From: an uncultured Nitrososphaerota archaeon | GTDB lineage: Archaea; Thermoproteota; EX4484-205; JAAOZO01 | NCBI GenBank assembly: GCA_964408285.1 | Contig: CAYOYV010000003.1 | Span: forward strand, 125,067-189,066 | Direction: 5' to 3' | DNA: 64,000 nucleotides | Shown: positions 1 through 64,000 of the stretch, piece after piece | How the letters are laid out: the number at the start of each line of letters is the position of its first letter | Numbering within the stretch: the stretch's first letter is position 1 | Program-made: the position numbers and the translations under genes | Notes under the pieces: generated by a model | Seen by the model: the letters and a program-made list of their open reading frames with translations, nothing else | The model's database searches: none | Told to the model about the DNA's origin: nothing

Positions 1-1
1 T

Positions 2-868
2 CGCATCAAATTCTTTATCAGCCATGGAGACCCCTTACCTTCTTCTTGGAGAAAGATACCTGATTTATTCCTGTTCAGGAACATGCCCACTGTAATGGTT
101 CTGGGTCCGGTAGACTCAGGTAAGAGCTCCTTCTGCACATTTCTCGCGAACACGGCGTTGAATGTCTCAAACAATGTCGGACTGGTCGACGGAGATCTTG
201 GTCAGGCCGATATGGGCCCACCAGGGTGCATCTCAGCTGGATTGGCAACCAAGCAGTTCACGGACCTGAGGCAAATAAGACCCGTTTACACTGGATTCGT
301 AGGTGCCATCTCTCCCTCGCTTGATGTCAATGGTTGCATTGAACAACTCAGAAGGTCTGTCCAAGTCATCCGTTCGTTCTCACCTTTTTACCTTCTCATC
401 AACACGGATGGTTGGGTTGACTCGGAGGGATTGAAGCACAAGAGATCGGTGGTCGATGAGATAATGCCGGATACTCTAGTCTACATAGATGCCAGCCAAG
501 CATCGAACCTGAATTCGCTCGGCAGAGAGATAGTCACTGTGGAACGCCCGGCCAACGTCTTGAGAAGAGGGCCAGAAATCAGGGCGAGAGCCAGACTGGC
601 CAATCTCATGCGATTCTTCAGGGGAAGCCAATTGAAGTCTATACCAAGGGAAAAGATCGAAGGGAGGGATTTCTGCGAGCCGGAAGAAGGGGCATTGGTC
701 GGATTCTATGAATCTGGCAACTTCGTTGGTCTTGGACTCTGTGAGGGCAGGTCCAATAAGGATTCCCTAGCGATTCACACAAATGTGGAACACTATCAAA
801 TCGTCAGAATAGGCAAGTCGGCCATACCGGAGCTGCTTGATATCTTGAAGAGAACGAGAGGGTACTAG
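2..868 (+). CDS. Clp1/Nol9-family polynucleotide 5'-kinase, 5'-truncated by the window edge
   Basis: P-loop GPVDSGKSS, DGDLGQADMGPPG and LINTDGWV motifs. The frame is open upstream of ATG 83 back to position 2 (..GDPLPSSWRK..), so the true start probably lies outside the window. Confidence 0.85.
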   Translation, partial: RIKFFISHGDPLPSSWRKIPDLFLFRNMPTVMVLGPVDSGKSSFCTFLANTALNVSNNVGLVDGDLGQADMGPPGCISAGLATKQFTDLRQIRPVYTGFVGAISPSLDVNGCIEQLRRSVQVIRSFSPFYLLINTDGWVDSEGLKHKRSVVDEIMPDTLVYIDASQASNLNSLGREIVTVERPANVLRRGPEIRARARLANLMRFFRGSQLKSIPREKIEGRDFCEPEEGALVGFYESGNFVGLGLCEGRSNKDSLAIHTNVEHYQIVRIGKSAIPELLDILKRTRGY

Positions 869-1902
869 AAAGTCTGTTCCATGAAGCCTATCAGTTCATG
901 ATCCAGAGGTCTTGTACCTGCAAGTCCTTCGACAATCTCAATGTCCGCGATTCTTGTTCCCCGCAGCACTACCATCCTTCCGAATCTCCTCTGATGAGCA
1001 AGTTCAGCGGCGAGAAGCCCGAATCTAGTTGCCAACACCCTGTCAAACGCTATAGGTTTCCGGCCTCTGATTATGTGTCCCGGGATGACAGCTCTGGTCT
1101 CGTAACCAGTCTGTTCTTCTATCTCCTTCGCAAGGAATTCTCCAATGCCACCAAGCATCACATTTCCGAATTGGTCCCTTTTAACATCCCTGGTAATGGC
1201 CCCCGCATAATCCATTATTAGGGCGCCCTCCGCAACAACAATCAGAAGAGAGGCTTTTCCCCCCGCCTTTTTCTTCTTTATGAAGTCTATGACCTCTGGG
1301 ATTCTGAAGGGTTTCTCCGGCACCAATATAAGGTCCGCACCTGCGGCAATCCCGGAATAGGCCGCTATCCACCCTGCGTTCCTTCCCATGATCTCAGCAA
1401 CCATTATTCTCTCATGGGAAGCACCGGTTGTTCTCAAATTATCTAGGGCATCTGCTGCCTCCTCAACCGCAGTGAGGAATCCAAATGTGAAGTCCGTTCC
1501 GGGGACATCATTGTCTATGGTCTTTGGAACGCCTATGACACTTACTCCCATTTCGACAAGTTTCTTCGCAACGCTGAGCGTGTCGTCTCCGCCCACTGCT
1601 ATAAGGCAGTCAAGATTCAGTTTGGTCATGTTCTCCAATATCTTCCCAATACCGCCAGGGCTTTTCAGAGGGTTAGTTCTCGACGTAAGCAGGATCGTTC
1701 CCGCTTGATCCATGATATCTCCCACGTCGTCGTATCTGAGGTTGACCGTTTCGACATTGTCTAGCAATCCATTCCAGCCTCTTCTGATCCCGATGACCTG
1801 GTGGCCGAGGTCACCTGCCCTCTTGACCACTGCTCTAATGACAGCATTTAGTCCTGGTGCGTCTCCACCTCCTGTGAGAATCCCAATTCGCATATTCTTC
1901 AA
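865..1902 (-). CDS. pfkA: PfkA-family 6-phosphofructokinase, probably PPi-dependent
   Basis: GILTGGGDAPGLN, GGDDT, PKTIDND and EIMGRNAGW motifs. Confidence 0.93.
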   Translation of the reverse strand: MKNMRIGILTGGGDAPGLNAVIRAVVKRAGDLGHQVIGIRRGWNGLLDNVETVNLRYDDVGDIMDQAGTILLTSRTNPLKSPGGIGKILENMTKLNLDCLIAVGGDDTLSVAKKLVEMGVSVIGVPKTIDNDVPGTDFTFGFLTAVEEAADALDNLRTTGASHERIMVAEIMGRNAGWIAAYSGIAAGADLILVPEKPFRIPEVIDFIKKKKAGGKASLLIVVAEGALIMDYAGAITRDVKRDQFGNVMLGGIGEFLAKEIEEQTGYETRAVIPGHIIRGRKPIAFDRVLATRFGLLAAELAHQRRFGRMVVLRGTRIADIEIVEGLAGTRPLDHELIGFMEQTF

Positions 1903-2013
1903 AGCACAATCAAGCCAAGTCGTTGGGAGGATTTATCCTTAAGCCCGCGAATTGAGATCATTCTCAGGGCGATGCCCGGATGAACCTCGCGAAAGAACTA
2001 AAAGCGATTTGGT

Positions 2014-2820
2014 GTGCCCTTCTACATGGTCGGCTGGGTGCTATTGGATTTAGATGGGGTCATATACAGGGGGGATTCGCCCATCGAAGGATCCAGAGAG
2101 GCCATAGAGTCCCTCAATCGCAACGGCTTCAAAACTAGATACCTGACCAACAATGCCACACTGACCGGAGAGGAATTCGGCCAGAAGTTGGCCAGAATGG
2201 GAATCAGAGTCAGGGCAGATGACATCTTGACCTCGGGGAAAGCTGCCTCGATGTACCTGAAGGAAAGAAAAGGCCAGTTGCTCATCTATCCTGTCGGAAG
2301 TAAGGCGCTTGAGTTCGAGTTAAGGCAGCAAGGTCACAGAATAGTGGATTGGAGAGAAGCGCAAGCGGTCGTGGTATGCCTTGATTTCAATTTTGACTAT
2401 GCCAAGTTGGCGAACTCGTCAAGCGCCATTAGAAACGGAGCTCTTTTCGTGGCAACCAACAGGGATTCGGTCATCCCGGTGGAGGGGGGCCTAATTCCTG
2501 GAGCAGGGGCGATCATATCGGCAATAGAAGAAGCTTCAGGCGCAAGGGCCATGTCAATAGGCAAGCCTGAGACGGAAATTTTCTCAATCGGGTCTCGAAT
2601 CTGGGGGCTCTCGGAGAAGGACGCAATAGTAGTAGGAGATAGACTAGATACGGACATGGCGCTAGGGAATAGAATTGGAGCCATCACAGCCCTTGTCCTT
2701 ACGGGATTCACCTCCTCCTCTGATGTAACCCTGGCCAAGTCTTCAGAGGAAGTGCCCAAGTATGTTTTCAAGAATCTCAGGGGATTCTCTGAATCCCTCA
2801 TAGAAGGAAAAATCGTTTAA
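2014..2820 (+). CDS. HAD-IIA (NagD-like) phosphatase
   Basis: DLDGVIY, LTNN, IGKP and VGDRLDTDM motifs. Confidence 0.92.
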   Translation: MPFYMVGWVLLDLDGVIYRGDSPIEGSREAIESLNRNGFKTRYLTNNATLTGEEFGQKLARMGIRVRADDILTSGKAASMYLKERKGQLLIYPVGSKALEFELRQQGHRIVDWREAQAVVVCLDFNFDYAKLANSSSAIRNGALFVATNRDSVIPVEGGLIPGAGAIISAIEEASGARAMSIGKPETEIFSIGSRIWGLSEKDAIVVGDRLDTDMALGNRIGAITALVLTGFTSSSDVTLAKSSEEVPKYVFKNLRGFSESLIEGKIV

Positions 2821-2844
2821 TTTCTGCCTTCGTTCCTTGCAAGG

Positions 2845-3129
2845 ATGGCAAAGCCCGAAGTCAGGGCTAGAATAAGGGTCTTCGGTCGAGTCCAAGGCGT
2901 TTTCTTCCGACAGAATGCCCTGCGCTATGCCATGAAGATCGGGATTAGAGGCTATATACGAAACCTCGAGGACGGTTCCCTCGAAGCTGTCTACCAAGGT
3001 CCAAAAGACAAGGTGGATCAGATGCTCCAATGGACGAAAAGAGGTCCCCCCTATGCCTTCGTATCCAGCTATAGAATACGATGGGAAAATCCGGCGGATG
3101 ATTTCTCGGCCTTTGAGGTCATGTACTGA
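2845..3129 (+). CDS. acyP: Acylphosphatase
   Basis: GRVQGVFFR, GYIRNLEDGSLE and GPP motifs; 94 aa. Confidence 0.95.
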   Translation: MAKPEVRARIRVFGRVQGVFFRQNALRYAMKIGIRGYIRNLEDGSLEAVYQGPKDKVDQMLQWTKRGPPYAFVSSYRIRWENPADDFSAFEVMY

Positions 3130-3266
3130 AAGCGAGGAACCGAGCCTATCGGCCTTTCGCAGAATCCAGTCCATGTTCCGGATCAGTCTCCCTGCGACTG
3201 TAGCACCGGATCCGGCTCCCAAATAGGGGGATGCTTTCACTTCTGCTATTCTAGTGGTCAGCCGAG

Positions 3267-4094
3267 TCACAGTCGGGCTGGAGAAAGCCTGTTCTCAGAA
3301 AGCTCAAGAACAGTCGGGCTAACCCCATAGAACCTACAACTGAATACCGTATGGAGCCTACCCCTCATCCCCACGGAGTATCCATTTGGTCTTGGCTCGT
3401 GGCTCCTTATCATCGCCTTGAGGCCATTCCCGTCGAGGAACTCGTCCAGAACATCTGGGCCGAAGTAGTAGGTTCCCGGCCCCCTATCATTCGTTTCGAA
3501 TCCTTCGATGAATTCATTGGGATCGTTCCACAGGAGCTCGAAGCAAATGGGATCCAGACTGTATTGGTGTTTGGGCAGTCTCTCCAAATCAGCTATTGTC
3601 CGAAGCTGCCTAGCGAGTCCTCCATGGACCGCAAGGAATTTCCCATTGACGATTGCGGAATAGGACAAGTTCGAGAAAAGCTTCTCGTAATTGGAATAGA
3701 AGCTGGAGCCATAAGTAGCCTTTACCCTTCCAAAGAATCCATAATGGATGTTTGAGTCCTTGGTTTCGTGATTGCCTCGAAGCAGGACAAGTCTCTTGGG
3801 ATGTGACTCCTTCTGCTGCAAAAGGAAGTTGAGATTGGCGATTTGATACAATCCTCTGTCAACGTAATCCCCAAGGAATATCACCAGCCATCCATGGTCA
3901 AGGTATCTCTTGGCAACGTAGACGCTAGTAAGCAGATCGCCATGAGTATCCCCAACGAACGCCACATTTCTCGACTCGATTCTTATCGATGAAGGCTCTT
4001 CACGGAGCAGGCTGGAGACATTGTCGATCAAAATGGAGGCCTCATGCCTCTTCATTTCCTCCAGTGATGTCAGGCGCCTGAATTCCTCCTCCAT
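3267..4094 (-). CDS. PPP-family Ser/Thr protein phosphatase (PP1/PP2A-like, archaeal)
   Basis: GDTHG, GDYVDRG, LRGNHE, HGG, LLWNDP, RSHE and TVFS motifs in PPP order. Confidence 0.9.
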   Translation of the reverse strand: MEEEFRRLTSLEEMKRHEASILIDNVSSLLREEPSSIRIESRNVAFVGDTHGDLLTSVYVAKRYLDHGWLVIFLGDYVDRGLYQIANLNFLLQQKESHPKRLVLLRGNHETKDSNIHYGFFGRVKATYGSSFYSNYEKLFSNLSYSAIVNGKFLAVHGGLARQLRTIADLERLPKHQYSLDPICFELLWNDPNEFIEGFETNDRGPGTYYFGPDVLDEFLDGNGLKAMIRSHEPRPNGYSVGMRGRLHTVFSCRFYGVSPTVLELSENRLSPARL

Positions 4095-4187
4095 GATCGG
4101 CCATGGGCTGTATCACACCGCGGTTTATTTTCGTTTTTTGGGCCTGTATTCTTCGAGAATAGAGGGGAATCCTTTAAAGTCTCCCTA

Positions 4188-4520
4188 GTGCTCTGTCGCG
4201 AAGCGTTGGAAAAGCTAGCGAAACTGGACTGGCGCCGCCACATGGCAGATCTAGCGAAAGGTATGGCCCTCGCGTTGGTCTTGGGGCTTTTTGCCAGGTA
4301 TGAAGCGGTCGACAATCAGCACAAGGTCGCGAATGGTCTTCCATTTGCCTTTGTCATCCAGACTATCAGCATATCCAATGGCGAGTTAATGTCAATATCA
4401 TTGGATTCTCTTGGTCTCATGATGGATATACTGCTGTGGACGCTATTCGTCAACCTTGCAGATCGGATCAGCGGGATCGTCCGTTCGCAGTTACATCGGA
4501 CCAGGCGTACCATAGCGTGA
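4188..4520 (+). CDS. Small hypothetical membrane protein (start uncertain: 4188, 4206 or 4242)
   Basis: Two hydrophobic segments and a GLPF motif; fills the gap downstream of a CTTTAAAG TATA-like element. Confidence 0.5.
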   Translation: MLCREALEKLAKLDWRRHMADLAKGMALALVLGLFARYEAVDNQHKVANGLPFAFVIQTISISNGELMSISLDSLGLMMDILLWTLFVNLADRISGIVRSQLHRTRRTIA

Positions 4521-4568
4521 CCGGCTCGATGCTGAGATTTTTATCCCCTCGAAAGCGCACCTCTTTCC

Positions 4569-5237
4569 ATGGAAGGAGCAGGGGGGCGGCCGATGGAGGT
4601 CGACCTTCTTGGCAAAGCGGTGAGAAGATGGCAGCCCATCCGAGGAGGTTGGCTCGTCGAACTTGACTGGGAACGGAATTACAACTCCCTGATAATTCTC
4701 AAGAGATCTATCCGATTCACATTCGATTCGACCAGAAAGTACGTCGCGACAATGGTGATGGTTTCACCGGAAGAGATGAACGACGCTTGGAAACAGACAT
4801 TCATTGGGATATTGGGGGGTCAAGCTGACCTTTCATGGACAGGTATGCTTGTAAGGAAGCCCTTGTTCAGGATCTCTCCTGATGTGGAGAGAATCAAGAA
4901 GGAAGCTCCTGAACTGAAGGTCACCAATGATCTGGTTGATGCATTGAATTCAGACAACCAACTACTGAACCTTGTCTCAAGAATCAGACCAGAAGAGCTC
5001 AAACTTGGCCTAACCATGCTGACTCCAACAGAATCGGGAATGCTTCCTGAAATAGGGCAATTCGTTGAGAACCCGACGGAGATAAGCTGGACGATCGGCA
5101 TTGAGAAGTACCTGACAAGAGGGCTAGAGTTCCCGAAGCTTGTTAGATTTTCACTGGATGCAATGGACATGATGCTTGGACATGCAAAATCGTTCACACT
5201 GAGAGTCAATAGTGCTTTCACCAAGAGAGATTCATAG
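4569..5237 (+). CDS. Hypothetical protein (start may be 4593)
   Basis: 222-aa ORF that does not overlap the neighbouring called genes; protein-like composition; no motif recognised. Confidence 0.7.
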   Translation: MEGAGGRPMEVDLLGKAVRRWQPIRGGWLVELDWERNYNSLIILKRSIRFTFDSTRKYVATMVMVSPEEMNDAWKQTFIGILGGQADLSWTGMLVRKPLFRISPDVERIKKEAPELKVTNDLVDALNSDNQLLNLVSRIRPEELKLGLTMLTPTESGMLPEIGQFVENPTEISWTIGIEKYLTRGLEFPKLVRFSLDAMDMMLGHAKSFTLRVNSAFTKRDS

Positions 5238-5379
5238 GTTCGTGGATTCTAATGCGCGATTTCGGCACTGGAACAAGTAAGAATATCTGTCCTGGATCTG
5301 AAGCATGCTATCCGTCCCCTCTTCTGGGCATCGCCAATATCTCGAAACCGTTAAATGGTCGAGGGGCAGCGCAAGCCCA

Positions 5380-6057
5380 ATGCTTGGTACTATTGCCAAC
5401 GCCCTTGCGATAGTTGCAGGCTCAATTATGGGGCTCTCGCTGGGGAAGCATCTTTCAGAGAGGCAGATTGATTCGTCAAGAAAGGCAATGGGCCTAGTAG
5501 TAGGTTACATCGGGATAAGAATGCTGTCAGAAGAGGCTTCTTTGTTGGCGACTCTCCTTGCTCTTGTCGTTGGCACAATTCTAGGGGAAGCCTTAGACAT
5601 TGACTCATTTGTGAAGAGGATCGGAGACAGGCTAAAGTCGGCGGTCAAGAACGAGTCCGATTTCAGTGCTGGCTTCTATTCGTCAACGATACTCTTCCTG
5701 ACCGGCCCAATGGCCATATTGGGTCCGATAAGGGAAGCAACTAGCGGAGATCTGTCCTTGCTGTTAAGCAAATCTTTCCTCGACGGTTTCTGCTCGCTCA
5801 CAATGTCAGCTTCTATGGGTGTTTCTGTGGCCTTCTCATCAGTGCCAGTGATTATCTATCAGGGATGTATGTATCTGCTCGGAATGGAGCTAGGACAATT
5901 CCTGCCAGCCAAGATGATAGGTGCCGTGACTGCAACAGGAGGCGCGCTGGTGCTGGCTATAGGATTGAATCTGCTTGATGTAACAGATCTGAGAGTGGGT
6001 AACATGATTCCTTGTCTGATCATCGTTGCGATTCTAACTTCCTTTCCTCTACCATAG
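5380..6057 (+). CDS. DUF554 (YdfK-like) membrane protein
   Basis: MLGTIANALAIVAGS start, GPMAILG, KSFLDG, IIYQG and LRVGNMIP motifs; start moved from 5305 to ATG 5380. Confidence 0.88.
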   Translation: MLGTIANALAIVAGSIMGLSLGKHLSERQIDSSRKAMGLVVGYIGIRMLSEEASLLATLLALVVGTILGEALDIDSFVKRIGDRLKSAVKNESDFSAGFYSSTILFLTGPMAILGPIREATSGDLSLLLSKSFLDGFCSLTMSASMGVSVAFSSVPVIIYQGCMYLLGMELGQFLPAKMIGAVTATGGALVLAIGLNLLDVTDLRVGNMIPCLIIVAILTSFPLP

Positions 6058-6063
6058 GACACC

Positions 6064-6071
6064 TTTAAATA
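6064..6071 (+). promoter_or_regulatory. Putative TATA box
   Basis: TTTAAATA about 30 nt upstream of the TTG start at 6098, consistent with a leaderless transcript. Confidence 0.45.
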
Positions 6072-6097
6072 TCAGTGGGGACGCTCACAACGCAATT

Positions 6098-6832
6098 TTG
6101 CCAAGGAAGCTCCTGCTTTTTCTCGTCCTTGCACTGTCATCGGCCATCTTCCTAGTGACGATCGCGAGAGCAGAGGACGATCATGTCTACACCTTCTCCC
6201 CGGAGTTGGTTAAGGAAAGAGACGGCATTATTGTTCTTATAAAACCTCCCGGCATTTCAATAACGGCCATTGTGAACGAGACAAAGGGCTTTGGTCACAT
6301 CCTCCGGATAGCATCTAACGAAACAGCATATGAGATTCCACAATACATGACTCCTCCGTATTCTCTCGTGGAGCTCTATCCAAATGGGACAATATATGCA
6401 CTGACAATATCGTTTAGGACATACTCAACGGCATCGGTTCATTATGGTGCCATAACGATAAACAGGAACAACTATCCGGGCAGGGAATACGTCCGACTGA
6501 GCGACATCTATTATTTTGCCCGCTTCTCCTCTGTTTCAGGTCTGCCGCCCGGAGATTACACACTCCGATTTCAGTTCGTTATCCAGAAGAGTTCCTCCTC
6601 TTCAGGGCCGTTTGAGGGTATCGTTATTCCTCCCTTTATCAACATGATCGCCTTTCTTGTGATTGCGGCGGGAGCCATCTATGCTGAGAGCTTCCTCTTG
6701 GTCGTATCATTCTTCAAGACCAGAACGGGCGGTCTTAGCAACTATTGGAAGGTAGGAATATTGGCATCCGTGCTCATTTCAGGGTATCTTCTGTATTGGG
6801 CATATTCGCATCTTGTCGTTGGCTCAGCCTGA
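6098..6832 (+). CDS. Hypothetical exported protein with two C-terminal TM helices
   Basis: Signal peptide ending in ARA, a beta-rich domain, a poly-Ser linker and two hydrophobic helices. Confidence 0.8.
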   Translation: MPRKLLLFLVLALSSAIFLVTIARAEDDHVYTFSPELVKERDGIIVLIKPPGISITAIVNETKGFGHILRIASNETAYEIPQYMTPPYSLVELYPNGTIYALTISFRTYSTASVHYGAITINRNNYPGREYVRLSDIYYFARFSSVSGLPPGDYTLRFQFVIQKSSSSSGPFEGIVIPPFINMIAFLVIAAGAIYAESFLLVVSFFKTRTGGLSNYWKVGILASVLISGYLLYWAYSHLVVGSA

Positions 6833-6959
6833 TAGCTTCAGAGGGTGCTCGAAATCGCCTCAGCAATCCCATTGGCCATTACTTTGGCCCCCATAAATGA
6901 CAGAATTGTTTTTATGCAGCATGTTAGTAGCTGTCAAAGGATTAGGGTAAAAGCCGGTA

Positions 6960-9659
6960 ATGGTTGAGGCAGAAGAAGAGCAGGAATTCGAGTCTGAATG
7001 GTGGTTTTCCCGGAAGGCGCTTAGGGTCATTTTCGGTCCTCTTCTGTACCTGACTTCCTGGCAATACAGACTATGGCAATTCCTACAACAACCTCCCGAC
7101 ATAAGAAGGAGGAAGGCTGAGTCCGAGGCCAAGAGGATAAGGAAAAGCCACGACTTCCCGACAGTTCAACCCGGTGATGCGGTGGGGAGAGAGAAAGAGT
7201 TCAAACAGGTAATGCTCAGCATCAAGTATCACGTTTTTCGTGACAAAGAGGTCAGAAGATCTGCAACAGCCCTGCCACCGAAGCTGTTCCTTATCAAGGG
7301 GGGAAGCGGGACTGGGAAGACATACTTCGCGGAGGCTGTAATGCGTTGGGCCTTTGAGGAGGGCCTCAACTATGGACTTCTCGTCAACCACGCCTCCCTC
7401 AAGCCTGAGGATGTCTATACAATGTGGTATGGCCAGAGCGCTCAAAGGCTAAGTGAGTTCTTCCAATCAACTTTCATGAAGCCGAGCATAGTCTTAGTTG
7501 ATGAATTCCAGGCGTTCGGTAAGAAGTTCAGCTCCTCAACTGAAGTGGGAATGGAGGAGACTCGCGTCCAGACTGTCTTCCTTGAAAAAGTTGACGAACT
7601 CCAGAAGAGGAATTACAGGACCGTGTTATTCATATCAACAACGAGCATAGAATCCGTGATAGACACGATCAGGAGAAGAGGTGTTGTGGGCACAATAGAT
7701 CTGGACGCTGGAATCAACAGGGAGAACTTGATCAGGATAGCGGCTACGCAGTGCGTGAAGCACGGAATTACACTCAATCCCGAACAAATCGTCGATGGTC
7801 TTGAGGAGTCAATCAGGGCGATCGGGGGGACGTCGATCACCCCTGCCGACATTGTAAACGGATTCAACATTGTGATCAACAAGAAGATGCAAGCTTTGGC
7901 AGACTCCCTTGGAGAAGGTCAGGAGAAAGGTGAGGTCAAAATAGGACGAACGGTGACCCTTGAGGATTTCAGATTGGCTGCGAAATCAGTCAAGTCATAC
8001 TCGGCCGAAGAAAGGACTGAAGCAGCGAAGAGGGCCGCCCAGAGGGTTCGACCCCAAGAGACCTACGAGCACGTCGGCGGCCTCAAGGGAATCAAGGAGG
8101 AAGTCATAAAGGAGCTTTCTGTTGCTCTGAACGCTGAGCTGGCTCTCAAGGCGAAATACATACCCCCAAAGGGATTCATCTTCAACGGGCCGCCGGGAAC
8201 GGGTAAGACCCTTCTGGCGAAAGCCATAGCAAGAGAAAACAATGTCTGGTTCTATGAAATAAACGGTCCATCGATACTGCAAGGACTCTACGGCGATCCA
8301 GAGAGAACCATAAGGAATATATTCGAAGATGCCAGGAAGAATTCGCCAGCGATAATATTCTTTGACGAGATAGATTCCATAGCCCCGCGAAGAGGAACAA
8401 CTGATCCCCTCTTGGACCGGGTGACAAGCCAATTGATTACAGAGATAGACGGTTTTGTCCCGTTGACTGGGGTTGTTGTAATAGGAAGCACCAATAGGCT
8501 CGAAGCATTGGACCCAGCACTTCTTGAACGTTTCACCCACCATTTCCAGTTCACGTATCCGAAGAGCATCAATGAGAAGGAGGAAATCGTACAAATCCAT
8601 CTAGGCCAATACTTGGACATAGCTCATGAGGAAGTGACAACAAGCGCTGTCATGGAGCTCTTTAGCGGCAGAGTACTTAGCCCTCGAAAAATAGCAGATG
8701 TGATAAACGAATCAAATAGACTTAGGACAAAGGAATTGGATGGTGCCAGGGTATTGGTGAAGGCTTTCGATGACGGACCCAAGGAGCTATCAAAGGCCAG
8801 ATCGATCTACTCTCAGGAGGAGCACCGCCTCTCGGAGGTACTAGGGGTCTCAGAGGACTTTGAAATCTTGCTGCCCTTATTGCGTGACATAGATCCTTCG
8901 AGCTATCCACTTCGGCTCTATCATATCCGAAAGGCGATTGAGCAAAGCTCTGAGGAGACCGTGGAAGAAGCAAGGAAAATGATATCAAGCACTGTAAGAG
9001 CGGAAACCGCCGAGATCGGCAAAGCTTACGGACTGGTCGCTCTGGGCGAAGGCTCCGCCGGCGGTTTCGTGACAGCAGTTGAGGTGGTCGTCAATCGCAT
9101 GGGTTCAGGGCAAGTGAGGGTAATAGGTAGCGAATTCGGAGAAAGCATCAAGGCAAGCGCAGAGGATGCATTCGTTTTCATCAACTCGATATCGGACTGG
9201 AGATACAAGAACTACGACTTGTTCGTGGAATTGGTGACTCCTGCAAAAGGAATGGAGAGGGCCCCGGCTGGCTTCGGGATTACCGCAGCACCAGTTTCAG
9301 GTCCATCAGCAGGAATCGCAATATCGGTCGCAATGATATCTTCACTGACCGGTCTCAAGGTTGATCCGACTGTTGTCGTTACTGGAGCGATCACGGCCAA
9401 AGGCGAGGTATGGCCAGTTGGTGGCATGGATTACAGGGGAATGGGAAAAGTGGAGGCCGCTTTGGCTGATAAGTACGTCCGGAAACTAGTCATTCCTGAA
9501 TACAACTTGAGGAAGCTGAACGAAAGCGGAGGTCTCGAGGCCCTTCAGAAAGTAGGCATAGATGTGAGGGGGGTGAAGGATGTAGTGGAGGCAGCAATAG
9601 AATGCCTGGAGGGTCAGATAGACAAGCAAGCCCTGACCAAGGCCCTGCTTCATGGCTAG
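6960..9659 (+). CDS. Tandem Cdc48-like AAA ATPase fused to a C-terminal Lon (S16) protease domain
   Basis: D1: GGSGTGKT, MWYG, VLVDEFQ. D2: GPPGTGKT, FFDEIDS, GSTNRLEALDPALLERF. C-terminus: GPSAG..TGAI..GEVWPVGG..K..LVIPEYN. Confidence 0.88.
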   Translation: MVEAEEEQEFESEWWFSRKALRVIFGPLLYLTSWQYRLWQFLQQPPDIRRRKAESEAKRIRKSHDFPTVQPGDAVGREKEFKQVMLSIKYHVFRDKEVRRSATALPPKLFLIKGGSGTGKTYFAEAVMRWAFEEGLNYGLLVNHASLKPEDVYTMWYGQSAQRLSEFFQSTFMKPSIVLVDEFQAFGKKFSSSTEVGMEETRVQTVFLEKVDELQKRNYRTVLFISTTSIESVIDTIRRRGVVGTIDLDAGINRENLIRIAATQCVKHGITLNPEQIVDGLEESIRAIGGTSITPADIVNGFNIVINKKMQALADSLGEGQEKGEVKIGRTVTLEDFRLAAKSVKSYSAEERTEAAKRAAQRVRPQETYEHVGGLKGIKEEVIKELSVALNAELALKAKYIPPKGFIFNGPPGTGKTLLAKAIARENNVWFYEINGPSILQGLYGDPERTIRNIFEDARKNSPAIIFFDEIDSIAPRRGTTDPLLDRVTSQLITEIDGFVPLTGVVVIGSTNRLEALDPALLERFTHHFQFTYPKSINEKEEIVQIHLGQYLDIAHEEVTTSAVMELFSGRVLSPRKIADVINESNRLRTKELDGARVLVKAFDDGPKELSKARSIYSQEEHRLSEVLGVSEDFEILLPLLRDIDPSSYPLRLYHIRKAIEQSSEETVEEARKMISSTVRAETAEIGKAYGLVALGEGSAGGFVTAVEVVVNRMGSGQVRVIGSEFGESIKASAEDAFVFINSISDWRYKNYDLFVELVTPAKGMERAPAGFGITAAPVSGPSAGIAISVAMISSLTGLKVDPTVVVTGAITAKGEVWPVGGMDYRGMGKVEAALADKYVRKLVIPEYNLRKLNESGGLEALQKVGIDVRGVKDVVEAAIECLEGQIDKQALTKALLHG

Positions 9660-9715
9660 AGGAACTCTAGGAAATTCGTCTTCGTCGAAAAAGGATTTTC
9701 CCATTATGAGGGATC

Positions 9716-10774
9716 TCAAACACTGCTTAGGGCCTGCTTTATCTCATCCCTAAACTGTGGATGGGGAATCGGGTAGACGAAGAAACAGATCCCCTGTGCT
9801 CCCATTGTCATTGCCAGCTGCGTCGCTTTGCCAATGTCCTCGCTCTTTCTGAGAAAACCCAGCAATATTCCAGCCATGATCATCTTGCCCGTCGAGACGC
9901 CTTCCGCAACGGCTTCTCCAATCCATTCAACCGGCTTTCCATAATACTCATGATATATCATTGGCTCCAGATGATCAATCGGCCATGAGCCCCAGCGTTG
10001 GAAGACGTATCTGTATGCAAGACCTGGCGTTGCGAAGACCGCAGCTGAGGTTTCGATTTCACTATCGAATGCCTTGACGGACTTGTGGAATCTAGATACG
10101 AAGGCAGTGATTCTGTCAGCCCTCCATGAAACCCATGTGTACCATGGCCTGGTTCCGAATTCAATATCAATTGGATCTATTCCATGGTCTTCCTTGAACC
10201 GATTTCTGCACGTATCGCAATAGCAGAAATCGAATTGGCTTTGATAGACCTCCTTCTCCCTCTCTAGGCCATAGTTCTGCCTCAGTCCTTCTGGAAGGAA
10301 AATATCAGGTAGCCTTATGTAGTCCAAATGGACGCCATCCAAATCGAAGAACTGCAGCAATTCCTGGATCCCGCCAAGCATGAATTGCGTCGGACCTTGT
10401 TGACTTGGACATAACCATAGATAATCTGGAACGTATGCAGGTTTGTCAATGCAGCTTTCCTTGTTCCTGTTCAAGATGTACCACTCCCTGTGAGAAGACA
10501 CCAACTCATTGCTGGGCCGATTGAATGCGACTACCCAACCATGAACCTTCATGCCATGTTTCTTGGCCTCCTTGACGACAGGTCCTAGGAGATCCCTTTT
10601 CCTCGCCTTCTCAGCTGATATGAAGATCCTGCTCGGATAAAGCGCCCCTTGGCCAACTATGGATAGGAGAAAGAGCTCGTCTGCCCCCAAGTATCTCAAT
10701 TCCTGCATGTGCTTTTCCGGACTATCCAAAATCGCCTCTGTGTTGACCCAGAAGGATCTCACATACCTTGCCAT
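9716..10774 (-). CDS. Glycoside hydrolase-like 10 (YddW/DUF187-type) TIM-barrel protein
   Basis: RDLLGPVVKEAKKHGMKVHGW, DGVHLDYIRLP, FCYCDTC and QRWGSW..PMIY motifs. Confidence 0.8.
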   Translation of the reverse strand: MARYVRSFWVNTEAILDSPEKHMQELRYLGADELFLLSIVGQGALYPSRIFISAEKARKRDLLGPVVKEAKKHGMKVHGWVVAFNRPSNELVSSHREWYILNRNKESCIDKPAYVPDYLWLCPSQQGPTQFMLGGIQELLQFFDLDGVHLDYIRLPDIFLPEGLRQNYGLEREKEVYQSQFDFCYCDTCRNRFKEDHGIDPIDIEFGTRPWYTWVSWRADRITAFVSRFHKSVKAFDSEIETSAAVFATPGLAYRYVFQRWGSWPIDHLEPMIYHEYYGKPVEWIGEAVAEGVSTGKMIMAGILLGFLRKSEDIGKATQLAMTMGAQGICFFVYPIPHPQFRDEIKQALSSV

Positions 10775-10947
10775 GCGTTACATACCACTGCCTTGCTCTA
10801 TATTCCTTTGTCGGACTTCCCGTTGAATCGATTTTTCCTTGGATTGTGCCTCCTCTGCCCGTACCTGCGTTGACCGTATCGTCCCCGTTTCCTCCAGGCC
10901 AGGAATCGGGCGATTCTTTCTGTCCGTCTCGTTCTAATCAAGCCTAG

Positions 10948-11394
10948 CTAGGATATCGGTCTTATCATGAAGAAAGCATCTGTTCCGTCGGGATAGTAGC
11001 TGGGCAGAATTCCTGCAATCCTGAATCCTCGATTCCTGTAGAAGGAGACTGCCTCTTCATTTCTGACTGAAACCTGCAGTTGAGCTCCTTTGGCTTTTCC
11101 TCTCACCATCTCCAAAGCGGAATCCAGCAATAACGATCCTAATCCCTTTCTTCTGTAGCCTTGCCGAACAGCTATCGATACTATTACAGCGACTGCCCCT
11201 GGTTTGACGTCTACTATGATGTAACCCGCGAGCTGATGATCAATGCGCCCGACCAATACGCATGACTCCTTTCGATCTAGATAATTACGAAAAGTGGCCA
11301 TGGAGTAGGGATGCACGAACGATTGCATCTCGATATCCATGATCTCTGTGAGATCATCGGCATCTCCGAATTCAATCCTCGGTGTTGGAATCAC
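10948..11394 (-). CDS. rimI: RimI/Ard1-like GNAT N-acetyltransferase
   Basis: SIAV..YRRKGLG, LQVSVRNEEAVSFY..GF and YYPDGTDA motifs. Confidence 0.88.
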   Translation of the reverse strand: MIPTPRIEFGDADDLTEIMDIEMQSFVHPYSMATFRNYLDRKESCVLVGRIDHQLAGYIIVDVKPGAVAVIVSIAVRQGYRRKGLGSLLLDSALEMVRGKAKGAQLQVSVRNEEAVSFYRNRGFRIAGILPSYYPDGTDAFFMIRPIS

Positions 11395-11591
11395 CCGAAA
11401 TCCGATACCATTAGGGCTGATGCCCTTTATCCTTTAAGCTTTGCTTCGAAAACAAGAGGTCTTCCTCAGACTGTGTCGGAGGAACCAAGGTAAATGACAT
11501 GGTCAGAACGAATCTTCGTTTCCAGAGGTAGGATCGCGAGCAAGAAGCAATATGGCTTTTCGGTGAAAAGCATAATTGTACGCTGAATCTC

Positions 11592-12254
11592 ATGAGGCGG
11601 AGTCTGTTGAAACGGCCTCCTGGAGTGAAGGTGATATCACTGGATCTGATCGGCACGATTCTCAAGCGTGATTTTATCGATGACTTCTGGGAAGAGGCAA
11701 TCCCCGGCGCGGTTGCAATCCAAAGACGATGGCCATTCAGAAGGGCAAAGAGATGGGTTCTGGGGGAGTACAGAACGATCAGCACGAGCGACATCAGGTG
11801 GCACTTGCCCTCTTATTGGATATCCCGCTTCAATCTACGCGGGGGTCACGCCAGACTACTTGGACATTCGGTCGGCCTCATCAGAGAGTACGACGACGCC
11901 CAGACCGTCTTACGGCGAATGTCAAAGGACTATCAGCTGATCATTTCGACGAACGTTTCAAGGGATTTTCTGATCCCGGCCTTGCTGAAACTCAAGGTGC
12001 AATTTCAGGCAGCATATTCTTCAGTATCAGATTACTCTCTTCCTCTTAAGCCTCCTGAATTCTACTCCTCCATAGCAAGAGATCTGAACGCTGATCCTAA
12101 GACCATATTGCATATTGGGGATGATCCCGTGCAGGATTATCTGAATCCAAAAAGAGCAGGGTTGAATGCAATACTTCTAGATAGGAGCGGAAGATGCAAG
12201 AGATTCCGCCCCATTCGAAGTCTAGTGTCGATAGACTCTCGCTTGTATCTCTAA
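11592..12254 (+). CDS. HAD-IA hydrolase
   Basis: SLDLIGT (variant motif I), STN, KPP and HIGDD..D motifs. Confidence 0.8.
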   Translation: MRRSLLKRPPGVKVISLDLIGTILKRDFIDDFWEEAIPGAVAIQRRWPFRRAKRWVLGEYRTISTSDIRWHLPSYWISRFNLRGGHARLLGHSVGLIREYDDAQTVLRRMSKDYQLIISTNVSRDFLIPALLKLKVQFQAAYSSVSDYSLPLKPPEFYSSIARDLNADPKTILHIGDDPVQDYLNPKRAGLNAILLDRSGRCKRFRPIRSLVSIDSRLYL

Positions 12255-12311
12255 ACGAAATTAAACGCAGTAGCGGACATTGTTCTCTGAGCCCTACGAT
12301 CAGGTCAAGTC

Positions 12312-14555
12312 TCACAATTCGCCTTCAATCTCGCTGACCCTTCTGGCCCTCTTCTGTCTAGCGGATTGCCTCTTCCATAGATTGGCGAAAAGATAGACGA
12401 ATACGATGATCAGCATGCCAGTGATGAAGAGCATTGTCCCCTGGGGTCCTACTTCAGTCGGAGGTTGGGAAGGCCCACCAGGGCCTATCACAACGGGGCT
12501 TACCTTTGCGGCCAGATCTGGCTGCAGAAGTGTCACAGTTGAGACTTCTGTTTGATTGCCCAGACTGTCTCTATAGAATATTAGTGCTTCGAATCCCTTT
12601 CTTATCACGAGTTGCGCGTGGGTTGTCCCGCCCCAAGTGAATGTCACGTTGTTCTTGCTCAGTGGGGAGAAAATAGGTATACATACCGAACCTCCGATCG
12701 TCCATGCCCCGAGACTCACAATGTTCTTGACAATTGATTTATCCAGAGACGTGAAGTTCCAGAATTCAAACGCGGAACTGGAATTCAGGACCACATACTT
12801 GACGAACGAGGGTCTGTCGCCGGTTGTAGGCAATAGTTCAGCAAGTCCGGTGGAATTCCAAGCAATGAGCCTCAAAACCCGTTCATTCACTGCAATGGCC
12901 TCTGGAGATAGATATCGAAGCTTCTCCGTCTCCGCCTGCATCGTGATCGCGTCGAAGCGGAGTTCTGCTGCGGCCAGCCTCAGATCTGCAGCCTTCTTAC
13001 TTATCTCCAGCGTGAAATCAACACTATTGTTGACGCTTGCGAAAAGCATTGATGACATATTTGAGAGCACATTGGAGCTATTCCTGTCAAATACCCCGAT
13101 GCTTTTCAATCCCTCGCCAGCCTTGCTCAGGGCAGCAGACATTGCGACCACCCCTTTCTGCATCTCAGCTAGGGAATCAGAATAGGATTGAAGTGTCTTC
13201 TGAACGTCTGTGGCATTCAACTGAGCTAGAATCCCGTCTATTGTGTCCAGTGATTCAATCATTTCTCCTACTCGCTGATTTCTCTCAGAATTCTGATCAT
13301 AGATCCTACCTACGATGGCTATGCTGGTGAGTATTTGCGTCCTTTGCTGGGGATCTGTCGACGAATTCAGCAAGGCCGTCAAGGTTGAGTTCAATTCAAG
13401 GAGAAGCTCCATTTCCTCCGATTGAGAGTCCAAGATGAATTGGAGCTCGACCTTCTGGAGATATATGGAGTCACGAACGAGTCTTATTGTGGCATTGATC
13501 CTTTCCGTGGATGCCTCCTTCATAAGTGAATCCAATGAGAACCTAAGCTGATCCAGAGTTGTTGCAGTATTATTCACTTGCCTGCTTATCATTATGAGTG
13601 ACTTCCCTATTTCGTCTGTAGCTCGCCCTGTTGCATTCATCGCTGAGCTCAGGACCTTCAGATATTCAGCGAGTCCTGCAATAATTGCGGCCGAGGAATT
13701 GACTGATCGCCAAATGCCTTCTAGGAAATCCGCTGTCGCGTTCAGACTGAGAGCTCTTGCCTTCATGGAACTTGCGAATGGCCCGTATAGGTCAGAAACA
13801 TAAGAGATCACGATGGGCGATAGGGTAGCTATGCCCCATTCCGACAACTTCGAGACTCTTACCTTCAATCGCATTTCAACGGAATCCTTGACCAGAATCG
13901 TCCATTGATGTTCTCCGGAGCTTCTTGTCGAGTTTGGTTTTGGGATTGTGTCCATCACTTCGAAATACCTAGTATCTATTGCGACCATTACCATGAGGGG
14001 GATGGGGATCCTCCATGAACCATTTGACTTCCCCCAATTGGAGTTCAATATCTTGACCGTCCAATCCAACTGGTCGCCTCGCTTAATCGTTATGAATCTG
14101 TAGGCCCCTATATTCGTCACATTCGGCGCCAATCCATTAACAAGCAGATTCTGGACTGCAACGAAAGGCAGCTGGGTAGGTCTGGCCGTAATCTCATAGG
14201 TGGACTTGCCTGGCGCACAATTGAGCAACAAAGTCCATTCGGATACCTTTCCTAGGTCTGTGGAGCTGAGGACTTTCACACTTGGTGACGATATCCTTAC
14301 GGAATCAAACCCAATGTCATGGAACGTTAACTTAATGACATGTGAGGTGGAATTCATGCCTGGATTTTCTGCCGTAAGGGAATACGAGAACGACTCTGCT
14401 TGCTGTCCTGAAATCGGATCTAGCTGAAGCGAGTATATGCTCTCGCCCTTCAGACTGATCATGCTTTGGTCAGATTCACATGATCCTCGGCCGAAAACCG
14501 ATGAGATTAGGAGCACAGCAACGAGGAATATCGCGTTTCGCTCCGTTCCTCTCAT
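12312..14555 (-). CDS. Large membrane-anchored extracellular protein with a central coiled coil
   Basis: N-terminal signal peptide, beta-rich ends, a long heptad region, and a C-terminal TM helix with a basic tail; overlaps the ABC ATPase stop (ATGA). Confidence 0.8.
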   Translation of the reverse strand: MRGTERNAIFLVAVLLISSVFGRGSCESDQSMISLKGESIYSLQLDPISGQQAESFSYSLTAENPGMNSTSHVIKLTFHDIGFDSVRISSPSVKVLSSTDLGKVSEWTLLLNCAPGKSTYEITARPTQLPFVAVQNLLVNGLAPNVTNIGAYRFITIKRGDQLDWTVKILNSNWGKSNGSWRIPIPLMVMVAIDTRYFEVMDTIPKPNSTRSSGEHQWTILVKDSVEMRLKVRVSKLSEWGIATLSPIVISYVSDLYGPFASSMKARALSLNATADFLEGIWRSVNSSAAIIAGLAEYLKVLSSAMNATGRATDEIGKSLIMISRQVNNTATTLDQLRFSLDSLMKEASTERINATIRLVRDSIYLQKVELQFILDSQSEEMELLLELNSTLTALLNSSTDPQQRTQILTSIAIVGRIYDQNSERNQRVGEMIESLDTIDGILAQLNATDVQKTLQSYSDSLAEMQKGVVAMSAALSKAGEGLKSIGVFDRNSSNVLSNMSSMLFASVNNSVDFTLEISKKAADLRLAAAELRFDAITMQAETEKLRYLSPEAIAVNERVLRLIAWNSTGLAELLPTTGDRPSFVKYVVLNSSSAFEFWNFTSLDKSIVKNIVSLGAWTIGGSVCIPIFSPLSKNNVTFTWGGTTHAQLVIRKGFEALIFYRDSLGNQTEVSTVTLLQPDLAAKVSPVVIGPGGPSQPPTEVGPQGTMLFITGMLIIVFVYLFANLWKRQSARQKRARRVSEIEGEL

Positions 14556-15451
14556 CTAGTAGACCTCCGTATTGAATCCAGTTCGTGGAGCCTATTTCTC
14601 AACTCGATCTCATCTATCTGCCCATCTATGAATCTTCTTTTGGTCACTCTCTCCTCCAATTCAAACAAAGATGAGAAGAAATCTATCCTCTCCCTCATCT
14701 CTTGGATTGGTGGGTGGGCGACCCTAGCAGCGAGGAACGATTGAGGAGGTTTCTCATGCAATTGCCCCCCCTTCATGAATCTGATACTGGGTGCGATCGA
14801 GGCGACTTCTGGATTATGAGTGACTATGATGAATGTCAACCTGAGTGAAGAATTCAGAAACCTCATCATTGAAATCAGTCTAGCGGACGATTCCAGATCG
14901 AGGTTGCCTGTCGGTTCATCGGCCAATATGAAGGACGGGTTGTTGGCGAGGGCTCTAGCTATTGCAATCATCTGTTGTTGACCTCCGCTGAGCTGTCTGG
15001 GAGTGTTCCTAAACCTCTCCTGTGGCAAGCCCACTATCCTTAGAAGAAGATCTGCCCTTTGCTTCGATTCTGTAGTGTCGTATTTCCTCGACAGCAACAT
15101 GGGCAGGGTGACATTCTCGATTGCAGTGAGATGAGTTGCTAGATTGAAGAACTGAAAAACGAAGCCAATCTTGTCTCTCCTGAATCTAGATAGTCTGGTT
15201 TCGTCGAAATTCGTGATGTCTGTGCCGTCAATGTATACGCTTCCGCTTGTTGGTTTGTCCAAGGTTCCCAAGATGTGCAATAGCGTTGACTTGCCTGATC
15301 CGGATGGTCCCATCAACGAAATGAGTTCACCGCGGTTGGCCTCGAAATCCACGCCCTTTAGCGCTTCGATCTTGAAGCCGCCGAGCTCGTATGTCTTCGT
15401 GACCTCGACACATCGAATGGCCTTCCGTTCATTCATATCTAAGCGACTCAA
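14552..15451 (-). CDS. LolD/MacB-type ABC transporter ATP-binding protein
   Basis: GPSGSGKST, IGFVFQFFNL, LSGGQQQ, ILADEPTGNLD and VTH motifs; about 60-aa C-terminal extension. Confidence 0.93.
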   Translation of the reverse strand: MSRLDMNERKAIRCVEVTKTYELGGFKIEALKGVDFEANRGELISLMGPSGSGKSTLLHILGTLDKPTSGSVYIDGTDITNFDETRLSRFRRDKIGFVFQFFNLATHLTAIENVTLPMLLSRKYDTTESKQRADLLLRIVGLPQERFRNTPRQLSGGQQQMIAIARALANNPSFILADEPTGNLDLESSARLISMMRFLNSSLRLTFIIVTHNPEVASIAPSIRFMKGGQLHEKPPQSFLAARVAHPPIQEMRERIDFFSSLFELEERVTKRRFIDGQIDEIELRNRLHELDSIRRSTR

Positions 15452-16589
15452 TCGGTCTCACCTTGGTTGCGTTCCAAGATGGGATTATGCTGGCCACGAT
15501 GCTCAGAATCAATGCAACGCTGAATCCTCTGAAATATGCTCCCAAGTCAAAAATAAATGGAAACTGGAGCCCGATTGAGATGAAATTCGGAAGGAACGTC
15601 TTCAGAAGCAGATAGGTCAGAGCATAACCGGCCGCGCCTCCGATCATGCCGCCTATTGCACCTAGAATGATGCCTTGAAGCATGAATATGTACAGCACAT
15701 GCCAGTTGTCGGCCCCAATCGACTTCAGCACTCCTATCTCTCTTCTCTTTTCCGCCACACTCATCGCGATGGAATTCATTATGCTCAGGCCTGACACTGC
15801 GAGGCTGACAAGGCTAACGGAGAACATGAGCGCGTCCAGGGTATCGATTATGTTGCCCAGATTCCTCAGAAGATCTCTTTCCGTTAACACCTTTGTCCTA
15901 GGAAAGGTGGCCTTGATCTCTCTTATGACTTGATCCGCTACCGCGACATCAGAGACTCTGACTATGAAGTAGGTCGCATATCCTCTGACGTTCAGCATGC
16001 GCTGTGCGTTACTTATTCCAGTCACTATGACGGATCCGGTACCGGCTGCCAGTCCTTGGAAGAACCCTCCTATTTCCGTGGTACCAACGAGCTGCATATT
16101 CAATCCAGCCGACATGTATTGAGTGATGACTTTCAGAGAGCCGTTTATTTTGAGGCGGAGGCTTGAGGCGCCAAAATCCGTCGTAATGAATTCAGCAACG
16201 TCATCAGAACTGGGAAGGCGCCCTTGAGGATAAGGAACGAACGAGAGAATCTCACTGACAGGTACTCCTAGGAGTATTCCCGGCTCTCTCATCGCTATAC
16301 ATCCACCTATCACCACAGGAACAACGGATCTAACGCCAGCAATCTGCTGCATTGTATCTGCGATATAGATAGGAATAGGCGCAAGGTCGGTATCACTGAC
16401 CAATATAGCAGAGCTTAGCAGAGATTCTATGTCTTCCTTGATGCGTGTCTTCATCGACAAGGTCAGACTCGTGAGCGAAACCATGAAAGCAATGCCGATA
16501 ATGATGCCCAATATTGTCAACACTGTTCTTGTCGGCCTAGCAGTCAGGTCCCTAATGGAATATCTGGTAAGGTGGCCGACTACACTCAT
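15429..16589 (-). CDS. FtsX/MacB-family ABC permease
   Basis: RTVLTILGIIIGIA, SVAEKRREIGVLKSIGA and PIESLRYE motifs; 4-TM layout. Confidence 0.92.
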   Translation of the reverse strand: MSVVGHLTRYSIRDLTARPTRTVLTILGIIIGIAFMVSLTSLTLSMKTRIKEDIESLLSSAILVSDTDLAPIPIYIADTMQQIAGVRSVVPVVIGGCIAMREPGILLGVPVSEILSFVPYPQGRLPSSDDVAEFITTDFGASSLRLKINGSLKVITQYMSAGLNMQLVGTTEIGGFFQGLAAGTGSVIVTGISNAQRMLNVRGYATYFIVRVSDVAVADQVIREIKATFPRTKVLTERDLLRNLGNIIDTLDALMFSVSLVSLAVSGLSIMNSIAMSVAEKRREIGVLKSIGADNWHVLYIFMLQGIILGAIGGMIGGAAGYALTYLLLKTFLPNFISIGLQFPFIFDLGAYFRGFSVALILSIVASIIPSWNATKVRPIESLRYE

Positions 16590-16724
16590 CTGTGGCCCAG
16601 GAGGGACTTCAATGGGCCTCTCCTATTTAGGACTTTAAGACAGAGTCCGAAAGTCAGATGGCAAGGTCATGAGTCCTGCCTTATCAGCCGCTAGCCCCCT
16701 GACTCTCCTCCCGATTCCGCCCAA

Positions 16725-17822
16725 TCATGATATGATCCTGCCAATCTCGATCGCAGCTTTCTGAAGGAGAACTGCTGTACTGGCCATGGACTCCTCTAGA
16801 CTGATTGGTCCCTGGGCTATACTGAAGAATGCATCGAACGGAGGTCTCAGCATCTCATATCCGTTTCCCAATTCTCCCGCAAGCCCTATCACCCTTCTTC
16901 CTCCGATTCCTTTGAAGGCCTTCGCTACGACGAGAGGAGCTTTGCCGAACGATGTCTGCCCGTCAAGTCTTCCCTCACCTGTCACCAGTCCATCTGCCCT
17001 TGAAGCCTTCTCATCGAATCTCGCCAATTCAAGTACTATCTCTGCCCCCAATCTGACTTGTCCTCCAATCGCAATGGCCGCCGCTCCCATTCCCCCTGCT
17101 GCCCCGGATCCCTGCCTATCTCCTATCGCCTCGGCCGTTTTCTGCTCGAGCAGGTTGCGCCATCTGGACATGGCTGGCTCAAACTGAATCGCTAGATCCG
17201 ATGTTACACCCTTCTGTGGGCCATAGACCATCGTTGCGCCTTTTGGTCCGGTCAGAGGATTTAACACATCAGCTGCAATAACCAAGCTTCTGCCCTCCAG
17301 CTTCTCGAGTGGCACGGAGATATCGATGTCCTCGATCTGCAGTAGGCCTCTACCTCCTCTCTCAGTCGTTCCCTTGGCCTTCGCTCCGAGACCGATCAAG
17401 AGCCCAAGCCCGCCATCGTTCGTGGCACTACCTCCTATTCCCAGGATTATTCTGCTCGCCCCTTTTTCGATGGCATCTGACATTAGCTCGCCTGTACCAA
17501 ATGAGCTCGCTTTCAGAGGGTCAAGTCTTTCACCTCTTAGCAGAGCCAAACCACTTGCCTTTGCGCTTTCCATTATGGCGGTGTCGCCCATTCTCAAGTA
17601 GTTTGCCTCTACGATCCTCCCAAAAGGATCGTGAACATGAACCGCCACAAGATCCCCCATCATGAGGTATCTGAAGACCTCCAGAGTCCCGTCCCCTCCA
17701 TCTGCGAGAGGGAAAACCAACGTTTCGACTTGGGAGTCCTGAAGTCCCTTCGCCACACATTCGCTCGCTCCTATGGATCCCAATGCGCCCTTGAATGCGT
17801 TCATAGCTGAAACGACTAACAT
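16725..17822 (-). CDS. glxK: Glycerate kinase, class I (GlxK/GarK type)
   Basis: AFKGAL, PLADGGDGT, GIGGSATNDGG, YGPQKG, GAAGG and TGEGRLDGQT..GK motifs. Confidence 0.92.
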   Translation of the reverse strand: MLVVSAMNAFKGALGSIGASECVAKGLQDSQVETLVFPLADGGDGTLEVFRYLMMGDLVAVHVHDPFGRIVEANYLRMGDTAIMESAKASGLALLRGERLDPLKASSFGTGELMSDAIEKGASRIILGIGGSATNDGGLGLLIGLGAKAKGTTERGGRGLLQIEDIDISVPLEKLEGRSLVIAADVLNPLTGPKGATMVYGPQKGVTSDLAIQFEPAMSRWRNLLEQKTAEAIGDRQGSGAAGGMGAAAIAIGGQVRLGAEIVLELARFDEKASRADGLVTGEGRLDGQTSFGKAPLVVAKAFKGIGGRRVIGLAGELGNGYEMLRPPFDAFFSIAQGPISLEESMASTAVLLQKAAIEIGRIIS

Positions 17823-17922
17823 GGCCTACACCATTCCTGCGTGGGATGTATGTAATAAATTGGTGTGCCCTCTACCTCCAAAGCCCTCACCACTTGCGTA
17901 ATGAGGCCTATGGGAAGTCAAG

Positions 17923-17928
17923 TTTAAA
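17923..17928. promoter_or_regulatory. Putative TATA box between glxK and gyaR
   Basis: Palindromic TTTAAA 25-30 nt upstream of the gyaR ATG at 17953. Confidence 0.45.
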
Positions 17929-17952
17929 CCCCGTCAAGCGATTCGTGGGAGC

Positions 17953-18963
17953 ATGGGAAAGCCTAGGATATTAGTCACTCATCCTCTCGTCTTTTTGACC
18001 GATGAAGATCTCACACGGAGATTTGACATCAGGCAGCTCGATTCAGAGCTCCCCATTGGAGGCGAGCAACTCAAACATGAGCTCGCTGGCAAGGACGGTG
18101 CAGTCTGTTTCCTGATCGATAGATTCAGTGCTGATGTCCTACAGGCCACGAATGATCTCAAGGTGATAAGTAGCGTAAGCGCCGGCCTCGATCATATTGA
18201 TCTCGCAGAAGCGACTGCCAGGGGCATATATGTCACCAACACCCCAACTGCGCTCACCAACTCCGTGGCTGAATTCGCAATTGCGATCATGCTAGCCCTT
18301 TCCCGAAGAATCACTGAAGCTGATGCCATCGTAAGAAGCGGACAATGGAAGGGAGGGTGGGGCCTTACCTATATGTTGGGCTCTGAATTGAAGGGGAAAT
18401 CGGTTGGCATAATAGGACTAGGCCGGATCGGGACAGCAGTTGCAAAGAAGCTTGGAGCCTTCGATGTGTCTCTGAGCTACTGCAGCAGGACTAGGAAGAT
18501 CGAGGCCGAGCAATCACTCGGGATACGCTACCTTTCCCTAGACGATTTGCTCAGCATATCGGACTATGTCATAATCTGCGTGTCACTAAGTGACCAGACC
18601 CGAGGAATGATCGGCGAAAGAGAGCTCCTTCTAATGAGAGAGTCTGCCTATCTAGTGAACGTTTCGAGAGGGCAGGTGATTGATGAAGCGTCATTGGTCA
18701 AGGTACTTCGCGAGAAGAAGATTGCGGGAGCGGCTTTGGACGTGTTCGAGAAGGAACCGATCGGAAACGATCATCCGCTCGCGCAGCTGAAGAACGTATT
18801 CCTAAGTCCCCACATTGGAAGTGCCACGAAAGAGGCAAGAAGGGCGATGGTCCTTGATGCCATTGAGAATTTGACGGCTATCTTCGAGGGAATCGAAGCA
18901 CCCAATATCGCGAATCCAGAAGTCATGAAAAGGAGACCGCTGAAAGTTGTGAAGATGCTTTAG
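17953..18963 (+). CDS. gyaR: Glyoxylate/hydroxypyruvate reductase (D-2-hydroxyacid dehydrogenase)
   Basis: VTNTP, GIIGLGRIG, VNVSRG, LDVFEKEP and PHIGSAT motifs. Confidence 0.88.
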   Translation: MGKPRILVTHPLVFLTDEDLTRRFDIRQLDSELPIGGEQLKHELAGKDGAVCFLIDRFSADVLQATNDLKVISSVSAGLDHIDLAEATARGIYVTNTPTALTNSVAEFAIAIMLALSRRITEADAIVRSGQWKGGWGLTYMLGSELKGKSVGIIGLGRIGTAVAKKLGAFDVSLSYCSRTRKIEAEQSLGIRYLSLDDLLSISDYVIICVSLSDQTRGMIGERELLLMRESAYLVNVSRGQVIDEASLVKVLREKKIAGAALDVFEKEPIGNDHPLAQLKNVFLSPHIGSATKEARRAMVLDAIENLTAIFEGIEAPNIANPEVMKRRPLKVVKML

Positions 18964-19069
18964 ATCGGTACCACATGCCCATTTGGAAAATGCGAACTAG
19001 TACATCACTCGGACTGTCAAGACTTCATCAATATCGAAGCGACATTCAACGGAGGCTACGGCATTTGGT

Positions 19070-20002
19070 CTAATGGATTATGCTGACAAGTATTGCTTTC
19101 TGGGCATGAAGTCTATTCTCTGCCTGGTCATACACCACGGATTGCGGCCCATCGATGACCTCTGAAGACACTTCCTCTCCTCTATGAGCAGGGAGGCAGT
19201 GCATGAATATGGAGTTGGGCTTGGCCTCTGACATGATCGCGGAATTCACCTGAAAAGGGCCAAACGCCTTCCTCCTTTTGTTTATCTCTTTTTCTTCGCC
19301 CATGGAAACCCAAACATCGGTGTAGACGACATCAGCATCTCTTGTGGCCTTAGCGGGATCATTCGTGATGACCAGCTCCGAACCCGAGTGCCTACAGAGA
19401 TCAGTTGCACTCCTCAAAACCTGAGCCTTGGGTTCATATCCTCCCGGCGTGGCAATGGAGAAATCGGCCCCCAGCATGCACGAGGCCAGCATGAGGGAGT
19501 TCGCAACATTATTGGCATCACCCACGAAGGCCAATTTGAGTCCCTTGATTTTTCCTCTCTTCTCCAAGATCGTCAGAAAATCCGAGATGGCTTGGCAAGG
19601 ATGTTCAACGTCTGAGAGCCCATTTATGACGGGGAAGTCTGAGCTGGCCGCAAGTTCCTCAATATCAGAGTGTCTCTGCGTCCTTGCTACCAAACCGTCC
19701 AGATATCTGGAAAGAACTCTCGCCGTGTCTTGAAGCGTCTCGCCCCTTGACAACTGAAGCTCAGATGACGCAAGGTATATGGCGTGGCCTCCCAGCTGAT
19801 GCATCGCAACCTCGAACGATACACGTGTCCTCGTAGAAGGTCTGGTGAACAGCATCCCAAGGATCTTCCCTGAGAGATAATGGAATGAATCCGACTGAGG
19901 GATTCGGGCCTTTAGCCTCTCCGCAAGGTGCAGAAGAGCAAGGAATTCGTCAGGCTCTAGATCAGCAATCGATAGAAGGTCTTTCTTTCGAAGTCTCATC
20001 AT
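19070..20002 (-). CDS. argF: Ornithine carbamoyltransferase
   Basis: STRTR, HPCQ, DVWVSMG, MHCLP and QAENRLH motifs. Confidence 0.96.
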   Translation of the reverse strand: MMRLRKKDLLSIADLEPDEFLALLHLAERLKARIPQSDSFHYLSGKILGMLFTRPSTRTRVSFEVAMHQLGGHAIYLASSELQLSRGETLQDTARVLSRYLDGLVARTQRHSDIEELAASSDFPVINGLSDVEHPCQAISDFLTILEKRGKIKGLKLAFVGDANNVANSLMLASCMLGADFSIATPGGYEPKAQVLRSATDLCRHSGSELVITNDPAKATRDADVVYTDVWVSMGEEKEINKRRKAFGPFQVNSAIMSEAKPNSIFMHCLPAHRGEEVSSEVIDGPQSVVYDQAENRLHAQKAILVSIIH

Positions 20003-20029
20003 GATGCCCTCTGCTGCTATGAAAGAGTA

Positions 20030-21175
20030 TTATCTCTTGCTCTCGTCTAGGTCGTGAGATGCATAACGCTCTGCGGCCGCCATTAATGAGTTCAGGTGAC
20101 TCAACGGGGTCCCCGGGGCAATGTTGTAGCCATCTCCAAGCGCATAGCCTCCTAGCCCATCGAATAATTCAATATACTCCCTACACGAATTGATTATTCT
20201 TTCCTCAGGGCCTTCAAGTATTAATGACGGACTAGGCCCACCATAGAGTAGGACTTTTCCTCCCATTACCTTCGCGAGTATCGTAGGAGAAGTCACCCAG
20301 CCGAAACCGTCAAGACTGTGTATCCTCTCCTCTCTCACTAACAGCTCAAGAAGATGATCTATCTTCCCGCAGAGATGGATGCCCCTTTCTTTGGTGCCGA
20401 AGGCCTCATAGATTCTGTGATGATAGGGCAGGGCGAATTCCCTGTACTGGTCAGGGGAAAGATATGCGGCGAAATCATCTGCCAGACCCATCCCGCAGTC
20501 TTTGGGGATGCCTGCCATTTCCCTGAGATGATGGTTGTAATCGATTATCTTCTCGGTGACCAAGTCCATCATCTCGTGTACGAGCTGAGGATTCGTTATG
20601 ATGTCCGAGAGCAGATTCCTTGCACCTCTAATCCAAGAAACATTAGTGAGAGGCCCGTCGGTCCCCATTCCGGATCCTAGATCAATCTCGATCGGACCAT
20701 CTTCGAGCACCATTCTCCATTCTCCGATCAGGTCTCTCATGTGCGCCATATATTCGACGATTCTTCCTGTGAGCCCGAGTTTTGTCATATCTGCTCCCTT
20801 GAGCTTCTGAACATCAGGTGGGATCCTGATTATGGGCTCCTTTATCCATGGGAATCCTTCCCTGAATGTGAGTTCACAACCGAGCCCTGAAGCCTCTCTC
20901 ACATTCTGGAAGTCTGGACTGACTGTAATACCATACCTATCGTCTCTTATGTTCTCCATTATCCACTTTGATGCGACTAATTGGGCTTCAAGCATTTTCC
21001 TAGGAGAGGACCAATATTCCTCAAAGCTCATTCCGAGGATTGGAAGCCAAAATCTTGTTCCTATTCCCAGCCTGACCGGCAAGCGATCTGGTCTCCCGAA
21101 TCTCCCTCGAATTTCCCATCTTTCCTTTCTTTGCTGTAGCTCTCTGGAATTGATTCTGATCGAAATGTCTGCCAA
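20030..21175 (-). CDS. Uroporphyrinogen decarboxylase / MtaA-CmuA superfamily protein
   Basis: DRLPV, ADD..LSPDQYREF..PY, HLCG and PGTP motifs. Confidence 0.8.
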   Translation of the reverse strand: MADISIRINSRELQQRKERWEIRGRFGRPDRLPVRLGIGTRFWLPILGMSFEEYWSSPRKMLEAQLVASKWIMENIRDDRYGITVSPDFQNVREASGLGCELTFREGFPWIKEPIIRIPPDVQKLKGADMTKLGLTGRIVEYMAHMRDLIGEWRMVLEDGPIEIDLGSGMGTDGPLTNVSWIRGARNLLSDIITNPQLVHEMMDLVTEKIIDYNHHLREMAGIPKDCGMGLADDFAAYLSPDQYREFALPYHHRIYEAFGTKERGIHLCGKIDHLLELLVREERIHSLDGFGWVTSPTILAKVMGGKVLLYGGPSPSLILEGPEERIINSCREYIELFDGLGGYALGDGYNIAPGTPLSHLNSLMAAAERYASHDLDESKR

Positions 21176-21342
21176 GGATGGGTCAAGGGTACTGATTTCA
21201 GTTGGTATAAACTCTTTCCTCTACTCCAGGATCTTTCTCAGATGCATTTGATTCTGAGATACGAACCCCGCAATGAGGAGTCAGAACCGAAGCGGAGGCC
21301 TCCGGAGAATCTTATTAAATCATATCTCGATTCATGCCATAG

Positions 21343-22422
21343 ATGACTGCATCAGGAAAGAGCCGCAGCCTTTTGCCCTATGCCGCGACAGCGCTTATAT
21401 CGTGCGTCGTCCTGATCCTGTTCGGATATTACATGACCATGCAGGAATCGCCAACTGAGGGCGTGGCGATAAATTTCACTTCTTTGCCGCTGAAGACGCT
21501 CGAGGTTAGGTTCTTCGGCTGGACAACATCCTCAGAGACAAGCATAGATTCCTTTGTGCGAAATGCAGATCATTTCACGTGGGTTTCTCCAGCCCAATTG
21601 CACATTGATATCGATGGAAATCTCATCGGAAAAATCGATGAAAGGATCATAGAATCTGCAAGAAAGAACAACGTAAGCATCATACCTCTCGTTGCAAACG
21701 CAGATTTCAACAGGGATCTTATGCATAGAATCCTGACCGACGAGGGAATAAGGAAAGGGACAATAGACTCCATAGTCCGATTTGTGATCGAGCATGATTT
21801 CGCGGGTGTGAACATCGACTGGGAGAACATACCCCCGGAGGATAGGACGGCCCTGAATCTGTACATGAAGGAACTTGCAGAAAGACTTCATGCCTCCAGC
21901 AAGCTAGTGACAATAGACGTATCCGGAAAAACGACAGATGAAACAACTGGATGGGGCGGCGCTTGGGACTATCGGAGCCTCGGTCAGATATGTGACTACA
22001 TTTGCATTATGGTCTACGACTATCACTGGTCGGGGGGGTCCCCAGGCCCGATTGGTCCCTTGGGTTGGCTAAAGGACGTAATTCAATATGCTCTCCTATC
22101 AATCCCCAGGGAGAAAATAATCATTGGGATACCTTTCTATGGATATGATTGGATAGGTAATAAGGGCAATGGTATCACCTTCAACGGAGCGGTCGATCTG
22201 GCGACGAGGGTGCATGCGAAAATCACATTCAGCGAAAGAGACGGAGAATATACCTATACCTACGAATCAACAGATGGCAAGCATGAAGTCTGGTTCCAAG
22301 GTGCTCTGTCAACCCAGATGAGAATCCTGACTTCGATTGATCTAGGAATAGGCAGGATTGCGGCTTGGAGCGTTGGACAGGAAGACCCTAGGACATGGGA
22401 GGTAATAAACAGGAAGGTCTGA
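21343..22422 (+). CDS. Membrane-anchored GH18 glycoside hydrolase (YaaH/YdhD-like)
   Basis: N-terminal TM helix; FAGVNIDWE, MVYDYHW, GIPFYGYDW and AWSVGQED motifs. Confidence 0.9.
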   Translation: MTASGKSRSLLPYAATALISCVVLILFGYYMTMQESPTEGVAINFTSLPLKTLEVRFFGWTTSSETSIDSFVRNADHFTWVSPAQLHIDIDGNLIGKIDERIIESARKNNVSIIPLVANADFNRDLMHRILTDEGIRKGTIDSIVRFVIEHDFAGVNIDWENIPPEDRTALNLYMKELAERLHASSKLVTIDVSGKTTDETTGWGGAWDYRSLGQICDYICIMVYDYHWSGGSPGPIGPLGWLKDVIQYALLSIPREKIIIGIPFYGYDWIGNKGNGITFNGAVDLATRVHAKITFSERDGEYTYTYESTDGKHEVWFQGALSTQMRILTSIDLGIGRIAAWSVGQEDPRTWEVINRKV

Positions 22423-22523
22423 CGACGAAGGCAGTCTGGATTCCGTCAGATGATATCTGATATCACGGAAGAAGGAGATCCCATATGCTCTCTCTCTAAA
22501 GCTTTTATGGATTGCACAACTGA

Positions 22524-23273
22524 ATGGAGAAGATGAGCCAAGCACAGATCGCAATAGTCGCCGGAACCGGCATAGCCGACCTTTTCAATGTGAAGCAGTT
22601 CGAGGAATTCAACACGTCCTATGGACCGTCATCACTTGGCCGCCTTCGCATAGGCTCAAGGGATGTGATTATTCTGCTCAGGCATGGTATCGGGTACACA
22701 ATCCCCCCTCACAGGATCAATTACAGGGCGAATATATTCTCCCTTAAAGAATCAGGGGTCAAGAGCATCTTCGCAAGTAGCGCCGTCGGGTCAATGAGGC
22801 GATCGATGAAGCCAGGCGATCTAGTTCTAGTTGACCAAGTCGTAGACTTCACAAAGGGCAGGTCACAGACATACTTTGATGGAGAATCAGGCAAGGTCGT
22901 ATTCACAGATGTGACGAATCCCTATTCAGATCACCTTAGACACGTCATACTAAAGGCCACGAAGAAGCTTCACGTGAAGATGCATCAGAAAGGCACCTAC
23001 TTGTGCACAGAGGGTCCAAGATTCGAGACGGCGGGAGAAATCAGGCTGTTCCGCAAACTCGGCTGTGACGTAGTAGGCATGACTGGATGTCCCGAGGTCT
23101 TCCTCGCGAGAGAGCTCGGTATGGACTATGCCTCGATTGCAATTGTGACTAACTGGGCTGCTGGCATAGCGCAGAAGGTCACCCATGAAGAAGTGCTGGA
23201 GATGATGCGAGAGAAAGGACCCATTGCCAAACTGATAATCGAAGAGGCGATCAGTTCGATCGGAGAGAAATAG
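22524..23273 (+). CDS. mtnP: MTAP-family purine nucleoside phosphorylase, probably methylthioinosine phosphorylase
   Basis: RHG..PPHRINYRAN, EGPRFET, VVGMT and VTNWAAG motifs. Confidence 0.9.
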   Translation: MEKMSQAQIAIVAGTGIADLFNVKQFEEFNTSYGPSSLGRLRIGSRDVIILLRHGIGYTIPPHRINYRANIFSLKESGVKSIFASSAVGSMRRSMKPGDLVLVDQVVDFTKGRSQTYFDGESGKVVFTDVTNPYSDHLRHVILKATKKLHVKMHQKGTYLCTEGPRFETAGEIRLFRKLGCDVVGMTGCPEVFLARELGMDYASIAIVTNWAAGIAQKVTHEEVLEMMREKGPIAKLIIEEAISSIGEK

Positions 23274-23275
23274 AG

Positions 23276-24622
23276 ATGGGGGCGATTCTTCGTAACGGGA
23301 TAGTCGTCTCCGACAAGGGCCCTATCTTCGAAGGAGCGTTGGCATTTGAGGGAGACAGAATATTGGGCGTCGGAAGTGCGAGCGACATCTCGAACCGGTT
23401 CCGTGGATTTGAGGACATAGACGTAGGCAATTGCATAGTGATGCCTGGCTTTGTCAATGCTCATACCCACACCGCTATGTGTCTCCTCAGGGGCTCAGCT
23501 GAAGACATGTCTCTCCATGACTGGTTGGAGAAGAGGATATGGCCATTGGAGTCTCACTTGACTCCAAGGGATATAGAGATCGGCGCTCTCTTGGGTGCAT
23601 ACGAGGCCCTCCTTTCAGGGACAACGACCCTGAATTCCCAATACTTCTACTCCCCGCAAGGAAGTGAGGTTCATGCCTTTGCCAAGTCTGGTATCCGGGC
23701 AATTGTTGGTCATGGCTTCTTCGAACAAACTCGAGAGGAAGGCCTCAGGCTGACTTCCGAGATGGCAAAGAAGTGGCATGGTTCTGAGAATGGCAGAATA
23801 AGGATAAGTGTTGATCCACATTCTGCCTACTCAACTGGGCCGGGAGCTTACAAGGACGCGCATGAGCTGATGCTCGAGCTGAACGATCAATTGGGGGACA
23901 AGGGACAAGTTTTGCTGCACACACATGTCGCCGAATCGCCCGCGGAGGCCAACATGGTCAGGAGCAACTTCAATGTGCACTTTGATGGGGGAGTTGTGAA
24001 CTATCTGCACAACCTGGGGGTCCTGTCAGAAAACATGCTCGCCGTCCATGCCGTTCATGTCAGCGATGAAGAGATCGCCCTGTTAGGAAAGGCAAATGTG
24101 GCAGTTGCTCTGAATCCGGTTTCGAATCTCAAGGTGGGAATGGGTGTTGCGCCCTATGTCCGACTCAAAGCTGGCGGAATTCAAGTGGGTTTGGGCACTG
24201 ATGGAGCGGCATCCAACAACACTCTCGATATGTTCGAGAGCCTCAAGCTCTTGCCTTTGCTGCAGAAGGGATTGTCTGGAAATGCAGCGAGCGTTCCTGC
24301 CATCGAAGCTTTTGAGACTGCCACATTTGGTGGAGCCAAAGCATTGAAATGGAATGATGAGATCGGCCTGATCAGAGAAGGCTACAAGGCCGATATCGTT
24401 GTTCTTGATACATCGAACATGCACTCGCAGCCTCTGTACAATGTGTATAGTCACTTGGTCTATTCCGCGAGGTCTTCTGACGTTCGACATGTTTTCGTGA
24501 ACGGAAGACAACTTGTCAAAGATGGAAGAATCGTAGGACTGGACTACACAGGCTTTTTGAAGGATGTCAAGAGAACGAAGGAAGCTCTCCTGAATCGAGC
24601 GGGCGCGCCGCAAGCCATCTAG
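23276..24622 (+). CDS. mtaD: MTA/SAH deaminase (amidohydrolase)
   Basis: PGFVNAHTH, HTHVAES, NPVSNLK and GTDGAASNN motifs; directly downstream of the phosphorylase. Confidence 0.85.
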   Translation: MGAILRNGIVVSDKGPIFEGALAFEGDRILGVGSASDISNRFRGFEDIDVGNCIVMPGFVNAHTHTAMCLLRGSAEDMSLHDWLEKRIWPLESHLTPRDIEIGALLGAYEALLSGTTTLNSQYFYSPQGSEVHAFAKSGIRAIVGHGFFEQTREEGLRLTSEMAKKWHGSENGRIRISVDPHSAYSTGPGAYKDAHELMLELNDQLGDKGQVLLHTHVAESPAEANMVRSNFNVHFDGGVVNYLHNLGVLSENMLAVHAVHVSDEEIALLGKANVAVALNPVSNLKVGMGVAPYVRLKAGGIQVGLGTDGAASNNTLDMFESLKLLPLLQKGLSGNAASVPAIEAFETATFGGAKALKWNDEIGLIREGYKADIVVLDTSNMHSQPLYNVYSHLVYSARSSDVRHVFVNGRQLVKDGRIVGLDYTGFLKDVKRTKEALLNRAGAPQAI

Positions 24623-24729
24623 GCTGCCAGCAGAGTCTGCCTTGCTCCCTCATGCTACCAAAGGCCTAACAGAATCCTCTGCCCCAAGGTCAAAGGAGGA
24701 GCTTGGCTAGGTGCCTCCGGGACGTGTTT

Positions 24730-26910
24730 CTAGTACTCAATGAGAATGGCCTCATAGAGACTGAGTTCAGGGAGAATGATTGTCATACTACCTTCTTTCC
24801 ATATTGATTGAAGAGGCGTCTCCGACACAAGTGCTTTCACTGACGATGGCTTTCTCTCTGCTTCTGTTGTGAACGAGATGTTCTCCACAGGGAATACGTG
24901 ACTGAAAGGTCGTCTCAAAGCATAGGCGAAATTCACGACATGAATCAACGACCAGTTCTCGCCTTTGAAGCTGGTTATCTCGACTGTCTCAGGAGCATCA
25001 ACCTGAATGTCCCTGACTTGGCCGCCTGCCCATCCTATGGAATTCTCTATGATCTTTAGATAGTCGAGGAAACCGTTATTCCAGTACTGCCCTGCAAAGG
25101 TGCCCGGGAAGTACACGACCCTTCCTTTGCCATATTGAGAACTCGTGATAGTCGGGAATCTTGTCTCTTGGGTGAGGTCACCATATCTGGCCCTGGCTGG
25201 CTCCAACTGAAGTGCAATCTTATTCGCCTCAGGGACTTGCGTTTGGAGGAGGAACTCCGGACTGGGGATTAACCTCTGGTCGGTATAGTGCGACTTCGAG
25301 GTGGGAATCCCTTCTACAACCGGATGATCCTTCTTTATGACCATGTAATCCCACTTGAGAGCCCCCATCACTTCTTCGCCTGCTGATGCGTTCAATACAT
25401 CCTTTAGTCCCAAGTCTGCCCTCTTGTCCCCAAGTTCGTTGAACATCGAAGTCTTGTATGAGGCAATGAGGCCCCCTCCCGATTCAACGAAGACCTTGAC
25501 ATCTTCTATCTGTCCGTCGCTCATACATGCAACATTGGGGAGAATTAGCACGCGATATCTAGCCAGTTCTTCGGAATTCAGGTTCAGGTCACTGATTAGG
25601 TCAAACGGAACATGGAGTCTCAAGAGAGCCTCGTAGAAACCTCTGGCTTCCTCAACTATCCTTTTTTCGCTCTCGAATTTCCAAGCCGCGATCCTTTGAG
25701 CTTCTAGGAAGTCGCCGGCCTGCACCCCTGGAGTCTGCCCTTGGGCCATTTCGACCCTAGCCTGGGCTTCCTCGGAGATCGCTTTCGGCGGAATCTCAAA
25801 GAAGAAATCACCAGTTCTTCTCGACCAAACGACGGCTATCCTTGCCCTGGACTTTGAGTTCTGGAAATATCTCTCATACTTCCTTGCCGTATCGAATATC
25901 CTCCTTCCCTCTGGTAAGGCGTCTCTCGCAAACCCGGAGTCTTCAAACATTTCTGCCCCATTCGCGAGTCCCTGAACCTTACCGACTAGGTACTCCGTAT
26001 CTGGTATGTTTTGCCTGTACCAAGGCTGGTGCGATGTTGACAAGAAGAGGCAGAAGGGTTTTCCTCTTTTGATCGAATTCGCCAGTTTGGTTGTCCATCC
26101 CTGGAACCACATCGGGACTCCTGAGGGAGCCGTGTAATACTGATAACTCTCCATGCCAATGATGCTCTGGCCTCCATAGGCGTCCTCTGCGCTCAAAGCA
26201 AAGCTCCACGAGGGCCAGACCTGGCCGCTATTGTTGCTGTAAAGGAGCGATTTGTATCCTCCTTCCCTCAATACGTCCTGTCCTTGCTCCAGGAATCTCG
26301 CTATGGAATGATATCTGAACATGACAAATCTCCTCCACTTGGGATTTCTCCAATCCTCCCGCGCTGGTAAATCGAACCCATATTCCTCCCTGAACCTCCC
26401 CGCACATGATGCACAATAGCAAGCCCCTGGGTAATAGGCTGGACCATCTAGAAAAATGACATCGACCTCCCTATCCGCAATCTCCCGAATCAATGTGTAG
26501 ATCTTGTCTCTATAGGACGTGTTTACACACATGCTGTACCCGTGCCCATACAACGTGTCAATAGGGCTTCCATCGGCTTTGATTTGGGCCCAATCTTTGT
26601 GCTCTAAGTAGAAATCATCTCCGTAGAAGTGAGCGTTTAGATAGGTCCTTGTCTTGAGGCCAAGACGATGCGCTGCCTCTACCTGTTCTCTGAGAAGATC
26701 CCTGTCACCTGCCTTCTCCCATTTCGGCAAGACCGAGCTGTCAAACAGCGTGTATTCGCGGTTTATGGTGCCGGTGTAGGAAACAGTTTCAAGCAGATTG
26801 CAGTTCCTGTCGAAAGCATCTCTCGCAACTTTCTGTATGTCCTCCGTTCGATATTCGCCATAGTTGCCCCAAGTCAGCCAGATGAATCGATTCTTCCACC
26901 ATTCGCCCAT
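24730..26910 (-). CDS. Glycoside hydrolase-like (GHL6-type) protein with a beta-galactosidase trimerization (GATase1-like) domain
   Basis: RDLLREQVEAAHRLGL, IFLDGP, CYCASC, YRVLILPNVACMSD..FVESGGGLIA and YGKGRVVYF motifs. Start moved to ATG 26910 to avoid overlapping the ribokinase. Confidence 0.78.
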   Translation of the reverse strand: MGEWWKNRFIWLTWGNYGEYRTEDIQKVARDAFDRNCNLLETVSYTGTINREYTLFDSSVLPKWEKAGDRDLLREQVEAAHRLGLKTRTYLNAHFYGDDFYLEHKDWAQIKADGSPIDTLYGHGYSMCVNTSYRDKIYTLIREIADREVDVIFLDGPAYYPGACYCASCAGRFREEYGFDLPAREDWRNPKWRRFVMFRYHSIARFLEQGQDVLREGGYKSLLYSNNSGQVWPSWSFALSAEDAYGGQSIIGMESYQYYTAPSGVPMWFQGWTTKLANSIKRGKPFCLFLSTSHQPWYRQNIPDTEYLVGKVQGLANGAEMFEDSGFARDALPEGRRIFDTARKYERYFQNSKSRARIAVVWSRRTGDFFFEIPPKAISEEAQARVEMAQGQTPGVQAGDFLEAQRIAAWKFESEKRIVEEARGFYEALLRLHVPFDLISDLNLNSEELARYRVLILPNVACMSDGQIEDVKVFVESGGGLIASYKTSMFNELGDKRADLGLKDVLNASAGEEVMGALKWDYMVIKKDHPVVEGIPTSKSHYTDQRLIPSPEFLLQTQVPEANKIALQLEPARARYGDLTQETRFPTITSSQYGKGRVVYFPGTFAGQYWNNGFLDYLKIIENSIGWAGGQVRDIQVDAPETVEITSFKGENWSLIHVVNFAYALRRPFSHVFPVENISFTTEAERKPSSVKALVSETPLQSIWKEGSMTIILPELSLYEAILIEY

Positions 26911-27097
26911 CTTGGGTCTCGGTCTCCTTGGAAGCCCCCAGCATTTAACGCTTGAACCACATCCATCTGAATTACTTTCTGCAGATTGGACAAGAAATGG
27001 ATGTTCCGAGAGATCCATGTACGGATTTGTTGATTTTCCAGCGTCTCCGGAAAAAAGGTTTTGTATTGACTGTTCCCAAGGAAGGTGAGGACGTGAG

Positions 27098-28039
27098 ATG
27101 CCTAGGCTCGTGGTCACAGGGGCGATTAACTGGGACATCAATCTGTTCGTTCAGGACTTCCCTCGGATAGGGGAGGAGGTTCCGGTGGTGAAGATAACTC
27201 GAGTTCCAGGAGGAAAGGGCGCCAACGCCGCTGTCGCGGCTGCGAGAATTCTTGGTAAGAATCAAGTCGCCCTCATAGGGGCTATCGGAAAAGACGAAAT
27301 CGGAAGAACGCAATTAAGAATACTTAGGAACGAGCACATCTTGACCCCTGGCATCAAGGTTAGCAGGCAATCCGAATCCGGGCAAGCGTACATAGCTGTT
27401 GACAACAAGGGTAGGAACGTAATACACACGCTCTTCGGCGCTAACACAGACATCACCGCAGAGGATTTCAGGAACAAGAAAATCAGTGGTCTTGTTGAGG
27501 GTTCCCATGCTGTGGTGGTGATTGATCCGCCGATGGATGCAATAGAGGAGATCATTTCCCAAGCTTGGGAGGCTGGCAAAACGGTAATCTGGGACGCGGG
27601 AGTGAGAAGCAAGCTGGGTCTTGAGGCATTGAGAGACTTACTCAAGCGTGTGGACTACCTGGTGCTGAACGAAGTCGAATATGAAAACGTCTTTGGCACC
27701 TTCTTCTCCGAAGACGCTCAAGGGATCCCCCAACTGCAGGAAATGAAGCCGAAAATCCTGGTCAAATTGGGAGAAAGGGGCGCGATGCTATTCGACAGAG
27801 GGAGGATGATCAAAGCCGAAGGCATCAACTTGGGGAGATTTGGGCTCAAGGTCGTGAATACAGTTGGCTGCGGAGATGCTTTTCTCGGCGCTTTCGCGTC
27901 GTACTTGTCGCTCGGTAAGAATGAAGAGGAGTGTCTAGCAATGGCGAATCTGGCCGGGGCATTCAAGGCAACGAGACCTGAGACAAGGGGCAGTCCCACA
28001 GAGAAGCAACTGATGGATCTGATGAAGAGAATTCAATAG
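27098..28039 (+). CDS. rbsK: PfkB-family sugar kinase (ribokinase-like)
   Basis: GAINWD, PGGKGANAAVAAA, NEVE and NTVGCGDAF motifs. Confidence 0.85.
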   Translation: MPRLVVTGAINWDINLFVQDFPRIGEEVPVVKITRVPGGKGANAAVAAARILGKNQVALIGAIGKDEIGRTQLRILRNEHILTPGIKVSRQSESGQAYIAVDNKGRNVIHTLFGANTDITAEDFRNKKISGLVEGSHAVVVIDPPMDAIEEIISQAWEAGKTVIWDAGVRSKLGLEALRDLLKRVDYLVLNEVEYENVFGTFFSEDAQGIPQLQEMKPKILVKLGERGAMLFDRGRMIKAEGINLGRFGLKVVNTVGCGDAFLGAFASYLSLGKNEEECLAMANLAGAFKATRPETRGSPTEKQLMDLMKRIQ

Positions 28040-28062
28040 TCAGGTACTACGCGGGCGAATGT

Positions 28063-29274
28063 TTACGCCCCTGGCAAGTCTGATTCGCGAGTCCTCAGAA
28101 TTGCTTCCCATAATGTTTCGAAACTCTCTCTTTCGCCCAGAGCTTGTTCTATTGCGCCCTTGATGTCGGAAGCATACGCAGGGCAGAAATCGACGAAAAT
28201 TCCTTCTCCATCGTGAGCACTTGAGCACCTGCCAACAATCACATTTTTCTTGCCTTCTCTTGGAATCGCCTTTGGCCCGATAACTATTGCCAGCCCGCGC
28301 GCTCGGGCGAGCTTGTCGATTCCGATTTCCTTCATGGCCGTACCCAATGACATCAAGCAACTTCCACATGGTTCTCCCTTGATCAGCTCGATATTCTCCA
28401 ACTGTGATGCGATTTCATTGGGATCTGGCCATTCAGCAACCTTTTCCCTATTCTTCTCGCCCAGTTTCTTCGCGTCTTCGAGGGTGAGGCCGCTCAGCTC
28501 AACCTTGCTCAAATCAATCTCCCCAAGCCCCAACTCGTAGGCGCATCTGATGTGATCTATCTTCATAGGTTCCCAACCCATGCAAGTAGCAGCGAGAGAA
28601 TCGATGGCGACTGAATCATCGCTGGCAAAGATGTAGCCCAAGGGATAGAGACTCCCATCGTGGACGATGCTGATGCCATCCATGACCGTCAGCCTTGGTC
28701 TCAATACCTGATTTATCTCTGCTAGACCCCAATTCAGGCTCGAGCGGTGGACTCTATGCCTCGTGCTTGGAGCAACCAACCCATACATATTCTTGAGACT
28801 TAGGGTCACACCGAGCAAGGCATGCCTCCTCATGGCAGGCACGCTCACTATGAGGTCAGAATCCAGTGCTATCCTCGCGAATGCATACCAGCCACAGGAT
28901 CTTGAACCTGGCACCTCGATGGGAACGTGCTCCTCCTCCCTGAGATTGAGTACGGGGACTCCCGAAGCCCTTCTCAGTTGCTCAATCTCAGGACTCGAAA
29001 ACATCTTTCTGGAAGGTACATCGACTACCGGGTTCTCTCCTATCTTGACATCGCATCCGAAATCCTTGAAAAGCCTAGCGACAGCCCATGGAATCCTTCT
29101 GTCGACCATGGCCGATGTCGAGTATGAGCAGAAGTTTGGTTTAACGAGAACTTTTCTTCCTGGGTTCGAGAATCTGCCCGGCCCCCCCATCGTATCCACA
29201 GCGCTTCTGACAGCCTGCATAACCTCGTCGTCGAATGACTTGTTTGGGATCTTTACTGCAGTTATCTTGGACAA
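28063..29274 (-). CDS. DUF362 domain protein with a C-terminal Cys motif (start uncertain, up to 29373)
   Basis: KVLVKPN, TLSLKNMYG, MDGI and DSVAID motifs; C-terminal CGSC..GRC..FCP. Confidence 0.82.
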   Translation of the reverse strand: MSKITAVKIPNKSFDDEVMQAVRSAVDTMGGPGRFSNPGRKVLVKPNFCSYSTSAMVDRRIPWAVARLFKDFGCDVKIGENPVVDVPSRKMFSSPEIEQLRRASGVPVLNLREEEHVPIEVPGSRSCGWYAFARIALDSDLIVSVPAMRRHALLGVTLSLKNMYGLVAPSTRHRVHRSSLNWGLAEINQVLRPRLTVMDGISIVHDGSLYPLGYIFASDDSVAIDSLAATCMGWEPMKIDHIRCAYELGLGEIDLSKVELSGLTLEDAKKLGEKNREKVAEWPDPNEIASQLENIELIKGEPCGSCLMSLGTAMKEIGIDKLARARGLAIVIGPKAIPREGKKNVIVGRCSSAHDGEGIFVDFCPAYASDIKGAIEQALGERESFETLWEAILRTRESDLPGA

Positions 29275-29414
29275 TTCGCACTGTTCCGATTTGATATTGT
29301 GAGATATAATCGCTTCTGCCCGGTTGGCTCGGTGGGCAGATCCAGCAACCATCGAGAACACATGTCGGGCCAATCAGTCAGGTCGTCAGAATGATCATTC
29401 AAGCTGAGTCACTC

Positions 29415-30470
29415 CTAGAGGTCAGATAGATCTCGTCTCAGAGCTTCTCGGATCTCAGGTGGAGTGCCATCGTATATGAAGAATACCACGCCCTGTGCTC
29501 CACTATCCAGGCAGGCTTTCGTGGAGGACAACACGTAGTCAATCGTCCTTTCCCTACTCCATCTCCTTCCCCCTTCCCTAGATCTGACGACTTCAGGGGC
29601 AGAGAGGACAACAGGGGTAAGGCTACATGTCCCCGCTACAACCGACTTTGCTCTCTTGACCAGAGTCCTGATATGGTCAGGAGACACCTCATACGTCGTC
29701 GGGCACAATGTATCAAGGAATTTTGAGAAGTATGGCCAGTCTTGATATGCGGCCTCTATGGCGGTTACGTAGTCCGTGAACACGTAGGCTGAGATTTTCT
29801 TCCCCATTTCACGAGCCAATCTAGAGAATTCCTCAACTGAATTGGAGACATTCTCGCACATGATAGATACGTAATATCGGTTCTTGATCACGTCGTTAGC
29901 CGGCAATTCATAGCCGTACTCCTGCTTGAAATGATCCCTGCATCTAGGGCAGTAGCAGTAGTATCTACCTTCGACTGCTTCAGGATACCGTATATAGTCC
30001 AGATGGATTCCGTCCACCTCGTAGTTCTCTCCGACTTCCTTCATGAGAGATGTTAGATAGCTACGATAGCCCGGGTCGCTCGCGCAAACCCAATACCTAC
30101 TGTAACGAGCATCCACCTTGCTCCAGGTTGGCTCCTCGATGTTGGTCTTTCCGAACCTGTTTACAAGCAAGGCTTCCGGGTGATTCTTCAGATAGTCACT
30201 TGGATTTTGGGAGCTCTCGATGTAACAGCAGAACCATGCATGGATTTGTATGCCCTCGTTCTGCGCCTTCCTCGTTATGTCCCCAAACGCATCGAAATCA
30301 ACTCTCGTTCTTGACTTCGCTATGCTGCTTCTGTATGTCACCATTCCATCGCCGTCTTTTGCCAGGAGGTATATCCTGGTAACACCCAGATCGCCCCATT
30401 TCGAGACAAGGTTCTGTGCGGAGCTTGGATCAGTGACACCGTTACAAGTAGCATAGAATGCCTTTTCCAT
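29415..30470 (-). CDS. Glycoside hydrolase-like 10 TIM-barrel protein (second paralog)
   Basis: GIQIHAWF, DGIHLDYIRYP, YCYCPRC and QDW motifs. Confidence 0.8.
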   Translation of the reverse strand: MEKAFYATCNGVTDPSSAQNLVSKWGDLGVTRIYLLAKDGDGMVTYRSSIAKSRTRVDFDAFGDITRKAQNEGIQIHAWFCCYIESSQNPSDYLKNHPEALLVNRFGKTNIEEPTWSKVDARYSRYWVCASDPGYRSYLTSLMKEVGENYEVDGIHLDYIRYPEAVEGRYYCYCPRCRDHFKQEYGYELPANDVIKNRYYVSIMCENVSNSVEEFSRLAREMGKKISAYVFTDYVTAIEAAYQDWPYFSKFLDTLCPTTYEVSPDHIRTLVKRAKSVVAGTCSLTPVVLSAPEVVRSREGGRRWSRERTIDYVLSSTKACLDSGAQGVVFFIYDGTPPEIREALRRDLSDL

Positions 30471-30620
30471 TCACAAACGCTAAGAGTAGTGAGGGATTGA
30501 TATTTTAACATGGTGGCAAGACCTCGACTCCCGTAGGTCAGGTCGTTGACCGCGGTGACTGGATTGCGACTTAGAATAGTCAGCTTTAGATACTATGGCT
30601 CGAAGGCGACCAGCTCCAAG

Positions 30621-30866
30621 ATGATCGACGACCTGAGGCTGTCAATACCTCGATTCCTTGATCTTTCACAGGAGCCGGTTGATTTCTCGAAACTATCTAG
30701 AGCCACTAATACAAGCCAGGCCGAACTCGCCGCAGAGCTTGCAATACTAGTCAGCGACAGAAATGAGGTAAGGATAGTGCAGAATAGGGATGAGCAATAC
30801 TTCGAGATAACCGAGAAGGGCAAGAAAGAACTCCAGAACGCAGAACATTATCGCTCATCTTCCTAA
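30621..30866 (+). CDS. Small winged-helix protein
   Basis: HTH-like segment followed by the wing motif YFEITEKGKK; ATG 30621 preferred over TTG 30546. Confidence 0.55.
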   Translation: MIDDLRLSIPRFLDLSQEPVDFSKLSRATNTSQAELAAELAILVSDRNEVRIVQNRDEQYFEITEKGKKELQNAEHYRSSS

Positions 30867-30929
30867 TCTATTTCAGAGCCCTTTCTCATGGCCTTCCTTG
30901 GCTTTGAGAATCGGGACTATCTCTGATTC

Positions 30930-32290
30930 TCATCCTCGTTCAATGTCTTCTAGGAAGTCGGTCAGTACATCCTCCAGATTCGGAAGGCCGATCTCTTTCA
31001 GCTCATATCTGACATGGACTGCGGCCTTGTTGATCTTGAGCAATCCATTAAGCCTGATGGGAGTTGCGCTCACAACAACGTCTGCTGTTGTGCTATTTAT
31101 CGTTTCTTCTAACTCCTTCATCTGCTGAGGCCCGTATCCCATCGCCGGAAGGACCTTTGTAACATGCGGAAAGCTCTCGAATGTCCTCTTCAGGCTACCG
31201 ACTGCATACTCAATTGGATTCACGATCTCACTCGCCTGGAATTGCCTTGCTGCAAGATATCCTGCCCCGTACGACATGCCTCCATGGGTTATGGTTGGTC
31301 CATCCTCTATGACAAGAGCTCGTTTTCCCCTAATCATCTCAGGCTTCTCGACGTAGATCTCTGAAGATGCTCTGACAATGAGTGCATTCGGGTTTTTGGA
31401 TCGCACGTTGTCCATCACGATGGAGATGCTTCTCTCGCTTGCAGTATTCACTTTGTTGACTATTATTATGTCCGCCATTCTGACGTTAGTCTCGCCAGGG
31501 TGATATTCTATCTCGTCGCCGGGACGCATGGGATCGACTACTGTTATGAGGAGATCCGGCTTGAAGAAGGGGAAATCATTGTTGCCTCCATCCCACACGA
31601 TCACATCTGCTTCCTTCTCAGCCTCTTTCAAGACCATGCTGTAGTCCACGCCAGCAAAAACAACTATTCCTCTCTCGAGATGAGGCTCATATTCCTCTCT
31701 TTCTTCAATCGTGCAACGTGCCCTGTCGAGATCATCGAATCTCTCGAATCTCTGAATTGCTTCTTCCAGGAGATTTCCATATGGCATCGGGTGTCTGACG
31801 ACAACCGGGTTCTTTGCCTTCTTCCGCAATATGTCAACGACCCTCCTTGTGGTCTGACTCTTTCCTGATCCAGTCCTACCCGCGCAAATCGCTATAAGTG
31901 GCTTGCTTGATTTCAGCATCGTATCGTTAGGCCCAAGCAGCATGAAGGACGCCCCTGACGAAAGCACCTCACTGGCCTTGTGCATGACATATTCGTGAGA
32001 TACATCGGAGTATGAAAACACAACAAGATCAACCCTCTGATCTCTTATTGTCTCGGAAAGGTCTTCTTCAGGGATGATCGGTATTTCGTTTGAATAAAGC
32101 AAACCTGCCAATGATCGGGGATATCTCCTATTCTGGATGTTCGGGATCTGGGTCGCCGTGAACGCTACAACTTCATACTGGGAGTTGTCTCTGAAGAAGA
32201 CATTGAAGTTGTGGAATGCGCGGAGTGCAAGAATACTTGCCCTCGATCGCGTCCCGCGGCTCCCATAATGATCACCTTGCGTCTTGCCAG
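30930..32290 (-). CDS. COG2403 P-loop protein (cDPG-synthetase-like, probable arginine synthetase ArcE); spliced from exon 1 32290-32246 and exon 2 32216-30930, 443 aa
   Basis: Exon 1 reads (M)ARRKVIIMGAAGRD and exon 2 reads FHNFNVFFRDN..VVAFTATQIP. Later motifs: RTGSGKSQ, RHPMPYG, TIEEREEYEPH, WDGGNND and EDGPTITHGGM. Confidence 0.88.
32217..32245 (-). other. 29-nt mRNA intron with a bulge-helix-bulge motif
   Basis: The mRNA reads GGA CGCG AU^C GAG G GCAAG UAUU CUUGC A CUC CGCG CA^U UCC. Removal at the carets restores the frame and the conserved motif. Confidence 0.88.
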
Positions 32291-32296
32291 GTCTCA

Positions 32297-32304
32297 TCAC
32301 CTCC
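32297..32304 (-). promoter_or_regulatory. Shine-Dalgarno site
   Basis: GGAGGTGA 6 nt upstream of the CTG at 32290. Confidence 0.65.
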
Positions 32305-32428
32305 GTAATAGTTTAATGAGTTTCTATCCTGCATCCTAGTTCCAGCTATTTATCCTTGAACATTGAAGCTTTCCTTGCCGGTTTCAGTGCAGGCCCGACA
32401 GGAATTCCAGGGACTCCCGCGAATCGCA

Positions 32429-34543
32429 TTACCTAGCAGTTCTTCCTTCAAGCCATTCAGGCCGATATCGGCTCAATGATAAGGAATTCAACGTCACTGT
32501 CATCGAACTCAATGCCATGGCCAGAGCAGAGAAAATGGGACTTAGGAGGACACCAGTCAAAGGGTACAGAACGCCAGCTGCAAGAGGAATCAATGCTACG
32601 TTGTAGACGAAGGCCCAAAATAGGTTCTCCCTAATTTTCCTGGAAATGAGTCTGCTCACGTCAATTGCCAGTGCAACTCCTCGGGGATCGTCGCCGACCA
32701 ATATGATCTGACCTGTCTCCTTCGCTACATCAGTTCCACCTCCCATTGCAATGCCCACGTCCGCTGCCGCTAAGGCGGGCGCATCGTTTATCCCATCACC
32801 GACCATTGCGATGATCCGGTTCTCTGACCTAAGTCCTCTTACAATGTCAATTTTGTCTTGGGGGAGGACCCCGGCGATGACCTCACCTATCCCAAGTTTC
32901 CCAGCTATGGCGTCTGCCACAATCTGGTTATCGCCCGTGAGCATGGCTGTTTCTATGTTTCTGCGAGCCAGTAACTCGACTGCTTCCCGGGAATGGATTT
33001 TCGGCACATCGGCCACAGCAAGGATGCCAATCAAATCACCATCCAATGCAACCAGAAAAGCTGTATTCCCCAGATTCTCTGATTCACTTAGCTTTTTGGC
33101 CATTTCTTGATCCAAGCGCAGTCCCTCTGTCTCGATCAGTCTCTTTGTCCCGACAATGACCTGCCGACCATTCACGACCGAGCGCAATCCTCCCGGCAGA
33201 ACCTTGGTCAGATCTGCGCGATCCGGCTTTATCTCTCTTCGTTTGGCCTCCTCAAGTATCGCCTTTGCGATGGGATGTTCAGAACCGGCCTCTGCAGAGG
33301 CAGAGAATAAGAGAACGTCGAGTTCCCGCATGCCACCACGTGGCAATATTGAGACAACAGAAGGTCTTCCCGTCGTAAGCGTTCCTGTCTTGTCGAACAC
33401 AACCATAGTGACCTTTCTTACTCGTTCTAACTCTTCCCCTCCCTTAATCAGTACCCCAAATTGAGCGGCTCTTGAGAATCCTACGGTCAAAGCAGCTGGG
33501 GTTGCCAAGCCGAGGGCACAGGGGCAAGCTATTATCAGAACCGCAATCGCAGTCGTCAGGGCAAAGCTCAACGGCATCCGACCGAGAAAAAGCCAGATGC
33601 TGAAGGACAGGATCGATGTCAGAACCACAATGGGTACGAATCTGCTCGCTATAGCGTCTGCTAATTTCTGTGCTGGTGATCGAGTGAGAATTGCTTCTTC
33701 TATCAGGCCAGTTATTTGAGAAAGGGTCGAATCCGCTACCGTTCTGGTAGTCCTTATCTTGACAAACCCATTGAGATTCACTGATCCGGCGAAGACTTGG
33801 CTTCCCGGGGATATGTCAACTGGTATCGACTCACCCGTAATAGGCGACATGTCCGCAGATGAGGAACCTTCCATGACTTGTCCATCAACTGGAATCCTCG
33901 ATCCGGGTCTGACAGCTAATGTGTCATCCACTCTGACCTCCTCCACTCTTACCTCCTTCTCTAGGCCATCTTGAACGAGAGTGGCCATGGGTGGCTGAAG
34001 CTCCAGTAATCTTGTCACCGATTCAGAGGCCCGCTGTTTGGTCGAATGCTCTAGGAACCTGCCGAGGAGGATCAGCCCTATTATGAGTGCCGAATCAGCG
34101 AAATAGGTCGGCGGCATCTCGCCCGCTCCTTGCTGGATCATCTGGGGAAAGAACGTTGCAACAACGCTGTAGAAATAGGCCGCGGATGTCCCGATAGCTA
34201 TGAGTGAGTCCATATTCGCTTGCCTAGACCTCAGTGCGTCAAGAAGTCCTCTATAGAATACATAACCAGCCCCAAACTGGATTGGAGTGACTAGAAGAAA
34301 AATGGCTACTCGTGTGAGTTGGGTGTCAGGAGAAATCGCCACAAAATCTGATAGCATAGTCATCGCACCCACCGCCAAGCTGATGATTGACAGATCTCTG
34401 TATCTCCTGATTTCCCTTTCAGGCCTCAGGAACTCGTCGTAGCATGTCCTACTGCAGAAGTAGTAGGTTCTGCCTCTTCTGTCCAGTCTGAATCGGGTCG
34501 TGTTCTCATCCACATACATGCCGCACACTACGTCCCTTGCCAT
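32429..34543 (-). CDS. copA: Cu(I)-exporting P1B-1 ATPase with an N-terminal YHS domain
   Basis: DVVCGM..YYFCS..C, TGES, CPC, DKTGT, SEHP, GDGIND, YN and MALSS motifs. Confidence 0.95.
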   Translation of the reverse strand: MARDVVCGMYVDENTTRFRLDRRGRTYYFCSRTCYDEFLRPEREIRRYRDLSIISLAVGAMTMLSDFVAISPDTQLTRVAIFLLVTPIQFGAGYVFYRGLLDALRSRQANMDSLIAIGTSAAYFYSVVATFFPQMIQQGAGEMPPTYFADSALIIGLILLGRFLEHSTKQRASESVTRLLELQPPMATLVQDGLEKEVRVEEVRVDDTLAVRPGSRIPVDGQVMEGSSSADMSPITGESIPVDISPGSQVFAGSVNLNGFVKIRTTRTVADSTLSQITGLIEEAILTRSPAQKLADAIASRFVPIVVLTSILSFSIWLFLGRMPLSFALTTAIAVLIIACPCALGLATPAALTVGFSRAAQFGVLIKGGEELERVRKVTMVVFDKTGTLTTGRPSVVSILPRGGMRELDVLLFSASAEAGSEHPIAKAILEEAKRREIKPDRADLTKVLPGGLRSVVNGRQVIVGTKRLIETEGLRLDQEMAKKLSESENLGNTAFLVALDGDLIGILAVADVPKIHSREAVELLARRNIETAMLTGDNQIVADAIAGKLGIGEVIAGVLPQDKIDIVRGLRSENRIIAMVGDGINDAPALAAADVGIAMGGGTDVAKETGQIILVGDDPRGVALAIDVSRLISRKIRENLFWAFVYNVALIPLAAGVLYPLTGVLLSPIFSALAMALSSMTVTLNSLSLSRYRPEWLEGRTAR

Positions 34544-34549
34544 TCTCGG

Positions 34550-34807
34550 CTACCTCTTCTGTAACATCGGTCTATATCCAGATCGCACAATCTCCTTCTC
34601 CACTTCGTCCAGTGTAGCGTCGTCGCCGATGTATCTGACTTTTATCTGCTGCGTGACGAAATTTAGAGTGGCTTCTTTTATTTTCTCATTTCTCTTGAAG
34701 GCCGATATCATTGATAGCCCACAGCTGTAGCAGTCAAGGCCCCCTATCCTATATATCGCGGTCTTTTCCGTTTCCTCTCCTCTCGTACCATGGGCGACCT
34801 CGTTCAT
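34550..34807 (-). CDS. HMA-domain metallochaperone (CopZ-like)
   Basis: GGLDCYSC motif and C-terminal IVRSGY; immediately upstream of copA. Confidence 0.8.
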   Translation of the reverse strand: MNEVAHGTRGEETEKTAIYRIGGLDCYSCGLSMISAFKRNEKIKEATLNFVTQQIKVRYIGDDATLDEVEKEIVRSGYRPMLQKR

Positions 34808-34810
34808 CTG

Positions 34811-34951
34811 CTATCTCGCTAGCGATTTCTTGAGATCCCCAACGCACATGGGACACAAGTAGTAAGTCTTTCCTGCCACGAATATCCTCGTTGCCGTTCT
34901 CGCGTCAACGAGCATCCCGCAGAAGGGATCCTTCTCTTTTTGGGAGGACAT
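34811..34951 (-). CDS. 46-aa YHS/TRASH-like metal-binding microprotein (not in the ORF track)
   Basis: Hand translation: MSSQKEKDPFCGMLVDARTATRIFVAGKTYYLCPMCVGDLKKSLAR. It ends 3 nt before the HMA gene start. Confidence 0.82.
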   Translation of the reverse strand: MSSQKEKDPFCGMLVDARTATRIFVAGKTYYLCPMCVGDLKKSLAR

Positions 34952-35039
34952 AATCATTCGCACCAACAAGGGATATATAACGCGGTTATAAAAGCATTTT
35001 CTCGACTATTGAGATCAAGGACCCAGGGCGAGGGCTTAT

Positions 35040-35570
35040 ATGATGCGGTGCAAATCGTGGACTAAGATGCCGGGGAGTAAGCCAGTTGGAAGGTTTCAGG
35101 TCATGGCTGTCCTTCAGGCGGCCCGGGCCTCGTGCTTGGGGCTTTCCGAGGACTTGTCTAAGAGCTGGGGCCTCAATAGGGCAATCTTCTATGCCGCGGC
35201 CAAGAGGGGATTCAAAACCTTCCGTATGAAACGGCCAGTCGCAGGAATCCCGCGAGTGGAGGCTGAAAGAAGGTTTCAGCCAAAAGAGGAGGTCTTCCAG
35301 CTGGGCGATGAGATCGCCTATCAGGTGAAAGAAGGTGACGCTCTGTACTTCACAATCGGTGGCGAGGCGCAAACAGGGGATGACTTCGACAGGCAAATAG
35401 CATCGAGGTTTGCCGAAAAGTACCAAAAGGCTTGGAATGAGGCCTTGAAGATAATCAGGAAGCACCCCCGGTCTATACTGTTGTCCCAGAACGAGTTCTT
35501 CCAAGAGGTATACAAGCCAGTCAGGGATGAGCTGTCCAAGAAATGGAGCGATATGGTCCTGTCGAAATAG
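35040..35570 (+). CDS. Conserved archaeal hypothetical protein (start may be at MPGSK)
   Basis: VGRFQVMAVLQAARA..KSWGLNRAIFYAAAKRG resembles a conserved archaeal family of unknown function. Confidence 0.75.
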   Translation: MMRCKSWTKMPGSKPVGRFQVMAVLQAARASCLGLSEDLSKSWGLNRAIFYAAAKRGFKTFRMKRPVAGIPRVEAERRFQPKEEVFQLGDEIAYQVKEGDALYFTIGGEAQTGDDFDRQIASRFAEKYQKAWNEALKIIRKHPRSILLSQNEFFQEVYKPVRDELSKKWSDMVLSK

Positions 35571-35820
35571 AAAGAAACCAATCATCCGGCAAAACCGCCT
35601 ACAACACTCGCGCGGATCCAACATTCCCGAACTCTAGACCATGATACGTGGGGGCATTCCAAAAAGCCGTTTTTGCAGGGGTGGAAGCGGCAGTACGAAG
35701 AGATGGCATTTATCTCGATCCCAAACCCATTTGAAGGCGTCCTGGGGAATTCTTGGGCGAAGCGTATCTATTTCACCTTGGAACGTTTATATCCAATAGT
35801 ATGGTTGCGCAAAAGACAAC

Positions 35821-36789
35821 ATGAAGGAGTCCGTAAGGACCGAAGATCTAACTAGGATCTTCAAGGGAGAGGAAGGCGATATCAAGGCCCTAGACAACGT
35901 CTCACTGTCGGTTCTGCCTGGCGAAATCTTCGGTCTTCTCGGACCAAATGGCGCAGGAAAGACCACTCTCATAAAGATCCTTTCAACGCTTCTCCTTCCA
36001 ACTTCTGGGAAGGCCTTCGTCGATGGGCATGATGTAGTACGAGAGACACAGAAGGTGAAGGAAGTGATCAATCTTGCCAGCGGAGGTGAGACCCCGGGCT
36101 ACGGCATGTTGACAGTTAAGGAAAACCTGTGGTTCTTTTCGCAACTCTATGGTCTTTCGAACGAGCTATCCAAAACGAGAATAGAGCAATTGACAGAGAC
36201 TGTCGGACTGAAGGAAAAAATAAACGAGCGAATGAACAGACTCTCATCAGGCATGAAGCAAAGACTCAACATCGCCAGGTGCTTGATCAATGACCCAAAG
36301 ATACTTTTTCTCGATGAACCGACTCTAGGACTTGACGTGATGGTCGCGCAAGAGATCAGACAATACATAGAGAAACTCGTGAAGGAGCGTCCAGATAAGA
36401 CGATTCTTCTCACGACACACTACATGGCTGAGGCAGATCAGATGTGCAACAGAGTCGCAATAATCGATAGGGGTAGGGTCTTGGTGGTTGGAGCTCCTGA
36501 GAAACTGAAAGCGATTTTCTCCAAGGAGGTGAACCTACTGGTTCAGACCTCATTCATTGGAAACAAGGCGGATCAGCTGCTAAAAGTGAAGGGCGTCAAA
36601 GGTCTTTCGACTTCGCACAGCCCAGAGACGAATATGACCACACTTAAGCTAGTTCTAGAAGAAGAAGGCGCAGTTCCGGACGTTATGTCAACGCTCAAGG
36701 AAATGAACGCCAAACTCCACTTCATGCAAAAAGCAGAGACGACTTTGGAGACGGTTTTCATGAGCTTGGTGGGACGGGGTTTGGAATGA
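35821..36789 (+). CDS. ABC-2 (DrrA-like) exporter ATP-binding protein
   Basis: GPNGAGKTT, LSSGMKQR, FLDEPTLGLD and TTHYMAEA motifs. Confidence 0.93.
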   Translation: MKESVRTEDLTRIFKGEEGDIKALDNVSLSVLPGEIFGLLGPNGAGKTTLIKILSTLLLPTSGKAFVDGHDVVRETQKVKEVINLASGGETPGYGMLTVKENLWFFSQLYGLSNELSKTRIEQLTETVGLKEKINERMNRLSSGMKQRLNIARCLINDPKILFLDEPTLGLDVMVAQEIRQYIEKLVKERPDKTILLTTHYMAEADQMCNRVAIIDRGRVLVVGAPEKLKAIFSKEVNLLVQTSFIGNKADQLLKVKGVKGLSTSHSPETNMTTLKLVLEEEGAVPDVMSTLKEMNAKLHFMQKAETTLETVFMSLVGRGLE

Positions 36790-37595
36790 CAACGAAACTA
36801 GACCTGATTATCAGGCCAGGTCTCGCAAGAGCGTACATTCGAATATTGGGGACCAACCGCATTCTAACGGAGGTGCTCTTGGACTCAACCCTTCCCGTTC
36901 TCAATCTTTCAGCATACGTTTACACATACTACTTCCTAGGTGCCTCATTGCAGTATGTGGGTTTCGTGGTCTTGGGGGGCGCAATGCTTGCATTCTGGAT
37001 GAATGTGCTATGGAATGTTGGATCCCAATTCTATTGGGAAAAAGAACAAGGTAACCTCGAAGCGTTCTTTGTTTCACCAGCTTCCAAGATGTCCATATTG
37101 ACTGGAATAGCTTTGGGCGGGCTTTTGAATACCTCTATCAGGGTCGTATTGACGATATTGGTCGGGGTGCTGGTCTTCAGGGTCAGCTTCGATCCGTCGA
37201 GGAGCATTGATGCATTGCTAGTATTTGCCTTGACTATCGTTGATCTTTATGCTTTGGGTCTAGTGTTCTCTTCTCTTTACCTCATGTACGGACGGGAGGC
37301 TTGGCATGTGTCGAACCTTCTGACCGAACCCATTTCGTTCGTTTCAGGTCTCTACTATCCGATCAGTTTCTTTCCATTTTGGCTTCAATTGCTGGCCTCA
37401 CTGATACCCATGACTTTGGGTCTTGACGCCATGAGGACGATGATCTTCTTCGGATCAGGAGTAGTCTCGCTATCTATTGAAATCGGAGCACTTGCCATAA
37501 TGGCTCCCATTCTGATCGCGTCTGCAAAACTAGCGTTGGATTATATGGAGAAATTCTCTAAGAGGGAGGGAAGGTTGACTCTCAGATGGCAGTGA
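36786..37595 (+). CDS. ABC-2 permease
   Basis: About 6 TM helices; EKEQGNLE and SGLYYP..P.W motifs; ATGA coupling to the ATPase gene. Confidence 0.9.
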   Translation: MTTKLDLIIRPGLARAYIRILGTNRILTEVLLDSTLPVLNLSAYVYTYYFLGASLQYVGFVVLGGAMLAFWMNVLWNVGSQFYWEKEQGNLEAFFVSPASKMSILTGIALGGLLNTSIRVVLTILVGVLVFRVSFDPSRSIDALLVFALTIVDLYALGLVFSSLYLMYGREAWHVSNLLTEPISFVSGLYYPISFFPFWLQLLASLIPMTLGLDAMRTMIFFGSGVVSLSIEIGALAIMAPILIASAKLALDYMEKFSKREGRLTLRWQ

Positions 37596-38419
37596 GTAAG
37601 CTGCAAACGCTTAGGGCCGCGGCTTGGCTTGGTTGGCAGATCGATGCGAATTGGACTGACCTTTTCGTTTTTGCCACCTATACAATCATCAGACCGGTGT
37701 TTGGGATGTTGACGTTTGCGTTCATGTACTTTGCGGCTTCGGCCGCTGGCCCCCCGAGTCCGGAGAAGCTTGCCTATCTGTTGGTGGGAAATTCGCTTTT
37801 CAACTATGCAGCGAATGCTATCTTCAGCTCGTTCTTCGCAGTTCACGAAGACAGAGAGCACTACGCCATGACTAGAAGTCTCTCGATAGCTCCATCTGAT
37901 TTCACCCTGTATTATCTTGGAAGGATAGCTGCGCCATTGCTATTCAGCTCAACGATTTCAGTCATTGTGAACCTAGGAATCGGGGTGTTTCTGCTGGGGG
38001 TGAAACTGAGTCCTTCACTTTGGACTCTTGCAAGCCTAGCGTTCTACATTCCTGTGATTGGACTCGGATTCGTCGGCTTTGCGTTGATCATTGGAGGAGT
38101 CGGGTTCTTCACATCTCGCTACGTGTGGGGGTTGATAGATGGAATAACAGGTCTTTCGCTACTTTTGGGTGGGGTGCTGTATCCTGCCACAGTACTTCCT
38201 GTTCAAATCAACTGGTTCTCTTCTTTCGTGCCATGGACATATTGGATAGAGATGCTGAGGTCAGCGATAGTGGGAAATATGGCCGACTTGTCATTAACCT
38301 TCCAGATAGTTGGCATAGGATTCTCTCTGCTTTTCCTGGGCCTAGGGATATACTTCTTCAATTGGTCTGTAAACAGGGCCAAGAGGCTCGGGACTCTAGA
38401 CATGGTGATAAGCTGGTAG
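37586..38419 (+). CDS. ABC-2 permease
   Basis: About 6 TM helices; EDRE and GVLYPATVLP motifs; overlaps the previous gene. Confidence 0.88.
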   Translation: MAVSKLQTLRAAAWLGWQIDANWTDLFVFATYTIIRPVFGMLTFAFMYFAASAAGPPSPEKLAYLLVGNSLFNYAANAIFSSFFAVHEDREHYAMTRSLSIAPSDFTLYYLGRIAAPLLFSSTISVIVNLGIGVFLLGVKLSPSLWTLASLAFYIPVIGLGFVGFALIIGGVGFFTSRYVWGLIDGITGLSLLLGGVLYPATVLPVQINWFSSFVPWTYWIEMLRSAIVGNMADLSLTFQIVGIGFSLLFLGLGIYFFNWSVNRAKRLGTLDMVISW

Positions 38420-38488
38420 AATATCGCCACACCTTTGGAGGTGTCACAACATTAATAACCGAAATCGCATCGATCCTCCTGGGAATCC

Positions 38489-39679
38489 TTGAAAACAGAC
38501 TTAGATCACAGAGAGTTAGACGAGATCAGAAAGAAAAGGCCCTCTAAATACAGAGGGCTGAATCAGGATGAGATAAGTCTCGGCTTGGCGGAATCAGATT
38601 TCGAGATGCCAGTTGAAGTCAAACAGGCCATGATAGATGCAATAATGAATGGGGAATATCACTATCAGTTCGATGGGCTTCCTGGATTCCTTGAAGCTGC
38701 CAAGGAAAAGCTCTGGCGATTCAACAATCTTAGAGTGGGAGAAGACGAGATCATGCCAATCGCCGGAGGCATGAATGGTATCTGGTTGGCTTCCAGATGC
38801 CTCGTCAGGCCCGGAGAAAAGGTGATAGCCATAACGCCAAACTATCCCCCGATCATAGAGATGCCTAGGACCGTCTCTCAAGCTGAGGTCGTGGAGACAA
38901 TGGCCCGCGGTAACTTCCACATGGATCTGGAGGCGATCGAAGCCGCTATCACGGAGAGGACGAGAATGATCTCGATCTGCAATCCGAATAATCCCAGTGG
39001 GGCAGTCTATTCGCGAGAAGAGCTGGGAGGGTTGGCAGAGCTTGCAACAAGACATGACCTATATGCTTTCTCTGACGAACTCTATGAGAATCTGACATAT
39101 GACGGGAGAAGGCATCTAAGCCTCGCCTCACTTCCAGGAATGAAGGAACGAACCGTCACTGTGTTCGCATTCACCAAGATCTATGGGATGTCCGGATTGA
39201 GGATTGGCTACTTGGTCGGCCCAAAGGAGATCGTCAAAGGAATGAAGGAGGAGAATTCGCGTGTTTTTATTCAACCTAGCACAATCGATCAGATCGCGGG
39301 CTCAGTAGCTCTAGCCAAATGCGACTACTATGTGGAAAGCCTCAAGGCCCATCTTGAGAAAGTCAGGAACCACATCACCGGGAAACTGAACGAAGTACCA
39401 ATGATCAATATGAGCCCACCTGAGGGAGCTTTCTTCGCATTCCCAGATCTCAGTCCTCTGTTCCAAGACGACGAGAATGCGGTCGTATACATCAGGCAAA
39501 AGGCGAAGATACAGGTTAGCGGGGGCAAAGGTTTTGGGAAAGGAGGAGAGCGTCACATAAGGATCAGTTTCTGTTCTCCCTGGGAGATAGTGACTGAAGC
39601 CACGGCGAGAATCTGCAGAGCGTTATGGGCTAGAGCAAGCTCGATTACATCGCATGAAGAGTCAAGTCCGAAAGCCTGA
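38489..39679 (+). CDS. PLP-dependent class I/II aminotransferase (AspC or MalY/PatB-like)
   Basis: CNPNNPSG, SDELY, FTKIYGMSGLRIGY, PEGAFF and HIRISF motifs. Confidence 0.9.
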   Translation: MKTDLDHRELDEIRKKRPSKYRGLNQDEISLGLAESDFEMPVEVKQAMIDAIMNGEYHYQFDGLPGFLEAAKEKLWRFNNLRVGEDEIMPIAGGMNGIWLASRCLVRPGEKVIAITPNYPPIIEMPRTVSQAEVVETMARGNFHMDLEAIEAAITERTRMISICNPNNPSGAVYSREELGGLAELATRHDLYAFSDELYENLTYDGRRHLSLASLPGMKERTVTVFAFTKIYGMSGLRIGYLVGPKEIVKGMKEENSRVFIQPSTIDQIAGSVALAKCDYYVESLKAHLEKVRNHITGKLNEVPMINMSPPEGAFFAFPDLSPLFQDDENAVVYIRQKAKIQVSGGKGFGKGGERHIRISFCSPWEIVTEATARICRALWARASSITSHEESSPKA

Positions 39680-39693
39680 GGCATTCCCTCATG

Positions 39694-40764
39694 CTAGCGA
39701 CGGGAGTTCGCTGCCATTGAACTGCTCGAGGCCTTCCTTAGTCTGTTCATTATTGCCAGACCAATCCCTTTCTCTTCGAAGGCTTCTGATACTATCAAAG
39801 TAATACCTAGCGAGTCGACCTCCCTGAGTGCGCTGAAAAGCGATCTCGCGACCGTGTAGAGGTTCTGACGAGTCCCAAGGCTTCTTGTTATGAATCCTTC
39901 GTTCCTATATCTGTGCTCTGTTTCATCAGAGCAAAGCATCGCCACCCTCTCTCCGCGCTGCGAGCTCTCTCTTCCAATAGCGAGCATGTTGTCCTCTATC
40001 TTCTCTATTGAATCAGCGACCTCGACTAGCAACATCTTGGTCCTGGGAGCATAGTGCCTGTATTTCATGCCTGGAGAGATTGCGACTTCAGCCTCGGCGA
40101 ATCCTCTCGCCATTCTTGACAATGCAGGAGGTCGTCCGATAATCTGTCGAAGCTCCTCGACAGTAAAGGCCCCAGGTCTCAGAAGATTCGGCGGTTCGAC
40201 TGTCAGATCAACAATCGTGGACTCAACGCCGAAAAAAGTCTCTCCCGCATCAACTATCACTTCAATCACCCCGGAGAGATCTTCCTCGACATGTTTGGCA
40301 TTAGTGGGACTTGGCTTGCCCGAGAGATTTGCACTCGGGGCGGCGATCGGCCTCCCAGACAGATCAATCAGCGCTAGAGCGACTGGGTGTGCAGGCATCC
40401 TCACTGCAACAGATCCAAGCCCCCCAGAAACTTCCTTGGGAACCTTCGCCGATCTGTTCAATACCATTGTCAACGGTCCAGGCCAGGCTTTCTCCAAAAC
40501 CTTCCAGGCAGTCTCTGGAATGTTCACGACAGCCTCCTCAAATTGATGCTGAGACGAAACATGAAGAATGAGCGGATTATCAGGGGGCCTCTTCTTGACC
40601 TCGTAGATTCTTCTAATGGCCTCTGGATTGTAGCAATCGCATCCAAGTCCGTAGACTGTCTCTGTGGGAAAAGCCACTAGGCCGCCATTGATGACGAAGG
40701 AGGCAGCTCTGGCTATTCTTTCACGATCGGGAGCAATTGGGTCCACTTGTATTAGCTCAGTCAA
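39694..40764 (-). CDS. sua5: Threonylcarbamoyl-AMP synthase Sua5
   Basis: FPTETVYGLG, KKRPPDNPLI, APSANLSG, SPGMKYRHYAP and AIMNRLRKA motifs. Confidence 0.96.
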   Translation of the reverse strand: MTELIQVDPIAPDRERIARAASFVINGGLVAFPTETVYGLGCDCYNPEAIRRIYEVKKRPPDNPLILHVSSQHQFEEAVVNIPETAWKVLEKAWPGPLTMVLNRSAKVPKEVSGGLGSVAVRMPAHPVALALIDLSGRPIAAPSANLSGKPSPTNAKHVEEDLSGVIEVIVDAGETFFGVESTIVDLTVEPPNLLRPGAFTVEELRQIIGRPPALSRMARGFAEAEVAISPGMKYRHYAPRTKMLLVEVADSIEKIEDNMLAIGRESSQRGERVAMLCSDETEHRYRNEGFITRSLGTRQNLYTVARSLFSALREVDSLGITLIVSEAFEEKGIGLAIMNRLRKASSSSMAANSRR

Positions 40765-40878
40765 GAGTCCTCTACGCTTGGGCTTCTACATATTCGGGAT
40801 TTAGTAAAGCTTGACTCGTCGGCGACATGGGAAAAACATATAATGATTTCGCCGATGCATTCACGCAAAGCCTGAATA

Positions 40879-42000
40879 TTGATGTTTTCGCCCGGCATTT
40901 TCGAACTGAGACTGCACGGAGGCAGGGCCCCGTCTTGGTTGTTCAAGAGAATGGAGAGGCTTGGAGGACAGATACTAGATGCCATTCAGATGGAATCAGA
41001 CAGCGATGAGCTTCTCAGACGCCTCTCAGATCCTGTATGGTTCCAGGCTTTCTCGAATGTGCTGGGATATGATTGGGATAGCAGCGGATCCACGACGGTG
41101 ACAACAGCTGTGGTGAAGGATATCCTGAATAGCAGCAGTTTCGGATTGAGGGCTGCAGGGGGGAAAGGGCAGAGATCAAGAGGTGTCCCCCTTGAAATAC
41201 AACGATTGTGTGCCTCTACCCACTTCAACAATGTCGAGGAACGAGATCTCGTCCATTCCTCAAGGATGTGCGCTAGGATAGATACTGCAGCGATCCAAAC
41301 AGGGCATCAAATCTACCATCATGTTATCGTCTTCTCGAACAGTGGCAAATGGGTGGTCATCCAACAAGGCATGAATCCGACATTGAAGTCAGCGAGGAGA
41401 TATCACTGGCTAGGCGAGAAGGTCAGGTCATTTGTTGAGGAGCCTCACTCTGGCATAGTAGGGGATATGGTTCTGGAAAAAGCCCTCAACATGACCTCTC
41501 GTGACAGCGAGGAAGGAAGAAAAGCAAGCGTGGATATCGCATCTGAGAATCCGGATTCACTGAGACGCAGTCTTAGATCGATCAGATCTCTTGAACAATC
41601 AAGATTATCTGATTGGATAGAGGGTTATCATTCAGATCCGAACAGATTCCTGAGGGTGATCCATGAAGCAAAAGTGAACTGGGGCGCACTGAAGGCGGCC
41701 TATCAGCTGAAGCCCGCCGACTATGAACAGCTACTTGGCATAAAGGGCATGGGTCCGACAACCATCCGAGCCCTTTCGCTTGTCGCAGAAGTGATATACG
41801 ACGCGAAAGTAAGTTGGCGGGATCCAATCAGATACTCATTTGCTTTGGGCGGAAAGGATGGGGTTCCATTCCCTGTGAATAGGAAGTCATATGATGAGAC
41901 GATCCATTTTCTTGAAGATGCCATTTCTAGAGCAAAGATGGGCGAGAAGGAGCGGGTCCAATCGCTGAGGAGACTGAGGGGCTTCGTGGGCTCGATATGA
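40879..42000 (+). CDS. DUF763 protein with an HhH motif
   Basis: LHGGRAP.WL, GYDWDSSGSTT, VIQQGMN, ARRYHW, GMGP and GGKDGVPFPV motifs. Confidence 0.9.
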   Translation: MMFSPGIFELRLHGGRAPSWLFKRMERLGGQILDAIQMESDSDELLRRLSDPVWFQAFSNVLGYDWDSSGSTTVTTAVVKDILNSSSFGLRAAGGKGQRSRGVPLEIQRLCASTHFNNVEERDLVHSSRMCARIDTAAIQTGHQIYHHVIVFSNSGKWVVIQQGMNPTLKSARRYHWLGEKVRSFVEEPHSGIVGDMVLEKALNMTSRDSEEGRKASVDIASENPDSLRRSLRSIRSLEQSRLSDWIEGYHSDPNRFLRVIHEAKVNWGALKAAYQLKPADYEQLLGIKGMGPTTIRALSLVAEVIYDAKVSWRDPIRYSFALGGKDGVPFPVNRKSYDETIHFLEDAISRAKMGEKERVQSLRRLRGFVGSI

Positions 42001-42773
42001 TTCCCCAAAATCAGTCGTCGAGATACGCCCAGCGTCTTCGGAAGGTATTTCAAATCCAAGAGAAGATAAAAGACATACATCGGTTGCTTAACAAGGCTTT
42101 CGCTATAGCGATTGTTTCTGATGGAGTTCTCATGATATTCGAAGCCGATCCGTTGCAGAAGGGTTACTTCCATGTGAAGAACACACCGACTCACATGCCA
42201 ATTCCGAACTGTGTCAGAGCCGCCTTCCCTATAGAATCCTTCGATAACAGGGCAGTATGTGTGGTTTCTGAGGATGTTTTCGAATCTATTGAAGGCTATG
42301 CTGCCATCTTCCACGAATTCGTTCATTGCTTCCAGTGGGAGACATGCGAGGAGAAGCTGAAGATGACGCTAGGCGTGGCGCAAAAGGCTATGGCTGAAGG
42401 GAATATCAGCTGGGAGCTCGACTACCCCTTTCCCTACCATGACCCGGATTTCATCAAGGATTACTCTTTATTCGCAAGAGCACTTCAGACGAATGAGGCA
42501 GACGAGATACGGAGGCATCGGGACACCCTGAAGAAGACATTAGGGAGGCGAGATTGCGATTACATGATCTGGCAGGAGTGGAAGGAAGGATTTGCCCGCC
42601 TTATTGAGAATAGGATAAGAAGGCGACTTGATATCCCTGAGAATCACTCGGGACTAGAGCAGCCCTTCACGAGGATTTCGTTCTATGAGGGAGGCTCGAG
42701 ATTCATCGATTTCCTGAGCGCACGACATTCAGGACTGCTTGACGACCTAGAGGGGCTTTTCCAGAGGCTGTGA
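41997..42773 (+). CDS. Hypothetical protein with an HExxH zincin-like motif
   Basis: IFHEFVHCFQ plus a distal EWKEGFARLIE and FYEGG. Confidence 0.7.
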   Translation: MIPQNQSSRYAQRLRKVFQIQEKIKDIHRLLNKAFAIAIVSDGVLMIFEADPLQKGYFHVKNTPTHMPIPNCVRAAFPIESFDNRAVCVVSEDVFESIEGYAAIFHEFVHCFQWETCEEKLKMTLGVAQKAMAEGNISWELDYPFPYHDPDFIKDYSLFARALQTNEADEIRRHRDTLKKTLGRRDCDYMIWQEWKEGFARLIENRIRRRLDIPENHSGLEQPFTRISFYEGGSRFIDFLSARHSGLLDDLEGLFQRL

Positions 42774-42833
42774 AGTTGAAATTCACCCCGGACAGATTGC
42801 ATCCTTTGGCATTGAGAGGCAAGAAATGCTCTT

Positions 42834-43883
42834 ATGCATAGGGCGCGTCCCTTGAAGACAGAAACCTTGAGATATGTAAGCCTCGGCACGAGTGGCCTCA
42901 AAGTTTCACAGATATGCATGGGCAGCTGGCATCTCCCGCGGTCAAAGGAGAGGGACCAGTTCGGCGCCCTGGAAGTCGACATCGAAGCCTTGAGGAGGGT
43001 TGTCAAGACTGCGATGGATATGGGATTGAACTTCCTAGATACTGCCAACAGATACCATGGCGCGATGAGTCCTGTAGACTTGATCCACAGAGGAAATTCT
43101 GAGAAGGTGTTGGGAGAAGTACTCAGGGAATATGACAGAGAGAGCTATGTTATCTCTACAAAGGTTGGGGCAGAGATGACCGCCTGGGCGAATGGTAAGG
43201 GGCTATCGAGAAAGCACCTATTCTGGCAGAACCGAGAAAGTCTCAGGAGATTGCAGATGGATTTCATCGATGTGTACCTAATACACACTTCGGACCCGGA
43301 GACGCCCAACTTAGAAACACTCAGGGCGATGGACGATTTGATATCGATGGGCAAGGTGCATTACATAGGATCGTCGAATCTGAGTCCGGAGGAGATAGTG
43401 AATTTCATGGATCTCTCAAAGGAGAATAGATTGAATGGATTCATCACTCTGCAAGAGGTCTACAATCTTCTTGAAAGCCAGATCGAATTGACGAAGATGC
43501 CCTTGGCGAGGCACTACGGATTCTCGATAATGGCCTATTCGCCGCTAGCAGAAGGATTGCTCTCAGGGAAATATCTCTCAGGTATTCCGGAGGGATCCAG
43601 AGCGAGCTATTCAGAAGCTCTCAGGAGGGACATAACTGAGGAAAGATTATCAGTCATCCGAGAGCTTGCTGATTTCGCCAAGGAGAAAGGCATCACCCTT
43701 CCACAGCTGGCCATAGCTTGGATACTTAACAAGCAGTCTTCGTTGGGGGTGAGCATAGTGCCCATAATCGGCGTGTCAAGTGAAGACCAACTCAGGGAGA
43801 ATCTGCAAGCCGCCGAGATCAACCTCACGCAGGATGATGTCAAGGCAATACAAGCTATCATTGCTGAATCGAAAGCTCGCTAG
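42834..43883 (+). CDS. Aldo/keto reductase
   Basis: LGTSGLKVSQI, LDTANRY, ISTK, GKVHYIGSSN and AYSPLAEGLLSGKY motifs. Confidence 0.93.
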   Translation: MHRARPLKTETLRYVSLGTSGLKVSQICMGSWHLPRSKERDQFGALEVDIEALRRVVKTAMDMGLNFLDTANRYHGAMSPVDLIHRGNSEKVLGEVLREYDRESYVISTKVGAEMTAWANGKGLSRKHLFWQNRESLRRLQMDFIDVYLIHTSDPETPNLETLRAMDDLISMGKVHYIGSSNLSPEEIVNFMDLSKENRLNGFITLQEVYNLLESQIELTKMPLARHYGFSIMAYSPLAEGLLSGKYLSGIPEGSRASYSEALRRDITEERLSVIRELADFAKEKGITLPQLAIAWILNKQSSLGVSIVPIIGVSSEDQLRENLQAAEINLTQDDVKAIQAIIAESKAR

Positions 43884-43923
43884 ACAAGATCATCCCTAAT
43901 ATACGTCGCGCGCATGTCTCAGG

Positions 43924-44892
43924 TCATACCAAACATCGATTGTGCCATTCGTTGATTATCGACCTGACTGTCATTCTTATTGCGTCCTCGCTGCTATGTT
44001 TGGGGCCCCATCCCAATGACTTGAGCTTGGTCACGTCAAGCCTCATGAATTTGACATCCCCAACCCATCCCCTTCCTCCTCCGACACCGCCAGTAAGAAC
44101 ATGCCGCGGATTGTCGACTCTCATCTCTTCCTCCACTATTCGCGCTATCCTTCTCACCTCGATATCATCTTCTGAGCCAACATTGAACACGTCGAAACTT
44201 TGTCGTGCGATTCTAGCACAATAGGTTATTGCCTCTATCGCGTCATCGACGAACAGGTAGGACTTTCTTTGCGTACCGTCTCCCAATATTTCGAGGTGTG
44301 TGGGATCGTTCTTCAGCTTGTTCATGAAGTCATACACGACACCATGGCTCAACCTCGGTCCCACAATATTCGCGAATCGGAGAATGATTGCCTTGAGATC
44401 ATAGGAAGCACAATATGACGAGATCAGTGATTCGCATGCGAGCTTACTGGCACCGTAAACGGAGATTGGTCTCATGGGAGAATAGTCCTCAGAAGTCGGG
44501 AGTAAGGTGGCATCTCCGTATACGGTCGATGACGAAGCGAATATCAATTCCCTCAGACCGTGGGCCTTCATTTCCTCCAAGACATTGAGGGTCCCTCGGA
44601 TGTTCACCTCGAAATGAGTGTTTGGATCTCCATTTCTGACTTCCGGATTCGCGGCGAAATGGAAGACACTTCCACACCCCTGTACTGCGCGGCCTATGTC
44701 TGCCTTTTCCATAATGTCCCCTTTGAGGACTTTGACTCTCCCCGTCTTCACCGCGTTGGAGAGATTCCTCTCATGGCCTGAGGAGAAATTGTCAAGAACC
44801 GTTACTTCATAGCCGTTTCTCACCAACGCATCTACCAAGTGACTACCTATGAAGCCACCGCCTCCAGTCACGAGAGCATAACGGGCCAGCAT
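43924..44892 (-). CDS. NAD-dependent epimerase/dehydratase (GalE-like)
   Basis: TGGGGFIG, HFAA, SSSTVYG and YGASK motifs; start moved to ATG 44892. Confidence 0.92.
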   Translation of the reverse strand: MLARYALVTGGGGFIGSHLVDALVRNGYEVTVLDNFSSGHERNLSNAVKTGRVKVLKGDIMEKADIGRAVQGCGSVFHFAANPEVRNGDPNTHFEVNIRGTLNVLEEMKAHGLRELIFASSSTVYGDATLLPTSEDYSPMRPISVYGASKLACESLISSYCASYDLKAIILRFANIVGPRLSHGVVYDFMNKLKNDPTHLEILGDGTQRKSYLFVDDAIEAITYCARIARQSFDVFNVGSEDDIEVRRIARIVEEEMRVDNPRHVLTGGVGGGRGWVGDVKFMRLDVTKLKSLGWGPKHSSEDAIRMTVRSIINEWHNRCLV

Positions 44893-45063
44893 CTCATTCC
44901 CCGTTTCAGTTTCCCTGGACACACTTAAAGCATTGGCCTGAGGTATGTGCCACCGTTGTTCGTCAGTCCTCTTACGTAGCTCATATAAGCAATTGGACTG
45001 GAACGTAATTGAATCTGACGCAGAGCACTTGGCATAAATAGGGATGCGTGATTCGTTTCTCCA

Positions 45064-46956
45064 ATGGGAAGAACCAAGTGCGCAGGAACCCTTGTCGTTG
45101 ACACCTCGCACAGTCATTATGCAAAGGTATGTCCGGCGCCGATCGAAGCCGTGAGGTTGGTGGATAGGTTCTGGTCTCCCCGCATCAGATCTCTACAGGG
45201 GGTGACCCTGCCAGCACAGTTCACTCTTCTGGAGGAAACAGGCCGCACCTTCAATTTCCGGCGTGCCTCCGGAAGGAAGGAGGGACCATTCCGCGGTCTC
45301 TTCTTCAACGACTCCGATGTCTACAAATGGGTGGAAGCAACTGCATTCTCTCTTGCAGTAACTCCCGACGAGAAGCTGCATGAGCTTATTGAGCAAACTG
45401 TTGGCGATATATCTGCGGCACAAGATGAGGACGGATATCTGAACACCTTTTTCATGTTTGAGCAGAAGGGAGAGAGATGGAAGAACCTAAGGGAGATGCA
45501 CGAACTCTATTGTGCAGGCCATCTTATCCAAGCAGCGATAGCCCATCACCGGGCAACTGGTTCAAAAAGATTTTTGGAAGTGGCGATTCGTTTAGCGGAT
45601 CATATCTCCAAGGTCTTCGGGCCAGGAAAGCGGGACGGAACTCCAGGCCACCCTGAGATTGAAATGGCACTTGTAGAGCTATTCCGGGAGACCAATGACC
45701 GAACCTATCTGAATCTGGCCAACTTCTTCATTGACAACCGAGGCAAGGGGATAGTTGGGGGTAGTGCAACCCTAATCGATCACAAACCGTTCCGTGAATT
45801 AACTGACATCGTGGGTCATGCAGTGAGGTCAATCTACCTCAATTGCGGCGCAGCAGATCTCTTTATGGAAACGGGCGAAGGCGCCTTGTGGGATACCCTT
45901 GAACGCCTCTGGAAGAGCATGATAGAAAAGAGGATGTATGTGACGGGGGGAGTAGGAGCTCGCTACGATGGTGAAGCATTCGGAGTAGACTATGAGCTGC
46001 CGAATGAGAGAGCATATGCAGAGACCTGCGCTTCGATTGCAAACATCATGTGGGCCTTCAGAATGTTCCTGATAAGCGGAGAGGGTAGGTTCTTGGATCT
46101 CCTGGAATTGGCCTTGTACAATGGAGCCTTATCAGGTATCTCCTTGGACGGCGAACAATTCTTCTATGTGAACCCCCTCGCAGATCGCGGGAGACACAGG
46201 CGTCGAAACTGGTTCGATTGCGCATGTTGCCCGCCCAATATTGCGAGGACGTTGGCCTCTGTTCCTGGCTATTTCTATGCACTCTCGGACGATGGAATTT
46301 GGATAAATCTCTACGGTCAAAGCGTCTCCCATCTTGCTACGGGAGACAACCTGATCACAATAGAGCAGAATACGGAGTACCCATGGCAAGGAGAGGTCGA
46401 ACTAGTCGTTAGGCCAGAGAAGGACATCCAGCTCTGTCTTCACCTGCGTATCCCTGGTTGGTGTAGGGATCCCAAGGTCAGTCTGAACGGGCGATCAGTG
46501 GAGGCAAATCCTCGTCCGAGTGAATTCCTTGTTCTGGATAGAGTCTGGAGGGCGGGGGATCGCGTCCACCTTTCGATGCCTATGCCTGCAGAGAGAATTG
46601 TCTGCAATCCACATGTCTTCGAGAATGTTGGGAGAGTGGCGCTAAGACGGGGTCCTCTCATCTATTGCGTTGAACAGGTCGATAATCCGGGATACGATGT
46701 CTGGGAATTGGCATTGCCCATGAATGCTCGATTAGAGGTGGAACGCATCCCTGACTTGCTCAATGACATAGTCCTCATTCGGGGAATGGGTCTGTCCCTT
46801 GATTGCAAGTGGTCTGGAAACTCGTTGTATGACCACGTTGGCAATGAGTGGTTGGCTGCCCGCCCAGTCAGATTCACAGCCATTCCATACTATGCATGGT
46901 CAAACAGAACCGCCGGACCAATGACTGTGTGGATTCGCGCGATTGCTGGCATTTGA
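45064..46956 (+). CDS. GH127 beta-L-arabinofuranosidase-like protein
   Basis: DSDVYKW, HELYCAGH, GHAVR, YAETCA, CACCPPN, RGPLIYC and IPYYAW.NR motifs. Confidence 0.93.
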   Translation: MGRTKCAGTLVVDTSHSHYAKVCPAPIEAVRLVDRFWSPRIRSLQGVTLPAQFTLLEETGRTFNFRRASGRKEGPFRGLFFNDSDVYKWVEATAFSLAVTPDEKLHELIEQTVGDISAAQDEDGYLNTFFMFEQKGERWKNLREMHELYCAGHLIQAAIAHHRATGSKRFLEVAIRLADHISKVFGPGKRDGTPGHPEIEMALVELFRETNDRTYLNLANFFIDNRGKGIVGGSATLIDHKPFRELTDIVGHAVRSIYLNCGAADLFMETGEGALWDTLERLWKSMIEKRMYVTGGVGARYDGEAFGVDYELPNERAYAETCASIANIMWAFRMFLISGEGRFLDLLELALYNGALSGISLDGEQFFYVNPLADRGRHRRRNWFDCACCPPNIARTLASVPGYFYALSDDGIWINLYGQSVSHLATGDNLITIEQNTEYPWQGEVELVVRPEKDIQLCLHLRIPGWCRDPKVSLNGRSVEANPRPSEFLVLDRVWRAGDRVHLSMPMPAERIVCNPHVFENVGRVALRRGPLIYCVEQVDNPGYDVWELALPMNARLEVERIPDLLNDIVLIRGMGLSLDCKWSGNSLYDHVGNEWLAARPVRFTAIPYYAWSNRTAGPMTVWIRAIAGI

Positions 46957-46997
46957 ACAAAGATATCCCCGGTCCATGAGCTGCAGGGAGTTGGACG

Positions 46998-47618
46998 ATG
47001 AAGACGACTTCAGATTCTGTGGAAACGCGGAAACAGAGACTCAGGGAGGTGATATGGGAGCTTCTTGTCGCAGAAGGTCTCGCAGTCCCTCCATTTCCCG
47101 TAAGAGGGAGAATACCGAATTTCGTAGGTTCGGAGCAGGCTGCGAATCACCTTGATGAGATCAAGGAATACCGGGAGGCCAGCATCGTCCTCATTGCGCC
47201 GGACTATGTTCTATTCTATGCAAGGGTGAAAACGCTCTCGGGTGGCAAATCCATACTTCTGGCTACTCCAAAACTGAGGGAGGGATACTTACTTCTGGAG
47301 CATGACAAGCTAAAGGGACTGGAGAAAGCCGCATCAACGATATCTGGAAGCTTCAGATACGGGATCAGAATGAAAAGAGCAATAGGTGTGGATTTCGTGG
47401 TAGAAGGTTGCGTGGCAATTGATAGATCTGGAAACAGGCTTGGGAAGGGAGGGGGGTATGGTGACGAGGAAATATCTGTTGCTCGCACACTCAATCCCTC
47501 TGTCAAGGTTGCGGCAATTTGCTCATCAAAGCAGATAGTTGATGCTGTTCCTTTTACACAAGCAGATCAACCCGTTGACTTTATCGTAACAGAGATCGGA
47601 GTCATCAGGACGCGTTGA
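46998..47618 (+). CDS. 5-formyltetrahydrofolate cyclo-ligase family protein
   Basis: RIPNFVG, TPKL, RLGKGGGYGD and DQPVDFIVT motifs. Confidence 0.88.
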   Translation: MKTTSDSVETRKQRLREVIWELLVAEGLAVPPFPVRGRIPNFVGSEQAANHLDEIKEYREASIVLIAPDYVLFYARVKTLSGGKSILLATPKLREGYLLLEHDKLKGLEKAASTISGSFRYGIRMKRAIGVDFVVEGCVAIDRSGNRLGKGGGYGDEEISVARTLNPSVKVAAICSSKQIVDAVPFTQADQPVDFIVTEIGVIRTR

Positions 47619-47640
47619 GTACTTCACAGTCTTTGAGATA

Positions 47641-48972
47641 TTACAACGTGGGCTTCGTGAAATTGGCACCTCTGACAAGCATTGACGGAGTCAGCGTAGG
47701 GATTGTGACTTCCCACCATTTTATCCAGCTTCTTTCACGTCCCAAACCATCGATGTTGCCGAGGATCCTAAGCATGTTATCTGATAATCTGAGACCTCTT
47801 ACTGGTCCGGCAATCTGTCCGCCTTCTATCCTGAAAGCCCCGTCCCGTATTATTGTTGAGAAATCGCCGCTTCTCATGTTTTGGTATCTGTGGTACCAGT
47901 TGTTTGTTACGTATAGACCATGATCGACCATGGCAACGAGTTCATCAAGGGATTTTGTTCCCGCGCCCACAACGAGGGTGAAAGGCCTTGGACCAACGAG
48001 ACCGGCATTTGCTGTGCTGACAGTGTTCATCTTCCTTGCAGTATTCGAGTTGTGGAGATATGATTTCAGCGTGCCTTTTTCGATGATCGCCTTCCCAAGA
48101 GTGGGCAGTCCCTCATCGTCGAACATCGCTGCTCCTGGAGCTTCTGAATTGGTTGGATCATCCTCAAGACACAATGAGGGTGACGCAATCTTCTGGCCAA
48201 GTTTGTCTGTCAGGAATGAGGATCCTGCTAATACGGAGAAAGCAGAAGAGGCAAATGCGACACGTTCAATGAGATTCGCTGAGATCATTGGTCCTAGGAC
48301 AACATCATATTTCCCTGCCTCCGCTTGTTCCTGATTCAAAGACTTCTTGGCAATCTCCCCAGCATGCCTTCCCACAGATTCCGCATCTAGCTTAGAGATT
48401 GAATTTGTGGCATTGGCAAACTGCCCCGTCGCTTCTGAATCCGCGAAAGCCCTTACGTTGAGGTCGTAGATCGATGCTGTGAATGTTGCCTCGGCCCCTG
48501 CCGTCGTAAGGATTGTTCTCGTTTCCTTTTCCGCTGTGACCGCGCCTGCGACTCTGCTCGCGCCTGCAGACAGAGCAGATTCCATCGATGTTCTGACTAC
48601 ATCTGGCAATTTCGCTTGGTCTATCTTTGGATCTCCAACTGAGCGCAATTTTCTCGAATATCTGAATGGTCCCTTCGGGAGAGGAGCTCGCTGCTCGCCA
48701 GGCGGAGAAAGCCGTACTATCTTCATCAGCTTCGTGACCAGATTCTCAACTGATTGTCTAGAGAGATTCGTCGTTGAAAGAGTCGAGGCCTTACCCCCCA
48801 TTATCGCGAACACCGAGAGTTGAGTGTCGTTCATTGCCTTCGATGCAATGACGCCGTTGTTCGCGAATCTAACCATATACCAGTCTAGGCTCTGTACTAT
48901 GGCAACAGCATCTTCGGCCCCTCCCTTCTTGACCAGTTTCAAGGCTGTTGCTGCAGTGCCAGAAGCTACCAT
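47641..48972 (-). CDS. pmbA: TldE/PmbA family protein
   Basis: VRFANN, AGKYDVVLGP, FDDEGLP, GLYVT and GDFS motifs; start moved to ATG 48972, coupled to the tldD stop. Confidence 0.88.
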   Translation of the reverse strand: MVASGTAATALKLVKKGGAEDAVAIVQSLDWYMVRFANNGVIASKAMNDTQLSVFAIMGGKASTLSTTNLSRQSVENLVTKLMKIVRLSPPGEQRAPLPKGPFRYSRKLRSVGDPKIDQAKLPDVVRTSMESALSAGASRVAGAVTAEKETRTILTTAGAEATFTASIYDLNVRAFADSEATGQFANATNSISKLDAESVGRHAGEIAKKSLNQEQAEAGKYDVVLGPMISANLIERVAFASSAFSVLAGSSFLTDKLGQKIASPSLCLEDDPTNSEAPGAAMFDDEGLPTLGKAIIEKGTLKSYLHNSNTARKMNTVSTANAGLVGPRPFTLVVGAGTKSLDELVAMVDHGLYVTNNWYHRYQNMRSGDFSTIIRDGAFRIEGGQIAGPVRGLRLSDNMLRILGNIDGLGRERSWIKWWEVTIPTLTPSMLVRGANFTKPTL

Positions 48973-50408
48973 CAGAACGCACCTCCCAATCTCACATCCC
49001 TCAACCTGATTGTGGGCCCTCCGGTCCAAACTGGAATGCCTTGTGAGGGATCGCCTTTGCCGCACGTTGCTGACCAGAATCTCAGATCCTCGCCTACCGC
49101 ATCAACGGCCTTGTAGAGACCCACAGTGGTCATCTCTATTGCAGGATTCCTGACCGGATCTGTAATCTCACCATTCTCCACCAGGAATGCCTCGAAACCC
49201 ACATATCTTTGGTTGAATCTCCTATCGTCTATGTTCCATTCAGTGAAATTCCTCACATAAACTCCCTTCTTGATGTCTTCTATCAGTTCCTGGAATGATC
49301 TGTCACCCGCTTCCATGTAGGTATTGGCCATCCTGACAATAGGCTCTCTGTTATACGAAGAAGCCCTTGAAGCACCGTTGCTCTTCATTCCGGTGACAGC
49401 AGCTGTCTCCCTATTCTGCAGAAATTCTGTGATCCTTCCCTCCTTGATCAAGTATCTCTTTCTAGCCTTCACCCCTTCCTCATCGTACAAGTAGAAACCA
49501 TAGGAATTCCTCAAGGTTGGGTCGTCCACGACATTGACTAGTGGCGAGCCCACCTCCATCCCAACTGAGTTGATGGAAAGATAGCTTTCTCCGGCTTGAG
49601 CTGCCTCTCTGCCTAGGATCCTGTCGGCTTCACCGGGATGACCACTGGATTCGTGGCATATGAGTGCAACGACCTCACCTCCTAGCAGAACATCGATTTT
49701 CTCCATAGGTGAGGGCTTGCCCAAGTCGAGGACCTTCGCCATCGATTCCCCCTCCTTCTCCATGACTTGCATTACGTCTCCTTTCTCAATCACTTCCCAT
49801 CCGCCTGATTCACCGAACTGGCTGGAGCGCATGGCAGTGCCCTTCTGTGGATGAGATCCGATCAACATGTAGTTGAACGCCGTTCTCGGTACTGAGCTGC
49901 TGATCTCAGCGCCATCACTATTGATGACTGTCTTCTCAGTGACTCCTGAAAAGATGGTCAGGAAGCGGCTGACCATCTTCACGCTTCTTTTCCCCGCGAT
50001 CTCAATTGCTGCTTTGTCCGAATCCCTTATGAGTTCAACAGCCTGATCCAACTCGACATTCTCGAATCTTATTCTTGGTTTGATTATGAATTTGCTTTTT
50101 GAGAGATCTTCAGAACTCAGTTGGACTGGCGGTTTCGCCAACGACGAAGTTGCCTTCGCAGACGAGACTGCGCGTTCTGCTGCTCTCCTCACAGAAGGTC
50201 TGGAGAGTTCATTCGTAGAGCTGAATCCAAGGGCTCCGTCGACGATCACCCTTATCGACAGTCCCTCAGACCTGTATGAACGGGACACTTCTAGAAGGCC
50301 ATTCTTGACGAAGAATGAAAATCCAGTGTCTGATTGATGTCTAGCTTCAGAGTATTTCGCTCCGCTACTCGAAGACAGTCTCAAGGCCATCTTAAGCAAG
50401 TCTTCCAT
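48972..50408 (-). CDS. tldD: TldD family metalloprotease
   Basis: HESSGHPGEAD, DDPT, YDEEG, RMANTY and CGKG motifs; start moved to ATG 50408. Confidence 0.92.
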   Translation of the reverse strand: MEDLLKMALRLSSSSGAKYSEARHQSDTGFSFFVKNGLLEVSRSYRSEGLSIRVIVDGALGFSSTNELSRPSVRRAAERAVSSAKATSSLAKPPVQLSSEDLSKSKFIIKPRIRFENVELDQAVELIRDSDKAAIEIAGKRSVKMVSRFLTIFSGVTEKTVINSDGAEISSSVPRTAFNYMLIGSHPQKGTAMRSSQFGESGGWEVIEKGDVMQVMEKEGESMAKVLDLGKPSPMEKIDVLLGGEVVALICHESSGHPGEADRILGREAAQAGESYLSINSVGMEVGSPLVNVVDDPTLRNSYGFYLYDEEGVKARKRYLIKEGRITEFLQNRETAAVTGMKSNGASRASSYNREPIVRMANTYMEAGDRSFQELIEDIKKGVYVRNFTEWNIDDRRFNQRYVGFEAFLVENGEITDPVRNPAIEMTTVGLYKAVDAVGEDLRFWSATCGKGDPSQGIPVWTGGPTIRLRDVRLGGAF

Positions 50409-50803
50409 ATTGCATCTGAAGGGTCGCGGGATTGTTGCGAAGTTATAAAGATTGTCAGATTTTTTGTTGTCCTGAGGATTCCCAATAGAGAACATGGGAT
50501 CCAGGTCAGGCAGGTACCAGATCAAGATGACTTCAGATGGGATGGGAATCATCACATCAGTCTAGATTCATTTCCGATGGGTTCGCGAATAGTTATCACT
50601 CTGTTCGCGCAAGAAGCATATCCAGGGGGAGGCCAACAGGATCGCCGCCTTGGGGGGCGTTAATGTGATTCAGGTACCGGATACTGAAGGGGATCTGAAG
50701 AATATGGTTTTAAGCGAGAGCGCATGAATTTCTGGGAGACATATGGCTTGCTCGACATCGCAAGAGAACCATAGAACAGAGGCTAGGCCGGCGGGCTAGA
50801 AAG

Positions 50804-51667
50804 TTGTCAAGCAATGTGATCACGCCCTTTGATCCATGGAAGAGCCGGCTATGCACATGCCCCCCCAAGATGGTGCTTTCTCCCTACGTGGGGTGCGGTC
50901 ACTCGTGCGTCTATTGCTACATAACATCGTATATTCCCAAGGCCTTCGAGCCCAGGCCCAAGAAGCAATTCCTGGAAAGGCTGGAACGGTCACTATCCAA
51001 GAAGATTCCAAAGGAACCAGTCGAGTTGGCGGCAAGTTCGGATGTATATCAACCTCTTGAAGCCGTCCTCAGACTCACTAGAGGAGCACTCAAACTCTTG
51101 GCGGATCACGATTGTCGTGTACAGATTCTCACCAAATCCGATCTGGTTCTAAGGGATGCTGATATCTTGAGTCGGGGAAGATTCAGTGTCGGGATGACAC
51201 TAACCACGATAATGGAGAAAGTAGCTAGGAAACTGGAACCAAATGCTTCTTCGCCGAGCATACGAGTCCGTGCTCTACAGAGCCTCACCAATCTTGGAAT
51301 TCCGACGTTTGCTAGGATAGATCCCATAATACCATGGGTCAATGATGAGGAGATTGATCAACTCATCAACGCATTGGCCAATGCCGGCGTTAGGCAGATA
51401 ACTTGTTCTACCTACAAGGCTAGATGGGACAGCTTGTCTCGACTCTCGGGCTCATTTCCGGAGATTAGGGAGAAGCTCCTCACGGCGTTTCGCGAAGGCA
51501 CGCAGATCCAAAGGACTAGATATCTACCAAAGGGCGTAAGACTTGCGCTCATGAGTATGGCCAAGCACGCGACTAAGGATAGAGGGATTGGTTTCGCCAC
51601 TTGCAGAGAGGGACTCCAATACCTGAATTCGGCCAGAACATGTGATGGCACCCACCTGATACCCTAA
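50804..51667 (+). CDS. Radical SAM protein (SplB-like family)
   Basis: CGHSCVYC, SDVYQPLE, ILTKS, LEPNA and RIDPIIP motifs. Confidence 0.88.
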   Translation: MSSNVITPFDPWKSRLCTCPPKMVLSPYVGCGHSCVYCYITSYIPKAFEPRPKKQFLERLERSLSKKIPKEPVELAASSDVYQPLEAVLRLTRGALKLLADHDCRVQILTKSDLVLRDADILSRGRFSVGMTLTTIMEKVARKLEPNASSPSIRVRALQSLTNLGIPTFARIDPIIPWVNDEEIDQLINALANAGVRQITCSTYKARWDSLSRLSGSFPEIREKLLTAFREGTQIQRTRYLPKGVRLALMSMAKHATKDRGIGFATCREGLQYLNSARTCDGTHLIP

Positions 51668-52491
51668 TCACTCTTCATCAGCAAAGCAATGATGTAGATC
51701 AAGCTTGACGCGAGAGCTATGGTACCCGAGGATGGCACGTTAACCAGAGCCGATAGCCCCAGACCGAATATTCCGGCAGAGAACGCTATCGCAAAGGAGG
51801 CCAATAGCATCTTGTCGAGTTTCTTGGTAACGATGGAAGCCAGAGCCGCAGGAGGAATTATCGCAGCATGCACGAGGAGGGCCCCCATGGTCCTAGCCAC
51901 TATCACACCAGAAGCAGCTATGAGAGAGAAGAGAAAATAGCTGTACAGTCTGACGTTCAGCCCCATCTGCGACGCTCCTTCTGGATCGAACGCTATGTAG
52001 GTGAACTCCTTCCTGAAAAGGAGTATGGCGAACAAGGTGACTGTGGAGAAGAATCCCAGTAACCCAATGTCCGTCCACGTAAGCAGGAGCAGATCACCTA
52101 CGAGGAATCCGTCAATGCGAGCAGCGATCCCGCTTGAGCCTGATCCTTTCAGAACAGCATAGATTGCCACCGAGAGTGCAAGTACAGAACCCATAACGAT
52201 ACTCATCTCGTGAGTTGTGCTTCTTTCTCCGGCCCGAGCTATGAGAAAGATTGTCACCAGCGTGAATGCCAGTGCGAATATGACGGGATCTAGCTGCAGA
52301 TCGAGAATGCTTCCCAGGAAAATGCCGATCGCTGCTCCGGCAAGTGCAGCATGGGACACCTCGGCAGGCAGATATCCCAAGCCCCTGAAATTCGAGAAAA
52401 CAACCGGCAGTGTCGCTATGCTGGAGAAGAGTATTGCCAACACTGCTCTGATGAAGAATGGCTCGATTAGAAGGTCAAGAATATTACCCAT
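51664..52491 (-). CDS. znuB: Zn/Mn ABC transporter permease
   Basis: SHAALAG, FLVGDLL, AFDPEGA..G, GALLV and PSSGTI motifs. Confidence 0.9.
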   Translation of the reverse strand: MGNILDLLIEPFFIRAVLAILFSSIATLPVVFSNFRGLGYLPAEVSHAALAGAAIGIFLGSILDLQLDPVIFALAFTLVTIFLIARAGERSTTHEMSIVMGSVLALSVAIYAVLKGSGSSGIAARIDGFLVGDLLLLTWTDIGLLGFFSTVTLFAILLFRKEFTYIAFDPEGASQMGLNVRLYSYFLFSLIAASGVIVARTMGALLVHAAIIPPAALASIVTKKLDKMLLASFAIAFSAGIFGLGLSALVNVPSSGTIALASSLIYIIALLMKSD

Positions 52492-53290
52492 GATGTACGT
52501 CACCTGTAAGGGTGTAACACACTCCTCCGAAACTGAGTACTCTCACGCCTGGTCCATATGCCTCTTCAAGAGCCTCTTGAGTCAACGCCTCAAGTGGAGG
52601 GCCGCAGGAAATCAGCCTCTTGTTCAGAAGCAGAAGGGAGTCTATGTGTTCCGACAGGATATTGAAGTCGTGAACAACCATGAAGATGCTAATCCCTTTT
52701 TTCGAATTCAGTTCCTCGAGGAAGCCTATTATGCTCTTCTGTGCCCTGGCATCAACCCCGATGAAAGGTTCATCGAGAAACAGTATCTTAGGACTTGAGG
52801 CCAATGCACGGGCAACCATAACTCTTTGCTGCTGTCCCCCACTCAATTCGCCAAACAGCTTATCATTGACTTCAAGGAGTCCCACTGTCCCCAGCAGTTC
52901 CTCGACCTGCTGGATATCAGCTTTCGTGGTGATCCTTGGCAAACCCTTTCTTATCTGTATGCCCATCTCAATGACATCCGCAACCGTGAGCGGCACCTCT
53001 GTTGAGACACTTTCCTTCTGCGGGATGTAGCCAACGATGCTCCTGATCTTGTCCTGGTCTGAGAACGGATCGAGACCCAGCATTCGAACGGAACCCCTTA
53101 CCGGCCTTATCATTCCCAGCATAGCCTTCAACAGGGTTGTCTTGCCTGCGCCATTCGGCCCTAGGATTATGCTGAAAGAGGGATGTCCGATCCGAAATGT
53201 CACATCTGAAAGAACCACATTTCCATCGTAAGCTATCGTAAGCGAATCTGCGCCAAAGAAGTCCTCCTCACGCCTTTCGCCTTTCGACAT
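52484..53290 (-). CDS. znuC: Zn/Mn ABC transporter ATPase
   Basis: GPNGAGKTT, GYIPQ, LSGGQQQR, LDEPF.GVD and HD motifs; C-terminal C..HH. Confidence 0.92.
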   Translation of the reverse strand: MSKGERREEDFFGADSLTIAYDGNVVLSDVTFRIGHPSFSIILGPNGAGKTTLLKAMLGMIRPVRGSVRMLGLDPFSDQDKIRSIVGYIPQKESVSTEVPLTVADVIEMGIQIRKGLPRITTKADIQQVEELLGTVGLLEVNDKLFGELSGGQQQRVMVARALASSPKILFLDEPFIGVDARAQKSIIGFLEELNSKKGISIFMVVHDFNILSEHIDSLLLLNKRLISCGPPLEALTQEALEEAYGPGVRVLSFGGVCYTLTGDVHHG

Positions 53291-53360
53291 GAATCCCATT
53301 TGAGCAGAGTCCACGTCATATATACGTTTTCAGAAAAGAATGAATTGATCCTTCGTGTGC

Positions 53361-54392
53361 CTAAGTCTGCCGTCTTCGGATCGCGAAAACATAGTATTCG
53401 AAAAACGCAATCGCTAGAAGCAAAACGACAATGGCGAACAGAATCATATGAAGATCATCAAGTGAGTTCGGGTTCTTGCCAGTCGCTGCCCTGAAACCGG
53501 TTGCCAGAGCCCCGGCGTTATACATGATCATCGAATCAAATGAAGGATCTGGCAGAGCCGTCAGTACGACCATGGGAACGCCGGTTTCGGCAGATATTTG
53601 CCCGGCGGACTCAAATACCTTCGTCAATTCAGTCAAGTCAGATGATACGATCAGACTGTATTCTCCCGCTCTAAGCTTTGCTATGATGTCGTTTATGCGG
53701 GTCGCAGACAAAGTTATTTCCTCGGTGGACCCCACCAGGGACTCCCCAATGACTAGGGAGAAAGGGGCAATCAAATACTGCTCCTCAGGATACGTTATCA
53801 GCACTTTGGGATTCTGTTTGGCCAAGGATTTTGACAACTGGCCGGTCTTGGCAATAAGCGAATGGATTCGTTCCTGCAAAAGTGCATAGCTCCGCTCGAA
53901 ATTCTGGGCCTGCTCCGGCCTAATGTCTGATAGCCTCGCCTGAACTGCTTTTGCGATCGCAAGATAATTCTCCGGCAGATACCAGAAACCGTGTAAGTTG
54001 TCTTCAGTTTCGCCCGGTAATCTAAGCCACCTCAGCTGACCAGCTAGGTCGGTCCTCAGATTTACCACCACATCTCTTTCTGATCTCCCCTTCAGGGTAG
54101 CGATTTGAGACGATAGATCAAGCTCCCATTTCAGATGCCCTGAGATCACGAGCAGATCAGCTTTCATGGCTTCGGAAACAATGCTCGGAACCAAGGAATA
54201 TTCGTGAGGATCAATAGTGGGAGGAAGCAGCACTATCACATTGACCAAGTCTCCTCCCACCTCCTTGACTGGGCCAGCAATCATTCCGTAAGATACTGCG
54301 ACTGCCACAACCGGACTATCCGCATATGAAGGAGGGAGGTGACAGAATGCGGCAAGTGCAATCAGAGGTAGGCATCTCAGGAGACTTGTCAT
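53361..54392 (-). CDS. znuA: Zn/Mn ABC substrate-binding protein with a C-terminal TM anchor
   Basis: Signal peptide; DPHEY, ADLLVISG and NLHGFW motifs; terminal TM helix followed by RRR. Confidence 0.85.
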   Translation of the reverse strand: MTSLLRCLPLIALAAFCHLPPSYADSPVVAVAVSYGMIAGPVKEVGGDLVNVIVLLPPTIDPHEYSLVPSIVSEAMKADLLVISGHLKWELDLSSQIATLKGRSERDVVVNLRTDLAGQLRWLRLPGETEDNLHGFWYLPENYLAIAKAVQARLSDIRPEQAQNFERSYALLQERIHSLIAKTGQLSKSLAKQNPKVLITYPEEQYLIAPFSLVIGESLVGSTEEITLSATRINDIIAKLRAGEYSLIVSSDLTELTKVFESAGQISAETGVPMVVLTALPDPSFDSMIMYNAGALATGFRAATGKNPNSLDDLHMILFAIVVLLLAIAFFEYYVFAIRRRQT

Positions 54393-55183
54393 TCGCTGAA
54401 CAACCCTTTGAAATAATCCTCCTCGACCCGCAATGAGGAATCAAGACTCATCGGAGTGATGGAGATGGATCTCTCCGCCCAGACAGCATGAAGATCCGTT
54501 TCTCTTTCAAACTCAGGGCTGGGCCTGAAAGCTCCCCATTGCCAGTAGTACGGTCTTCCCCTGGGATCTTTCCTTTCCATTACGTTGTCAGCATATTTGC
54601 TTCTACCAAGTCTCGTTATCTTCATGCGGGTTGTTTGTGTTATTTCGAAAGGGAAATTGACATTCAGATAATCGACGCCTACTGGCAGACCCTTCCGAAG
54701 GACATGAGCTGAGATCCTTTCTGCGAAGTCCGAAGCAACTGCGAGCTTCTCGTTCAGTGCTCCCTTCGATGGTCGTGAACTCTCAGGGAGAGCAAGCGAG
54801 AAAGCGATCGCCTTGATTCCCATCACTGCTCCTTGCATGGCAGCTGCGACGGTCCCGCTTGCAAAAACCGTCTGCGCTGTTACATTGTCCCCGAGATTTA
54901 TTCCAGATATAACGATGTCGGGAAGAGCCCCAGACAGGATCTGGCTCACTCCTAAGAGAACGCAATCGGCTGGATTTCCAGACACAGCATAGCCATGGCG
55001 TCCACCTATGCTCATTTTTCTGACCCTCAATGGCTTGTGAAAGGTCAGGCTCATCCCTGTCGCACTTCGAGGCGACTCAGGAGCTATTACCGTAATGCGT
55101 CCCACTGATTTCAGTTTGTCACACAGGGGCCACAATCCCTGACTCGCGATGCCATCATCATTCGTGACGAGTATCGTAGGCAT
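54389..55183 (-). CDS. surE: 5'/3'-nucleotidase SurE
   Basis: ILVTNDDGI, G.PADCV, SGINLG, SGTVAAA, LNVNFP and DPRGRPYYW motifs. Confidence 0.96.
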   Translation of the reverse strand: MPTILVTNDDGIASQGLWPLCDKLKSVGRITVIAPESPRSATGMSLTFHKPLRVRKMSIGGRHGYAVSGNPADCVLLGVSQILSGALPDIVISGINLGDNVTAQTVFASGTVAAAMQGAVMGIKAIAFSLALPESSRPSKGALNEKLAVASDFAERISAHVLRKGLPVGVDYLNVNFPFEITQTTRMKITRLGRSKYADNVMERKDPRGRPYYWQWGAFRPSPEFERETDLHAVWAERSISITPMSLDSSLRVEEDYFKGLFSE

Positions 55184-55253
55184 ACGGCGGAATCTCTCGG
55201 AGATACAAGGAACCTAAGTCTTAAATGTGGTGGTGCCCTTGTCCGGGATTCTT

Positions 55254-57185
55254 CTAGAAAGGCTTTGATGTAACGACTCTTCCCACAATTGTGACGGCCA
55301 CCGCAATTGCGACAGCCAGGGCGATGCCCGCGAATGTGCCAGCTATTATTACGGATCTTCTCACCTCCCATTGTTCCTTTCCCATTCTTCTCTCAAGGTA
55401 TTTGCCTATTAGAGCGCCAATTAGGTATGTCGTAGAATAGGGAGGAAGGGTCGTTAAGCCAGCCAATAACCCTATGGGAGAGAAGAAGGCCACTTGCAAG
55501 TGAGAAAAAACCATCGTGACAAGAAATGTGGCGACGGCCGAAATGGCTATGACATCCACCTTGAAGATGTCAATCGATCTTGAGACCCAAAGCGAGAAAT
55601 AGAGGGCGTTAATGGGCCAATTGTAGGCCGTCCATGGGTAGAATGCGGATGGGATGGGTGCCATGTTCCAGAAGATCGAGACATAGAGAAAGGAAAGGAA
55701 AATAGCGACTCCAAGGAAGAGTAAGTAGGCCTTGTAGTAATCCAGAGGTCTGACGTTGAGAAGTTTGGCGACCTTCACTCTGTGCGTTATTATTGATGCG
55801 GCGCTTGTGACCTGCACGGGAACTATCCATGGGACTACATCGTTCGCCCTTGTGAAGGGAACGAAGAAAGCCTCCCTCACATACGGTATCGTGACGGATA
55901 GACCAGTCTCTGCCGTAGCTCTCGCTGCCAATGCTCCATTGAAAAACGGGAAAATGGCGAATGATATTATCCAGATTAACCACAATTCAGGCATGAGGGC
56001 AATGGCCAGTGCCACACCAATCAACGAACCGACTCCAAATAGTACAATGATCCATTTGAAGGGGATGTACGAGGTCTTAAGCTGATCCCTTGTAAGATGT
56101 CTCAGCGACGAGAATGCCTTCACTATTCCCTTGAAACCGATTGCGAATACTGCGAGCGCGATTCCTATCCCGAAACCAACATGTGGGCTGGCCCATAGAT
56201 CGAATATGGATCTTTGTGCCCACCATTGGATCGGTGCGCCGTAGGTCCATTCCTTCTGCCACATCTTGAAATATGGAAGGTCTATTTTCAAGGCTATTGC
56301 GTTGCCGAATACCCAAGTGAACATGGAACCGATGAACAACCAGACTGTGGCATTGAATGGTATCAGCCATCCGACCATGTAGTTGGCGATGTCCGTTCCC
56401 ACCGCGAAGACTGAGCCGGGAAGGAATCTTTCGATCGTTGAGGTGAGGTCGATCCACGGATAGGGTATAACGGTAATCTGCGTCCCCAAGAAAACAGACG
56501 TGAGGTTCGGGATGCCATATACAGTGAATTCGTATACGAGAGATATCACAGCCGCGAATGAGAAGTACATGATCTTCTCAGGAGTTCTTTCGGTCAGTGT
56601 CGAGATAGCTTGATAGTCAATTGGAGCAACTGGGAATGGTAGGTTCTCGACCTCTATGTATGCCATGCTAGTTATGAATGAGAGCCCATAATCGATCATC
56701 AGGATTGAAACCGTACTAATCAACGAAATCAAGATCGGAACAATCCAATCGGTGGAGAGGAAGGTCCTGTGAAGAGGCCCATAGCTGTCAAGGGCCGGAA
56801 CATGCCACAGAGGGAATTTGTCCGCCAATCCGTACAGGATTGTATAGGGCGCAGATCTATAGTAGTAACTGAGGATAAAGCCTCCAAACATGCCACCTCC
56901 TACAAAATAGAGGCCAAAAGCCTGAAGCATGAAATATATTATGTAGGCTTCTTGGGAGGTCACGTATCTCTTCACTATCCTTCCAACTTCGGTGAATAGC
57001 AGGATGGTCACAAACACAGGCACGAATCTCTCCGTGCCCCCCAATGGTCCAACGGCGAAGCCCAGATACATGAGGGCAGGTACTGTGGTTACAAGTCCGA
57101 AGAGAACGGCTGAGACAGAGACAACCGTTAGCCCTGGAATGAAGGGTTCCTTCTCCTGCTTCCTTTCGATTGCCATTGAACTCAC
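55254..57185 (-). CDS. OPT/YSL-like polytopic membrane protein
   Basis: More than 12 predicted TM helices; E.LPFP..P motif; coupled to the upstream M28/FtsX gene. Confidence 0.72.
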   Translation of the reverse strand: MSSMAIERKQEKEPFIPGLTVVSVSAVLFGLVTTVPALMYLGFAVGPLGGTERFVPVFVTILLFTEVGRIVKRYVTSQEAYIIYFMLQAFGLYFVGGGMFGGFILSYYYRSAPYTILYGLADKFPLWHVPALDSYGPLHRTFLSTDWIVPILISLISTVSILMIDYGLSFITSMAYIEVENLPFPVAPIDYQAISTLTERTPEKIMYFSFAAVISLVYEFTVYGIPNLTSVFLGTQITVIPYPWIDLTSTIERFLPGSVFAVGTDIANYMVGWLIPFNATVWLFIGSMFTWVFGNAIALKIDLPYFKMWQKEWTYGAPIQWWAQRSIFDLWASPHVGFGIGIALAVFAIGFKGIVKAFSSLRHLTRDQLKTSYIPFKWIIVLFGVGSLIGVALAIALMPELWLIWIISFAIFPFFNGALAARATAETGLSVTIPYVREAFFVPFTRANDVVPWIVPVQVTSAASIITHRVKVAKLLNVRPLDYYKAYLLFLGVAIFLSFLYVSIFWNMAPIPSAFYPWTAYNWPINALYFSLWVSRSIDIFKVDVIAISAVATFLVTMVFSHLQVAFFSPIGLLAGLTTLPPYSTTYLIGALIGKYLERRMGKEQWEVRRSVIIAGTFAGIALAVAIAVAVTIVGRVVTSKPF

Positions 57186-60100
57186 CCCAAGAGATCCTGA
57201 TCCCTCGCGGTCTGGATGTACCCCTTTTCGTCCTCCGGAGAAAGCAAGCTCCAGACCAGCATCTGTTTCCTCACCTCATCCACGAAGGGATAGTTAAACC
57301 TGACCCATGAGTCATATGGGCCAGAAACCCTCTGGAGATTCAGGGATACCAAGTGCCTCTGTTCCGTCTTGCTTTTTGTTATGGTCAAGTTCATTTCCTG
57401 TCTGATATCTTGCTCGTATGGTGCAAGCCACACCCTTGCCTTGATGTTCCACGTTGATTCAGTTCTGGATGCAATAACGCTCTCGACGGAGAAGACCCCG
57501 GCTCTCTCGATTCTCTTGTTCCAGAGGTACTCCCTCATGAACGCCGCAATGCCTCCCGCTCTCTCATCGTCCTTAATCCTAAATGGTATGGGAATGTCCC
57601 ATAGATCCCCTTTCGGCTTCGTAGGAAGCCTCCATCTCCTCTCCAATGATGGAGTCACAAGAATTGATATCCTGTACAACGGATAGAGAGATGCCAGTAG
57701 AACCATGACAATCACAGAGCCAATGGCCACAGTTACGAATGAGGAAGTGTAATTGACTGTGAGTTCAATGATCCCTAAGGTCCTCAAAAGATACGAGGCA
57801 GACAGGCCTGAAAGATAGCCTATCATTGATCCGACAATCGCATAGACAATGTTCTCCCCGAGAAACATGAGGCCTACCTGAAGAGGAGCAAGACCCAAGC
57901 TGCTGTAAATGTATCCCTCCTTCAGCCTCTCCATTGCACCACCTAGGATCGTTGACATTGTTATGAGCCCAGCTAGGATCATTGGTATGACCACGAACTG
58001 AAATCCAAAAAGGGTTGTCTCATTCTTCTTGGAAAAAGTGTACCGGGTGCCATTGTATGTCAAGTATACGTTCAATCCGTTGAAGGCAGAGAACAGCTTG
58101 CCCGCCTTGACGTAAAGTTCGTCAAAAGGCACTCCTTCGGCAGGTACGAAGACGCTTGTCAGGCTGGCCTCTGGTATCAGTTCAACGAGTCTGGCAGGAA
58201 CGAATATCACAGAACTCGCGCTGAAGGCATACTCGTACGAAGGAGGCACCCTCAGACTGCTCAGCATGAATGTGTCCATCGGCATCACATCACCCCTGGG
58301 ATTGTCGGAATCCTTGACATAGGTCAGCATCGCTGTGGTGTTCAGGATCGCGGCGATTCTAAGCCGGAAGCCATTCATGAGGATGCTGTCTCCAATGTCT
58401 ACCTTCAAGTTGCTTGCGAGGCCAGATGGGATAATCGCAGAGAAGGTATCATTTTGCTTGAACATTGAACCCTTGACCTTGAATTTGTCGAAATCCACGA
58501 AGGAAGCCTTCAGTTCGAGAGGGCTAATTCCAGCTAAGACATTGATTTCGGCTGTGGAACTCGCAGACGTTACAACGATGAATCCGGCAGCGCCCTCCCT
58601 TGCTATTGATGGCATGTAGACCCAATATCGAGCCGCGAATTCGCTCTTGTTTGTCAGATATATTGAGGCGAACGTCATAAAGTCTTTCTCGAGCGGTGCG
58701 AAGTTGGAAGTACGCAGAGTAATGCCATTGTATCTGACGTCAGTCGATTCTGGGGTTACTTGGAGCACCTTTATCTCCGTAACGGACGTCAGGGAGGTCA
58801 AGGCAAAACTCACAAATACGATGCCTGCCAACGTCAGGGCTGTTCTGAACTTGCGCTTTTGCAGGTTGCTAACTCCAATAGTGACGGCAGAAAACGAAAC
58901 CTCAAAACCACTCCTTCCGAGAAAGTGGGCACCCAGGAGTTCCTTTCTCAGTTCTGAGAGACTCGATGAGAAATTCACAAATAGCAGGAACAGGACAGGT
59001 ATGACCAAAGCCAAGACTAGAGTTCCCATGAAAACCGCGGGGATGTTTGCGGCCAATCTGAATCCCGGGTGAAAGAGAGCCGGAATTGTGGCAACAACTA
59101 TGGCAATCGCGGCTGTTATAGAAACACTTCTCAGCCCCCTTGTGAGACCATATATCAGAGCTACGAAGAGAAGTACGAAGGGAATGGCCAAGGCGAATGT
59201 CATCACTATGCTTGTCACGGAGTCCCGCAACACTCCGAGGGAATATTCATAGGCCTTGACCGAAAGTCCCCACGCCAGAAGGGAGTCAGTTAACGATGCT
59301 TCGTAATCGAGTCTTTGAATTTCATCCGAAAGAGTGCTGTTGAACTCTGCAGCCAGTTTCAACTGCTCTCTCGTTGTTGGATCTATGACTTGGATGTCTC
59401 TCTGGGCGACATATCTTCCATAGGCGAGAGTCAAAGGTTCACGAAGCATGCCTGTCAAGGCGCCATCTATCAGGAGCCTGTCTCCCTCTTTTCCAATTAA
59501 GTACCCATAGCCGTCCTGATTCTCAAGCGTGACATTCGCGTATATTGCGATTGTCCTTGTCAATGATGTGCTTTTCAGCATGAATCCGAATCTGGTTCCA
59601 GGAGGTGCGTAGATCTGAGCGATAGATTGGACGGCATCGAAGTCAAATCCCCACGACTCCAACGGAGCGTACCCTGGCATGCGCATCACAGAAACACCCA
59701 GCGCGATGGGTGCCTCATAGCCGCCATAGCTCCTGAGATTGAGGGAGTAGGCATTCGTGACCTCATACAAGGAGTTCGGTGATGATGCAGCCTGCAATGT
59801 ATCAGAGCTAGTGATATCGAAGACCGTAGCGGTACCGCATTTGACGATGGCTGTTCTTGCAGTCGTTGGGTGACCCATGATGTTGATCATACTCGGATAG
59901 ACAGACCCTCTGGTTCCCTTGTCGGGAGCGTACATTATTCGGCCTTCTTGGTCGATCATGTAGGAAGAGATGGGAAGTATAGGGGCCTGACCAGACCCCA
60001 TAACGGGCGGAGCGGGTCCGTGGAATTCCGCCCATCCGGTTGCATTCGCCCTTGTAACAATCAAGGAGAATGGATCTAACGGATTTCCCGTGAAAACCAA

Positions 60101-61660
60101 GGCATTGGGGACTGGATTGTAGAGACTCGGATTCGTAGGGTCATACTCAAGCGCGTTGACGTAGAGGGTTGCGAAACCAACACCGCTGTAGGTCTCGCCG
60201 AGTCTAGATGGCTTGATCGGGTCCCACCCTCCTGAATAGATGCCATCAATTGGAGCCTTCAGGATATCAAGGAGAATATGGCCCAGGAATTGTGACTGAG
60301 GAAAGATGTTCTCAGTCTCCACAAAATCGACTGTGTCTGAGGGCGTGAAGAAGCGCAGCCTCATGTCATCATAGCTCACGACCCCCAATGCGATCGAGTT
60401 TGCCAGTTGAAATGGCTCCATGTCCATCATGTTCCTGAAACCGATTCCCTGACGGTATCCCGGGTTGGCAGTGTCATATCCAAGGCCAGTCAGCCCAGCC
60501 AGAGGAATGGTGCCGATCTTGGCCCAAGACCCTGGGTACGATTTCTGAAAAGATCCGAGTGAATCTCTGATGAGTCTTTGGATATTGTCCAGTCTCCTAT
60601 ATCCCCAATTCGACATGATGCTGTAGAACAACCCGGAATACACCAAGTTTAGGTGAGGAGTTCCGGATGTCAATTCGAGATCGATAACGAGATAGGGGAA
60701 GATCCGGTTTCCGATACTAGGATCGAAGTAAGTCTTCTCAACGAATTCCCTTGCTCCACTCAATGCCTGCCAGTGTCCGGATGTGGCTATGAACCACACA
60801 GTATATTTGGGGGAGAATCCTTGCTCTTTTAGCGATCTTATGAATTCCAGCAGATTGGCAACGCTTACGGCATCATCGGCCCCTGGTGAGATAGCTGGGA
60901 CTATGGATGCAGAGTCATAGTGGGCTGTAATGATAATGACCTTTGAGGGATCCTCGGCACCCTTAATCTCCCCAACGATGTTCATTCCGGTCACTTCTTT
61001 CCATCGCATGCCATTCAGGATTTCGGTCGAAGGACTCAATCTGGACAATTCCCTGAGCTCCTCCGCTTCAGGGCCCATCACATATAGTCTGGGAGTCGTT
61101 AGGGGTGCAGATGACACCTTCGCCATCGCTTCAAAACGAGTCGTGGCACCATCTTCCAGAAACACTACTGCTGAGGCCCCCAACTTGACTGCAGTAATCC
61201 AGGCGCTTCCGGAATTGAACTCGAGGAGGACGATATTGCCTCGGATATCTCGGCCGTTCAGTTCCCGAGGGGTTCCATGCCCCAGGTAGACAAGCTTGCC
61301 TGAGGCCCTGACCTCTCCTGTCGCTATGCTGTTCGGATAGAGTGAGTGAGCTTTGATTGTGCGTCCTCCCACTTTCAAGCTGGATCCTCCGTCATACGGA
61401 ACTGTCAACGTGTAATTGACGAGTCTTACTTGAAGCCCCAGACTCCTGAATCTCTCGGCTATGATCCCACCGGCTTCATAGGACCCAGGATATCCCGTGA
61501 ACCGAGACTCCAAAGAGGATAACAAAGCAATGTCGTCCCTAACTCGGTCGATTGAAATGGCGGGTTGCTGCCCCTTGACAGTTGGGCATCCGTCGTTCAA
61601 AATGAAAGCGAAAATCAGAAGAACGATGAAAATCCTCTTCAGATGAGTATCCTTAGCCAA
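57182..61660 (-). CDS. 1492-aa fusion of a PA/M28-like ectodomain, a TM block and an FtsX-like permease
   Basis: Signal peptide; SRFTGYPG, NIVGEIKG, TAHYDS and GADD motifs; RKFRTALTL; GAMERLKEGYIYSSLGLAP..MFLGE. Confidence 0.82.
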   Translation of the reverse strand: MAKDTHLKRIFIVLLIFAFILNDGCPTVKGQQPAISIDRVRDDIALLSSLESRFTGYPGSYEAGGIIAERFRSLGLQVRLVNYTLTVPYDGGSSLKVGGRTIKAHSLYPNSIATGEVRASGKLVYLGHGTPRELNGRDIRGNIVLLEFNSGSAWITAVKLGASAVVFLEDGATTRFEAMAKVSSAPLTTPRLYVMGPEAEELRELSRLSPSTEILNGMRWKEVTGMNIVGEIKGAEDPSKVIIITAHYDSASIVPAISPGADDAVSVANLLEFIRSLKEQGFSPKYTVWFIATSGHWQALSGAREFVEKTYFDPSIGNRIFPYLVIDLELTSGTPHLNLVYSGLFYSIMSNWGYRRLDNIQRLIRDSLGSFQKSYPGSWAKIGTIPLAGLTGLGYDTANPGYRQGIGFRNMMDMEPFQLANSIALGVVSYDDMRLRFFTPSDTVDFVETENIFPQSQFLGHILLDILKAPIDGIYSGGWDPIKPSRLGETYSGVGFATLYVNALEYDPTNPSLYNPVPNALVFTGNPLDPFSLIVTRANATGWAEFHGPAPPVMGSGQAPILPISSYMIDQEGRIMYAPDKGTRGSVYPSMINIMGHPTTARTAIVKCGTATVFDITSSDTLQAASSPNSLYEVTNAYSLNLRSYGGYEAPIALGVSVMRMPGYAPLESWGFDFDAVQSIAQIYAPPGTRFGFMLKSTSLTRTIAIYANVTLENQDGYGYLIGKEGDRLLIDGALTGMLREPLTLAYGRYVAQRDIQVIDPTTREQLKLAAEFNSTLSDEIQRLDYEASLTDSLLAWGLSVKAYEYSLGVLRDSVTSIVMTFALAIPFVLLFVALIYGLTRGLRSVSITAAIAIVVATIPALFHPGFRLAANIPAVFMGTLVLALVIPVLFLLFVNFSSSLSELRKELLGAHFLGRSGFEVSFSAVTIGVSNLQKRKFRTALTLAGIVFVSFALTSLTSVTEIKVLQVTPESTDVRYNGITLRTSNFAPLEKDFMTFASIYLTNKSEFAARYWVYMPSIAREGAAGFIVVTSASSTAEINVLAGISPLELKASFVDFDKFKVKGSMFKQNDTFSAIIPSGLASNLKVDIGDSILMNGFRLRIAAILNTTAMLTYVKDSDNPRGDVMPMDTFMLSSLRVPPSYEYAFSASSVIFVPARLVELIPEASLTSVFVPAEGVPFDELYVKAGKLFSAFNGLNVYLTYNGTRYTFSKKNETTLFGFQFVVIPMILAGLITMSTILGGAMERLKEGYIYSSLGLAPLQVGLMFLGENIVYAIVGSMIGYLSGLSASYLLRTLGIIELTVNYTSSFVTVAIGSVIVMVLLASLYPLYRISILVTPSLERRWRLPTKPKGDLWDIPIPFRIKDDERAGGIAAFMREYLWNKRIERAGVFSVESVIASRTESTWNIKARVWLAPYEQDIRQEMNLTITKSKTEQRHLVSLNLQRVSGPYDSWVRFNYPFVDEVRKQMLVWSLLSPEDEKGYIQTARDQDLLG

Positions 61661-61691
61661 TAGTCCCTCCTAGACTCCTAAGAACGAGAAT

Positions 61692-61698
61692 AAAAAAA
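61692..61698 (-). terminator. Possible oligo-T terminator
   Basis: T7 tract on the minus strand 17 nt after the stop of 61716-63707. Confidence 0.35.
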
Positions 61699-61715
61699 TG
61701 TTGGAGGCCACGAGC

Positions 61716-63707
61716 TTAGTAGCCCGTGGGTCCTACCGATATGCCACCTGTGACAGAATTCACTCCCATCAGTATTGCAGCAACGAGCGTTGCGCCTGCC
61801 AAGAAACCAATCGCCACGGGAACTCCGACTTCCTCATATGCCTTGGCTCCAAAGACTTTCAGTGTGATTACTTTGAGCACCCACGCCAATCCTCCGTTTA
61901 TGAGCCACATGCCGGAATAGAAGAATAGCGCGTAGGGGCTGAAGAAGAACCACGCAAACTGCGATCTTAGGAAGAATAGTACTCCGACCACGACGATCGC
62001 CAATGGAAACATCCAGAAGTTGAAGTCTGCCGGAGGTGCCGCGTCAGTGATCACGTATGGAATCTGCCAGCCCGTTATGTTTGCGCCGCTGCCCAATCCC
62101 CAAGCCTTCAGCTTCCCTATGCCGGTGCCAAATATGATGTACGTAGCAAACGGGAATCCTATGAGCACAGTTATCAGAATGCCAACGAGCTGAGCCTTGA
62201 AAATGTCAGTTTCTTTCGTTTTTGCCGGTTCCGCCATCGTGTAAGTTGAGGTGTATGCCCATTGGGAATGCGTGTTCTGAAGTATTACGCCGCCGACATT
62301 CGCCGTTATTGCGGTACCAGCCATCGTTGCCCAGGCAGACTGGGTCTTTGCAGCTGCACCCGTGGATGGGAAGGTGCCTATGAATGTACCGGCTTTCCAT
62401 GTCAGTGTCCTCACTGGTGTTGCATCCGCTCCGCCCACCCAAGTACCTGTGGCTCCGCAAACTGCGACTATTCCCCACTGGTACAGCAGCCAGACTACAA
62501 AGCCAACTAGAAGCAATAGGACGTTGCCGCCGATTAGGGTCCAGATCACGAACCAAACCACCCATGTCAATACGAACCCGCCCCAGACAAGAAAGTCAGA
62601 CAGTTCTCCTTCTCCTGCTTTCGCCTGTTGGAGCGCCCTCGAAATGCTCTCTGAGTATGTCCTGTATCCGAATATCACGGTCCAGATTCCGATCGCCAGG
62701 ACAGCCCATGGGTTAGCGAAGGTGCTCCATGGGAACGGCCCAGCGCCGGCGGGATTCGTTCCTGGTGTTATTACGCCAGTATTCACTAGGACAAGCGGGA
62801 AGAGAACTTGGAATATGACCAAGAACACGACTATCGAGCTCAAGATGTCCAGAGGGGCTAGATAGAGGACCACTGCATCAGCTGGAATGAACTGCCACCA
62901 AGAGGCGATTGTTCTTTGCGAAATGGCGTTGAAAATGTCTGCGACGAACTGTAGATAAAATTGGCCGAATGCAAAGAAAATCGGGAATGGTGCCGGCTTT
63001 ATTATGTAGTTCAGGGCTGCGATTACACCAACCAGGCCTCCAATGAGAAGACCTGCCAGAAATGGGATGGACTTAACGTATGACATGAAGGTATTCTTTC
63101 TCTGTTGAGACAGCATTTCATTTACAGGTACCATCATCGGGAATGGTAGTCTCTCCTTCTTGATTAACTGTAGGCGCATGACTGCGGCATGGAAGACCAT
63201 GAGCAAGCACCAGAGGACTGTCATGAACATCCAGAAAGCTAGATAGGGGAACAGAGCGCCCAGCGGAACCGACGCCCCACCCAACCAAGCAGGGCTAATC
63301 AGGTTATAGTTGCCTGGAGTCCAAAGCCCAGGATAGTAACTGAGGAGGGCAGCTACGTTTGCATTTGTCTTTGCAAGGTAGGTTCCTGAGAAAATGAACT
63401 GCAGGAATGCTCCTATGACAAATGGGCTGTCTGCTGCAACGAACGCGATTGTCGTGACCACCGTAATTTCTTGCACAGCCAGCCCTGCCCCCGCGAGAAC
63501 CACAGAGGCCAGAGCCAGGAGGAAGACCAGTCCATACGGAGGATAGATGGGAGATCCAATCCTGCCGGCAAAAATCGGTTCAAGACTTATGCCCATGGCC
63601 CACCATGTGGAGATATTTGCGAAGAGGCCGATTATACCGATTATTATGGCTAGAACTATTGCTCTTGTTGTGAACCCTGATTTGATTTCTTCTACTACAC
63701 CTGTCAT
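61716..63707 (-). CDS. OPT-like (DUF6785-like) polytopic membrane protein
   Basis: Very hydrophobic 663-aa protein with GFT.RAI, ERLPFP and P.AIGFLAG motifs; appears distantly related to 55254-57185. Confidence 0.72.
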   Translation of the reverse strand: MTGVVEEIKSGFTTRAIVLAIIIGIIGLFANISTWWAMGISLEPIFAGRIGSPIYPPYGLVFLLALASVVLAGAGLAVQEITVVTTIAFVAADSPFVIGAFLQFIFSGTYLAKTNANVAALLSYYPGLWTPGNYNLISPAWLGGASVPLGALFPYLAFWMFMTVLWCLLMVFHAAVMRLQLIKKERLPFPMMVPVNEMLSQQRKNTFMSYVKSIPFLAGLLIGGLVGVIAALNYIIKPAPFPIFFAFGQFYLQFVADIFNAISQRTIASWWQFIPADAVVLYLAPLDILSSIVVFLVIFQVLFPLVLVNTGVITPGTNPAGAGPFPWSTFANPWAVLAIGIWTVIFGYRTYSESISRALQQAKAGEGELSDFLVWGGFVLTWVVWFVIWTLIGGNVLLLLVGFVVWLLYQWGIVAVCGATGTWVGGADATPVRTLTWKAGTFIGTFPSTGAAAKTQSAWATMAGTAITANVGGVILQNTHSQWAYTSTYTMAEPAKTKETDIFKAQLVGILITVLIGFPFATYIIFGTGIGKLKAWGLGSGANITGWQIPYVITDAAPPADFNFWMFPLAIVVVGVLFFLRSQFAWFFFSPYALFFYSGMWLINGGLAWVLKVITLKVFGAKAYEEVGVPVAIGFLAGATLVAAILMGVNSVTGGISVGPTGY

Positions 63708-64000
63708 ATGTTTTTACCCGAAATACTTTACCTTTGAAAATTAATAAGACTTTCCGGGGGGTCCACAAACGCTTAAATAGACTATCGCTCACGTCCGGAA
63801 TGTTCTGGGATAGTACCCGATAGGATGTCCTACCCGACGAAGAATATACGTCTTGCACCCCGAACAGCCCCTTGTGATGGTTTCAGCGTTTCACCAATGA
63901 CGTGATTCCTTGCTATCCTCGCACGGTGAACGGTTCTTCATCACCTAACACGTAATGTGAAGAGCTGCAATAGCCCGCCTACTCTTGGGCAGCTCATTGA

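Follow-up and report, generated by a model that had tools for sequence, protein, structure and literature searches.

In ATP-dependent proteases, motors and peptidases are paired in a small number of fixed ways. The window analysed here, a stretch of 64,000 nucleotides from an uncultured Nitrososphaerota archaeon (contig CAYOYV010000003.1 of the 46-contig, metagenome-type assembly GCA_964408285.1), holds a gene in which two AAA modules of the classical clade are joined to a Lon-type peptidase domain. This raises the question of what kind of enzyme such a fusion encodes and whether it falls outside the known pairings. The features that bear on this question are the following, with positions counted from the first letter of the window:

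6098..6832, + strand: gene of the candidate partner, a 244-aa membrane protein with an N-terminal signal/transmembrane helix, an ectodomain built as a beta-sandwich and a hairpin of two helices at the C-terminus
6960..9659, + strand: AAA-AAA-Lon fusion gene, a stop-free open reading frame of 899 aa plus stop codon (translation, Pfam and NCBIfam matches, full-length homologs)
6960..7262, + strand: N-terminal region, residues 1-101, which is acidic at its start and continues with a helical segment rich in aromatic residues (13-43) and a basic helix (46-61)
7263..7994, + strand: D1, a diverged classical AAA module, residues ~102-345 (second stretch of the Pfam AAA match)
7299-7322, + strand: D1 Walker A GGSGTGKT, residues 114-121
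7422-7433, + strand: MWYG of the D1 pore loop TMWYG, residues 154-158
7500-7505, + strand: DE of the D1 Walker B VDEF, residues 180-183
7671-7679, + strand: D1 RRR, residues 238-240
8037..8969, + strand: D2, a typical classical AAA module whose helical lid is extended, residues ~360-670 (Pfam AAA at 407-532)
8187-8210, + strand: D2 Walker A GPPGTGKT, residues 410-417
8283-8294, + strand: D2 pore loop GLYG, residues 442-445
8364-8369, + strand: D2 Walker B DE (D469, E470)
8493-8495, + strand: D2 sensor-1 N512
8529-8531, + strand: D2 arginine R524
Residues 511-525: D2 motif TNRLEALDPALLERF, present in the translation
8991..9656, + strand: Lon S16 proteolytic domain, residues ~678-899 (Pfam Lon_C)
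9300-9314, + strand: GPSAG, residues 781-785, with Ser783 (codon 9306-9308)
Residues 808-809 and 821-822: Thr808-Gly809 and GG of the Lon domain
9447-9449, + strand: Lys830 in VGGMDYRGMGK, 47 residues after Ser783

A preliminary description of the locus had read the gene as two classic-clade AAA modules followed by a Lon proteolytic domain, and the open reading frame, all quoted motifs and the Pfam matches agree with this reading. Pfam detects two stretches of AAA (whole-protein E 1.1e-53) and Lon_C at residues 680-856 (E 1.9e-17); the latter match reaches 64 bits against a curated cut-off of 21.1, which makes the domain, as judged from its sequence, a member of the S16 family. In the homolog clusters listed, the sources name the protein only "AAA family ATPase" and none mentions a protease, an annotation gap that is corrected here. 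Overall, the preliminary account of the architecture and of an uncharacterised protease is supported, with the enzyme activity being predicted from the sequence. The AAA-AAA-Lon protein of this sediment archaeon looks like an undescribed build of energy-dependent protease.

We regard it as probable, and as the best reading of the data, that the protein is a hexameric ATP-dependent serine protease of an undescribed build that works with a membrane partner. One chain would contribute to two stacked classical-clade AAA rings (D1 and D2) and to a ring of Lon-type Ser-Lys peptidase domains and, if Lon, FtsH and Cdc48 are a guide, six chains would form a three-tier barrel. Fuelled by ATP, the aromatic pore loops in both AAA modules would seize and unfold the substrate, whose chain would then be threaded into a chamber lined by Ser783 and Lys830 and cut there. 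Since the fusion protein lacks a transmembrane segment of its own and is encoded beside a small membrane protein, the most likely arrangement would be a two-part machine at the cytoplasmic face of the membrane. In this machine the partner may serve as anchor or adaptor with its beta-sandwich facing outward, and the protease may dock through the aromatic and the basic helices at its N-terminus.

The linkage to the membrane protein is a new finding of the present analysis. A homolog of the 244-aa neighbour lies directly 5' of the fusion gene in 19 of 19 close loci, co-directional in 11 and divergent in eight. Moreover, the neighbour is found in 32 of 401 genomes and in six taxonomic families. 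All 32 carry the close form of the fusion, which occurs in 33 genomes altogether; none of the other 368 genomes has the neighbour. The neighbour has no Pfam or PADLOC family. Its predicted structure (pLDDT 84.9) leaves only an N-terminus of about four residues and a short loop facing the cytoplasm. Beyond a beta-sandwich and a helical hairpin, its fold class was identified neither by a fold search, which returned only generic matches to helical hairpins (best Z 8.1) and, for residues 27-165, an Ig-like match (Z 6.8), nor in a protein atlas, which gave no usable match. In a distant branch of the family, another kind of membrane protein, alike in its general layout, stands directly upstream and overlaps the start of the fusion gene in 13 of 13 loci. 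This protein has a conserved cytoplasmic tail (consensus ...KWRGWYELIDEE) that ends just before the start codon of the protease, and hhalign detected no homology between the two kinds of upstream protein (probability 1.3%). At the Micrarchaeota locus, the list of open reading frames has only a divergent one of 89 aa beside the start of the fusion. Because the membrane-protein neighbour co-occurs so strictly, the enzyme is probably not fully the "self-contained ATP-dependent protease" that had been proposed.

The Trp-rich N-terminus of the fusion protein that had been noted earlier is real: four Trp residues fall within the first 43 positions, and nine of the 31 residues of segment 13-43 are aromatic. 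The model of helices 14-61 has a pLDDT of 84-88, at least 61 of the 67 family members conserve W15 and R22, and residues 1-95 have no NCBIfam match. Segment 13-43 carries a net charge of +3 and has an Eisenberg mean hydrophobicity of 0.15, which is too low for a transmembrane helix, and at a Kyte-Doolittle threshold of 1.6 no transmembrane segment was found anywhere in the fusion protein. A complex prediction with residues 1-105 of the fusion and the 244-aa neighbour gave a score of 0.02 (mark 0.32), which speaks neither for nor against binding. We infer a membrane location of the fusion protein solely from gene linkage.

The same linkage could be read differently. The enzyme might be a dedicated signalling protease and the upstream membrane protein its specific substrate or sensor, so that an outside signal received by the beta-sandwich would expose the cytoplasmic part, as is the case for anti-sigma factors that are degraded on cue. 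The strict one-to-one pairing with an ectodomain-bearing membrane protein would suit this explanation, as would the conserved tail of the distant-branch neighbour, which resembles a docking or degradation tag, and the eight divergent loci out of 19, which fit a regulator-target pair with a common control region. However, neither a transcription factor nor any other output gene accompanies the pair in a conserved manner, and the window-type neighbour, according to its model, has very little that faces the cytoplasm. Furthermore, the fusion is near-universal in its order, as expected of a housekeeping enzyme: it occurs in 23 of 26 genomes, the three without it being 57%, 82% and 90% complete. 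We therefore consider a dedicated signalling role rather unlikely, though the most serious of the alternatives.

The reading as an ATP-dependent protease with a membrane partner presupposes that the Lon domain cuts. Ser783 and Lys830 align to the catalytic residues of a LonB domain whose structure is solved: PDB sequence matches were obtained to A. fulgidus LonB (1.8e-11) and to LonA (1e-10) with Ser and Lys aligned, and HMMER, bridging a four-residue gap, places K830 on the catalytic Lys in the protease domain of A. fulgidus LonB. The unusual Ser-Lys spacing of 47 residues that had been pointed out is confirmed, and its source is a four-residue insertion common to the family. Because this insertion lies just before the Lys, the geometry of the active site may differ from that of Lon. 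In an alignment of 67 members reaching down to 29% identity, Ser783 is invariant (67/67), and Lys830 and Thr808 are kept in 66 and 65 members, respectively; Lys830, Thr808, GPSAG and the GG motif are each retained in at least 64 of the 67, which span 29-67% identity. Thus, the catalytic Ser-Lys dyad is predicted to be present and is conserved, in keeping with the earlier proposal that the two residues form a dyad. In fold comparisons (VIA), the domain matches LonA (4ypm, Z 22.7, rmsd 2.1 over 180 residues), LonB (1z0e, Z 22.6) and E. coli Lon (1rr9, Z 21.9), at 28-30% identity to these true Lon protease domains. As a single piece, D2 plus protease (366-898) aligns to entire chains of LonB (Z 24.6), LonC (Z 23.8) and LonA (Z 22.5) over 409-416 residues.

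Lon-like domains also exist in RadA/Sms, ComM and BrxL, where they are not known to have protease activity. By analogy, the domain of the fusion might be a non-catalytic, ring-forming scaffold and the protein an unfoldase or remodeller that does not cleave. Fold matches to the C-terminal domain of BrxL (Z 18.8), to RadA (Z 18.4) and to ComM (Z 16.7) lend some weight to this idea, but the matches to true Lon protease domains are better (Z 21.9-22.7), and an invariant Ser together with near-invariant Lys, Thr808, GPSAG and GG would not be expected of a mere scaffold. Moreover, the NCBIfam Lon models (E 3.5e-22) rank far above, RadA and BrxL being absent among the 25 matches listed. A scaffold role is hence improbable.

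For the preferred reading of an energy-dependent protease, the two ATPase modules would have to be working motors. The classic clade (clade 3) has a short helix before the pore loop, no pre-sensor-1 hairpin and an arginine in the second region of homology, which sets it apart from the HCLR clade (clade 5) (PMC7973254). In the predicted model of the fusion, helices 149-152 and 436-440 stand before the pore loops of D1 and D2, and both modules have short loops and no hairpin between alpha-3 and beta-4. According to this model, both modules have the classic-clade layout and not the HCLR type that is Lon's own. The relative placement of the domains is uncertain because the pTM of the model is only 0.52. 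The tandem (residues 64-700) matches the folds of VAT and p97, and the whole tandem also those of Rix7 and NVL. D2 is the more typical module. It shares 43% and 39% identity with D1 and D2 of the Cdc48 encoded in the same genome, its fold matches the FtsH ATPase (VIA, 4ww0; Z 26.6, rmsd 1.6 over 246 residues), and K416, D469, E470, N512 and R524 are each conserved in 67 of 67 members. One of the two usual D2 arginines is missing from the window's protein, since it reads "LLE--RF" in place of the canonical "RPGRFDR", which deep members retain. D1 shares only 27% identity with D1 of the same Cdc48 and by itself reaches 38 bits against the CDC48 model. The second region of homology of D1 had been called degenerate, which holds in so far as D1 is diverged and has a Thr at sensor-1, where the majority of the family has Asn, but not for RRR 238-240, whose residues are kept in 63, 65 and 66 of the 67 members, respectively. 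Other key positions of D1 are likewise conserved (K120 and D181 in 67/67, E182 in 64/67, W156 in 61/67, G158 in 66/67), and the pore-loop glycines of D1 and D2 are present in 66 of 67 members each.

The ATPase part also brings up a possible link to anti-virus defence, in which the fusion would resemble the IetAS ATPase-protease pair or the Lon-like BrxL of BREX. Indeed, PADLOC matches IetA (E 1.2e-35) and TRIP13, and the NCBIfam model IteA_antiphage scores 111 bits. However, these matches cover only the generic D2, which by itself scores higher and nearly equally against CDC48 (163 bits), PAN (146) and FtsH (139). No BrxL or Lon-type defence model matches the fusion, the neighbour matches none in PADLOC, and no defence genes were seen beside the fusion. 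In contrast to patchy defence islands, the gene is single-copy, has a fixed context and is near-universal in its order, which makes a defence function very improbable.

The protease reading also fits the way in which the family is distributed. The architecture is found in 118 of 120 homolog clusters listed, with Lon_C at ~900 aa and from many sources, and the two clusters without Lon_C are labelled partial. In addition to these clusters, 28 genomes give unbroken matches across residues ~3-890. Of 401 genomes of the phylum, 57 have a member. A Micrarchaeota MAG also has a member (P0139), which shows the same domains, as does a member of 37% identity (P0122); a search seeded with the latter found one Bathyarchaeia locus at 38% identity, and a search from an alignment, which keyed on the generic Walker A pattern, returned ordinary AAA proteins. 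One member carries an intein exactly within the D2 P-loop and another an extra peptidase domain (BSP, E 9.5e-15); like the near-universal occurrence in the order, these are signs that the gene is under selection. In two other sediment runs, single contigs bridge both junctions, covering 7738-9556 and 8211-9700 at 99% identity or more with neither joints nor indels. No RNA run was listed for positions 6000-9700 of the window. That a Cdc48-like gene was joined to a separate Lon gene by misassembly or gene calling, for which no favourable point was found, is refuted by these clusters, genomes and junction-spanning contigs and has next to no probability.

In the window's genome, the fusion is the sole gene bearing Lon_C, and the only classical AAA proteins are Cdc48 and the fusion itself. 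A separate true Cdc48 (1068.7 bits) and 20S subunits are also encoded. In families f1 to f3, the fusion is the sole Lon_C gene in every genome with a Lon_C match. It was also considered that the fusion replaces LonB. This idea is unsupported because LonB-like genes are rare throughout the phylum (38 of 401 genomes at E<=1e-40, none above the curated cut-off) and because 170 of the 401 genomes have no Lon_C gene whatever; it was dropped, as three of the 57 fusion genomes (G073, G081 and G337) carry both. The other neighbours in the window, encoding DUF554, GHL10, metallophosphoesterase and GNAT proteins, are not conserved beside the fusion.

The family breaks the usual pairing in that its Lon peptidase is combined with a classic-clade double motor and not with an HCLR module. 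It can be regarded as a natural experiment on the interchangeability of motors and proteolytic chambers and on how a tandem unfoldase may hand its substrate over to a covalently attached chamber. Moreover, no Lon-type protease other than the fusion was found in a widespread and abundant group of sediment archaea, whose genomes considered here have a proteasome and Cdc48 but neither PAN nor LonB, and the strictly linked membrane partner provides a concrete targeting hypothesis for the machine. The other basic designs of energy-dependent proteases are Clp/HslUV, Lon, FtsH and the proteasome with its ATPases. We tentatively suggest, as a possibility in which our confidence is low, that the three-ring AAA-AAA-Lon barrel is a fifth design, in which two genes form one unit, the second encoding a membrane protein with an ectodomain. 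The protease domain of the barrel would go back to an ancestor resembling LonA and would have been transferred to a double motor of the Cdc48 type, and the unit might act in membrane-proximal quality control or outside-in signalling in Bathyarchaeia and relatives without LonB and PAN. In a domain tree (FastTree), the sole LonA included branches beside the protease domains of the fusion, with weak support (0.58).

Full-text literature searches found no description of an AAA-AAA-Lon fusion. Six forms of Lon_C architecture, none with two AAA modules, were distinguished in the main-text account of a survey from 2008, whose supplementary tables might list more (PMC2605481). The view that the protein does not belong to a characterised Lon subfamily is borne out by its scores, which lie far below the curated cut-offs of LonB (TIGR00764; 58 bits, cut-off 516.6), the LonC-type model (52.7 bits, cut-off 679) and LonA (endopeptidase La, TIGR00763; 78.7 bits, cut-off 608). 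Like LonB, the fusion combines an ATPase and an S16 Ser-Lys protease in one chain; its D2 and protease together align to the whole of T. onnurineus LonB (Z 24.6 over 416 residues; example structures of LonB are 3k1j and 1z0e), and both enzymes probably act at the membrane. However, LonB has one HCLR module with inserted transmembrane helices, whereas the fusion has two classic-clade modules and no transmembrane segment, so that any membrane link would come via a separate gene. Moreover, its serine motif is SGPSAG and not the [E/D]GDSA[S/T] ascribed to LonB in the survey text consulted, where the GPSA type is that of LonA (PMC2605481). Indeed, LonA shares the GPSA-type motif and the protease fold and is the best Lon-type NCBIfam match of the fusion, although this match covers only the protease part (674-855). 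The fusion differs from LonA by lacking the LON N-terminal domain (Pfam), by having a classic-clade tandem in place of a single HCLR module, and by a Ser-Lys spacing of 47 residues as compared to 43, owing to the insertion before the Lys.

Cdc48, VAT and p97 (TIGR01243) are the archaeal partner of the 20S proteasome and possess a free C-terminal tail motif for docking. The label "Cdc48-like" is appropriate for the tandem of two classic AAA modules, which is collinear with profile positions 162-634 and has the aromatic pore loop in D1, but it applies only loosely, since the score of 203.3 bits stays below the cut-off of 802.65 and D1 is strongly diverged. As had been stated, the Cdc48 N-domain is absent: Pfam gave no CDC48_N or CDC48_2 match, and the NCBIfam CDC48 alignment begins at position 162, past the N-domain. 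In place of the free tail, the C-terminus bears its own protease. FtsH (TIGR01241) is, to our knowledge, the one well-known enzyme in which a classic-clade AAA module and its protease are joined in cis. It has the closest fold to D2, and both enzymes are likely to work at the membrane surface. In contrast to FtsH, the fusion has a serine protease of family S16 and not a zinc protease of family M41, two AAA rings and not one, and no N-terminal transmembrane helices of its own; the FtsH model matches only its ATPase part (residues 357-587, 162.6 bits, cut-off 600), and Peptidase_M41 is absent among the best 25 of its 33 Pfam matches. RadA/Sms, ComM and BrxL likewise have the Lon_C fold joined to other types of ATPase (Z 16.7-18.8). 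Their ATPases resemble RecA, MCM or Mg-chelatase and have DNA as their substrate, whereas those of the fusion are of the protein-unfolding type and are followed by a Lon domain with a conserved, predicted catalytic dyad.

The fusion and the membrane protein encoded next to it correspond to two open reading frames of the window:
6098..6832, forward strand: membrane protein of 244 aa, directly upstream of the fusion gene
6960..9659, forward strand: the fusion, an open frame of 899 residues
Pfam assigns two stretches of the fusion to the AAA family (E 1.1e-53, best stretch 407-532), referred to as modules D1 and D2, and residues 680-856 to the Lon proteolytic domain, Lon_C (E 1.9e-17). The motifs quoted in the preliminary description were all recovered from the translation at the positions assigned to them, and Ser783 and Lys830 are indeed 47 residues apart. 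The NCBIfam model of CDC48 aligns collinearly with residues 56-547 and begins at profile position 162; thus, the fusion has no N-domain. With 203 bits, this match lies below the curated cut-off of 803, and the protease part scores 79, 58 and 53 bits with the LonA, LonB and LonC-type models, respectively, all far under their cut-offs. D2 shares 43% identity with D1 and 39% with D2 of the genome's own Cdc48; for D1 of the fusion, the identity to either Cdc48 module is just 27-28%. Since D2 alone scores 163 bits with CDC48, 146 with PAN and 139 with FtsH, the designation Cdc48-like used in the preliminary description is the nearest label, albeit by a small margin. Residues 1-95 match no family and no transmembrane segment was found in the fusion. 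Segment 13-43 (29% aromatic, net charge of +3) precedes a basic helix and would suit an interfacial or protein-docking element.

The upstream membrane protein belongs to no Pfam or PADLOC family. In its structural model (pLDDT 84.9), an N-terminal helix precedes a beta-sandwich (28-163), and a helical hairpin (180-241) forms the C-terminal part. The conservation of this neighbour is a new observation. A homolog lies on the 5' side of the fusion at 16 of 19 loci of the close form according to blastp, and at all 19 according to a profile search; it is co-directional at 11 and divergent at 8 of them. Among 401 sampled genomes of the phylum, the neighbour family occurs in 32, all within the 33 genomes carrying the close form, and in none of the 368 others. 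The 33rd genome (G129), without the neighbour, carries a fragment of the fusion only. In the 32 genomes, copies adjoin the start of the fusion by coordinates. The pair has been kept over six families and through an inversion, although related genomes are not independent. In one genome, the adjoining copy of the neighbour gene is accompanied by another, unlinked one (G085:C6:44962-45669, E 4.1e-62). Moreover, a different ORF lies directly upstream of the fusion in the distant branch and overlaps its start at 13/13 loci (L020-L030, L038 and L039; e.g. L020:3187-4008). It encodes a signal peptide, an ectodomain of about 130 residues, three transmembrane helices and a conserved cytoplasmic tail; two loci, L021 and L024, hold the transmembrane part alone (124 and 134 aa). 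The tail at the end of the protein (…A/GKWRGWYELIDEE) overlaps the start codon of the protease, which suggests that translation of the two is coupled and that the tail is a tag for docking or degradation. Homology between the two kinds of neighbour is not detectable (hhalign probability 1.3%). At a Micrarchaeota locus (L124), a divergent 89-aa ORF (2616-2885, reverse strand) is nearest to the fusion start, followed by a 264-aa ORF (1450-2244, reverse strand). The window also contains a 747-aa ORF (12312..14555, reverse strand) whose product is hydrophobic at the N-terminus and again in a stretch close to the C-terminus and contains many N-x-S/T strings; it may be a surface glycoprotein.

The analysis shows the component parts and their conservation, the folds and the linkage of the two genes. 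Beyond this, we infer that the fusion would assemble into a hexamer with stacked D1, D2 and Lon rings, in which the aromatic pore loops would thread the substrate in an ATP-driven manner into the chamber of Ser783 and Lys830. The product of the upstream gene would contact the complex and hold or address it at the membrane's cytoplasmic face. Alternatively, the fusion could be a dedicated signalling protease and the linked neighbour its substrate, a reading that concerns the role rather than the chemistry and that we consider unlikely. That the Lon-like domain of the fusion is a non-catalytic scaffold is quite improbable; over 67 aligned family members (alignment A2), Ser783 and Gly822 are present in all 67, Lys830 in 66 and Thr808 in 65, and in P0135, the sole member without Lys830, the serine motif is degraded as well. 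In D1, according to the same alignment, the Walker A Lys120 and the Walker B Asp181 are found in 67/67, Glu182 in 64/67, the pore-loop residues Trp156 and Gly158 in 61/67 and 66/67, and Arg238-240 in 63, 65 and 66 of the 67 members. In D2, Walker A, the Walker B Asp-Glu, the sensor-1 Asn512 and Arg524 are each present in 67/67 and the pore-loop Gly445 in 66/67. The fusion of the window has Thr228 where the majority of members hold the sensor-1 Asn, and 'LLE--RF' in D2 at the site at which deep members retain 'RPGRFDR'. Participation in a defence system is very improbable; the PADLOC matches of the fusion are to generic ATPases only. An artefact, such as the misassembled junction considered in the preliminary description, has a negligible probability: among the 120 top-ranking homolog clusters listed, 118 have Lon_C at about 900 residues and the other two are labelled partial, residues 3-890, approximately, are matched without interruption in 28 further genomes, and contigs of other sediment metagenomes, one covering 7738-9556 and another 8211-9700, align at >=99% identity and bridge both the D1/D2 and the D2/protease junction with 0 joints and 0 indels.

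The fusion family is present in 57/401 genomes of the phylum sample. The close form (57-67% identity) accounts for 33 genomes of families f1, f2, f3, f26, f30 and part of f19, and the distant form (36-38% identity) for 24 genomes of f22, f36, f38 and parts of f11 and f29; the remaining genomes match solely via ordinary Cdc48 (about 1e-40). In the order to which the window belongs, 23 genomes out of 26 carry the fusion, and completeness is 57%, 82% and 90% in the three that lack it. When 1.84 billion representatives were searched exhaustively, about 25 single-stretch full-length relatives with identities down to 29% were obtained, including a protein of the same domains from a Candidatus Micrarchaeota MAG (P0139). 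Close members originate from sources labelled Bathyarchaeia, Thermoproteota, Brockarchaeota and Marsarchaeota, and their product names are just 'AAA family ATPase', 'SpoVK/Ycf46/Vps4 family ATPase' or 'transitional endoplasmic reticulum ATPase'. In one close homolog (P0006, 1261 aa, 64% identity), an intein (PF14528, PF14890) interrupts the Walker A loop of D2 precisely between GPPG and TGKT. Another family member (P0134, 1120 aa) carries at its C-terminus an additional BSP peptidase domain (PF04450, E 9.5e-15) with a HEIDH string, giving the order AAA-AAA-Lon-BSP. The match at G143:C214:21833-24491 is split into adjacent pieces (residues 3-259 and 270-885), the fusion at G073:C41:7018-9699 has one in-frame TGA and the neighbour matches in G047 and G111 have one TGA each; these may reflect sequencing error, pseudogenes or recoding.

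In the genome of the window, which measures 1.82 Mb and is 93.7% complete, the fusion is the single Lon_C gene and no LonB exceeds the threshold. The genome encodes a true Cdc48 (1069 bits) and three 20S proteasome subunits, PAN was not found in it, and a D2 profile retrieves only Cdc48 and the fusion as classical AAA proteins. Some Lon_C gene exists in 231/401 genomes of the phylum and none in 170/401; in f1-f3, each genome with a Lon_C match has exactly one, the fusion. Since LonB-like genes occur in only 38/401 genomes and three genomes carry both, phyletic complementarity between LonB and the fusion is not claimed. Besides the fusion, the phylum has at least five further classes of Lon_C genes:
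stand-alone proteins of about 300 aa
proteins of about 570-690 aa whose Lon_C domain lies in their N-terminal part
LonB-like proteins of about 750 aa with a GPSAG motif (416 bits, under the cut-off)
proteins of about 800 aa with EGDSAS
a LonA-type protein in genome G218

An AlphaFold model of the fusion, built with the 67-row alignment, has a mean pLDDT of 82 and a pTM of 0.52. Its Foldseek matches (p97, Cdc48, Rix7 and NVL) cover the tandem ATPase only. In an exhaustive VIA search, residues 68-700 matched VAT (Z 24.8) and D2 matched the FtsH ATPase (Z 26.6, with an rmsd of 1.6 across 246 residues). In the same search, the protease domain matched the LonA structure 4ypm (Z 22.7 and 30% identity, with an rmsd of 2.1 across 180 residues), 1z0e of A. 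fulgidus LonB (Z 22.6) and 1rr9 of E. coli Lon (Z 21.9). Furthermore, residues 366-898 matched as one unit whole LonB 3k1j (Z 24.6 over 416 residues), LonC 4fw9 (Z 23.8) and LonA 7fid (Z 22.5); no solved chain in the fold searches spans all three modules. In a protease-domain tree (FastTree, 42 domains, 187 columns, midpoint root), all 22 fusion domains group separately from the phylum's Lon_C genes of four other classes. The single sequence of LonA type (L131; TIGR00763, 445 bits) nests among the fusion domains in a clade of weak support (0.58), a hint that the protease domain may have had a LonA-like origin.

In line with the preliminary description, which had not recognised the architecture as characterised, a full-text literature search, with subscription journals largely outside its reach, found no description of a double-AAA-Lon protease; a match to 'fused to Lon' was false and read 'fused to longin'. 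As far as the accessible part of a 2008 survey of Lon_C architectures extends, none has two AAA modules (PMC2605481). The same part distinguishes a LonA-type serine motif from that of the LonB type, [E/D]GDSA[S/T] (PMC2605481); the SGPSAG of the fusion is of the LonA and not of the LonB type. The Classic clade 3 layout is described, in the part of the source available, as a short helix ahead of the pore loop without a hairpin ahead of sensor 1, and the ATPase module of Lon is placed in HCLR clade 5 (PMC7973254). In the model, both ATPase modules of the fusion have the short helix directly ahead of the pore loop (149-152 and 436-440) and no hairpin ahead of sensor 1. Unlike Lon, the fusion combines two modules of predicted Classic clade 3 layout with a Lon proteolytic domain, and it would belong among the ATP-dependent self-compartmentalising proteases.

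Follow-up and report, generated by a model that had tools for sequence, protein, structure and literature searches.

We uncovered, in a Thermoproteota archaeon, a 29-nt insert within a conserved gene for a predicted GTPase; we consider it, at a probability of roughly 0.88, to be a bulge-helix-bulge (BHB) mini-intron in a coding region. It lies at 32245-32217 on the minus strand of the window (the whole 64,000-nucleotide stretch of DNA analyzed here) and would be cut out by the tRNA-splicing endonuclease EndA, with RtcB ligating the flanks to give GRD|FHN. The case combines a geometry common to 61/61 inserts at this site, compensatory changes in their helices, the disruption of the frame together with the conservation of the ORFs, and the presence of genes for both enzymes; these observations favor the coding-region intron of the EndA/RtcB type that a first-pass annotation of this DNA had put forward. 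The alignment of orthologous loci that it had proposed as a check was carried out, and revealed same-site inserts in 61 loci with compensatory changes among them.

The split GTPase gene and the fold of its insert

Read on the minus strand, the 29 nt separate MIIMGAAGRD from FHNFNVFF…. The former is encoded by the coding part of exon 1 (32275-32246; GTG ATC ATT ATG GGA GCC GCG GGA CGC GAT), which comprises 10 codons with a GTG start and furnishes the 5′ strands of the outer and central helices described below. The insert itself is CGAGGGCAAGTATTCTTGCACTCCGCGCA, and TTC CAC AAC… follows from 32216 on, where exon 2 (30930-32216, minus strand; 428 codons plus stop) runs from FHNFNVFFRD… to the stop and codes for a predicted P-loop GTPase. 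In terms of ORFs, the split gene consists of a 36-aa ORF 1 (MIIMGAAGRDRGQ…*) and a 456-aa ORF 2, whose conserved part begins FHNFNVFFRD. A gene caller would report the latter at 30930-32300 (minus strand), and comparison with the orthologues indicates that exon 1 and the intron, translated in the wrong frame, account for its first 28 residues (MMRPGKTQGDHYGSRGTRSRASILALRA). Both the minus-strand sequence and the ORF list agree with the earlier reading that the insert divides a family motif over two frames. We infer that GTG at 32275 is the start codon because it is the sole in-frame ATG, GTG or TTG after an upstream TGA, in-frame inspection having found none of these codons between that stop and 32275; the “RKV” included in the motif as first annotated lies upstream of this only available start.

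Along its full length, exon 2 shares 57-64% identity with archaeal and bacterial orthologues, and the Atlas clusters of the host protein are named “putative GTPase”. In Pfam it recovers only weak P-loop matches (cobW with E 1.4e-4; thymidylate kinase and zeta toxin below the cut-offs), and the NCBIfam profiles returned nothing meaningful and no equivalog for it. There is also a weak match to PDB 9sxb (E 8.6e-7) confined to residues 194-308; an identification of the host as cyclic 2,3-diphosphoglycerate synthetase was rejected, since this match is weak and partial, without full-length similarity. The description of the host as a metabolic gene thus lacks support: it is an uncharacterized protein, predicted to be a GTPase.

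The 42 nt at 32213-32254 (minus strand) can be folded into a complete hBHBh′ motif. In this structure, the outer helix is made of GGA (32252-32254), a Gly codon, paired with UCC (32213-32215) from the codons UUC CAC, and the central 4-bp helix of an exonic CGCG (32248-32251) paired with an intronic CGCG (32219-32222). The two bulges are AUC (32245-32247) and CAU (32216-32218), and the interior (32223-32244; GAG·G·GCAAG UAUU CUUGC·A·CUC) forms an inner helix, GAG/CUC, capped by a 5-bp hairpin. Cleavage of each 3-nt bulge behind its second base, that is, between 32246 and 32245 at the 5′ splice site and between 32217 and 32216 at the 3′ splice site, delimits the 29-nt intron at 32217-32245 (C GAG G GCAAG UAUU CUUGC A CUC CGCG CA), the excision of which joins GGA CGC GAU to UUC CAC and yields GRD|FHN. 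The defining arrangement of hBHBh′, with two 3-nt bulges on opposite strands exactly 4 bp apart, is present in the window and in 18/18 genome loci, and the central helix occurs at the required register in 43/43 metagenome loci.

The fold as originally drawn (GGA/UCC, CGCG/CGCG, bulges AUC/CAU, GAG/CUC and GCAAG-UAUU-CUUGC) proved to be the minimum free energy (MFE) structure of the 42-nt core, at -15.5 kcal/mol. In a 61-nt context, an alternative fold (-20.4 kcal/mol) surpasses the BHB (-16.9 kcal/mol) in stability by 3.5 kcal/mol; moreover, the z-score is only -1.39 and 17/200 shuffles fold equally well, and stability by itself is therefore not significant. Strict Watson-Crick BHBs as a class (3+4+3 bp, intron up to 40 nt) number 103 in the 3,642,428 start positions of the genome (~3e-5 per position) and likewise 103 in a reversed-sequence control, pointing to no enrichment of the class in the genome over that control. 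A BHB of which both cuts exactly restore a conserved motif is, however, unexpected by chance, and it is the comparative data that decide the matter. An independent genome-wide scan found the same intron again at C3:157283-157311. A search of 31700-32700 against Rfam (E up to 1) came back empty, as would be expected for mRNA BHB introns, which do not form a curated family there; a search for RNA sequencing runs matching this interval likewise returned none.

Inserts at the same site in relatives

Inserts of 19-37 nt occupy this site in 61 loci with 42 distinct cores, namely in 17/147 Thermoproteota genomes read, one further archaeal MAG (L041) and 43 metagenome contigs, the last located by the exon flanks with any 15-45 nt between them. 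Those of the phylum sample are 19-30 nt long and are distributed between the window's own family (G000, G002 and G004) and family f13, where 14/16 gene-bearing genomes have them; the close relatives G001 and G003 are intronless. Intronless orthologues, in which GAAGRD is joined directly to FHNFN, account for 131/148 readable loci of the phylum sample and 79/80 loci of the genome_contigs set, and their motif at the junction reads …(R/K)V(I/V)I(M/L)GAAGRD and then FHNFN. Thus, the predicted splice product is the family norm.

The strict hBHBh′ fits all 18 genome loci, being the MFE fold of the core in 14/18 and lying 0.6-2.2 kcal/mol above the core MFE in the other 4/18. In alignment A1, 175/176 cells pair, as against only 33-58% in slid controls; four pairs are altered on both sides, and the covariation score is matched by 0/500 shuffles, a statistic that treats related sequences as independent and so overstates significance. 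All 43 metagenome loci (43/43) contain, at the correct distance from the 3′ end, a sequence complementary to the exonic CGYG, and all 10 tested pairs are present in 42/43. When the 42 distinct cores are pooled, the third pair of the central helix covaries, being C-G in 18, U-A in 24 and mispaired in none, and unpaired cells amount to 2/462. The inner pairs covary as well: the first three are present in 60/61 loci, and the hairpin sequence is wholly different among relatives with its pairing kept. The outer helix (G-C, G-C, A-U) is invariant across the loci and gives no covariation support for that reason; it is exonic, and in the metagenome loci the search pattern fixed it.

The distinct introns are in 29/42 cases not multiples of 3, and the remaining 13/13 carry an in-frame stop. 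The ORF downstream of the insert is under purifying selection (G002 versus G004: dN 0.059, dS about 1.0, dN/dS about 0.06). The exon codons, too, are held to the requirements of the helices: GGA-CGY-…-TTC is found in 18/18 intron-bearing loci, versus GGA in 45, CGY in 26 and TTC in 83 of the 131 intronless loci. Distant families have their inserts at one and the same codon boundary, and the gene tree needs three state changes, two of them forced by well-supported branches. A single gain followed by vertical descent is hence unsupported, with gain and loss not separable on this tree.

These data also bear on other explanations of the insert. Damage, whether through decay into a pseudogene or through an error of assembly or sequencing, might be suspected from the broken frame, the 46-contig draft state of the genome, and the identical metagenome loci L271 and L274, where there is an extra T in a T-run and similarity is lost further on. 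It becomes scarcely credible when 61 loci of independent assemblies carry different inserts at the same site, exon 2, with its 428 codons, is undamaged and can be aligned with its orthologues from end to end, and a comparison of two intron-bearing genes gives a dN/dS of about 0.06. Translational recoding across the insert without RNA splicing could take the form of a frameshift, stop readthrough or hopping, as in the 50-nt gap of phage T4 gene 60, and the insert does separate two pieces of one ORF and hold a stable hairpin. Yet the lengths of 19-37 nt span all three classes modulo 3 and the in-frame versions contain stops; therefore, recoding would need +1, -1 or readthrough depending on the lineage, whereas splicing covers all of them. 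A frameshift or readthrough would, furthermore, insert 6-12 residues into an invariant motif, there is no conserved slippery site and there are no matched take-off and landing codons, and the feature that is conserved is exactly the BHB, with compensatory changes spanning the exon-intron boundary. We accordingly hold recoding to be extremely unlikely, even though other authors once mistook cbf5 introns for translational frameshifting, as recounted in the cited passages of Yokobori et al. (PMC2738675).

The unspliced transcript might instead be translated from the out-of-frame ATG at 32297-32295 of the 456-aa ORF, the BHB-like fold being incidental; the ORF is open across the insert, has a GGAGG just upstream and could in principle give a 455-aa protein. 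We judge this very unlikely, as the GGAGG-to-ATG spacing is only 2-3 nt and the first 28 residues of that protein have no match in the orthologues and replace the invariant GAAGRD. Moreover, ahead of FHNF the same frame has no ATG, GTG or TTG in G002 and G004, a stop closes it in loci whose introns are in frame, and an incidental fold would not covary over 42 distinct sequences. A refinement of the intron reading, to which we give an outside chance, is that splicing is conditional and serves as a post-transcriptional switch on GTPase production: the conserved protein cannot come from unspliced RNA, and all 14 intron-bearing genomes of family f13, which belong to two genera, retain the intron. 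There is, however, no sign of a sensor in the sequence, and the free variation of the inner hairpin, both in its bases and in its length (19-37 nt), speaks against a conserved element that binds a ligand or protein. G001 and G003, though close relatives, manage without the intron, and its near-neutral carriage under efficient constitutive splicing explains the persistence equally well.

Splicing machinery and further candidate mini-introns in the genome

The genome encodes two EndA paralogues (PF01974 matches at C4:48740-48997 and C8:13446-13700), both with N- and C-terminal domains, and an RtcB (PF01139 match at C15:34836-36143). One EndA paralogue is nearest to crenarchaeal EndA chains (2cv8, E 2e-45); the second is more divergent and has no His where the first displays “VDHAPF”. 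A pair of unlike subunits, one catalytic and the other structural, characterizes the heterotetrameric (alpha-beta)2 EndA, the type associated with mRNA and non-canonical introns; the two paralogues may represent such a pair, any assignment of catalytic residues in them being presumptive. With these enzymes, removal of a BHB intron from the GTPase mRNA, which remains our preferred reading, might proceed as follows: In the pre-mRNA, GGA CGCG AU of exon 1 would pair with the CGCG at the 3′ end of the intron and the UCC at the start of exon 2, creating a canonical hBHBh′ with a 3-bp outer helix, a 4-bp central helix, opposite 3-nt bulges and an inner hairpin. A heteromeric splicing endonuclease, made up of a putative catalytic subunit (the paralogue on contig 4) and a putative structural subunit (that on contig 8), would cut each bulge after its second base, and RtcB would ligate the exons and probably circularize the intron too. 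The predicted spliced junction is …GGACGCGAT joined to TTCCACAAC…, and the mature mRNA would be translated to a protein of 438 aa, MIIMGAAGRD-FHNFNVFF…, matching all intronless orthologues. The unspliced RNA, by comparison, would yield a 36-aa peptide in the correct frame or, from the upstream out-of-frame ATG, a protein devoid of the conserved glycine-rich N-terminus. The actual cleavage and ligation and the roles of the subunits are what we infer from sequence.

The first-pass annotation had further suggested that mRNA introns missed by gene callers occur across the genome, and this stands in part: three more candidates were found in the genes for Cbf5 and aIF5B, but the scans furnished no total. 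The cbf5 gene contains a 15-nt insert with a TGA and almost no inner helix, with positions 4-69 of the TIGR00425 profile in one exon and 71-226 in the next. In aIF5B, a 22-nt insert is located at GH|VDHGKT (intron 1), and a 19-nt strict BHB parts positions 19-44 of the NF003078 profile from 45-597; both these mini-introns recur in relatives. As for tRNAs, ARAGORN predicted introns in 13/21 of those found in the genome.

Scanning genome-wide for the motif plus ORFs returned, under loose settings, 4531 real versus 284 control matches, most of the real ones being artefacts of real ORFs, and 54 versus 28 under relaxed settings. The strict scan gave 9 versus 0, of which inspection left only the GTPase intron and aIF5B intron 2, and the structure-strict scan 3 versus 7. 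These counts of real and control matches imply that motif scanning is unable to count the mRNA introns of this genome; the scans also overlook introns that border short exons or share a gene with others, for instance aIF5B intron 1 and that of cbf5, with its near lack of an inner helix. Among the candidates rejected, C11:52816-52878 and C2:160457-160489 each join unrelated adjacent ORFs, the “intron” at C5:103721-103768 codes for part of an acetylglutamate-kinase-like motif, and C9:35818-35839 lies in an ABC ATPase whose upstream frame is not ABC-like.

Relationship to known introns and implications

A cbf5 pre-mRNA intron of Crenarchaeota was reportedly described by Watanabe in 2002 and Yoshinari in 2006, and a book chapter by Brügger, also of 2006, reportedly contains predictions of introns in protein genes besides cbf5. 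In the cited passages of Yokobori et al. (2009; PMC2738675), the cuts in cbf5 introns are predicted between the second and third bulge residues, most of these introns are termed “unconventional BHB” and there is “no confirmation… for genes other than cbf5”. As far as such portions of the literature portray it, the cbf5 intron resembles that of the GTPase gene in being a short coding-region BHB intron with the same predicted cut position, in its patchy, lineage-specific presence, its highly variable interior and its mis-annotation by gene callers, and in its hosts having a hetero-oligomeric EndA, a type that the two paralogues here may also form. It differs, by the same sources, in that its host is a pseudouridine synthase, whereas here it is a predicted GTPase interrupted at another site, in being mostly of the unconventional type rather than fully canonical hBHBh′, and in being assigned to Desulfurococcales and Sulfolobales, as opposed to the other lineages with the GTPase intron. 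Its splicing is also backed by cDNA and in vitro work, whereas that of the GTPase intron is predicted from sequence. Because the host is a predicted GTPase and the cbf5 of this genome has a separate 15-nt insert, we do not place the GTPase intron in the cbf5-intron family.

With the BHB introns of archaeal tRNAs and rRNAs it shares the hBHBh′ architecture, the 3-nt bulges and the 4-bp helix, as well as the presumed enzymes, EndA and RtcB, and tRNA mini-introns are similar in size. Unlike these, it has no tRNA body to aid recognition, and its product would be an mRNA whose reading frame hangs on single-nucleotide accuracy; since the helices consist of coding sequence, synonymous codon choice is constrained at this site. 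The unconventional splicing of the eukaryotic HAC1/XBP1 mRNAs entails cleavage by Ire1 and then ligation by RtcB or Trl1; this type of splicing is mentioned in passages of PMC13149111. It is alike in the protein-only removal of a short mRNA intron at structured sites, the change of frame and an RtcB-type ligation, but its nuclease is Ire1 and not EndA, twin stem-loops are recognized, and it is a eukaryotic, stress-regulated process; the likeness is functional and does not imply an evolutionary relationship. The 5′-UTR BHB intron of HVO_1309 in Haloferax volcanii, according to the cited parts of Schwarz et al. (2020; PMC7714728), likewise has the splicing endonuclease acting on an mRNA rather than on a tRNA or rRNA; however, it lies in an untranslated leader and interrupts no codons, its host is a euryarchaeon with a single endA gene, and it has been experimentally tested.

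Our searches of open-access papers turned up no BHB intron described for this GTPase family or for aIF5B; over twenty years, the only coding-region archaeal BHB intron named in the open literature searched is that of cbf5, to which one 5′-UTR case can be added. The GTPase gene would be the second with a textbook coding-region BHB intron, with 42 distinct sequences behind it, and the intron probably belongs to a wider, unrecognized set. Similar tiny introns occur at the same spot in many relatives; hence, protein genes in these archaea seem to depend on tRNA-type splicing beyond what the literature records. We lean, by a little, toward the proposal that several Thermoproteota lineages hide BHB mini-introns of 15-37 nt in conserved protein genes (aIF5B at two sites, cbf5 and the GTPase), and that mRNA splicing by EndA and RtcB is there routine and obligatory rather than a curiosity of cbf5. 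Under this proposal, introns would require a short inverted repeat in the coding sequence (X3-N7-X3′) from which the outer helix can form, and would either have inserted repeatedly at a few permissive sites or be old and often lost. The inverted-repeat requirement would explain why families far apart use the same codon boundary, the gene tree showing at least 2-3 gains or losses.

Such introns matter at several levels. For annotation, they lead gene callers to misplace the N-terminus, truncate the gene or call a pseudogene, and the completeness estimates and pseudogene counts of these archaea are consequently biased. Their same-site occupancy in distant families makes the gain versus loss of protein-spliced introns directly testable, and they would provide natural, minimal mRNA substrates for probing the specificity of the heteromeric endonuclease. 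In the coding sequence itself, they would bring synonymous sites under selection through RNA structure.

A conserved predicted GTPase gene interrupted by a probable mini-intron

On the minus strand of the window, a short first exon at 32275-32246 (GTG ATC ATT ATG GGA GCC GCG GGA CGC GAT, reading MIIMGAAGRD) is separated by a 29-nt insert at 32245-32217 (CGAGGGCAAGTATTCTTGCACTCCGCGCA) from a second exon starting at 32216 (TTC CAC AAC TTC AAT GTC TTC TTC AGA GAC…, reading FHNFNVFFRD…). In the ORF list the MIIMGAAGRD frame closes after 36 residues, and FHNFNVFF… lies in another frame, within a 456-aa ORF (30930-32300, minus strand) whose first 28 residues are similar to nothing. The first-pass annotation had read here a bulge-helix-bulge (BHB) intron inside a coding region; our analysis confirms the observation and supports that reading, with insert, frames and the coordinates of the 42-nt core (32213-32254, minus strand) matching exactly. 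The proposed 42-nt structure comprises an outer helix GGA/UCC, a central helix CGCG/CGCG flanked by bulges AUC and CAU, an inner helix GAG/CUC, and a hairpin GCAAG-UAUU-CUUGC. Sequence comparison supports the view that the insert is a canonical BHB mini-intron, and we infer that it is spliced out through cleavage by EndA and ligation by RtcB. A gene caller would report the 456-aa frame, giving the GTPase a wrong N-terminus.

That frame, which runs through the intron, is opened by an ATG behind a GGAGG (32295-32303, minus strand). Upstream of the gene there is also a TATA-like AT-rich stretch at 32306-32317; with the roughly 26 nt that commonly separate a TATA element from the transcription start, a putative start might lie near 32286, downstream of the out-of-frame ATG.

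Along its entire length the exon 2 protein (P0001, 428 aa) shares 57-64% identity with proteins from many archaea and bacteria. Pfam yields only a weak cobW-type P-loop match for it and an NCBIfam search nothing useful; in the protein atlas it falls among clusters automatically named “putative GTPase”, and the sole relative with a solved structure, cyclic 2,3-diphosphoglycerate synthetase, matches residues 194-308 (E 8.6e-7). The host gene is hence best described as coding for a conserved predicted GTPase; its earlier designation as a metabolic gene is not established by a weak P-loop match and a partial match to the synthetase. Its upstream neighbor on the same strand (32429-34543, minus) is a 704-aa ORF that, by eye, looks like a heavy-metal P-type ATPase, with DKTGT and GDGINDAP motifs and an N-terminal Cys-rich domain.

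Same-site inserts, covariation and the need for removal

A search of 401 genomes of the same phylum, identified as Thermoproteota by the named relatives on the gene tree, recovered the GTPase orthologue in 153, and the N-terminal junction was read at 148 loci from 147 genomes, leaving out G030 and G221, with matches starting off-contig or partial, and four genomes beyond the matches listed. At 131 of the 148 loci the motif G-x-x-G-R/K-D/E is joined straight to F-H-N-F-N, and it is likewise uninterrupted in 79 of the best 80 genome_contigs loci, which are mostly bacterial. Since these phylum and genome_contigs loci read it directly, the product expected from the BHB cuts is the family norm. An insert occurs at exactly the same codon boundary in 17 of the 147 genomes: in the window's family it is present in the window's own genome (G000), G002 and G004 and absent from G001 and G003, and in a second family, f13, it is found in 14 of the 16 genomes having the gene. 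A further archaeal MAG (locus L041) carries a same-site insert of 19 nt. Across these 18 loci the lengths are 19, 23 (four loci), 24 (two), 25, 26, 27 (three), 29 (three) and 30 nt (three); all 18 present a strict hBHBh' motif in identical register, which is the minimum-free-energy fold of the core in 14. The hairpins are unrelated across lineages, for example, GCAAG/CUUGC in the window, CCGGC/GCCGG in G002 and GGGCC/GGCCC in G034.

Aligning the orthologues, a check proposed in the first-pass annotation, bears out its reading, as the same-site inserts show compensatory changes. In the MAFFT alignment, 175 of 176 cells pair in the named structure, both sides have changed in four pairs, and the covariation score was reached by none of 500 shuffles; when the partner is slid by 1-3 columns, only 33-58% of cells still pair. 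Especially telling is the pair that spans the exon-intron boundary, in which the synonymous third base of the Arg codon (CGC/CGU) is matched by an intronic G/A. As an independent sample, a metagenome scan that specified nothing but the exon flanks and a gap of 15-45 nt returned 43 loci; in every one, four bases at the spacing from the 3′ end that the fold requires complement the exonic CGYG. All ten tested pairs are present in 42 of the 43, with the outer helix there by design because the scan pattern fixed the exon sequence. Pooling all 61 loci gave 42 distinct cores of 19-37 nt, with the third central pair being C-G in 18, U-A in 24 and mispaired in none, and 2 of 462 cells unpaired.

Two identical metagenome loci (L271:2246 onward and L274:8620 onward) have a 37-nt BHB intron followed by an exon 2 with a T8 run, versus T7 in a relative, L267. 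Beyond …SYPPEL the similarity ends, which may stem from a sequencing error, from decay of the copy or from another, larger insertion.

Folded by itself, the 42-nt core adopts the BHB as its minimum-free-energy structure (-15.5 kcal/mol). In a 61-nt context RNAfold favors another fold (-20.4 versus -16.9 for the BHB), and the z-score against shuffles is only -1.39; thus, folding energy alone is insufficient for the claim. When strict Watson-Crick BHBs are counted, with intron length capped at 40 nt, the 3.64 million start positions of the genome hold 103 and the reversed-sequence control also 103, so the class is not enriched in the genome. A BHB with both cuts falling exactly at a broken conserved motif is far beyond chance.

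The 42 distinct introns comprise 29 whose length is not divisible by three and 13 whose length is, and every one of these 13 contains an in-frame stop. Exon 2 is nevertheless open over its full length despite the inserts, and between the intron-bearing G002 and G004 dN is 0.059 against a dS of about 1.0. A pseudogene or an assembly artifact is excluded by the frame disruption together with the conservation of exon 2 in dozens of independent assemblies. Translational recoding past the insert, without splicing, would need a separate event (+1, -1 or readthrough) for each length class, whereas splicing covers every class, and it would place extra residues inside an invariant motif. All 18 intron-bearing loci use GGA for Gly, CGY for Arg and TTC for Phe, the codons from which the outer and central helices are formed; the 131 intronless phylum loci use them in 45, 26 and 83 cases, respectively. 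Either the intron is viable only where these codons exist, or the intron itself keeps them.

Further interrupted genes and the splicing machinery

The suggestion that gene callers miss mRNA introns throughout the genome is supported in part: three more were found in cbf5 and aIF5B (IF-2), but a total for G000 was not obtainable from genome-wide motif scans. In cbf5, GTL and PGVTG are separated by an in-frame insert of 15 nt that contains a TGA (G000 contig C6:39016-39030, plus strand; L236:317-331). The first exon matches TIGR00425 profile positions 4-69 and the second 71-226, leaving just the split Asp codon (GTL-D-PGVTG) uncovered. The hand-parsed BHB of this insert has outer CGGGA/UCCUG and central CCCU/GGGG helices and bulges UGA and AAA, the inner helix being almost absent. 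The aIF5B gene has a 22-nt insert between GH and VDHGKT (C6:68725-68746, minus strand; L235:1826-1847) and a 19-nt strict BHB insert between REAGGI and TQHVGA (C6:68631-68649, minus strand; L235:1732-1750), with exons contiguous on the NF003078 profile at the latter (19-44, then 45-597). With 30 aIF5B loci of relatives considered, BHBs restoring GGITQH (or GAMTQH) occur in 10 genomes of five families, including G000, the relatives' inserts being 17-27 nt long; the GH-VDHGKT site is occupied in six genomes of the window's family, including G000.

In each of L249 (G010), L255 (G024), L258 (G009) and L260 (G006) the aIF5B match contains a single TAA or TGA, and these may be interruptions beyond the two N-terminal sites. 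ARAGORN finds only 21 tRNA genes in G000, which is an estimated 94% complete, and predicts introns in 13. Some of the calls are doubtful, among them two “SeC” and one with an intron of 1514 nt, and the program probably overlooks interruptions in many tRNA genes.

The genome encodes RtcB and two EndA paralogs, each with N- and C-terminal endonuclease domains. The 194-aa paralog is nearest to crenarchaeal EndA chains (2cv8, E 2e-45), and the more divergent 217-aa paralog lacks a histidine at the matching place; the assignment of catalytic residues is presumptive. Such a pair would fit a heterotetramer of catalytic and structural subunits, an enzyme type tied in the literature to mRNA and non-canonical introns.

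Intron history and wider standing

In a tree of 114 orthologs, the window's family forms a cluster of five genes (SH-aLRT support 82), and G034 and L041 are placed elsewhere. The intron label calls for three changes, two of them forced by well-supported branches, and this could reflect either repeated gain at a permissive site or an ancient origin with many losses. In all four introns of this genome the exon bases beside the junction form an inverted repeat (GGA…UCC in the GTPase gene, CGGGA…UCCUG in cbf5, GGG…CCC and CUA…UGG in aIF5B), which limits the possible sites for such introns.

In the consulted portion of Yokobori 2009 (PMC2738675), the source of the cut rule applied here, cbf5 is the only confirmed archaeal pre-mRNA intron, its loss is lineage-specific, and mis-annotation and unconfirmed intron predictions in other genes are mentioned. 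The corresponding portion of Schwarz 2020 (PMC7714728) describes one 5′-UTR intron in Haloferax, with cbf5 as the only other mRNA case. As far as their consulted portions go, a 2019 review cites Yoshinari 2006, of the same cbf5 group, and all three cbf5 papers are among the references of a 2025 paper. Among open-access main texts we found no report of a BHB intron in this GTPase family or in aIF5B. A regulatory role for the GTPase intron is possible, if hypothetical. The predicted intron joins a known and very small class with unusually rich comparative support, and there are signs of a wider set of mini-introns in the same lineage.
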